This document shows, in pieces, positions 1 to 27,172 of a DNA stretch of 27,172 bases. Made by a program: the position numbers and the translations under genes. Numbering within the stretch: the stretch's first letter is position 1; every line of letters starts with the position of its first letter. The DNA is from a virus (lineage: Duplodnaviria; Heunggongvirae; Uroviricota; Caudoviricetes), in the IMG/VR virus record IMGVR_UViG_2844443253_000009; one strand, written 5' to 3'. The notes beneath the pieces were generated by a model. The model had not been told where the DNA came from and ran no database searches. It was given only the letters and a program-made list of their open reading frames with translations.

Positions 1-249
1 ATGCGTTTTGAAATCTGCATAGCCAAAGAGAAAATGACTAAAATGCCAACCGGTGCTGTGGATGCGTTAAAGGAAGAATTAACCCGACGCATCAGTAAAC
101 GTTATGACGATGTAGAGGTGATCGTAAAAGCCACCAGCAACGATGGCCTTTCTGTTACGCGCACCGCCGATAAAGATTCAGCTAAAACTTTTGTTCAGGA
201 AACTCTGAAAGATACCTGGGAGTCTGCTGACGAGTGGTTTGTTCACTAA
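1..249 (+). CDS. DinI-family protein (DNA damage-inducible protein I-like)
   Basis: 82-aa ORF beginning at base 1. Shares the DinI pattern MR.E..IAK...GA.DAL..EL.RRI...LSV...KD...QET..WESAD.WFV. A dinI-like gene next to the tail-fibre/effector locus is typical of lambdoid prophages. Confidence 0.8.
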
Positions 250-639
250 TTAGCACGTAAAATCAGTAACGGCTGGAAATCATTCAATACTCGCACTATC
301 GGAAGTTCACCAGCCAGCCGCAGCACGTTCTTGCATACGACGTGTCTGCGGTCTCAACTCCGCCCGCCCCCGCCAATCATGATTGGGCAGTACCAGTACA
401 GCACTAGCAAAGACAGGAAATTAGCAGTCTCAGCAAAACACCGACCAGACGGTGAGAAGACAAAAAGATACGCAAAGATGCCGCGGTTCCAGAAGAATAA
501 AAAACCGCTAATGGACAGCCTCCTTAACACAGTTTTTTATATACATGATTCACTGATACCAGTGGCATTAATAGCTATTATATAGCTTCAGCTCCTTTTT
601 TCATACCTTAAGGAAAAATTGCCCCCCCCCCCCCAAAAA

Positions 640-656
640 GTATCGTTTTTTTACAT
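640..656 (+). promoter_or_regulatory. MxiE box upstream of ipaH (MxiE/IpgC-dependent promoter element)
   Basis: GTATCGTTTTTTTACAT matches the 17-nt MxiE box consensus GTATCGTTTTTTTANAG at 16 of 17 positions. It lies about 195 nt upstream of the ipaH start in an AT-rich region, with a TAGGAT -10-like hexamer roughly 20 nt downstream. Confidence 0.6.
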
Positions 657-851
657 TAAACCGATCCAGTTTAGGATAGTGTAAAGCAGAAGTTCTTCAA
701 TATATAACATATGGAGTTAATATGCTTACACAAACTATATATCCGCCTCCTCCAGAAGTTCCTGTCTACTGCTGAAGGGAACCAATAACATTGCAAAGCA
801 GATAAAAAAGAATCCAACACCTCTCAACATAAAGAATACGCCCTGATATTT

Positions 852-2603
852 ATGCTCCCGACAAATAACAATCACAGATTAATTTCAAATTCGTTCTCCA
901 CTTATTCAATCGACACTAGCCGCGCATATGAAAATTATCTAACCCATTGGACTGAATGGAAAAATAACCGCATACAAGAAGAACAACGAGACATCGCTTT
1001 TCAGCGACTAGTATCATGTCTACAAAACCAAGAGACGAACCTGGACTTGTCTGAATTAGGCCTGACAACATTACCTGAAATCCCCCCGGGAATTAAATCA
1101 ATTAATATAAGTAAAAATAATTTAAGCTTAATCTCCCCATTGCCTGCGTCCCTTACACAACTTAATGTCAGCTATAACAGACTTATTGAACTGCCTGCTT
1201 TGCCTCAAGGACTTAAATTATTGAATGCGTCCCACAATCAACTAATCACACTACCCACACTCCCCATATCTTTGAAGGAGCTTCATGTCTCAAATAATCA
1301 ATTATGTTCTCTTCCTGTTTTACCAGAACTACTGGAAACATTAGATGTATCATGTAATGGGCTGGCAGTTTTACCACCTTTACCATTTTCTTTACAAGAG
1401 ATTAGCGCAATAGGGAATCTTCTTAGTGAACTCCCCCCTCTACCTCACAACATTCACTCCATATGGGCAATCGACAATATGTTAACCGATATTCCATACC
1501 TGCCGGAAAATTTAAGGAACGGTTATTTTGACATAAATCAGATAAGTCATATCCCGGAAAGCATTCTTAATCTGAGGAATGAATGTTCAATAGATATTAG
1601 TGATAACCCATTGTCATCCCATGCTCTGCAATCCCTGCAAAGATTAACATCTTCGCCGGACTACCACGGCCCGCAGATTTACTTCTCCATGAGTGACGGA
1701 CAACAGAATACACTCCATCGCCCCCTGGCTGATGCCGTGACAGCATGGTTCCCGGAAAACAAACAATCTGATGTATCACAGATATGGCATGCTTTTGAAC
1801 ATGAAGAGCACGCCAACACCTTTTCCGCGTTCCTTGACCGCCTTTCCGATACCGTCTCTGCACGCAATACCTCCGGATTCCGTGAACAGGTCGCTGCATG
1901 GCTGGAAAAACTCAGTGCCTCTGCGGAGCTTCGACAGCAGTCTTTCGCTGTTGCTGCTGATGCCACTGAAAGCTGTGAGGACCGTGTCGCGCTCACATGG
2001 AACAATCTCCGGAAAACCCTCCTGGTCCATCAGGCATCTGAAGGCCTTTTCGATAATGATACCGGCGCTCTGCTCTCCCTGGGCAGGGAAATGTTCCGCC
2101 TCGAAATTCTGGAGGACATTGCCCGGGATAAAGTCAGAACTCTCCATTTTGTGGATGAGATAGAAGTCTACCTGGCCTTCCAGACCATGCTCGCAGAGAA
2201 ACTTCAGCTCTCCACTGCCGTGAAGGAAATGCGTTTCTATGGCGTGTCGGGAGTGACAGCAAATGACCTCCGCACTGCCGAAGCCATGGTCAGAAGCCGT
2301 GAAGAGAATGAATTTACGGACTGGTTCTCCCTCTGGGGACCATGGCATGCTGTACTGAAGCGTACGGAAGCTGACCGCTGGGCGCTGGCAGAAGAGCAGA
2401 AATATGAGATGCTGGAGAATGAGTACCCTCAGAGGGTGGCTGACCGGCTGAAAGCATCAGGTCTGAGCGGTGATGCGGATGCGGAGAGGGAAGCCGGTGC
2501 ACAGGTGATGCGTGAGACTGAACAGCAGATTTACCGTCAGCTGACTGACGAGGTACTGGCCCTGCGATTGCCTGAAAACGGCTCACAACTGCACCATTCA
2601 TAA
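852..2603 (+). CDS. ipaH: IpaH-family type III secreted effector, LRR domain plus C-terminal NEL E3 ubiquitin ligase domain
   Basis: 583 aa. N-terminal leucine-rich repeats (LxxLPxLPxxLxxLxxSxNxL). The C-terminal ~300 aa are near-identical to the conserved IpaH C-terminus as remembered (RNECSIDISDNPLSSHALQSLQRLTSSPDYHGPQIYFSM ... LHHS), including the catalytic-Cys region ESCEDRVALTWNNLRKT. Confidence 0.95.
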   Translation: MLPTNNNHRLISNSFSTYSIDTSRAYENYLTHWTEWKNNRIQEEQRDIAFQRLVSCLQNQETNLDLSELGLTTLPEIPPGIKSINISKNNLSLISPLPASLTQLNVSYNRLIELPALPQGLKLLNASHNQLITLPTLPISLKELHVSNNQLCSLPVLPELLETLDVSCNGLAVLPPLPFSLQEISAIGNLLSELPPLPHNIHSIWAIDNMLTDIPYLPENLRNGYFDINQISHIPESILNLRNECSIDISDNPLSSHALQSLQRLTSSPDYHGPQIYFSMSDGQQNTLHRPLADAVTAWFPENKQSDVSQIWHAFEHEEHANTFSAFLDRLSDTVSARNTSGFREQVAAWLEKLSASAELRQQSFAVAADATESCEDRVALTWNNLRKTLLVHQASEGLFDNDTGALLSLGREMFRLEILEDIARDKVRTLHFVDEIEVYLAFQTMLAEKLQLSTAVKEMRFYGVSGVTANDLRTAEAMVRSREENEFTDWFSLWGPWHAVLKRTEADRWALAEEQKYEMLENEYPQRVADRLKASGLSGDADAEREAGAQVMRETEQQIYRQLTDEVLALRLPENGSQLHHS

Positions 2604-2638
2604 TCACATCGCATAAACCACAGACCGGACTGACTCCG

Positions 2639-2666
2639 GAAAAACAGAGGCCCGCCCCCGGGCCTC
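2639..2666 (-). terminator. Rho-independent terminator downstream of the tfa-like gene (shared 3' region with convergent ipaH)
   Basis: Minus strand reads GAGGCCCG-GGGG-CGGGCCTC (8-bp GC-rich stem) followed by TGTTTTTCC. It sits between the convergent ipaH and tfa-like 3' ends. Confidence 0.5.
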
Positions 2667-2782
2667 CCCGGATTCATCCGTTTCTCTGTTCAGCCTGACC
2701 GCACACCCCGGCGGCCGGATGACAGACTCCGCCTCGGTAAGCAAAGCGGTCTTCTGTGATTCCGCCAGTTGCGGCTTATTCA

Positions 2783-3348
2783 TTACTTAACGTCAAACGC
2801 CCGAATTGAAGCCAAATCATCCAGACTGCTCAGCTCCTCTTTCATCTCCCGCTGACGGCGATAAATCTCATCGTTGCGATCGACCTGCGCCTGCACCATT
2901 GCTGCCGCCAGTTCTTCCAGTTCCGGCATCGACAGTTTCACCTGCTGATTATCCGCATCACTCCACACCATATGTGTTTGTGCCGCGACAGATTTTGCCA
3001 GCATGACCACCGGGGACAGGCGGGCCACTGACGAGGCGTCAGCGTTCCACGTGCGGCCGTTCCATTCAAACGTGAACGGCTTCGCCTCCTGTTCTGTGCG
3101 CCATGCTTCAATTTCCTGACGTCTGGCCTCTCTGGCCGCTTCCAGCATTTCTGGTGTCACAGTGAATGGGGCTATCTCACCCCATTTGCCACTTTGCAGT
3201 TCCTGCCAGATTTGCTGACCCGTCGGTGCAACATCATCAGCGGTGGCTGTGTAGGGAACTGCCTGGTCCCTGTCGTCAAAAAAAAAACGTCACAGTCTAC
3301 TGCGCCACTTTCGGTATAACGGGGATTAATGATTTTTTTAATTTCCAC
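2783..3348 (-). pseudogene. Tail fibre assembly-like protein downstream of stf, frame broken in a T10 homopolymer
   Basis: Two ORF pieces (3172..3408 and 2783..3160) fuse into one ~188-aa protein (MEIKKIINPRYTESGAVDCDVFF / DDRDQAVPYTATADDVAPTGQQIWQ...IRAFDVK) if the minus-strand T10 run at 3278-3287 were T11 or T8. Probable GTG start at 3348 with a GAGGAA RBS. Position immediately after stf supports a tfa-like role; the family assignment itself is tentative. Confidence 0.55.
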
Positions 3349-3358
3349 GGTGCATTCC

Positions 3359-3712
3359 TCACGATGTGCGAATAAAAAGCCCGGGCATTGCGCCAGAGAC
3401 ATGAGCATCCGGCACCCCGGACAGGGCGCAATATGACCCTGGTAATGAATGCTCTGAACATCCCGTAATGAAAAATTGTGGGGATGCTATATACGTTCCG
3501 GTGGGAGTACCGGGCACTGAAATCCCCACCGGTCCCAGTCGTGAGCCTCTGTATGACTGCCCCCTGACAAGTCTGATGACTTTATCACCGTCAGCTTCTC
3601 CCTGGTACGCAGCAATAATCAGCCCGCCAATGTCAGGGTCTCCCCATCTGTTGCGGACAGAGCTCGCCACGATTCTGTAAATAATATCTTCTGTGGTTAT
3701 ATTTATTTTCAC
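3359..3712 (-). CDS. Hypothetical protein between stf and the tfa-like gene
   Basis: 117-aa ORF whose ATG overlaps the stf stop (ATGA). The first ~50 aa look protein-like; the C-terminal half is Gly/Pro/Ser-rich and may be an out-of-frame read. No family recognised. Confidence 0.3.
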   Translation of the reverse strand: MKINITTEDIIYRIVASSVRNRWGDPDIGGLIIAAYQGEADGDKVIRLVRGQSYRGSRLGPVGISVPGTPTGTYIASPQFFITGCSEHSLPGSYCALSGVPDAHVSGAMPGLFIRTS

Positions 3713-4770
3713 CCAGTCAGTCTGGATATGGGCCAGTAGCGGTAGCGGGTGTGATAAATGGGGCCGTTAATGCCGTAAAAAGTAAGGGATTTGGCTCTGT
3801 ACCGCGGTTCTGTTGTCTCAGGGCGTGCATCAGTCCACCGGATGCTGAGCACCCCTTCAAACCGTGTGTCGGGTATGATGATGCCGTAGGGGCCAGCAAC
3901 GGAATATTCACCTGGCAGCGCATTCCTTACCCAGGCCAGGAAATCACTCTTAGTGTCAAAACGGATAACATCTTCAGGCAGAAAAGCACACCCAAAGCCG
4001 AATGCGCCGGGTATCGCCAGACGGCCTTTTGTCCGGTCGTAAATGTCGCTCTGTGCTTCCATCGTGGCCGCACTTTTCAGCCCCAGATTATCCCGGGACT
4101 TCTGTTGTGCCTTTTCGCCTGCTGCTGCGATTTCTGACAGATGGTTAGCCATTTTCAGAGTGCCGGTCAGCGCAGCATCAATGTCATTTTTGGCCTGTTC
4201 TGCTGCGCGGGCATAACCTGCGGCATCCTGTGCGCTCTGTCCGGCTGCGGCTGCATTTGCTCCTGTGCTTGTCACATCTTCCGCAGTGGCCTTTCTGTCC
4301 TCAGCTGTGACGGTTGCATCCTGTCGGGCTTTCTCCGCAAAACGTTGTGCATCATCACGGGCCGTTGCGGCTGCCGCCACATCCTGCGCCGTCTGCTGTG
4401 CGTTTCCGGCTGCAGCCCCGGCACTCTGCTGCGCCTGCGCCACCATTTCCTCAAAGCGCTTCATCACCTCCGGACGTAAATCACCATCCTTTGGTGCATT
4501 CAGAAACGCGTTCAGTGTCCCCGGTGCATCAGTCGGTGCCACATCAATATCCCCGACACGGGTTGGCTGCCAGCCGTTACAGTGAAGCGCAACCTCGTAA
4601 TACCCCGGCTCAGCCTCAATCACATAAGCACCGTTATTGTCCGTCACGCAAGTGGCAACAACGTGTGCCACAACGGTCGGACTGGTTCTTCTGGCCCGCA
4701 GTTCAATCGCACAATTTACGACAGGTTTACCCGCCCCATCTTTCAGTACACCTGAAATCTTTACTGCCAT
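3709..4770 (-). CDS. stf: Side tail fibre protein (lambda Stf-like N-terminus, Ala-rich shaft, distinct C-terminal domain)
   Basis: N-terminus MAVKISGVLKDGAGKPV matches lambda Stf (MAVKISGVLKDGTGKPV). Start taken at ATG 4770, preceded by a GGGGTG RBS; the ORF track extends 14 codons further upstream. Lies after lom as in lambda. At 353 aa it is much shorter than lambda Stf. Confidence 0.85.
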   Translation of the reverse strand: MAVKISGVLKDGAGKPVVNCAIELRARRTSPTVVAHVVATCVTDNNGAYVIEAEPGYYEVALHCNGWQPTRVGDIDVAPTDAPGTLNAFLNAPKDGDLRPEVMKRFEEMVAQAQQSAGAAAGNAQQTAQDVAAAATARDDAQRFAEKARQDATVTAEDRKATAEDVTSTGANAAAAGQSAQDAAGYARAAEQAKNDIDAALTGTLKMANHLSEIAAAGEKAQQKSRDNLGLKSAATMEAQSDIYDRTKGRLAIPGAFGFGCAFLPEDVIRFDTKSDFLAWVRNALPGEYSVAGPYGIIIPDTRFEGVLSIRWTDARPETTEPRYRAKSLTFYGINGPIYHTRYRYWPISRLTG

Positions 4771-4833
4771 ATTCACCCCACAAAAAGCCCGCCTGAACCA
4801 GCGGGCTGTCATAACACTGTGTTACCTGGCTAA

Positions 4834-5433
4834 TCAGAACTTATAACCGACACCCACGATGAAACCGTCAGTGCGCCAGTCGCCACTGCCGGAACCTTCA
4901 TAAGCAAGGTCAATGGCCACGGATTCGGTCGGGTTAAACTGCACGCCAGCCCCCCACGCCAGAGACGTGTTGCTGTGGCGGTTGTCATCACTCCCGGTCA
5001 GCACATCGTGCGTTTTCCCCTTGTTGTCAGTTACGCGGAGATAATCCCCGGAGAAGGTCGACACACGGCTGTAAGCCACGCCCGCCATCGCATACGCGCT
5101 GAACCATTCATTCACGCGCACAGACAGCCCCGCCATCACGCTGAACCAGCGGTTACGCACGGAATCCTCATGCCAGCGGGTATCACTGTAATGCGTTTTT
5201 TGCTCATCTTCAGCGTTGGCATAGCTGAATGACGTCACCAGCCCCAGCGTGTCCGTAAACTCATAACGGTATTTCACGTTAATCCCGTTCAGATCATCAC
5301 TGCCGGGAGCGTTCGTCGAGGCATGAAGATACCCCGCGCTCAGCGTGGACTGATGTTCAGACGCCCATGCAGGCGCACCGGATACAGCCAGACAGATGGC
5401 TGCGGACAAAATGGCAGCATAAAGTTTACGCAT
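4834..5433 (-). CDS. lom: Lom/Ail-family outer membrane beta-barrel protein
   Basis: 199 aa with a signal peptide ([24 protein letters not shown]) and the C-terminus [23 protein letters not shown], identical to the lambda Lom C-terminus as remembered. Located between J and stf as in lambda. Confidence 0.9.
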
Positions 5434-5457
5434 AATTACCTCTCGCTTTTCTGCAAT

Positions 5458-5481
5458 AAAAAAGGCACCATTTCTGGTGCC
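5458..5481 (-). terminator. Rho-independent terminator between J and lom
   Basis: Minus strand reads GGCACC-AGAAAT-GGTGCC followed by TTTTTT, in the 67-bp gap after the J stop. Confidence 0.6.
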
Positions 5482-5500
5482 CGTATCTGGGTTATAAAAT

Positions 5501-8500
5501 TCAGCTGATACTGATACCTGCTGTGGATTTCTTCATCACAACAACCAGCAAATCGCTGATACTTGCTGTGGGATACCAGCCATTTACCAGCCATGCCGAT
5601 ACAGAAAACTCCAGCGTCATGTGACCGTGACCGGCAGGCATATCAATAACACCCGTATATATCAGCGTATTATCCAGGGTCGTTCGGTTATAAATTTCAG
5701 CACCGTTTTTCTTCACTATCAGGCGGCATGACGAATAAATATTGTTATTCTTCCGCTCATGTTTAGCACCGCGAAACGCCACCGCGGGAATAACAAGTTT
5801 GCCCACTGTTTTAACGAGATCGCCTTCAATCTGGTTCGCGGACAATTTTCCCAGAACCCGACAGTTCTTATTAATCGTGACGTTGTTGAGCGTCCCGGAG
5901 TTCGCGTTCACGTTACCGCTGATATCGGCATTTTTCGCCGTCAGCCGTCCGCCAGGTGTCAGGGAAAATGCCGGAGGATTACCGCCGCTGGTAATGGTCG
6001 GAGCCGTCAGGCGTTTCAGGAACACGTCGTTCATGAATATCTGATCGCCCTGACCAACAAACATCGGCTTTGTGTTGCCATTCGCAGGATTAACCATCGC
6101 AATCCTGTCTGCCGCCAGCAGCACCTGACTCTGCATTCCTGCTGGCGTATTCTCAATACCGGCACCGATACCCGCAATATAAAGGCGTCCGTCCTTCATC
6201 TGTTGCAGCTTCACAGCCCACATGCTGTTCAGGTTATTATTTGTATCAACCTGAACTTTCTGTATCTGCTGGATTGCAGCACTCTGATTTTCCAGTTTTT
6301 TATTGACGGTTTGCGTGATTTCATTGCTGACATTCGTAATGGACGTCCTGATTTCAGTCAGGTCCGGCGCAAGCTGACCGTTATCAATCTGCGTCCACAA
6401 CTCCTTGCCGAGATGCGTTTTATTGATCAACCCTTTATAAAAACTCAGATAACCTTCCGCATCATCGCTCGCCCGACCGACGGCCTCCACAAATGCCGAT
6501 TTGCCAACGGTGTTCACACTGCGAACGTAAAAATAATAATCATGGCCCGGCCTGATATTGATACTGGCGGCTATCCAGTACAGCGCCGTGCCAAGATAGC
6601 GGGCGCTGGTTTCAACCTGCCTGATATCCGCAATCCGCTTTTCCGAAAACCAGAACTCAAACTGCACCGTCGGGTCATATACAGCCAGTTTCGGGACCAC
6701 CGTTATCTGAAAATACCCCGGTATCAGTTCAATAGTGACAGGCGCTGCCGGTGCCGCAATCCGGAACGATACCGACGCCGGATCGCCCTGCTGCCCCCGG
6801 GCATTTACCGCCCGGACTGTCAGACTGTAATTCCCCAGCGCCAGCTGCCTGAAGCGGTATGTGGTTTCCGTCGTCCTGGCTGTGCTGACCAGCCGCTCAC
6901 TGCCGTCGTCCGCTGCCACGGTCAGGCGAAGCAGGAAGCTCACACCCTTCACCACCTTCGGCGTGTCCCATCGCGCCAGCACCTGATATTCCCCGCTGTC
7001 TGCGGTGACTTCGGCGGTCAGATGCTGCACCGCTGGCGGCGTGACACCATTCACCGTGCCGCGCCGGTCACCGTCAAAGTGTGCCCCGTTATCCACGATG
7101 GCCTCTTTTTCCGGCACATGCTGCACGGCGGTGATGGCATACGTGCCGTCGTCGTTCTCACGGATACTCACGCAGCGGAACAGGCGCTGGCGCAGCGTCG
7201 GCAGCTTCAGCCCCCACACGCTGTATTCTGCAACGCCGTCAGGAACCCGGCTCACTTTCACCTTCACGCCGTCGGTGACGGACTGAACCTCCACGCTGAC
7301 CGGATTGCCATTTCCGTCAACCAGGCTTATCAGCGTGGTACCGGAGGACGGCAGCGTGATTTCACGGTCGAGCGTCAGCGTCCGGGTCTGGCTGTTCACC
7401 GCCAGTACGCGACCACCGGTGCTGATACCGGCATAATCATCATCGCAGATTTCAATGACATCACCCGGTACATGGCGAAGCCCTTCTGCGCCGACGCTGA
7501 AGTCCACGGTCTGCGTTTCCAGCAGTTCCGTTTTAATCAGCCACAGCCCGGCGCGGTGCGCCTGTCCCCGGCTGGTACAGCCAAAGGCATCCATCTTCGT
7601 GACGTTACGACCGTAACGGACAATGGCCTGCGTGTCCTCCACAAGCTCTGTCGCCGTCTCATGACCGTTGTCCGGATCAATCCAGTTCACCTCAACGACA
7701 TTATGGCGGTCCTTCAGGGCGCTGAAGCTGTAGCGGAACGGCGCGCCATCATCCGGCATCACCACATTACTGCGGTTATAGGTCCACACTTTATCCGACG
7801 GTCGGTCCTGCACGAACGTCAGCGTCTGCCCGTTCCATACCGGCATACAGCGCATCGCCGAGCAGAAATCACTGAGAACATCCCACGCCTTACGCTGTGT
7901 GGTCAGGTAAGCGTTACAGGTGATGCGCGGCTCCGTGCCGCCAAATCCGTCCGGCACTGACTGGTCGCAGTACTGGCCGATGACATACAGCGCCCATTTG
8001 TCCACATCTGCCGCACCAAGACGTTTCCCCATGCCGTAGCGCGGATGAGTGAGCATGTCCCACAGACACCAGGCCATGTTGTTGCTGTATGCTGGCTTAA
8101 GCGTTCCGTCCCAGATACCGCTGTATTGCCGCGTCTGCGGGTTATAGTTCGACGGCACCTGCAGAATGCGCCCGCGAAGATGATAATTGCGACTCACCTG
8201 CTGGTTACCGAACTGCTCTGAATCCACCTGCACGCCGACCAGCGCCGTGTTCGGGTAGCACTGTTTCACATCGATGATTTCGGTGTACGACGACCAGAGC
8301 GTTTTGTTCTGCAGCTGGTCTGTGGTGCTGTCCGGTGTCATCCTGCGCATCCGGATATTAAACGGGCGCGGCGGCAGGTTACCCACCACCACCGAGGCCA
8401 GATACTGCGAAGTGGTTTTGCCCTTAATGGTGATGTCTTTTTCCGTCACCCAGCCACCGTTACGCTGTATCTGAACCAGCAGGCGGACTTCCGACGGATT

Positions 8501-8890
8501 CCGGTCCCCCTTTGAGGTGGTTTCCACCAGTGCCTGCACACCGAAGGTCAGGCGCAGACGATCAATGTTTGCCGACGTGATGGTCCGGGTGATCGGCGTG
8601 TCGTATTTCACTTCCGTACCCAGCACAGTCTCTGAGCCGGAAGATTCAAACCCCTCCGGCGGTGTCTGCTCCTGCTCGCCGGCGCGGAACACCACCGTAA
8701 CACCGGAAAAGTTTGTCTTCCCCTCGCTATCCAGGACCGGCGTACCGTTCAGCAGCACGCTTTTTAATCCATCCACCGGACCGTCAACCGGCCCTTCGCT
8801 GATGGCATCAATCACACTCAGCAACTGCGTGGATTTCAGGTTGTCCTTCGCTTCGCGCGGGGTATGCCCCTTACTGCTGCCTTTACCCAT
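5501..8890 (-). CDS. J: Tail tip / host specificity protein J
   Basis: 1129 aa. N-terminus [34 protein letters not shown] and most of the length are near-identical to lambda J as remembered; the C-terminal ~250 aa diverge from lambda. Confidence 0.97.
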
Positions 8891-8950
8891 TCCTCACGCT
8901 CCATAAACGACAAAACCGCCCGCAGGCGGTTTCACATGAAACATTTTGCA

Positions 8951-9592
8951 TCAGCGACCAATCACCACAACCTGACCACCATCCCCTTCGTCTGCCGTGC
9001 TGATCTCCTGAGATACCACCCGCGACCCCACGCGCATTTCACCGTACAGAACAGGCAGAACATTGCCCTGGGCAACCATGTTATCCAGTGAGGAGAAACA
9101 GGTGTTCTGTTTGCCGTTATCCGTTGTCTGTGTACGGGGAGTTCTGGCTTTCGGTGCCAGCATCTGTGCAACACCGCCAAGCGTCATACTGGCACCGAGA
9201 GAAAACAGCAGATTACTCGCCATAATTCCTACCCCCGGCATCCATATAGCAACCGCCATAACAGCTGCCCCCAGCACCGCCTGAAACACACCGCCACTTT
9301 TAGCTCCCACCAGACGCGGTACTATGTGGATCACTGCACCATTTGCCAGCGGCTCATTAAGACGGGCAGACAATTCGGTTTCACCTGCATCACGCCCGGC
9401 AATGCGCACCTGATACCAGCCGTCACTCAGTTTCTGACGAAACGCCGGGAGCTGTGTGGCCAGTGCGCGGATGGCTTCAGCCCCCGTTTTCACACGAAGG
9501 TCGATGCGGCGGCCAAATCGTTGCAAATCCCCGTAAAGGCAGATGCGTGCCATTCCCGGTGACGCCAGAGGGAGTGTGTGCGTCGCTGCCAT
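8951..9592 (-). CDS. I: Tail assembly protein I
   Basis: 213 aa. N-terminus (MAATHTLPLASPGMARICLYGDLQRFGRRIDLRVKTGAEAIRALATQLPAF) and C-terminus (DNGKQNTCFSSLDNMVAQGNVLPVLYGEMRVGSRVVSQEISTADEGDGGQVVVIGR) match lambda I. Confidence 0.95.
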   Translation of the reverse strand: MAATHTLPLASPGMARICLYGDLQRFGRRIDLRVKTGAEAIRALATQLPAFRQKLSDGWYQVRIAGRDAGETELSARLNEPLANGAVIHIVPRLVGAKSGGVFQAVLGAAVMAVAIWMPGVGIMASNLLFSLGASMTLGGVAQMLAPKARTPRTQTTDNGKQNTCFSSLDNMVAQGNVLPVLYGEMRVGSRVVSQEISTADEGDGGQVVVIGR

Positions 9593-10233
9593 TTGTCGGT
9601 ATACCTCTCTCGTTTACTCAGTTGTTCAGGAATATGGTGCAGCAGCTCACCATCGCCGCAGTAAATGGCGGCATGATTCGGCACCGATGAACCAAAACAG
9701 CACAGCAGCACATCGCCCGGTTGTGCTGATGACAACGGCACCTGATACAGCCCTGTGGCCTCCAGATTATCCAGATAGAGATTCTGACCGTGACGCCACC
9801 AGTCATCCCCGCGATGAAAATCCGGCATCTCAATCCCCGCCAGATGATAAGCATCCCGGAACAGCGTGTAACAGTCCGTCACCCCGTGCTCAAAGCGCCG
9901 CCCGGTGAGATGCGGCACACAGCGGAACTTGTGAATCGTCCCCCGGCAGACCAGCCACCACGGCAAATCACTCTGCACCTGCAGCCGCCGGTCAGCCTCA
10001 CTCAGCCAGGGCAGACCACCGGGATGACTGTGGACCAGTGCCACAATCTCACCCTGCATTTGTGCCCGCAGCCAGTCCTCCGGAGCCATCCGGAACCGTT
10101 CCTCCGGCTCACCGGAGATATTCTCGCTGGGAAGATACCTGTCTCCCTCCGGCGTTCTCACCACGAAGCCACACGACTCCGCTGGCGCACATCGCCGGGC
10201 GTGCGCCAGAATCGCTGATTCTGTCTGTGTCAT
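9490..10233 (-). CDS. K: Tail assembly protein K (MPN/JAB plus NlpC/P60-like)
   Basis: Start taken at MTQTESAILAHARRCAPAESCGFVV (ATG 10233), matching lambda K; the ORF track starts 88 codons upstream. 247 aa; the 3' end overlaps I. Confidence 0.95.
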   Translation of the reverse strand: MTQTESAILAHARRCAPAESCGFVVRTPEGDRYLPSENISGEPEERFRMAPEDWLRAQMQGEIVALVHSHPGGLPWLSEADRRLQVQSDLPWWLVCRGTIHKFRCVPHLTGRRFEHGVTDCYTLFRDAYHLAGIEMPDFHRGDDWWRHGQNLYLDNLEATGLYQVPLSSAQPGDVLLCCFGSSVPNHAAIYCGDGELLHHIPEQLSKRERYTDKWQRRTHSLWRHREWHASAFTGICNDLAAASTFV

Positions 10234-10237
10234 GGAT

Positions 10238-19965: not shown

Positions 19966-20041
19966 TGGTGGCCCTTGCTGGACTTGAACCAGCGACCTGG
20001 CGATTATGAGTCGCTCGCTCTCACCACTGAGCTAAAGGGCC
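19966..20041 (-). tRNA. tRNA with CAU anticodon: tRNA-Ile2 (lysidine)-like, elongator Met not excluded
   Basis: 76 nt: GGCCCTTTAGCTCAGTGGTGAGAGCGAGCGACTCATAATCGCCAGGTCGCTGGTTCAAGTCCAGCAAGGGCCACCA. Closely resembles E. coli ileX/ileY as remembered. Confidence 0.8.
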
Positions 20042-20129
20042 GGAGGCAGAATAATAACCATATGTCATCACATCTGCAAACTCATCTGACCACCAGCACG
20101 TTTAACGTCCTGTGCCATTTTTCAGGCAT

Positions 20130-20150
20130 AAAAAAACCGCTCGGCGGCGG
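20130..20150 (-). terminator. Candidate tR'-like intrinsic terminator between the Q-like gene and the tRNA cluster
   Basis: Minus strand reads CCGC-CGA-GCGG followed by TTTTTTT. The stem is short (4-5 bp), so this is a weak call. Confidence 0.3.
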
Positions 20151-20217
20151 GTTTTGCTTACTTTACCATCGCGTACAAAATCGGCAAAGTATCAGATTTG
20201 CATGAGATATATGCCTT

Positions 20218-20907
20218 TTAATCTACTTTTGCAATACTTTGCTTTGAAAATGCCGCTTTTTGTTCTGAACGTGTTCTCATCACAAACAATAAAGCCTCAC
20301 TATCCAGTCGGTGAAAAATGTGTTTCATTACAACCCAGTGACCAGTAAATGTTTTGGACCAGTTTTTGGTTGTTACTCCCGCCAGTAATGCCAGCTCCTG
20401 ATATTCATAACCTTCCCCACCAAAAAGTTCTGCTTTTACCGCCTGCGCCGCCAGCCAGATTAATTTTTTCAGGCGTTCCTGTGTTTTCTCTGCAATTTTC
20501 CTAGTGCCAGAATGAGCCTTAAACTCTTCCCACGCCCAGTGGGTTATGGTGATCTGATACTCCCAGCAAATACTTCCGCTGTAACACCACAACAACCAGG
20601 CTTTATAGTGCTCTTCAAGAGACAGAACAGCCCGCCGCCACGATGATGTCGAAAACGCAACCTGACTGACCAGAGGAATTGACGCCCCCTTCGCCAGTGA
20701 TTGTTTTCCCGGGATTGGTGGATTATCCCGCGTTATCATTTTTCCGGTCACCTCATCGCGGTACCGGATTTTTTTACGCCTGTAACGCCCTGTATCGAAC
20801 ATGGCATTCTCCTGCCAGGCTTCAAGCTGACCTTTTGTCGCCCCACTCAAATCAGCGGTGGCGATAATGAGCTGCTCACGAACAAACTGTAAATACTGGT
20901 TATTCAT
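20218..20907 (-). CDS. Putative late-gene antiterminator (Q-like), called from synteny
   Basis: 229 aa (MNNQYLQFVREQ...). ATG at 20907 overlaps the rusA stop (ATGA). It lies between rusA and the tRNA cluster, where Q sits in 82/933W-type lambdoid phages. No confident sequence-level match recalled. Confidence 0.45.
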   Translation of the reverse strand: MNNQYLQFVREQLIIATADLSGATKGQLEAWQENAMFDTGRYRRKKIRYRDEVTGKMITRDNPPIPGKQSLAKGASIPLVSQVAFSTSSWRRAVLSLEEHYKAWLLWCYSGSICWEYQITITHWAWEEFKAHSGTRKIAEKTQERLKKLIWLAAQAVKAELFGGEGYEYQELALLAGVTTKNWSKTFTGHWVVMKHIFHRLDSEALLFVMRTRSEQKAAFSKQSIAKVD

Positions 20908-21263
20908 GCACACTCCAGCTCTGTGATTTTTATCCCCAACCGACCACCAGGAACAGGCAGTCCGCGCACAATATTGGTTTCATCAAACTGCTCGTCGTCG
21001 ATAAGCAACCCCGCATGTGTCAGTGCATCCAGTGGTGCTTTCAGGATATTGTCCAGGTCACGACGCCGCTTATCCGGTGGCTCTGCAATAATCTTTATCG
21101 CCAGTCTTCCGGACAGGCTTAATTTCAGTCGCTGCTGACGGACAATAAGCGCCACATCCCGGCGATAACGCTCACCGGCTTTTGATACAAAATATGTGCT
21201 GCCACGACGTCGCCAGTAAGTATTCACCGTCGGCGGATAAGGTAAAATAAACTCATGGCGCAT
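20904..21263 (-). CDS. rusA: Holliday junction resolvase RusA
   Basis: 119 aa. YPPTVNTYWRRRG...DKRRRDLDNILKAPLDALTHAGLLIDDEQ...GGRLGIKITE matches the RusA family (E. coli RusA: PWPPSNNRYYRH...[29 protein letters not shown]...GGRLELTITE). Confidence 0.9.
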   Translation of the reverse strand: MRHEFILPYPPTVNTYWRRRGSTYFVSKAGERYRRDVALIVRQQRLKLSLSGRLAIKIIAEPPDKRRRDLDNILKAPLDALTHAGLLIDDEQFDETNIVRGLPVPGGRLGIKITELECA

Positions 21264-21400
21264 CAGCGCAGCACCTCCTGCACCAGCTTTTCAAACTTTC
21301 CGACTCTGGTTTCCAGCTCTGCCACACAGTCCACCAGCTCATCTACTGCTTTCTGTGCGCGATGCTTCGCCTGCATCAGTTCCCGAAGCGCGGGTACCAT
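21263..21400 (-). CDS. Small coiled-coil ORF or 3' gene remnant abutting the IS600 left end
   Basis: 45 codons (MVPALRELMQAKHRAQKAVDELVDCVAELETRVGKFEKLVQEVLR). Stop overlaps the rusA start. The ATG is 2 bp from the IS600 end, so this is either a complete small gene whose upstream signals were replaced by the IS or the C-terminus of a truncated gene. Confidence 0.3.
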   Translation of the reverse strand: MVPALRELMQAKHRAQKAVDELVDCVAELETRVGKFEKLVQEVLR

Positions 21401-21466
21401 ATTGAGGTAGCCTGAGTTTAACGGACACTCCTTCCTGAAATAGAATGGCATCAGAAGGAGCCAATA

Positions 21467-21769
21467 ATGAGCAGAAAAACCCAACGTTACTCTAAATAGT
21501 TCAAAGCCGAAGCTGTCAGAACGGTTCTTGAAAATCAACTTTCGATCAGTGAAGGCGCTTCCCGATTATCCCTTCCTGAAGGCACTTTAGGACAATGGGT
21601 TACCGCCGCCAGAAAAGGGCTCGGTACTCCTGGTTCCCGCACGGTGGCTGAACTGGAATCTGAAATTCTGCAACTGCGTAAGGCGTTAAATGAAGCTCGC
21701 CTTGAGCGAGATATATTAAAAAAAGCAACAGCGTATTTTGCACAGGAGTCGCTGAAAAATACGCGTTAA
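21467..21769 (+). pseudogene. IS600 orfA with an in-frame amber stop at codon 11
   Basis: Translation reads MSRKTQRYSK-stop(TAG at 21497-21499)-FKAEAVRTVLENQLSISEGASRLSLPEGTLGQWVTAARKGLGTPGSRTVAELESEILQLRKALNEARLERDILKKATAYFAQESLKNTR. Intact IS600 OrfA has Glu at this codon (GAG to TAG). Confidence 0.8.
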
Positions 21770-21804
21770 TCGAACAATGGCGACAACAATTTCCCATTGA
21801 AGCG

Positions 21805-22623
21805 ATGTGTCAGGTATTTGGTGTATCCAGGAGCGGTTATTACAACTGGGTACAGCATGAACCCTCAGACAGAAAACAAAGTGATGAGCGGCTAAAACTG
21901 GAGATTAAGGTGGCACATATCCGCACTCGCGAAACATATGGAACCCGGCGGCTCCAGACGGAGCTGGCAGAGAATGGCATCATCGTTGGTCGTGACCGAC
22001 TGGCACGTCTTCGTAAGGAGCTGAGGCTACGCTGTAAGCAGAAACGCAAGTTCAGAGCGACTACGAACCCGAACCACAATCTGCCAGTTGCGCCAAATCT
22101 GCTGAACCAGACGTTCGCTCCTACAGCACCAAATCAGGTCTGGGTGGCGGACCTGACGTATGTTGCCACACAGGAGGGATGGTTGTACCTCGCTGGCATC
22201 AAAGATGTTTATACGTGTGAAATTGTCGGCTACGCCATGGGAGAGCGCATGACAAAAGAGCTGACAGGTAAAGCCCTGTTTATGGCGCTCAGGAGCCAGC
22301 GCCCACCTGCCGGGCTAATCCACCACTCTGATCGAGGTTCACAGTACTGCGCATACGATTACCGGGTCATACAGGAGCAGTTTGGTCTGAAAACATCAAT
22401 GTCGCGTAAAGGTAACTGTTACGACAACGCTCCGATGGAAAGCTTCTGGGGAACGCTGAAAAATGAGAGCCTGAGCCACTATCGTTTTAATAACCGGGAT
22501 GAAGCCATCTCAGTAATACGGGAATACATTGAGATTTTCTACAATCGTCAGCGTCGTCACTCTCGTCTGGGGAATATCTCCCCGGCAGCCTTCAGGGAAA
22601 AATATCATCAGATGGCTGCTTAA
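21805..22623 (+). CDS. IS600 orfB (DDE integrase core; normally made as an OrfAB fusion by -1 frameshift)
   Basis: 272 aa with an rve-type catalytic core (VWVADLTYV ... HSDRGSQY ... NCYDNAPMESFWGTLK). Frame is -1 relative to orfA. Confidence 0.9.
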   Translation: MCQVFGVSRSGYYNWVQHEPSDRKQSDERLKLEIKVAHIRTRETYGTRRLQTELAENGIIVGRDRLARLRKELRLRCKQKRKFRATTNPNHNLPVAPNLLNQTFAPTAPNQVWVADLTYVATQEGWLYLAGIKDVYTCEIVGYAMGERMTKELTGKALFMALRSQRPPAGLIHHSDRGSQYCAYDYRVIQEQFGLKTSMSRKGNCYDNAPMESFWGTLKNESLSHYRFNNRDEAISVIREYIEIFYNRQRRHSRLGNISPAAFREKYHQMAA

Positions 22624-22665
22624 AAAAGAACAAATGGTAGTGTCCGCTATTGCCAGTACACCTCA

Positions 22666-22875
22666 CAACGCCATCCTGACAAGCGTTTTATCTTCAACGG
22701 GAATGAGATATGGAAACGTGGAGAATCAACCACAGAGTATACCCGCGCACACCAGCGAACAATCAGACGACTGCGCAGACTCATCGCCAGGAAACAGTAT
22801 ACAGAAAAATGGTTCAGAAAATATGACACATGGAGCGCCGGATATTACGAACTGATGGCAACAAAACCATTCTGA
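22666..22875 (+). other. 5'-truncated ORF remnant starting at the IS600 right boundary
   Basis: The open frame begins at the IS boundary and has no start codon: QRHPDKRFIFNGNEIWKRGESTTEYTRAHQRTIRRLRRLIARKQYTEKWFRKYDTWSAGYYELMATKPF-stop. It is protein-like but no family is recognised. Confidence 0.3.
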
Positions 22876-22935
22876 CGTAAACGAAATTAACCATGACGCA
22901 ATTAAATAAGGCAAGCCGAATACATCAGGAGGACC

Positions 22936-23124
22936 ATGAACATTTATTTCAGAATAGTTATATCACTGGCAATTATCGCATGTATTTACGGATTAATCGT
23001 TCCGGCCCTCATATCAATGAAGGATACGGTAGCAGTGATTTCTGGCTTTGCTCTGGCGTGTCTGACCCCGCCCTGCATTTATGCCATTTATAAGGGTCTT
23101 TCTTTTTCTAAGGATAAAAGATGA
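22936..23124 (+). CDS. Small membrane protein (62 aa, two predicted transmembrane helices)
   Basis: Strong RBS (AGGAGGACC) before the ATG. Two hydrophobic segments (IVISLAIIACIYGLIVPALI and VAVISGFALACLTPPCIYAIY). Stop overlaps the start of the next gene (ATGA). Confidence 0.6.
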   Translation: MNIYFRIVISLAIIACIYGLIVPALISMKDTVAVISGFALACLTPPCIYAIYKGLSFSKDKR

Positions 23125-23948
23125 AAAAAGTTATTCCTGCTTTAGCCCTTGTTCTGCTGACCACCGGACTTGTCGGTTGCGATCGCGTTGAGCCTGGTAA
23201 TGTTGGCATCAAGGTAAACAAACTGGGCGACGATAAAGGCGTCGGAGAAGTGGTCGGTGTTGGGCGCTACTGGACGGGATGGAACACTGAGGTTTACATC
23301 TTCCCGACCTTCAAACAAATGAAGACCTACGATGAGCCATTCAGCTTCCAGATGAGTGACGGTACAACCATCGGCTATCACATCGGCGTGGCCTACAAAG
23401 TTGATCCATCCAAAGTTACCACAGTCTTTCAGACCTACCGCAAAGGCGTGGACGACATTACCGACACCGACCTGCGCCAGAAGATAGCCGACGCACTCAA
23501 CCGACTGGCCAGCAAAATGACCACCGACAAATTTATCGACGGCGGCAAGTCTGAGCTGCTGGATGCAGCTCTTAAAGACATTCAGGAAGAAATGACGCCC
23601 ATCGGTATTCAGGTAATGAGCCTCTCATATGTGGGTAAGCCGGAGTACCCGCCTACTGTTATCGACAGCATTAATGCCAAAGTCACGGCGAACCAGAAAA
23701 CCCTGCAATGCGAGCAGGAAGTAAAACAGCGCGAAGCGGAAGCCAACATGTTGCGCGCGGAAGCTGCCGGACAGGCAGATGCGATTCGCACAAAAGCCCA
23801 GGCCGAAGCCGATGCTATTCGTTTACGCGGTGAAGCTCTGCGCCAGAACCCAAACGTTATGGAGCTGGAAGCCATCAACAAGTGGAACGGTACACTGCCG
23901 CAATACATGACCAGCGGTGCCAACACACCATTTATTCAGGTTAAGTAA
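23121..23948 (+). CDS. SPFH/band-7 (prohibitin/HflC-like) domain lipoprotein
   Basis: 275 aa. Lipoprotein signal peptide with lipobox LVGC (MKKVIPALALVLLTTGLVGCD). Central band-7-like region and a C-terminal Ala/Glu-rich coiled coil (QREAEANMLRAEAAGQADAIRTKAQAEADAIRLRGEALRQ). Confidence 0.8.
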   Translation: MKKVIPALALVLLTTGLVGCDRVEPGNVGIKVNKLGDDKGVGEVVGVGRYWTGWNTEVYIFPTFKQMKTYDEPFSFQMSDGTTIGYHIGVAYKVDPSKVTTVFQTYRKGVDDITDTDLRQKIADALNRLASKMTTDKFIDGGKSELLDAALKDIQEEMTPIGIQVMSLSYVGKPEYPPTVIDSINAKVTANQKTLQCEQEVKQREAEANMLRAEAAGQADAIRTKAQAEADAIRLRGEALRQNPNVMELEAINKWNGTLPQYMTSGANTPFIQVK

Positions 23949-23991
23949 TACATATGCCCGGTATTACACGCCGGGCTGTCTGGAGATAAAA

Positions 23992-24741
23992 ATGAATACT
24001 GTAACCATCAACAACAAACAGTTTCCGGTAATCGAATATCGCGGTCAGCGTGTTGTGACGCTGGCGATGATTGATGAAGTCCACCAGCGACCGGAAGGAA
24101 CCGCGCGTGCAGCATTCAACCGAAACCGTGAGCATTTCATCAGCGGTGTGGATTATGCCGAATTAGGTGCGGACGTAATACGTACGGACCTCCCGGAAGG
24201 AACATTCTCTAAATTTGCACCATCGGGGATTGTACTTTTTGAATCAGGTTACCTGATGTTGACGAAGCCATTCAATGACGCCCTTGCCTGGCAGGTTCAG
24301 CGCGAACTGGTTAACAGCTACTTCCGCACTCGCACACCGCTAACGGAAATCGAGATGATCGCTGCGATAGCCGCCGACGCTGTTCGTCAACAGAAGCGCC
24401 TGAATCATGTGGAAGAACAGCTCGAAACAGTCACAGAAGCGGTGGAAACCATCAAACGCGGAAATATGCGCGCCGGATATGTCGGTTACCGCCAGGTGGT
24501 AGCCAAAAGTGGAATGAGTGACACCAAGTGTCGGAATCTGGTGAACGCATATCAAATTCCTACAGACACCCACGAATTCATGACTCCGGACGGTCTGTTG
24601 TCTCGCAGGGCTATCGTCGAGCTTGAGCCATTTATGGCGGCGTTCCACCAAATGATGTCAGAGGCTGACCCACGCGGCACACGCTGGTATCACCCGAAGA
24701 TGGGGCTTTTCCAGGTGATCGGATGGGAGGATAAAGCATGA
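23992..24741 (+). CDS. Phage antirepressor-like protein (ORF6N N-domain, ORF6C-like C-domain)
   Basis: Start at MNTVTINNKQFPVIEYRGQRVVTLAMIDEVHQRPEGTARAAFNRNREHFISGVDY, the characteristic ORF6N (KilA-N-like) signature. RBS GGAGA. The ORF track starts 25 codons upstream. Confidence 0.7.
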   Translation: MNTVTINNKQFPVIEYRGQRVVTLAMIDEVHQRPEGTARAAFNRNREHFISGVDYAELGADVIRTDLPEGTFSKFAPSGIVLFESGYLMLTKPFNDALAWQVQRELVNSYFRTRTPLTEIEMIAAIAADAVRQQKRLNHVEEQLETVTEAVETIKRGNMRAGYVGYRQVVAKSGMSDTKCRNLVNAYQIPTDTHEFMTPDGLLSRRAIVELEPFMAAFHQMMSEADPRGTRWYHPKMGLFQVIGWEDKA

Positions 24742-25307
24742 TCATCCAGTCAAAACTTATTCGCGCCGCTCTGGTGTGCGCTGCTAAAAACGACGTTCGT
24801 TATTACCTGAACGGTCTTCACATCACGCCGAAACATATTGAGGCAACCAATGGTTCCGTGGCACTGCGCATGGCTCACGGCATCCGGACGAAGAAAAACA
24901 TCATTGTCCAGTTCGAAGGGGGCGTCCCGGCCAAAGCCGAAACGACAGAGCTGATTTTTAGTAAAGAGCCGATCGCTGTTCATCGCGACCAGTTTCAGCG
25001 ACGACTGTCCATTACCGGCATTAAACTGGTGGACGGTTGTTTTCCGGATTTGGATCGCATCATTCCGAAAAAGTTTGACCGCTGTACTCACCCGGTGCTC
25101 CAGGCGGGTTACCTGAGTTATCCAGAGAAGATGTTTGGTCGTGAGCGTAAATTTATTCCCGTCCAGTTACGTCCCTCCGGTGACGGGCAAGCGGTCAGAA
25201 TTCAGTTTGATTCCATCATCAACTCAATGTATGGCAATCCTGAATTTGTTGTGATGCCTTGTCGTGATCATGGCGATTTCAACGTGGCTCAGGAGCATCC
25301 GGAATGA
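24738..25307 (+). CDS. Truncated DNA polymerase III beta sliding-clamp (DnaN) homolog, about half length
   Basis: 189 aa. Aligns to E. coli DnaN domains II-III as remembered: DVRYYLNGLHI...IEATNGSVALRM vs DVRYYLNGMLF...TVATDGHRLAV; IAVHRDQF...KLVDGCFPDLDRIIPKKFD vs IRAHVGDF...KLVDGRFPDYRRVLPKNPD; EFVVMPCR vs AAYVVMPMRL. Strong RBS (GGGAGG); ATGA overlap with the upstream gene. Confidence 0.7.
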   Translation: MIIQSKLIRAALVCAAKNDVRYYLNGLHITPKHIEATNGSVALRMAHGIRTKKNIIVQFEGGVPAKAETTELIFSKEPIAVHRDQFQRRLSITGIKLVDGCFPDLDRIIPKKFDRCTHPVLQAGYLSYPEKMFGRERKFIPVQLRPSGDGQAVRIQFDSIINSMYGNPEFVVMPCRDHGDFNVAQEHPE

Positions 25308-25426
25308 AAATCGAATACCAGGACGCCGCAGGAGGTGAATCAATGAGCTGGCCTGATGCAATCGTAACTCTGGGGATGGTATTCGCAGTAGCGTTTGTTG
25401 TGTACTCGATTTGTCGATGGGGATAA
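25304..25426 (+). CDS. Small hydrophobic peptide (40 aa, or 27 aa from the internal ATG)
   Basis: Not in the ORF track (under 60 aa). MKIEYQDAAGGESMSWPDAIVTLGMVFAVAFVVYSICRWG. ATG overlaps the clamp-like gene stop (ATGA). The internal ATG at 25343 is preceded by AGGAGGTGAATCA, and the C-terminal 20 aa form one hydrophobic helix. Confidence 0.35.
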   Translation: MKIEYQDAAGGESMSWPDAIVTLGMVFAVAFVVYSICRWG

Positions 25427-25430
25427 CCAC

Positions 25431-25673
25431 ATGTTCGCTTTGATTCAACGCGGGCAGATATACACAGACAGAGCCGGATACCCAGTAGAAATTACTCGCA
25501 GTACTGAGCACTCAGTGTTCTTTCGGAGGATGGACGGACGTACCGGGCGAGTACGCATCGGTGAATTCAGTAGCCTGTTCGAGCATATTGACCACCTGGA
25601 ATATCACAAGATTCTGGCTGAAACAGAACAAGAAAAGCACCTGAAGAAATTACGCGCAATGCAAAGGAAGTAA
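25431..25673 (+). CDS. Hypothetical protein (80 aa)
   Basis: ORF from MFALIQRGQIYTDRAGYPVEI..., same strand and tightly spaced within the operon. No family recognised. Confidence 0.45.
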   Translation: MFALIQRGQIYTDRAGYPVEITRSTEHSVFFRRMDGRTGRVRIGEFSSLFEHIDHLEYHKILAETEQEKHLKKLRAMQRK

Positions 25674-25676
25674 AAA

Positions 25677-25823
25677 ATGAATAAAGCGTTTGAGCTATGG
25701 GTCCACCAGCGTTACGGCAACCACTACGACCTGACGCGAGATGTTGACGGTTTCTACTGTCGTGAAATTGTGAAACGAATGTTTGAGGTCTGGTGCCACT
25801 GCCGTGGGCTGAGTGTTGTGTGA
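25677..25823 (+). CDS. Hypothetical small protein (48 aa)
   Basis: MNKAFELWVHQRYGNHYDLTRDVDGFYCREIVKRMFEVWCHCRGLSVV with an AAGGAAG RBS. Not in the ORF track (under 60 aa). Confidence 0.4.
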   Translation: MNKAFELWVHQRYGNHYDLTRDVDGFYCREIVKRMFEVWCHCRGLSVV

Positions 25824-25831
25824 GGTAATGC

Positions 25832-25995
25832 ATGGGCAATGTGATTCAACTGGCTCCCAATGAATGGGTTTGTGAAAGCGTTCTAATCGCAATTACCGGG
25901 CTCAAACCAGGCACAATTCTTCGGACCCGGAAAGAATGCTGGATGGTTGGAAGAGAGTATATTCACGTATCACCAGACGGTAATCCAAAGCCTTC
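25832..25995 (+). pseudogene. Small phage ORF, 3'-truncated by the IS911 insertion
   Basis: MGNVIQLAPNEWVCESVLIAITGLKPGTILRTRKECWMVGREYIHVSPDGNPKP is followed directly by the IS911 terminal sequence (TGAAGTGGTCAACAAAAACTGGCCACC); the last 11 codons of the track ORF are IS-encoded. GAGGT RBS. Confidence 0.4.
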
Positions 25996-26003
25996 TGAAG
26001 TGG

Positions 26004-27172
<1,169 letters not shown>

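Follow-up and report, generated by a model that had tools for sequence, protein, structure and literature searches.

What eight closely packed plus-strand genes between two insertion sequences once belonged to, and what they could do where they are now, is the question raised by this locus, which lies near the end of a 27,172-nucleotide stretch of DNA (the window). A sequence-only reading had placed a prophage early-left accessory region here, bounded by IS600 and IS911. The ORF listing confirmed the eight packed genes and both flanking elements, and direct reading of the sequence confirmed three ATGA start/stop overlaps at 23121, 24738 and 25304, which are also present in the annotation of E. 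coli relatives; the gaps between non-overlapping ORFs measure 3-43 nt (Table 1). The proposed right-hand end, 25995, was exact: phage homology stops there, and from 25997 the sequence reads TGAAGTGGTCAACAAAAACTGGCC, which we take to be the IS911 inverted repeat. On the left, phage DNA begins at 22668, upstream of the first listed ORF, and includes the remnant of a ninth gene that is 98.7-100% identical to two relatives (L002, 12001-12191; L003, 8001-8191). Minus-strand ORFs gave no family match in the domain search, and an Rfam search gave no match. The best overall explanation, to which we assign a probability of about 0.8, is that 22668-25995 is an orphan left behind by a lambdoid prophage of Shigella flexneri, phiP27-like and ipaH-carrying, which was integrated at yecE and has since decayed. 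The locus is the 3.3-kb tail of that prophage's early "leftward" operon and a mosaic of accessory genes.

Table 1. Features of the block and its flanking insertion sequences, in window coordinates.
Feature	Coordinates	Strand	Details
IS600 (IS3 family)	21401..22667	+	co-oriented with the operon; deletion junction rather than simple insertion
3' remnant of ninth gene	22669..22875	+	68 codons plus stop, startless; 130-aa early-left gene, WP_000566775 family
Two-TM membrane peptide, SPFH partner	22936..23124	+	62 aa; SD AGGAGG at 22925-22930
SPFH/Band-7 lipoprotein	23121..23948	+	lipobox LVGC, Asp at +2, then coiled-coil and C-terminal tail
GC-rich stem-loop	23956..23976	+	7 bp, loop 7; 7 nt past SPFH stop; no U-tract
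ORF6N-domain (KilA-N-like) protein	23992..24741	+	249 aa; ATG 23992 is the start annotated in relatives
Truncated beta-clamp homologue	24738..25307	+	189 aa
Single-TM hydrophobic peptide	25343..25426	+	27 aa from ATG 25343; 40 aa if ATG 25304 (ORF 25304-25426)
DUF4222 protein	25431..25673	+	80 aa; PF13973 at 1e-15, phrog_285
48-aa protein	25677..25823	+	phrog_3871 at 9e-35
Excisionase xis (DUF1233)	25832..25995	+	cut at codon 55 of 78; PF06806 at 7e-23, phrog_539; ORF 25832-26029
IS911 (IS3 family)	25997..27172	-	continues past window end; IR TGAAGTGGTCAACAAAAACTGGCC at 25997

Intact E. coli prophages share a single gene order, which runs from the repressor through an HTH protein, small ORFs, a ParE-like gene and the 130-aa gene to the 62-aa, SPFH, ORF6N, clamp-like, 40-aa, DUF4222, 48-aa, xis and int genes and then yecE. 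In these relatives the block genes are co-stranded and lie between a cI/LexA-like repressor and xis-int-attR at yecE, a position that bears out the early-left assignment; in phiP27 and Fraca, the block genes likewise adjoin xis-int. Homologues of the clamp-like gene in Providencia, Serratia and Limnobaculum prophages, too, lie between the repressor and the prophage end, with an integrase at that end in two of the three (not called in Serratia). Judged from this arrangement, the block is the promoter-distal end of a repressor-controlled early-left (pL-type) operon that runs into xis and int. In an intact phage the genes would be transcribed only when the repressor is lifted, by infection or induction, and would be translated from one compact polycistronic message, with coupling at the stop/start overlaps. 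Comparison with the relatives gave dN/dS values of 0.02-0.26 in seven of the eight genes, so the genes are real and purifying selection is clear in the intact phages.

The insertion sequences account for what is missing in the window. The IS600 copy is 99.5% identical over 1268 bp to an annotated IS600 of E. coli RMDEC332. No 3-bp target-site duplication was found at its flanks (..CATAT / CAACG..), and its left flank is the rusA/Q region on the minus strand; on these grounds the suggestion that upstream context was lost to IS600 held, and the element marks a deletion that took out the promoter together with the immunity and replication regions. IS911 carries its transposase ORFs on the minus strand (26004-26843 and 26870-27172). 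In the sister strain S. flexneri SFBU1023, which has the same IS600 junction, the far side of IS911 matches yecE (L002, 17183-17479). This agrees with the proposed loss of the 3' end and implies that int, attR and the 3' end of xis have been deleted; part of yecE is also missing in association with IS911. The IS600-linked deletion would have taken the repressor, pL and the proximal genes, and the IS911-linked deletion the xis end, int and attR, leaving a fragment that would have no promoter of its own and would receive at most read-through from the co-oriented IS600 transposase genes. A crude consensus scan of 22400-26200 found no sigma70-like sites where 4.3 were expected, and no plus-strand terminator was found between IS600 orfB and the block genes.

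The fragment might be dead DNA with no present function in Shigella, its ORFs intact merely because the IS events are recent, a proposition to which we give even odds. The promoter, repressor, int and attR are gone, the sister strain carries an IS1 at the 62-aa/SPFH junction (23112-23120), and the SPFH protein of the window has two substitutions unique to it, R197C and G245N, at otherwise invariant positions. Set against this are the purifying selection seen in the intact phages and the read-through that IS600 could still supply. Dead DNA is also compatible with an orphaned prophage piece as the best explanation for the locus today, and it is silent on the roles of the genes in intact phages. 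Coverage of at least 80% of the block was seen in just 51 of 5426 E. coli genomes.

The sequence-only reading had also treated the gene combination as a meaningful unit, which failed because the genes recombine independently among phages. The comparisons show at least four modules, each found independently in other phages. The phage phiP27 has the SPFH cassette and the DUF4222/48-aa/xis genes, without the ORF6N and clamp-like genes; Fraca has only the SPFH cassette and ORF6N; phi467 has only ORF6N, DUF4222 and the 48-aa ORF; and in E. coli FDAARGOS_1283, Ea22-like and DUF551 genes are inserted after the clamp-like gene. In position and logic the block corresponds to the exo-xis region of lambda and Stx phages (ea22, ea8.5, orf60a, orf61, orf63), a set of small, non-essential, mobile ORFs in the distal pL operon upstream of xis, which are expressed early and have been reported to bias the lysis-lysogeny decision (PMC3824215, PMC8614690, PMC7093339). 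The Ea22-like gene lies inside the block in FDAARGOS_1283 and adjoins the SPFH cassette in P88. However, the canonical exo-xis genes are all absent from the window, and exo/bet/gam are not annotated upstream in the intact relatives. In intact prophages only xis proved to be a recombination or replication gene of known function, the others being without one.

Module 1 consists of the two-TM peptide and the SPFH lipoprotein, translationally coupled and closed by the GC stem-loop. The peptide matched phrog_1130 ('membrane protein') at 7e-24 and has two hydrophobic segments by hydropathy (dN/dS 0.16-0.20). Small membrane ORFs that are its homologues or analogues overlap the start of the SPFH gene in phiP27, Fraca, P88, N4-like S6 and a P1-like phage. 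The SPFH lipoprotein had been called correctly (SPFH/Band_7 PF01145 at 6e-31; phrog_200 at 6e-114; dN/dS 0.02-0.26). It is present in 382 phage records, and its mature part is >90% identical among the compared lambdoid (phiP27), P2-like and P1-like copies and 85% identical to Fraca. Peptide, SPFH gene and GC hairpin occur in lambdoid, P2-like, P1-like and virulent N4-like phages. The GCCCGG-N9-CCGGGC hairpin described earlier does exist, but at 23956-23976 rather than 23952-23972. Its fold (-14.4 kcal/mol, z -1.6) is not exceptional alone, and terminator prediction did not call it. Fraca and phiP27 retain its stem with other loops, phiP27 next to a different downstream gene, and P88 has a different GC stem at the same place after the SPFH gene. 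On this comparison the stem travels with the cassette, as its 3' boundary element. Insertion-like at varied sites in unrelated phages and ended by a GC stem-loop, the cassette resembles phage morons, which are promoter-gene-terminator cassettes (PMC3594210); it differs in that the upstream scan gave no promoter, its stem-loop has no U-tract, and the start of the P88 cassette overlaps the preceding gene.

The nearest solved relative of the lipoprotein by sequence is HflK (3e-4). As in the HflK/HflC-FtsH system, the SPFH domain is followed by a coiled-coil and C-terminal tail, and it would face the periplasm. Unlike HflK/C, the protein is phage-borne and anchored by a lipid at its lipobox, not by an N-terminal TM helix, and it scores 24 bits against NCBIfam cut-offs of 134-660 bits. 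In NfeD-SPFH pairs a small membrane-protein gene precedes the SPFH gene and is translationally coupled to it. The phage pair has the same coupled arrangement, although the 62-aa partner has no NfeD domain. During lytic growth the lipoprotein may assemble into an oligomeric cage like that of HflK/C on the periplasmic side of the inner membrane, where its likeliest roles would be modulating a membrane protease such as FtsH or shielding the membrane against secondary DNA entry. Since the Asp(+2) inner-membrane signal is kept in enterobacterial temperate copies and is replaced by Tyr in N4-like S6 and Ser in Pseudomonas DL54, localisation may differ across the family.

The ORF6N protein, presumably DNA-binding, is module 2. 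The earlier assignment as an ORF6N/ORF6C antirepressor-like protein stood for ORF6N (PF10543 at 2e-12) but not for the rest: the domain search found no ANT domain and no ORF6C domain, the latter even at E<=10, and the C-terminal half lies outside known families. The protein matches PHROG 'anti-repressor' families, and an antirepressor role is at most putative. The gene is 91.9% identical to that of phage phi467 (dN/dS 0.07).

Module 3 is the 189-aa protein, for which "mini beta-clamp" was a correct call. Beta-clamp homology, from about DnaN residue 136, and fold were both found. The protein corresponds to DnaN domain II and the first and last elements of domain III, and lacks domain I and DnaN ~291-340, about 50 residues of domain III. 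It shares its fold and its conserved cleft and loop-2 residues with beta* and the full beta clamp, from which it differs in these missing parts, in length (189 aa versus 232 aa for beta* and 366 aa for beta) and in belonging to a separate large family. Homologues were found in 253 phage records, and at E<=1e-10 the family has 1008 cluster representatives (50%-identity clusters); among the best 150 of these, 139 are 170-214 aa long and the others are shorter fragments. The top conserved positions in 140 representatives (median 28% identity to the window protein) correspond to DnaN D150, R152, Y154, L155, T172, G174, H175, P242, M362, P363 and R365. In DnaN the partner-binding cleft includes P363 and G174, and the DNA/TLS-polymerase loop is H148-R152 (PMC4045847). 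Cleft residues are the most conserved in DnaN generally, and their prominence in this family may partly reflect how its members were retrieved; E. coli/Shigella alleles have Ser or Phe at the H175-equivalent. In DnaN the middle of domain III, a part deleted here, supplies N320/Y323 to the cleft. A protein that keeps the cleft and the loop and lacks the parts for a closed dimeric ring could, we infer, capture or redirect host proteins with a clamp-binding motif.

The same protein could instead be a genuine minimal processivity factor that forms an oligomeric ring for phage replication, for example with four copies of its 1.5 domains or as a trimer in the manner of the E. coli beta* fragment, in which case the block would be a replication/recombination module. 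We consider this unlikely. The clamp-like homology does begin about where the internal start of E. coli beta* lies, a shorter product that Skaliter, Paz-Elizur and Livneh reportedly traced in 1996 to a dnaN start near codon 135. The fold and homology are clear, homologues carry the annotation 'DNA polymerase III beta subunit' in many phage records, and the DNA-contacting loop (D150/R152) is conserved (PMC4045847). However, besides the missing domain I and domain III residues, the structure model shows no second channel-lining helix in domain II. Genomic context also speaks against a replication module: in Skate and Shewanella phage 1/41 the gene is inserted singly among structural genes, in the opposite orientation, and in prophages it sits among small accessory ORFs, far from replication genes. 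Its patchy presence among otherwise similar prophages argues for dispensability. Existing labels say little or mislead, PGAP giving only 'beta clamp domain-containing protein' and PHROGs wrongly 'RusA-like Holliday junction resolvase'.

Module 4 comprises the small TM peptide, the DUF4222 and 48-aa proteins and xis. The three small ORFs reported earlier are present, but one of them is the excisionase gene. For the 40-aa ORF the internal ATG 25343 is the probable start, and since a strong SD (AGGAGGTG, 25330-25337) precedes it, the overlap with the clamp-like stop at 25304 may be fortuitous; in FDAARGOS_1283 a module boundary falls just upstream of the same SD and ATG. The 27-40-aa peptide has a single TM segment by hydropathy; its 3-4 substitutions are all non-synonymous, yet conservative, which leaves it a putative coding sequence. 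The DUF4222 gene has a dN/dS of 0.08-0.10 and the 48-aa gene one of 0.06-0.11 against four relatives. Aligned with the intact 78-aa Xis of E. coli PEC240, the xis ORF continues into IS911 as a fusion. All the other ORFs (7/8) are still intact, which could mean residual selection.

A role in exclusion or abortive infection had been proposed for the block. Genes of that kind are common in accessory regions beside int, and this block occupies such a region and encodes a lipoprotein, a replication-protein mimic and two membrane peptides; its SPFH cassette moves between unrelated temperate phages, whose copies keep >90% amino-acid identity, a pattern often seen in defence cargo. Even so, it seems very unlikely that the block or its membrane part is a superinfection-exclusion or abortive-infection system protecting the lysogen, and no positive evidence for one emerged. 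A PADLOC search of nine products gave 0 matches (PADLOC-DB of 2023, which an undescribed defence role would escape), known defence families were not detected among the block products, the block has no internal promoter-like site, and the literature searched showed no link between SPFH proteins and phage defence. In P2-like P88 the cassette lies inside an early operon and in P1-like phages in the slot of the C1-controlled ban operon, so that in both it would be repressed in lysogens. Virulent phages commonly encode the two most distinctive products, SPFH lipoprotein and clamp-like protein, and the block genes assort independently. The early, repressor-controlled or lytic contexts of all modules argue against a defence expressed in the lysogen.

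As a decaying prophage fragment the locus itself is ordinary. Its wider interest is limited to the clamp mimic and the SPFH cassette, two widespread phage gene families.

The window holds a decayed lambdoid prophage in which ipaH, tail genes including J, FI, an IS110-family element, Q and rusA, IS600, a short block of phage genes and IS911 follow one another. ORF calling recovered all eight plus-strand ORFs that a sequence-only reading had described in the block, and the three ATGA overlaps that it placed at 23121, 24738 and 25304 were read in the sequence and are annotated identically in the E. coli relatives; the remaining intergenic gaps measure 3-43 nt. That description proved right for the most part, with several points corrected below.

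Window coordinates of the phage genes, insertion sequences and hairpin considered here
Feature	Position	Strand	Description
ipaH	852-2603	+	IpaH effector
FI	17171-17572
IS110-family transposase	17836-19032	+
Q	20218-20913	-
rusA	20904-21263	-	true RusA of the prophage
IS600	21401-22667
Remnant	22669-22875		start-less 68-codon remnant of the 130-aa gene
ORF 1	22936-23124	+	62 aa
ORF 2	23121-23948	+	275 aa, SPFH
Hairpin	23956-23976
ORF 3	23992-24741	+	249 aa, ORF6N; ATG start as in the relatives' annotation
ORF 4	24738-25307	+	189 aa, clamp-like
ORF 5	25304-25426	+	40 aa
ORF 6	25431-25673	+	80 aa, DUF4222
ORF 7	25677-25823	+	48 aa
ORF 8	25832-26029	+	65 aa, excisionase family
IS911	from 25997		terminal repeat

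Comparison with intact prophages, which had been proposed as a check, recovered the original context of the block. In E. coli PEC240, RMDEC332 and FDAARGOS_1283 a single strand carries genes for a LexA/cI-like repressor, an HTH protein and several small ORFs, then a ParE-like protein, a 130-aa ORF, the 62-aa gene, SPFH, ORF6N, the clamp-like gene, the 40-aa ORF, DUF4222, the 48-aa ORF, xis, int and yecE. The same genes thus lie between the repressor and xis-int-yecE, which bears out the assignment to an early-left accessory region, and this order places the block at the end of the early-left operon farthest from the promoter. Of 5426 complete E. coli genomes, 51 hold 80% or more of the block, at approximately 93-94% identity, and in phages phiP27 and Fraca the arrangement next to xis-int is the same. 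In lambda the equivalent position is taken by the exo-xis region, a group of small, early-expressed genes that affect lysogenisation and induction (PMC3824215, PMC8614690). No Pfam or PHROG matches to ea22, ea8.5 or orf60a/61/63 were found in the window, and an Ea22-like gene lies inside the block in FDAARGOS_1283 alone. The gene annotated as a 'ParE family toxin-like protein' sits two genes upstream of the 62-aa gene in the relatives (11604-11822 in the intact relative L002, 7604-7822 in L003, which is RMDEC332) and is absent from the window through the IS600 deletion.

Both flanks of the block have been lost to insertion sequences, as had been claimed. At the upstream side IS600 has no 3-bp target duplication and joins rusA/Q to the middle of the 130-aa gene; compared with an intact relative, this junction implies a deletion of approximately 8 kb in which the replication and immunity regions were lost together with pL and the proximal early-left genes. 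The exact IS600/phage junction also occurs in S. flexneri SFBU1023 and in one record labelled E. coli. RMDEC332 has an independent IS600 insertion (L003 8272-9538), flanked by a CAT duplication, that interrupts the 62-aa gene at its start codon, which hints at repeated targeting of the region by IS600. At the other end, where phage homology extends to 25995, IS911 has truncated xis at codon 55 of 78; in SFBU1023 yecE lies beyond IS911, so that the remainder of xis has been lost along with int and attR. SFBU1023 additionally carries an IS1 (2627-3406 of its locus) with a 9-bp duplication (GGATAAAAG) equivalent to window positions 23112-23120, exactly where the 62-aa and SPFH genes overlap, which splits the one from the other; the window is without this IS1. 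The IpaH effector, at the tail-fibre end, is full-length with LRR_TTSS and NEL E3 ligase domains, and its location on the same prophage identifies the latter as an ipaH carrier at yecE. Between FI and Q lies the IS110-family transposase (DEDD_Tnp_IS110 and Transposase_20); as one would expect to find genes for lysis and head proteins in this interval, it has likely undergone a second large deletion. A search of 22400-26200 on both strands returned no sigma70-like site against 4.3 expected, and no plus-strand terminator was found between IS600 orfB and the genes. The sole evident source of transcription would therefore be read-through from IS600, which has the same orientation. In the intact prophages the block may be transcribed from the repressor-controlled early promoter, to judge by the same lack of promoter-like sites in the block and by its co-orientation with the upstream early genes of the relatives.

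Against the relatives, the genes for the 62-aa, SPFH, ORF6N, clamp-like, DUF4222, 48-aa and xis products gave dN/dS values of 0.02-0.26. Changes in the 40-aa ORF, whose product has one hydrophobic segment by hydropathy, are all non-synonymous, though conservative. Since the FDAARGOS_1283 homology to this region starts just before AGGAGGTG-N5-ATG at 25343, the true product of ORF 5 is probably a 27-aa TM peptide from that ATG, and the ATGA overlap at 25304 may be incidental. The three small ORFs that had been described are present, and one of them is xis: its product matches PF06806 (DUF1233) at 80.5 bits against a gathering score of 22 (E 7e-23). The window xis thus belongs to the DUF1233 excisionase family, but, being truncated at codon 55 of 78, is very likely non-functional. 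The 80-aa product matches DUF4222 (Pfam E 1e-15). Its usual companion, the 48-aa gene just upstream of xis, is under purifying selection (dN/dS approximately 0.1) and encodes a C-x11-C-H-C arrangement (C28, C40, H41, C42) that could be metal-binding. Minus-strand ORFs in the block had no family match, and those of 90-113 aa, which are antisense to genes under purifying selection, were rejected as genes. An Rfam search of the block returned nothing, the two matches at E<=1 being eukaryotic and at chance level.

The suggestion that these genes form a meaningful combination was contradicted by their mosaic distribution. Phage phiP27 has the 62-aa gene, SPFH, DUF4222, the 48-aa ORF and xis with other genes between them; Fraca has the 62-aa gene, SPFH and ORF6N, then a different gene and xis; phi467 has ORF6N, DUF4222 and the 48-aa ORF only; and FDAARGOS_1283 has three extra genes after the clamp-like gene. 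Identity between the window and RMDEC332 is 100% for the clamp-like and DUF4222 genes, 91.8% for SPFH and 86.6% for ORF6N. The ORF6N domain itself is clear (PF10543, 47.6 bits against a gathering score of 27.8; E 2e-12), whereas the ORF6C domain that had been attributed to the same protein is absent, neither ORF6C nor ANT being detected even at E<=10. Its "anti-repressor" label derives from PHROG names alone.

An exclusion or abortive-infection function had also been proposed for the block, and we found no positive evidence for it. PADLOC-DB 2.0 gave no matches at E<=0.01 for nine products including the upstream remnant, and a literature search on SPFH proteins and phage defence or exclusion found no functional study linking the two. 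The 62-aa gene, the SPFH gene and the hairpin form a cassette. The SPFH protein covers the full PF01145 profile (108.2 bits against a gathering score of 23.6; E 6e-31), and carries a lipobox of the form [LVI][ASTVI][GAS]C (MKKVIPALALVLLTTGLVGC and then D, that is, LVGC followed by Asp(+2)) behind a hydrophobic core at residues 3-21. The GC of this motif is invariant in 7/7 aligned homologues, and the protein is thus a putative lipoprotein by signal peptide and lipobox; Asp(+2) is not kept outside the enterobacterial temperate copies. HflK is the closest solved SPFH relative by sequence (3e-4), and the best score against the HflK/HflC NCBIfam equivalogs, 23.9 bits, falls short of their cut-offs (134-660). 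The 62-aa partner consists of two hydrophobic segments parted by MKD and a basic tail. It has no NfeD domain, its sole Pfam match being DUF6320 at 0.052, and the cassette resembles an NfeD-SPFH operon in gene arrangement alone.

A small membrane-protein gene overlaps the SPFH start in lambdoid, P2-like (P88) and P1-like phages and in the virulent N4-like phage S6, and Pseudomonas phage DL54 has a one-TM ORF at the partner position. The P88 cassette lies inside the early operon after an Ea22-like gene, and in the P1-like phage it fills the C1-controlled ban operon slot that holds plp-upl-tciABC in P1. Identity of the mature SPFH part exceeds 90% between phiP27, P88 and the P1-like phage and stands at 85% in Fraca; the partner, at 20-24% identity, can still be aligned. 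Homologues of the SPFH lipoprotein occur in 382 phage records, including Schitoviridae, Bruynoghevirus, phiCbK-like, crAss-like and Lak phages. The identification of the cassette with P1 upl-plp was rejected: P1 Plp has 125 aa and lies on the other strand, and in some P1-like phages plp-upl-tciABC has given way to the SPFH cassette, so that the CRISPRi results for upl/plp (PMC10695390) have no bearing on it. Two changes in the window SPFH allele are unique among the copies compared, a Cys for an otherwise invariant Arg (QREQ to QCEQ, codon 197, 23709-23711) and an Asn for Gly near the C-terminus (codon 245, 23853-23855); these may be early signs of relaxed selection.

The hairpin after SPFH is real, although it lies four bases to the right of where it had been placed. 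A 7-bp stem closes its 7-nt loop, and the folding energy of -14.4 kcal/mol is unexceptional for its composition (z -1.6). The hairpin is followed by UGUCUGGAG, which has no U-run; a terminator scan reported no intrinsic terminator there. The stem GCCCGG(C)...(G)CCGGGC directly follows the SPFH stop in the window, Fraca and phiP27 with three different loops, phiP27 having a different gene downstream of it, and P88 has a different 8-bp stem after the SPFH stop. As a stem follows the SPFH stop across phages, we take the hairpin as the cassette's 3' boundary, where it would most simply be an mRNA 3'-end or stability element.

Against the defence proposal, the genes of the block lie in repressor-controlled early operons in three temperate backbones, homologues are frequent in virulent phages and the block lacks promoter-like sites, all of which points to functions exercised in the course of infection and not in the quiescent lysogen. 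The high mobility of the cassette, and its sharing by temperate and virulent phages of many hosts, point to a general membrane-level infection function. From the lipobox, Asp(+2), SPFH domain, coiled-coil and C-terminal tail, we infer that the SPFH protein would assemble into an HflK/C-like oligomer at the inner membrane, facing the periplasm, and would act in lytic growth. Modulation of FtsH and protection of the membrane from secondary infection are its most likely roles, each of them held tentatively. An exclusion function of the membrane cassette, of a kind not yet described, stays conceivable.

The product of ORF 4 has a clamp fold. A profile of 32 homologues matches DnaN residues 136-292 at 3e-13, hhalign gives a probability of 98.3%, and an AlphaFold model based on the 32-sequence alignment reached pLDDT 89 and pTM 0.85; a single-sequence model (pLDDT 35) was not used. 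The 189-aa protein comprises domain II, the first beta-alpha-beta and the last two strands of domain III, so that DnaN approximately 136-290 and 341-366 are represented while domain I and approximately 291-340 are absent. Scores against the clamp families stay below their cut-offs (TIGR00663, 21 bits against 138; PF02767, 17 against 27), and with these parts missing the protein lacks the make-up of a three-domain head-to-tail dimeric ring. Many phage proteins of 178-210 aa in BFVD share the fold. By tblastn the family occurs in 253 phage records, including virulent Skatevirus-type siphoviruses, and an exhaustive profile search found 1008 representatives of 50%-identity clusters at E<=1e-10; among the best 150 of these, 139 are 170-214 aa and the others are shorter fragments.

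Prophages of Providencia, Serratia and Limnobaculum likewise have the clamp-like gene in their early-left operons, with a Bro-N, pRha or ORF6N gene near it without being adjacent. In Salmonella phage Skate (3553-5525) and Shewanella phage 1/41 (5001-5549), siphoviruses that are virulent or unrelated, it is a small insert of opposite orientation among structural genes, and in Skate it comes after a ParB-HTH gene with a bidirectional terminator alongside. A conserved pairing of a DNA-binding-protein gene with the clamp mimic is not claimed, since the upstream gene in Skate is ParB-HTH rather than ORF6N. PHROG phrog_3007 labels the family 'RusA-like Holliday junction resolvase', a label that has spread to many RefSeq phage records; the predicted DnaN-type fold and the sequence argue against it.

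Conservation was assessed over 140 representatives whose identity to the window protein has a median of 28%. It is highest at positions that correspond to DnaN D150, R152, Y154, L155, G157, T172, G174, H175, P242, M362, P363 and R365, with the caveat that these are likewise the most conserved residues of DnaN itself. P363 and G174 are residues of the DnaN cleft, and H148-R152 forms a loop that contacts DNA and TLS polymerases (PMC4045847; for the general role of the cleft, PMC9690074). Domain-II and C-terminal cleft residues are conserved family-wide; the domain-III contributors fall in the deleted segment. The H175 position is occupied by Ser or Phe in E. coli/Shigella alleles, Ser in the case of the window. 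Because the conserved residues map to the cleft and the DNA/TLS loop, we propose, as a possibility that is still rather doubtful, that the family keeps partner-binding while unable to form the canonical ring and acts as a decoy or adaptor for proteins with clamp-binding motifs. The parts of DnaN that form the ring would have been shed and the cleft and the DNA/TLS-polymerase loop kept, and the mimic would capture or redirect host proteins with such motifs, for example Pol III alpha, Hda, TLS polymerases and MutS/L. A literature search gave no functional study of truncated, decoy or clamp-like phage proteins. E. coli beta* is a shorter DnaN product akin to a minimal ring-forming factor, and a minimal ring-forming processivity factor of that kind remains a rival, set against the missing domain I and domain-III segment. 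The most far-reaching reading, to which we give a probability of roughly 0.25, is of a large unstudied class of clamp mimics that would capture host proteins off the ring; separately, the cassette could be a phage-made HflK/C-like cage that would control FtsH.

Taken as a locus, this is an unremarkable prophage remnant in decay, and its genes already have domain annotation in RefSeq. It shows an ipaH-carrying Shigella prophage being taken apart by IS600, IS911 and IS1, with part of its early operon left stranded. The sole parts worth pursuit are two uncharacterised, widespread phage families, the SPFH cassette and the short clamp homologue; the latter spans hundreds of phage records and more than 1,000 50%-identity clusters, and its best conserved residues are those with which the host clamp holds its partners. 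Capture of these partners, if true, would be a takeover of the host that mirrors known phage proteins that bind the clamp, and decoy or adaptor action would be a new way for phages to disturb host replication and repair.

Follow-up and report, generated by a model that had tools for sequence, protein, structure and literature searches.

Many phages encode an SPFH protein, and phage papers have called the reason for this unclear (PMC13239085, PMC7760394). One such gene lies in the window, by which we mean the whole 27,172-nt stretch of phage DNA analyzed here (IMG/VR record IMGVR_UViG_2844443253_000009), and it raises the question of what a phage would do with an SPFH lipoprotein encoded in overlap with a very small membrane protein. 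The preliminary description of the locus proposed that a 62-aa protein with two transmembrane helices (2-TM) is translationally coupled to a 275-aa lipoprotein, and that the pair might act on FtsH-dependent lysis-lysogeny decisions or as a membrane-based exclusion module. Existing records offer little guidance: known copies are annotated as ‘lipoprotein’, ‘serine protease’ or ‘HflC/HflK family inner membrane lipoprotein’ only, with the ‘serine protease’ label apparently carried over between records, and a full-text literature search on phage SPFH lipoproteins found no published function or experiment for any family member. SPFH scaffolds such as HflK/C, prohibitin, stomatin and flotillin are now structurally understood as membrane cages.

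Results

The two genes and the elements discussed below are as follows.

22927..22932, plus strand: Shine-Dalgarno sequence AGGAGG of the small open reading frame (ORF), read from the sequence, 3 nt 5' of the ATG at 22936
22936..23124, plus strand: small ORF for a 62-aa predicted two-helix inner-membrane protein of the N4 gp19 family (PHROG 1130), from the ORF list, hydrophobicity and profile matches
23002..23046, plus strand: conserved hairpin-turn motif P23-A-L-I-S-M-K-D-T-V-A-V-I-S-G37, predicted to be periplasmic
23121..23124, plus strand: ATGA start/stop overlap of the two genes, from the ORF list and sequence
23121..23948, plus strand: large ORF for the 275-aa SPFH (Band 7) lipoprotein of the N4 gp20 family (PHROG 200), from Pfam, PHROG and Foldseek
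23121..23183, plus strand: signal peptide (residues 1-19), lipobox L17-V18-G19-C20 and Asp21 at position +2, read from the sequence
23184..23744, plus strand: SPFH/Band 7 domain, residues 22-208, from the Pfam envelope and AlphaFold2 (AF2)
23652..23846, plus strand: long Ala/Glu/Arg-rich helix, residues 178-242 (65 residues), from AF2 (pLDDT 81-92)
23868..23945, plus strand: C-terminal tail E-A-I-N-K-W-N-G-T-L-P...P-F, from alignment columns

The 2-TM protein was described correctly: by sequence reading the small ORF has two hydrophobic stretches, at residues ~7-26 and ~32-52, and a basic tail, KGLSFSKDKR. It matches phrog_1130 (E 6.6e-24), and a partner-family HMM built in this analysis recognizes both the window protein (1e-27) and N4 gp19 (4e-14), the latter absent from the seed alignment. 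A Pfam search with the protein returned no family and no NfeD, Imm or holin match, 16 relatives likewise fell into no Pfam family, and a PDB sequence search returned no match; to judge by such searches, the curated domain libraries appear to describe no 60-70-aa hairpin partner like it. When 17 distant partners are aligned, P23 and G37 are the sole nearly invariant columns. They bound a family pattern of the hairpin turn, P-x-L-[IV]-S-x-x-[DS]-[TD]-x-x-V-x-x-G, that is also present in fused homologues, and MISSDS-type partner variants are found in P88 (MNKKTWFRAYMW...) and in a P1-like copy (MQNNPNKCRTLW...). Comparison with diverged copies gives the small ORF a dN/dS of 0.17-0.34 and the SPFH ORF one of 0.03-0.08, which speaks against chance reading frames.

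The larger protein belongs to the SPFH/Band 7 superfamily. Pfam Band_7 (PF01145) spans its residues 22-208 with E 6.3e-31 and a score of 108.2 bits, where the gathering cut-off is 23.6, and phrog_200 matches at E 6.4e-114. The AF2 monomer (mean pLDDT 80.7) has a beta-rich SPFH1 and an alpha/beta SPFH2 (strands in residues 20-94, helices and a strand in 96-175, pLDDT mostly 75-93), followed by one continuous helix at 178-242, which is the long coiled coil anticipated earlier. Full-length Foldseek matches are led by HflK/HflC (7vhq, E 9e-14), followed by prohibitin, erlin, stomatin and QmcA, all between E 1e-13 and 5e-8 with a probability of 1.00; by sequence profile the best PDB match is QmcA (E 3e-7). 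The long helix aligns to the coiled-coil helices of HflK/C, prohibitin and erlin, and it would correspond to CC1, the helix that forms the wall of SPFH cages. Behind it, the C-terminal tail has a low pLDDT in the monomer model, and a 52-sequence alignment with 35% mean identity has W255, P260 and P270 invariant and G257 and L259 nearly so. Solved SPFH cages have C-terminal caps, and on this analogy the tail is probably a cap or oligomerization element; its conservation is compatible with, rather than proof of, assembly into a ring or cage.

Pairing and fusion of the two genes

The SPFH start codon falls within the stop region of the small ORF (ATGA), and the small ORF lies directly 5' of the SPFH gene in all 85 close loci first fetched, with the 4-nt overlap kept in 83. 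The overlapping arrangement was thus described accurately, and translational coupling through the overlap is probable. Whether the two genes keep company in other genomes had been named as one point on which the proposal could fall, and they do: a reverse search through the small ORF found an SPFH gene in 79 of 79 evaluable loci, and 16 of 17 phage lineages have the partner, CcrSwift being the one with no detectable small partner. Among 85 diverse loci the HMM placed the partner beside the SPFH gene in 64, and further divergent copies were recognized by eye. The overlap is also 4 nt in Alcaligenes prophages, BcepF1, P88, Rhizobium IG49 and Pseudomonas Pacha_bin_1; it is 8 nt in N4, and the partner stands 150-450 nt from the SPFH gene in PaP3-like, SSE121 and Ea_Tu10 phages.

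A further 29 homologues are fused, in the order 2-TM module, basic loop, third hydrophobic helix, lipobox Cys and SPFH domain, and AF2 of one fusion (pLDDT 82.8) places three confident helices ahead of the SPFH domain. In the fusions the lipobox requires helix 3 to pass from the cytoplasm outward, which puts the turn that joins helices 1 and 2 on the periplasmic side. The fusions thereby fix the topology of the 2-TM hairpin, and we infer the same orientation for the unfused window protein.

A programmed frameshift at the junction of the two genes was considered and rejected, given that, taking the small ORF as reference, the SPFH frame is +1 and not -1. A single A in an A7 run distinguishes the P1-like fusion P0002; in the window the A run falls after the stop codon, and hence no recoding is proposed.

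Kinship with N4 and distribution

N4 gp20 is 63% identical to the window SPFH protein over residues 2-275 (E 1.6e-130). Both PHROG families are matched, and the genes follow the N4 order, small gene then SPFH gene with an overlap, so the window pair is the same module as coliphage N4 genes 19 and 20 (PHROG 1130 and PHROG 200). Orthologous modules with a common lipobox and C-terminal KWNG-LP motif are N4 gp19/gp20, BcepF1.001/.002, Moo19 gp30/gp31, P88 gp11/gp12 and phiP27 L05. The N4 copy differs from the window pair in belonging to a virulent phage, in lying in a middle-gene block and in having Tyr rather than Asp after the Cys.

The pair is present in 491 phage records and also on bacterial chromosomes, with a range that takes in Enterobacterales prophages, N4, and Burkholderia, Vibrio, Rhizobium and Pseudomonas phages. 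Virulent carriers include N4-like, rV5-like and jumbo phages, BcepF1, Moo19 and SSE121, and temperate carriers include phiP27-, HK97-, P2-, P1- and SSU5/pMT1-like phages. The SPFH gene is common in prophages of pathogenic E. coli and Shigella, in Stx2 phages and on Y. pestis pMT1-type plasmids, and free-living bacteria and virulent environmental phages are among the carriers as well. Some chromosomal copies sit amid housekeeping genes, as in a Binataceae fusion adjoining lgt and in a clade-wide synteny in Sphingomonas. The occurrence in virulent phages supports a role in the lytic cycle.

It would be natural to ask whether such a pair is a lysis device, in which the 62-aa protein would be a holin of class II or a pinholin-like protein and the lipoprotein would serve as its spanin-like or antiholin counterpart. 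The size, the two transmembrane helices and the charged C-terminal tail resemble small holins, and overlapping genes for a membrane protein and a lipoprotein superficially recall spanin pairs. However, a Pfam search of 17 family members (the window protein and 16 relatives) gave no significant holin match, the best being a weak one (E 0.038) in a single member. In the loci examined the pair is never beside an endolysin, and every annotated phage examined has it in an early gene block. The fold of the lipoprotein is that of SPFH proteins rather than of a small o-spanin, and both fusion to SPFH and a chromosomal housekeeping context are incompatible with a lethal holin. A holin/spanin lysis cassette is therefore rejected as barely plausible.

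Lipid anchor and sorting

The SPFH protein begins MKK-VIPALALVLLTTG-LVGC, with a basic n-region, a hydrophobic h-region and a canonical lipobox (pattern [LVI][ASTVI][GAS]C), and the proposed lipobox LVGC is confirmed with Cys20 encoded at 23178-23180. The lipobox Cys is kept in 144 of 153 distant homologues, 135 of which have A, G or S at -1, and in all 29 fusions. Clades that have lost it, namely 13 G-Y-D clusters and the transmembrane-anchored Sutterella and Novosphingobium proteins, retain an N-terminal hydrophobic anchor, from which it follows that the conserved trait is the anchoring of a periplasmic SPFH domain.

The residue after the Cys bears on the membrane to which the protein is sorted. 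In E. coli, Asp at +2 makes a lipoprotein avoid the Lol pathway and stay in the inner membrane. G-C-D is found in at least 90 of 120 enterobacterial clusters, and by the E. coli rule Asp21 would retain the window protein in the inner membrane; lipidation itself is likewise predicted. Asp at +2 is confined to the enterobacterial clade, whereas Ser or Thr is found elsewhere and Tyr in N4 gp20, and the same sorting rules would send the Ser/Thr homologues to the outer membrane, which counts against an inner-membrane model for the family.

An outer-membrane location would suit a lysogenic-conversion or virulence lipoprotein, produced by the lysogen, delivered to the outer membrane or to vesicles and active on the animal host. 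The precedent is Pasteurella multocida PM0222 (GenBank OAZ06802.1), a prophage-encoded HflK/C-like protein of 25-35 kDa that is found in outer-membrane vesicles and is a TLR1/2 agonist, and whose deletion attenuates virulence (PMC9872710). TLR1/2 agonism fits a triacylated lipoprotein, and the pathogen prophages and plasmids listed above would be fitting carriers, although PM0222 is likened to the window family by description and not by sequence. Against such a role, Asp at +2 in the enterobacterial clade predicts inner-membrane retention, both the fusions and the alpha-helical 2-TM partner, which is obligatory, anchor the system in the inner membrane, and the carriers extend to virulent environmental phages and free-living bacteria. 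We consider it very improbable.

Comparison with HflK/C and other SPFH systems

HflK and HflC reside in the inner membrane with the SPFH domain in the periplasm, and the window protein is predicted to occupy the same side of the same membrane. The E. coli HflK/HflC-FtsH complex (PDB 7vhq, 7wi3, 9cz2) is the best fold match, with a common layout of SPFH1, SPFH2, long helix and C-terminal tail. The two differ in that HflK/C have an N-terminal transmembrane helix where the window protein has a lipoprotein signal and lipid anchor, and in that HflK/C are two SPFH paralogues where the window has one SPFH gene and a 62-aa hairpin gene. Orthology to HflK/HflC was rejected. They are the best NCBIfam matches but weak ones, with scores far under the cut-offs (TIGR01932, 23.9 bits against 134.4; TIGR01933, 22.3 against 159.4; NF008181, 19.8 against 660), and structural-alignment identity to HflK/C is only 16-20%.

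These comparisons bear directly on whether the phage protein mimics HflK/C, binding or caging FtsH and so altering the turnover of lambda CII/CIII, sigma-32 or LpxC. The fold match and the shared topology speak for it, and several carriers are temperate, with CI-like repressors. Yet the sequence divergence and the missing K/C pair speak against it, as does the fact that no ftsH-like gene recurs beside the cellular copies. The pair is also common in strictly virulent phages and is found on chromosomes. Since these carriers have no lysis-lysogeny decision to make, a CII/CIII-directed role cannot be the general function of the module, and the functional idea in the preliminary description holds only in part; FtsH mimicry as a whole is quite improbable.

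A second known arrangement to consider was the SPFH-NfeD operon. The SPFH domain of QmcA faces the cytoplasm, whereas that of the window protein is predicted to sit in the periplasm on a lipid anchor. SPFH-NfeD operons (E. coli QmcA-YbbJ, PDB 8z5g; Pyrococcus PH1511-PH1510; concept in PMC2636767) also combine an SPFH gene with an adjacent, co-oriented membrane-protein gene. This identity was rejected as well, given that no NfeD (PF01957) match was found in 17 family members at E up to 1 and that the 62-aa protein is too short to hold the NfeD (OB-fold) domain. Another parallel is B. subtilis YdjG/YdjH-YdjI (SamG/SamH-SamI), in which small membrane proteins are reported to recruit an SPFH protein to the membrane, with a link to the handling of membrane stress (PMC8581546, bioRxiv 10.64898/2026.02.06.704340). 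YdjI is cytosolic and works with PspA, and the likeness to the window pair is one of description, with no sequence relationship claimed.

Genomic context and expression timing

In annotated phages the pair lies in early or middle gene blocks. P88 carries it within a P2-type early operon, and phiP27-, HK97- and Alcaligenes-type prophages have it between a CI-like repressor and int. In N4 and Moo19 it neighbours the RNAP II genes and immediately follows a gene whose annotation is ‘superinfection exclusion, similar to P22 gp17’.

This context keeps alive the other half of the original proposal, and a membrane-based exclusion or protection role is possible. In its dedicated form, cage and hairpin would stop the DNA of incoming phages from crossing the inner membrane, for instance because they cover or sequester entry factors located there; T4 Imm and Sp are functionally similar exclusion proteins for comparison. 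The predicted site at the periplasmic face of the inner membrane and the early expression are in line with this, as are the adjacency in N4 and Moo19, the PHROG class of the small protein (‘moron, auxiliary metabolic gene and host takeover’) and the behavior of the pair as an accessory gene set across many unrelated phage backbones. On the other hand, the adjacency is restricted to N4-like phages and is annotation-based, and the copies amid chromosomal housekeeping genes point to a cell-intrinsic function. A known anti-phage defence system was rejected, given that neither the two proteins nor the two downstream neighbours matched any PADLOC-DB 2.0 model at E up to 0.01. Dedicated superinfection exclusion is thus worth weighing but unlikely.

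In the window itself the native context is broken by an insertion sequence.

21403..22665, plus strand: IS600 (IS3 family) insertion, from terminal inverted repeats and annotated E. coli copies
22665..22855, plus strand: 3' remnant of an upstream early gene truncated by IS600, from E110019 prophage homology

IS600 has 27-nt terminal inverted repeats (21403-21429 and 22639-22665), is annotated from 99%-identical E. coli copies and ends 270 nt upstream of the pair. Homology to the intact E110019 prophage starts at 22665 and continues at 94.5% identity, and the E110019 equivalent of the truncated gene is 393 nt long and ends 60 nt before the small ORF. IS600 separates the window pair from the other genes of its native early operon. 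The pair was also considered as a moron that brings its own promoter and terminator, and this was rejected: scanning the surroundings of the pair revealed neither a sigma-70-like promoter nor a terminator on the plus strand, and the GC hairpin after the SPFH stop codon is without a T run. The window pair is an intact copy stranded as a relic in a degraded, IS-flanked prophage mosaic and, severed from its operon, it may be unexpressed.

Discussion

The explanation that we consider best overall, and to which we give an even chance, is a self-contained two-subunit membrane scaffold that stabilizes or insulates the inner membrane. Its two-part architecture, which draws on the observed gene structure, fold, lipobox, conservation, linkage and fusion, and early-block position, is likely. 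The 275-aa protein would be exported, lipid-modified at Cys20 and held on the periplasmic face of the inner membrane, where its long helix and C-terminal tail would probably assemble it into a ring or cage fencing off a membrane patch, as in HflK/C, prohibitin and erlin. The 62-aa protein would be a helical hairpin with both ends cytoplasmic and with a short periplasmic turn as its sole conserved soluble element; as the integral-membrane subunit of the cage, it would supply the transmembrane part that the lipoprotein does not have. The ATGA overlap could keep the two subunits in a fixed proportion. The oligomeric cage and the contact between the two proteins are extrapolated from monomer models.

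The biological role is more tentative, and we hold inner-membrane stabilization or insulation in the infected cell at somewhat less than an even chance. Expression from operons that are active early or midway in lytic growth would let phages keep the inner membrane of the infected cell stable or insulated until programmed lysis, which is the role that we think most likely. An insulated membrane could also hinder the entry of competing phages or membrane-damaging defences, and the data do not discriminate between membrane maintenance, exclusion and protease control. A bolder variant, to which we assign a small but real chance, is that a phage-made periplasmic nanocage encloses the phage DNA-entry site or host inner-membrane proteins and renders the cell refractory to superinfection and to defences that sense or damage membranes, with the fused homologues being polytopic precursors cut at the internal lipobox by signal peptidase II. 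If true, the nanocage would be a new and very widespread class of phage exclusion or anti-defence device.

The phage SPFH protein now has a defined anatomy: a predicted lipid-anchored, periplasm-facing protein, an obligatory 60-70-aa hairpin and topology-fixing fusions. Together with an orthologue in the genetically tractable N4, this makes the question directly testable. The practical meaning for the window copy is modest, given that it is intact but stranded in an IS-ridden prophage remnant.

No recurrent third gene that could reveal a client emerged from all-against-all ORF clustering of 87 loci, which gave the SPFH gene, antisense artefacts inside the SPFH gene and clade-specific neighbours only. 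These neighbours include an aldo-keto reductase, an SMC-like ATPase, a beta-lactamase-fold protein and MnmA.

Results

The two genes lie on the plus strand and share four nucleotides, the second starting inside the stop codon of the first.

Features of the gene pair
22927-22932, plus strand: AGGAGG, ribosome-binding site of the small ORF, read from the sequence
22936-23124, plus strand: small ORF, 62 aa, with two hydrophobic stretches (residues ~7-26 and ~32-52) and a basic tail
23121-23948, plus strand: SPFH ORF, 275 aa, start within the small-ORF stop codon (ATGA)

The SPFH protein begins MKK-VIPALALVLLTTG-LVGC, with Cys20 followed by Asp21, a predicted lipoprotein signal peptide of textbook form, and Pfam Band_7 covers residues 22-208 (E 6.3e-31). 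The preliminary description had reported an overlapping pair whose 275-aa member has an LVGC lipobox and a band-7-like core, and all of this stands, both ORFs being real. An AlphaFold2 model made with a 52-sequence alignment (mean pLDDT 80.7) has an SPFH body, beta-rich at first and then alpha/beta, and an uninterrupted helix at residues 178-242. Purifying selection acts on both genes (dN/dS 0.17-0.34 in the small ORF, 0.03-0.08 in the SPFH ORF). No promoter or terminator belonging to the pair was detected in a scan of the window. A GC-rich hairpin (GCCCGG-N9-CCGGGC, 23956-23976), 8 nt past the SPFH stop and with no T run after it, was not called by the terminator scan and may be an RNA-stability or processing element. 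The coiled-coil coding region also holds an antisense 105-aa ORF (23609-23926, minus strand), and comparable ORFs occur in 46-62 related loci; we regard it as an effect of the Ala/Glu/Arg-rich sense strand rather than as evidence of a gene.

The PHROGs assignments are phrog_1130 ('membrane protein') for the small protein (E 7e-24) and phrog_200 ('lipoprotein') for the large one (E 6e-114). DNA searches placed the large gene in 716 of 5426 complete E. coli genomes, about evenly on chromosomes and plasmids, and in phiP27, phiP27-like Stx2 phages, HK97-like Fraca, P2-like P88 and P1-like phages. Of 630 plasmid records with the gene, 604 are non-mobilizable and 63 come from Yersinia; sampled plasmids span 61-439 kb (mostly 90-127 kb), and in our reading the plasmids are mostly P1-like and SSU5/pMT1-like phage-plasmids. 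The most informative search, at the protein level against GenBank phages, returned 491 records, the majority from virulent phages. Among the records are N4-like Schitoviridae, rV5-like Vequintavirinae, Erwinia Ounavirinae, Burkholderia BcepF1, PaP3-like Bruynoghevirus, phiCbK-like Caulobacter phages, jumbo phages and a crAss-like phage. Haloarchaeal tailed viruses and Lak megaphages also carry it, and in BFVD both phages and giant viruses often have Band 7 proteins. N4 gp20 ('lipoprotein') and the SPFH protein of the window share 63% identity over the full length (E 1.6e-130), and N4 gp19 ('membrane protein', 68 aa, 8-nt overlap with gp20) matches the small-protein HMM at E 4e-14 despite being left out of its build. 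By this sequence likeness, the window pair is a copy of the N4 gp19/gp20 module.

Among close relatives, the small ORF lies directly upstream in 85/85 loci first fetched, with the ATGA overlap in 83, and the reverse search from the small ORF found the SPFH gene in 79/79 evaluable loci. We also examined 85 distant loci from species-representative genomes and metagenomic contigs (32-50% SPFH identity, enterobacterial copies excepted), where the HMM found 55 partners immediately upstream and nine fused to the SPFH protein. Inspection brought out further hairpin ORFs, divergent in sequence, in Sutterella, Sphingomonas, Caulobacterales and a cyanobacterium. In the 17 phage lineages sampled, the partner is immediately upstream in 13, within 0.5 kb in three and absent in CcrSwift. 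The co-occurrence on which the preliminary description had hung the pairing is thus found in all close loci and most phage lineages. A Novosphingobium/Qipengyuania clade has neither lipobox nor partner; the SPFH protein there has an N-terminal transmembrane helix of its own. The partner family shares the signature helix-P-x-L-[IV]-S-x-x-[DS]-[TD]-x-x-V-x-x-G-helix, and searches returned no Pfam family, NfeD domain or PDB relative for it. No third gene recurs across the loci.

Fusions suggest how the two proteins are arranged. Inspection of ~200 homologues found 29 single proteins of 320-400 aa, in which the hairpin module is followed by a basic linker, a third hydrophobic helix, the lipobox Cys and the SPFH domain. 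Because the SPFH domain comes after the lipobox, the third helix should cross from cytoplasm to periplasm; both hairpin ends would therefore be cytoplasmic and the conserved turn would face the periplasm, where the lipid-anchored SPFH1 domain would sit. The positive-inside distribution in the window protein agrees with cytoplasmic hairpin ends. The AlphaFold2 model of one 347-aa fusion (P0002, mean pLDDT 82.8) has three confident helices (5-38, 43-70, 74-89) before the SPFH body. This protein, annotated in P1-like plasmids, has one A fewer in the A7 run at the junction (AATGAAAAAAACG) than the two-gene form, which may be a homopolymer sequencing error or real slippage, and is set apart from the other 28 fusions, which are clearly independent and come from distant taxa. 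The Binataceae fusion is chromosomal in several assemblies, among housekeeping neighbours including lgt (prolipoprotein diacylglyceryl transferase), which is four genes away on two MAG contigs of this one lineage (L089, L090).

Of 153 homologues, 144 retain the lipobox Cys, as do all the fusions. In E. coli, the Lol-avoidance rule holds that Asp at +2 retains a lipoprotein in the inner membrane. Asp follows the Cys in at least 90 of 120 enterobacterial clusters; outside this clade the +2 residue is mostly Ser or Thr, so that predicted inner-membrane retention is firm for enterobacterial copies only. In 13/120 enterobacterial clusters the Cys is replaced by Tyr (G-Y-D), and in single clusters by Trp or Phe; such variants (P0102-P0116, on ~110-kb plasmid-size contigs) are not open to lipidation, and their N-terminal anchor would stay uncleaved.

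SPFH proteins such as HflK/HflC, prohibitin, erlin, stomatin, QmcA and flotillin form rings or cages from an SPFH body, a wall helix and a C-terminal cap. The same parts are present in the window protein, including a conserved tail (KWNG-LP...P-F) in which W255, P260 and P270 are invariant across the 52-sequence alignment; its poor order in the monomer model is what one would expect of an oligomerisation element. Among solved proteins, QmcA (3e-7), prohibitin-2 (2e-6) and HflK (2e-5) come closest by sequence profile. By structure, the closest are HflK/HflC (7vhq, E 9e-14), then prohibitin, erlin, stomatin, QmcA and flotillin, which align over essentially the whole chain at 14-20% identity. FtsH modulation through HflKC mimicry, as first proposed for this pair, would fit that structural neighbour, but the protein falls far short of the HflK and HflC equivalog models and orthology was rejected, no ftsH-like gene recurs beside the cellular copies and many carriers are virulent phages. 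We keep it as an improbable rival.

A CI-like repressor gene in the same orientation lies 1.5-3 kb upstream of the pair in phiP27, the intact E110019 prophage, Fraca and two Alcaligenes prophages, where the pair is part of a block running towards xis and int. In P88 the pair lies within the cox-to-A early operon, and in large virulent-phage contigs replication and nucleotide-metabolism genes surround it. The genes that precede it in N4 and Moo19 are those for RNAP II, a Hoc-like decoration gene and one labelled 'superinfection exclusion, similar to P22 gp17'. From these positions we infer early or middle lytic expression as the common denominator. Dedicated superinfection exclusion seems unlikely as the pair's function, and PADLOC gave no defence-system match. 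Position, fold, fusions and chromosomal copies all contradict a holin or spanin device, to which we give almost no credence.

Discussion

The pair probably encodes a two-subunit scaffold, in which a lipid-anchored SPFH cage would stand on the inner membrane, on its periplasmic side, with the hairpin, co-translated through the gene overlap, as the integral-membrane subunit. More tentatively, this scaffold could serve early in the lytic cycle, keeping the membrane stable or insulated. A lysogenic-conversion lipoprotein, likened to Pasteurella PM0222 by its description (PMC9872710), is a distinctly poor candidate.

Phage papers call the function of phage SPFH proteins unclear (PMC13239085, PMC7760394), and our literature search found no study of the gp19/gp20-type pair. 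Database entries for both proteins already exist under generic names, and an SPFH scaffold plus small membrane partner is a known kind. New are the obligatory hairpin partner with its signature, the lipobox-retaining fusions, the predicted periplasmic lipoprotein topology and the identification of the window pair with N4 gp19/gp20. The significance is moderate in general and little for this particular copy, a relic in an insertion sequence (IS)-riddled mosaic of prophage pieces, lambdoid tail genes included, typical of a degraded Shigella-like prophage region.

Features surrounding the pair
5501-8890, minus strand: tail gene J
12127-14337, minus strand: tape measure gene
17836-19032: transposase
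20218-20913, minus strand: Q antiterminator
20904-21263, minus strand: RusA
21403-22665: complete IS600 (IS3 family), 1263 bp, 27-nt imperfect terminal inverted repeats
23992-24741: ORF6N-domain anti-repressor-like gene (Pfam E 2e-12; phrog_1726 E 1e-69)
24738-25307: 189-aa ORF, two genes downstream of the pair (phrog_3007, labelled RusA-like, E 6e-65)
26004-27172: further IS transposase

The pair, the ORF6N gene and the 189-aa gene lie in a ~3-kb plus-strand phiP27-like early-left region, 94.5% identical to the E110019 prophage from 22665 onward. IS600 sits in the early gene upstream and parts the intact pair from the remaining operon, so its expression in the window is uncertain. The ORF6N gene directly follows the pair in the window, E110019 and Fraca and is absent there in P88, a P1-like phage and N4, which makes it a lineage-specific neighbour outside the module. 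The 189-aa ORF, frameshifted in E110019, has weak DNA polymerase III beta clamp matches (Pfam E 0.007, NCBIfam dnaN E 1e-4, phrog_947 E 2e-4) and may be clamp-like at half size. The region of the pair recurs at 99.8-99.97% identity in Shigella flexneri SFBU1023 and E. coli ECMA0423 (L091, L092), there with a 780-bp insertion (positions 3212-3991) exactly between the two genes, at the equivalent of window 23112-23120; it has a 9-bp target duplication and its size fits an IS1 candidate.

Follow-up and report, generated by a model that had tools for sequence, protein, structure and literature searches.

What can a phage gain from a protein about half the length of the bacterial beta sliding clamp (DnaN)? 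The question is raised by a 189-AA product encoded in a 27,172-nucleotide stretch of Caudoviricetes DNA (IMG/VR record IMGVR_UViG_2844443253_000009), which is called the window below. A preliminary description of the sequence had recognised in this product, here called the mini-clamp, domains II and III of the beta clamp, and had proposed that it interferes with the host clamp or acts as a decoy for the proteins that dock on it.

The mini-clamp gene and its neighbors

The mini-clamp gene is embedded in a tightly packed gene cluster with the following features:

23992–24741, + strand, antirepressor-like gene with an ORF6N domain at the N-terminus and, at the C-terminus, a conserved domain of ~130 AA ending RWYHPKMGLF
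24725–24730, + strand, Shine-Dalgarno-like GGGAGG, 7 nt 5′ of the ATG, read directly from the sequence
24738–25307, + strand, mini-clamp coding sequence, 189 AA plus stop, product identical to WP_000586688.1
25304–25426, + strand, 40-AA open reading frame with a hydrophobic C-terminus

The mini-clamp ATG overlaps the stop codon of the ORF6N gene as ATGA (24738–24741), in agreement with the translational coupling proposed earlier, and the mini-clamp stop and the start of the 40-AA frame likewise share an ATGA (25304–25307). The possibility that the gene is what remains of a full-length clamp gene after disruption was rejected, since it has its own Shine-Dalgarno sequence and start and the upstream gene is read in another frame. 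The independent start is further confirmed by the relatives of the protein: thousands of clusters agree in length (~170–215 AA) and in the N-terminus, and we therefore regard the architecture as stable and not as that of a fragment. Searches of the mini-clamp and four neighboring proteins against the defense-system models of PADLOC-DB v2.0.0 gave no match at E ≤ 0.1, and a defense-system component was accordingly dropped as a candidate function for the mini-clamp.

Fold and domain architecture

Profile searches revealed homology to the beta clamp (E = 7.6e-18 and 6e-30), and the best PDB matches were Enterobacter and E. coli beta. With proteobacterial clamps as its closest matches, the protein is a bacterial-type, DnaN-derived clamp homologue, as the preliminary description had held, and not one of the gp45/PCNA type; it has neither the two complete clamp domains per protomer of PCNA and T4 gp45 nor either of these as its closest structural match. 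The latter form trimeric clamps of the same superfold, with protomers that are likewise smaller than beta. Structure prediction for the monomer also recovered the beta-clamp fold, with three predicted repeats of the beta-alpha-beta-beta-beta unit in a geometry that superposes on beta. At the same time, the protein stays below the curated thresholds of TIGR00663 (21.2 bits vs. a cutoff of 137.65) and PF02767 (17 bits vs. 27), gives no match to PF00712 or PF02768 at E ≤ 1, and with 189 AA is not a three-domain protomer of ~360–390 AA. Fold searches of the PDB found no solved structure from the short phage family.

The alignment covers only beta residues 132–256 and 313–366 (the second stretch was aligned over 316–365) and divides the protein into three parts:

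24738–25088, + strand, residues 1–117, equivalent of domain II (E. coli beta ~132–256), from alignment and secondary structure
25089–25268, + strand, residues 118–177, C-terminal half of domain III only (beta ~313–366)
25269–25304, + strand, residues 178–189, C-terminal tail found only in the enterobacterial prophage clade, modeled with low confidence (pLDDT 57, last block)

Domain I, reported absent in the preliminary description, is indeed missing, the alignment starting at beta ~132. Domains II and III are both represented, but each in reduced form. The second inner helix of domain II is replaced by a short loop (residues 60–68); in the predicted secondary structure a strand at 55–59 is followed by one at 69–73 with no helix between them. 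Domain III is limited to its second beta-alpha-beta-beta-beta half, carrying the FNxxY-type helix and the terminal VVMPxR strand. The earlier wording that this domain is shortened is right as to length, but understates the loss, as its first half (beta ~256–312) is absent outright.

Two segments meet in the beta dimer interface: domain I from one protomer and, from its partner, the first half of domain III (around I272/L273 and E298–E304). Neither domain I nor beta ~256–312 has a counterpart in the sequence or the predicted model of the mini-clamp; both halves of the ring-closing interface are thus missing, and no head-to-tail dimer interface can be recognised. In view of these losses and of the missing inner helix, canonical ring closure and insertion into the host ring are not expected.

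Conservation of the clamp-binding-motif pocket

The motifs lining the protein-binding cleft were correctly listed as retained and could be placed on E. coli beta (VRYYLNG at 151–157, KLVDGxFPD at 235–243 and VVMPxR at 360–365). The following stretches contribute to the pocket:

24783–24815, + strand, AKNDVRYYLNG, residues 16–26 (beta 147–157), including pocket R152, Y153 and L155
24843–24863, + strand, ATNGSVA, residues 36–42 (beta 171–177), pocket wall T172/G174/H175
25023–25067, + strand, KLVDGCFPDLDRIIP, residues 96–110 (beta 235–249), containing P242, R246 and V247
25245–25265, + strand, FVVMPCR, residues 170–176 (beta 359–365), C-terminal pocket strand

Among the pocket residues of beta, those named as inhibitor-binding are V247, P242, R152, R246, M362 and T172 (PMC3335792). 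Overall, the family shares with DnaN (E. coli beta, PDB 1MMI/2POL; TIGR00663; PF00712/PF02767/PF02768) the DVRYYLNG, ATxGH, KLVDGRFPD, FNxxY and VVMPxR motifs together with the pocket residues. It differs from DnaN in the length of the mini-clamp (189 vs. ~366 AA), in the lack of the canonical dimer interface and in charge: the family has a median pI of 8.3 and the 189-AA protein a pI of 9.2 and a net charge of +6, whereas E. coli beta is acidic (5.2).

Conservation was examined in 157 members, representatives of 50%-identity clusters, with 20 pocket residues defined. Ten of the 17 most conserved positions in this sample are pocket residues (hypergeometric p = 2e-7), and mean conservation is 0.71 at pocket positions vs. 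0.34 elsewhere. Positions conserved in at least 84% include the equivalents of R152, L155, T172, G174, H175, P242, Y323, M362, P363 and R365. Since the pocket residues are also among the most conserved ones in DnaN itself, their prominence could partly reflect constraints of the fold. Five of the 20 pocket positions in the E. coli/Shigella lineage are off the family consensus: H175 to S (S40, where 91% of the family has His), L177 to A (A42), N320 to Q (Q122), M364 to C (C175) and L366 to D (D177). Because of these departures, the ligand in this lineage may differ from canonical motifs.

A large phage family without a functional study

The mini-clamp matches phrog_3007 over its full length (E = 5.9e-65; residues 1–179 vs. 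profile positions 3–188 of 190) and has the length and the AKNDVRYYLNG, ATxGH, DGxFPD and VVMPxR motifs of the family, S40 being the sole deviation. This family comprises 2,745 50%-identity clusters at E ≤ 1e-10 and is found in 217 GenBank phage records. Its phage proteins share 24–35% identity with the mini-clamp over ~90% of the length, with the same motifs and length; examples are Serratia phage Eta gp10 ('putative beta-clamp protein') and proteins of Shigella phage EP23, Escherichia phage TheodorHerzl (gp07) and Skatevirus/Jersey-like phages. In comparison with these, the mini-clamp described here falls into an enterobacterial lambdoid-prophage clade (62–100% identity among 80 loci), whose members differ from the rest of the family in carrying the C-terminal tail of 12 residues and one additional short helix (residues 159–164).

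The gene cannot be called unusual: the family is very large and routinely annotated 'DNA polymerase III beta subunit', and the exact protein already bears the PGAP name 'beta clamp domain-containing protein' (WP_000586688.1). The impression that no characterised example exists did hold, as neither functional nor structural work on the short phage family turned up in our literature search. We conclude that this family, large and widely annotated but without functional study, retains only the partner-docking half of the bacterial sliding clamp. The label RusA-like resolvase that PHROGs gives to phrog_3007 is a mislabel; the mini-clamp has no PF05866 match at E ≤ 1 and its fold is that of a beta clamp. 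A genuine RusA gene is present elsewhere in the window, at 20904–21263.

Genomic contexts and proposed function

The mini-clamp gene of lambdoid prophages belongs to the early-left operon, in which it immediately precedes xis/int and fills an accessory slot of variable content. The early-left operon of lambda carries host-takeover genes, e.g., gam, kil and ral. A gene for a protein with an RW.HP.xG.F C-terminal domain lies directly upstream in 64 of the 80 loci of the prophage clade, while the mini-clamp follows in only 28 of 79 loci having this domain, with other small genes filling the slot; the loci in both counts are related prophages and not independent samples. The linkage to the antirepressor-like gene is therefore frequent, but the two are not obligate partners. 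The C-terminal domain is kept under swapped N-terminal domains (ORF6N, pRha, Bro-N) and precedes even the 32%-identical mini-clamp of Providencia phage PSTCR3. Its terminal ...HPKMGLF resembles the QLGLF of Pol II, and the protein was considered as a dedicated ligand; given the one-sided co-occurrence this candidate was set aside and kept as a weak lead. A scan for clamp-binding motifs at the termini of neighboring proteins in seven loci gave nothing convincing.

More distant contexts were sampled from annotated phage records. Neither a clamp loader nor a conserved partner gene was found near the mini-clamp in lambdoid prophages, Dhillonvirus, Skatevirus, Serratia phage Eta, the Vibrio, Kosakonia and Ralstonia phages or a marine phage.

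On these grounds we propose that a proteobacterial dnaN derivative has kept only the elements that build the hydrophobic cleft for QL[SD]LF-type clamp-binding motifs. These elements comprise domain II in its first half and last strand, and domain III in its C-terminal half. With early expression, in lambdoid prophages from the distal early-left operon and in lytic phages from early or replication modules, such a ring-less mini-beta would act as a receptor drawing the clamp-binding motifs of Pol III alpha and delta, Hda, Pol II, IV and V, and MutS and MutL away from the host clamp. In the accessory-gene context of lambdoid prophages, competition with host beta would be the most likely outcome, making the protein a decoy or a host-takeover factor. 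The analysis establishes the fold, the architecture, the conservation of pocket residues, the distribution and the genomic position; we infer peptide binding, the ligands and the physiological effect, and regard the decoy idea as plausible; as a whole, this reading is our favored one, with a probability that we place a little under an even chance.

The basic charge of the family and its frequent location beside helicase, primase, SSB, Dam or ParB-like genes are no less compatible with a DNA-bound adaptor than with a soluble decoy. The basic mini-beta might sit on DNA directly or via a phage DNA-binding partner, without encircling it, and hold a polymerase or another motif-bearing protein on phage DNA through its cleft, as a processivity factor that needs no loader, in analogy to the herpesvirus clamp-fold factors UL42 and UL44. 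Besides the basic pI, such a role is favored by the position of the gene in replication or early modules, where it adjoins helicase/primase genes (Kosakonia Kc237, Serratia Eta), SSB and Dam (Vibrio PVP-XSN), ParB-like HTH proteins (Eta, Skatevirus Pu29) or DnaB/methylase (marine phage), and by its occurrence in phages both with their own Pol I-type polymerase (Dhillonvirus) and without one. Yet, the gene is optional in lambdoid prophages, where its slot is variable, and is present in 60 of 5,426 complete E. coli genomes. The Dhillonvirus copy stands alone within the structural module and is read from the opposite strand, a placement that looks accessory rather than part of a core replisome. 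The failure to find a conserved clamp-binding motif at the termini of neighboring proteins in the loci scanned and the deletion of one inner, DNA-facing helix also speak against an adaptor, which we hold to be a serious but rather unlikely explanation. Decoy and DNA-tethered adaptor are the two modes in which a ring-less receptor for clamp-binding motifs, the most likely reading overall, could act.

State of the prophage in the window

The prophage in the window is an IS-riddled, decayed Shigella/EIEC remnant without an immunity/early-promoter region. The intact prophage of strain RMDEC332 has about 10.5 kb, with the repressor, early promoters and replication genes, that the remnant lacks next to IS600, and an IS3-family element at ~25996 cuts xis short. 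A further insertion was located in the window:

17836–19032, IS110-family element

No sigma-70-like promoter was seen in 22600–26100. Because the operon has lost its promoter region and this interval offers no such replacement, the mini-clamp copy in the window may be silent, and the earlier picture of a prophage manipulating its host is doubtful for this copy. All four observations would suit an intact open reading frame stranded as inert cargo in a decaying prophage, no longer expressed or selected. Against this, prophages that look complete carry copies with 100% identity to the frame, and read-through from IS600 could occur; moreover, the argument bears on the local copy alone and not on the function of the family. 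As an account of the mini-clamp, inert cargo appears improbable to us.

Alternatives that involve a ring

Ring formation could in principle be rescued if more and smaller subunits were used. Four protomers of 1.5 domains, with three predicted units each, would supply twelve beta-alpha-beta-beta-beta units, the number found in a beta dimer or PCNA trimer, and length and architecture are conserved family-wide; the product would be a genuine sliding clamp. However, with no inner helix left in the second unit, one in three of the DNA-facing helices would be missing from such a ring; the segments of the canonical inter-protomer interface are also absent, and a clamp loader is not encoded nearby in any context examined. 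We give this arrangement a slightly lower standing than inert cargo. Heterodimerisation with host DnaN at the ring interface, by which a poison subunit would block closure or loading, had also been suggested, and although the descent from a proteobacterial dnaN makes some residual affinity for beta conceivable, neither interface segment has a counterpart in the 189-AA protein, and we consider this the least credible option, very improbable indeed.

Comparison with known systems and significance

Two phage factors acting on the host beta clamp, Gp168 of Staphylococcus phage Twort bound to beta (PDB 7EVP) and MuC of phage Mu (PMC12867686), illustrate that phages can, early in infection, target or exploit the clamp of the host together with its network of partners. 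Both are non-clamp proteins that bind the host ring, whereas the mini-clamp is a piece of a clamp that would act on the partners of the clamp. Herpesviruses have processivity factors of the clamp fold that do not close into rings (HSV-1 UL42, HCMV UL44, KSHV PF-8, EBV BMRF1). The likeness is one of analogy only. The herpesvirus factors have two full PCNA-like domains and belong to a eukaryotic-virus lineage; if the ring-less receptor reading is true, the mini-clamps would be their first bacterial-virus counterpart.

Even without motif binding, a correct family name is needed, as many GenBank phage records say 'DNA polymerase III beta subunit' or, wrongly, 'RusA-like Holliday junction resolvase'. 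The cleft of beta is a hub coordinating all bacterial polymerases, mismatch repair and initiation control, and is an antibiotic target; here, a natural protein of 180 AA with just this cleft is found in thousands of phage lineages. Among its carriers are E. coli phages well suited as models, namely Jersey-like phages, lambdoid prophages and Dhillonvirus (from the BASEL collection). If motif binding is true, the mini-clamp would provide a minimal, monomer-sized scaffold with which to study or screen ligands of the cleft, the drug-target pocket of beta. It would also represent a new phage route to hijack or silence host replication and repair. More tentatively still than for the decoy, we suggest that mini-betas may constitute a widespread phage strategy, in which stand-alone, ring-less motif receptors capture host Pol III and repair proteins without a loader, either diverting them onto phage DNA or starving the host clamp.

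Sequence and fold of the mini-clamp

The following open reading frame was confirmed in the sequence:
24738-25307 (+): mini-clamp, 189 aa

Direct reading of the sequence located GGGAGG 7 nt 5' of its ATG. The start shares an ATGA with the stop of the upstream gene, in agreement with the translational coupling to an antirepressor-like gene proposed in the preliminary description, and the stop likewise overlaps (ATGA) the start of a 40-aa ORF.

Taken as a single sequence, the mini-clamp resembles DnaN weakly: TIGR00663 was matched with E=1e-4 (residues 6-115 to DnaN 136-254), Pfam DNA_pol3_beta_2 with E=0.007, which is under the family cutoff, and a phmmer search of the PDB gave E~2e-3 against residues 136-255 of E. 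coli-type beta. A profile built from 30 aligned sequences matched Enterobacter and E. coli beta with E=7.6e-18, and a 157-sequence HMM of the short family (phage beta-clamp-derived proteins of about 170-215 aa) matched E. coli DnaN with E=6e-30, indicating that the homology is unambiguous once relatives are included. The AlphaFold2 model built from the 30-sequence alignment (pLDDT 91.9, pTM 0.87) and a Foldseek comparison with the PDB agree with this assignment, so that the beta-clamp fold anticipated earlier was recovered by profile search and monomer prediction alike; Foldseek found no solved structure of the short form in the PDB. Matches of the 30-sequence profile in the PDB ranked Enterobacterales > Pseudomonas > alpha-proteobacteria > Gram-positives. 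The short family thus descends from a proteobacterial dnaN rather than a phage gp45-type clamp, and the earlier description of a bacterial-type homolog holds.

Retained and lost segments of the clamp

The AlphaFold2 model comprises three beta-alpha-beta-beta-beta-type units, followed by a C-terminal tail of low confidence:
Unit 1: E2-4, H5-14, E27-29, E33-37, E41-46
Unit 2: E55-59, E69-73, E79-83, E89-98; helix absent
Unit 3: H123-133, E142-146, E153-157, short clade-specific helix 159-164, E169-172

Units 1 and 2 correspond to beta domain II (residues ~132-256), with a short loop (residues 60-68) in place of the second helix of that domain. The FNxxY-type helix of unit 3 and its terminal VVMPxR strand identify this unit with beta 313-366, the second half of domain III. 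No counterpart of domain I or of beta ~256-312 was found in the alignments or the model. In E. coli beta the ring-closing interface pairs domain I of one protomer with the first half of its partner's domain III (~I272/L273, E298-E304); both halves of this interface are therefore missing from the mini-clamp. The mini-clamp consists of 1.5 domains, one inner helix being deleted. The outline given previously (domains II and III, the latter shortened) stands, with the refinement that domain II lacks its second helix and only the second half of domain III is present.

Conservation of the docking cleft

Conservation was assessed for the mini-clamp and 156 short-family members of 165-215 aa, nearly all of them representatives of 50%-identity clusters. 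Seventeen positions are conserved in at least 84% of the sequences (A11, A16, D19, R21, Y23, L24, G26, T37, G39, H40, I56, G100, P103, Y125, M173, P174, R176), and ten of these correspond to residues of the clamp-binding-motif cleft of E. coli beta (R152, L155, T172, G174, H175, P242, Y323, M362, P363, R365). Against a list of 20 cleft residues compiled from general background on beta, this overlap has a hypergeometric p of 2e-7, and conservation averages 0.71 over cleft positions vs. 0.34 elsewhere. Six of the 20 (V247, P242, R152, R246, M362, T172) are inhibitor-binding residues of the peptide pocket (PMC3335792). The short family has thus kept essentially the docking cleft and shed everything a ring needs.

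At five positions of the cleft (S40, A42, Q122, C175, D177) the E. coli/Shigella lineage differs from the consensus of the family. S40 and C101 are also present in an E. coli allele 98% identical to the mini-clamp and thus are fixed rather than recent damage. The short family is basic (median pI 8.3), the mini-clamp even more so (pI 9.2, net charge +6), compared with a pI of 5.2 for E. coli beta.

A variable slot in lambdoid prophages

In lambdoid prophages (E. coli, Klebsiella, Serratia, Providencia) the mini-clamp gene belongs to the distal early-left operon, a few genes short of xis/int, and the gene immediately upstream is usually antirepressor-like. The N-terminal DNA-binding domain of this neighbor is variable (ORF6N, Phage_pRha or Bro-N), and its C-terminal domain of ~130 aa is conserved and ends in RW.HP.(M/F)G.F:
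24337-24738: unannotated conserved C-terminal domain of the ORF6N protein (phrog_6610 region), found also in related loci L013 (3600-4001), L041, L017 and L141

The KMGLF at the end of this domain is similar, perhaps by chance, to QLGLF, the clamp-binding motif of Pol II.

A gene for this domain is directly upstream in 64 of 80 enterobacterial prophage-clade mini-clamp loci in IMG/VR, mostly with an ATGA overlap. Conversely, the mini-clamp follows in only 28 of 79 loci carrying the domain, and several unrelated small genes fill the slot otherwise. Rather than half of an obligate pair, the mini-clamp is therefore one cargo gene among several that alternate in a variable slot.

Further genes were noted nearby:
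25304-25426 (+): 40-aa ORF beginning MKIEYQD, like a 73-85-aa family (MKI[EQ]YQDY...) in the same slot of related prophages
22936-23948 (+): 62-aa protein with two predicted membrane helices, and an SPFH/Band-7 lipoprotein gene (PF01145, E=6e-31; phrog_200) whose start the former overlaps

The 40-aa ORF diverges after ~10 residues into a hydrophobic segment and so may be a frameshifted or recombined remnant. The pair formed by the 62-aa protein and the lipoprotein gene is conserved just 5' of the antirepressor-like gene in L001, L011 and L012, the E. coli prophage copies that were examined.

Gene neighborhoods in other phages

Elsewhere the neighbors differ case by case among the phages examined:
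Serratia phage Eta (L002): helicase, and a ParB-like HTH protein at L002:6143-6964, just upstream
Skatevirus Pu29 (L004): ParB-like HTH protein at L004:4792-5601, two genes upstream
Vibrio PVP-XSN: Dam methylase (adjacent) and SSB
Kosakonia Kc237: Dam-like protein (adjacent) and primase/helicase
Marine phage: early operon with DnaB/methylase, at its end
Ralstonia phage Anchaing (Autographiviridae): early region at the left end
Dhillonvirus TheodorHerzl: lone opposite-strand gene within the structural module; the phage has its own Pol I-type polymerase

Association with ParB-like proteins (Pu29 and Eta, two unrelated lytic or unstable-lysogen phages) and with Dam (Kc237, PVP-XSN) is possibly recurrent. 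The contexts examined, early operons or replication modules among them, contained no clamp loader or universal partner. No PADLOC defence-system model fits, and a scan of the termini of neighboring proteins for clamp-binding motifs gave nothing convincing.

State of the prophage

The window is a lambdoid prophage in decay that bears ipaH; its IpaH-family gene marks it as Shigella/EIEC-type, and lambda-like tail genes are present.
852-2603 (+): IpaH-family type III effector, 583 aa, LRR_TTSS and NEL E3-ubiquitin-ligase domain (E=5.9e-77), at the tail-fibre end
17836-19032 (+): IS110-family transposase (DEDD_Tnp_IS110 and Transposase_20) adjoining the tail genes, where head/terminase genes are expected
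19732-20041 (-): four tRNAs, Gly(tcc), Thr(tgt), Arg(tct) and one with a CAT anticodon
20218-20913: Q
20904-21263: RusA
~21401-22667: IS600 (flanks 21259-21402 and 22665-22937)
~25996-27172 (-): IS3-family element, orfA 26870-27172, orfB 26004-26843

ARAGORN called the CAT-anticodon tRNA Met; its homolog in the intact prophage of E. coli RMDEC332 (L001) was called Ile by PGAP and is presumably lysidine-modified.

IS600 directly connects the nin/Q region with the distal genes of the early-left operon. Some 10.5 kb present in the RMDEC332 prophage, whose own IS600 copy lies 273 bp further downstream, is absent at this element, and with it the repressor, the early promoters, the proximal early genes and the replication genes, helicase and loader included. 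The IS3-family element, which looks IS911-like, cuts xis (excisionase) to 65 codons vs. 78 in the intact prophage and stands in place of the integrase found downstream in intact copies. No sigma-70-like promoter was found on either strand of 22600-26100, where shuffled sequences would lead one to expect 3.7 +/- 1.9; this fits a long operon whose promoter lay far off and is now deleted. The mini-clamp copy in the window may be silent.

Distribution and annotation of the short family

In an exhaustive profile search 12,532 clusters (50% identity) reached E<=1e-3, and 2,745 of them reached E<=1e-10. The weaker matches probably include true DnaN, and the best 150 are nearly all 170-220 aa. By tblastn the short family was detected in 217 GenBank phage records, with hosts including Salmonella, Escherichia, Klebsiella, Vibrio, Proteus, Burkholderia and Shewanella, and in BFVD many phage proteins of 180-250 aa share the fold (TM 0.7-0.8). 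The mini-clamp gene occurs in 60 of 5,426 complete E. coli genomes.

GenBank labels include 'DNA polymerase III beta subunit', 'putative beta-clamp protein', 'DNA clamp protein' and 'RusA-like Holliday junction resolvase'; 'beta clamp domain-containing protein' is the name given in recent PGAP runs to WP_000586688.1, which is identical to the mini-clamp. The RusA-like label originates from phrog_3007, which matches the mini-clamp end to end (E=5.9e-65), and has spread into many phage annotations (e.g., NC_031924, NC_054640, NC_054639, NC_071156). It is wrong: the protein has a clamp fold and no RusA domain, and the genuine RusA gene is at 20904-21263.

Databases already record the homology, and the short family is very common, so that the mini-clamp is no newly discovered gene. 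Full-text literature searches yielded no functional or structural study of the short family, in agreement with the preliminary description, which knew of no characterised example, and as far as our searches show it is uncharacterised.

Possible modes of action

The cleft is inferred to have kept its ability to bind clamp-binding motifs. We tentatively favor, at somewhat less than even confidence, a ring-less receptor for such motifs. In the prophage setting it would most likely compete with host beta, the contested partners being Pol III, Hda, MutS/L or translesion polymerases; such a role fits an early-left operon whose theme is host takeover.

The main rival, which is less likely, uses the same cleft in a DNA-tethered, loader-independent adaptor or processivity factor, by analogy with HSV UL42. 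The basic pI and replication-module contexts speak for such a role, whereas the gene's accessory or moron-like position in lambdoid prophages and in Dhillonvirus speaks against it. That the local copy is inert we regard as improbable; its ORF is uninterrupted and does not differ from those in complete prophages. A true ring of several subunits is still harder to credit, with the inner helix deleted and the interfaces missing, and poisoning of host DnaN at the ring interface, suggested earlier, is the least probable of all because both interface halves (domain I and the first half of domain III) are absent.

Weighed against prior annotation and the decayed local context, the significance of the mini-clamp lies in the breadth of its family and the importance of the beta cleft, and the pattern of a cleft kept and a ring lost yields a specific, testable prediction for the short family.
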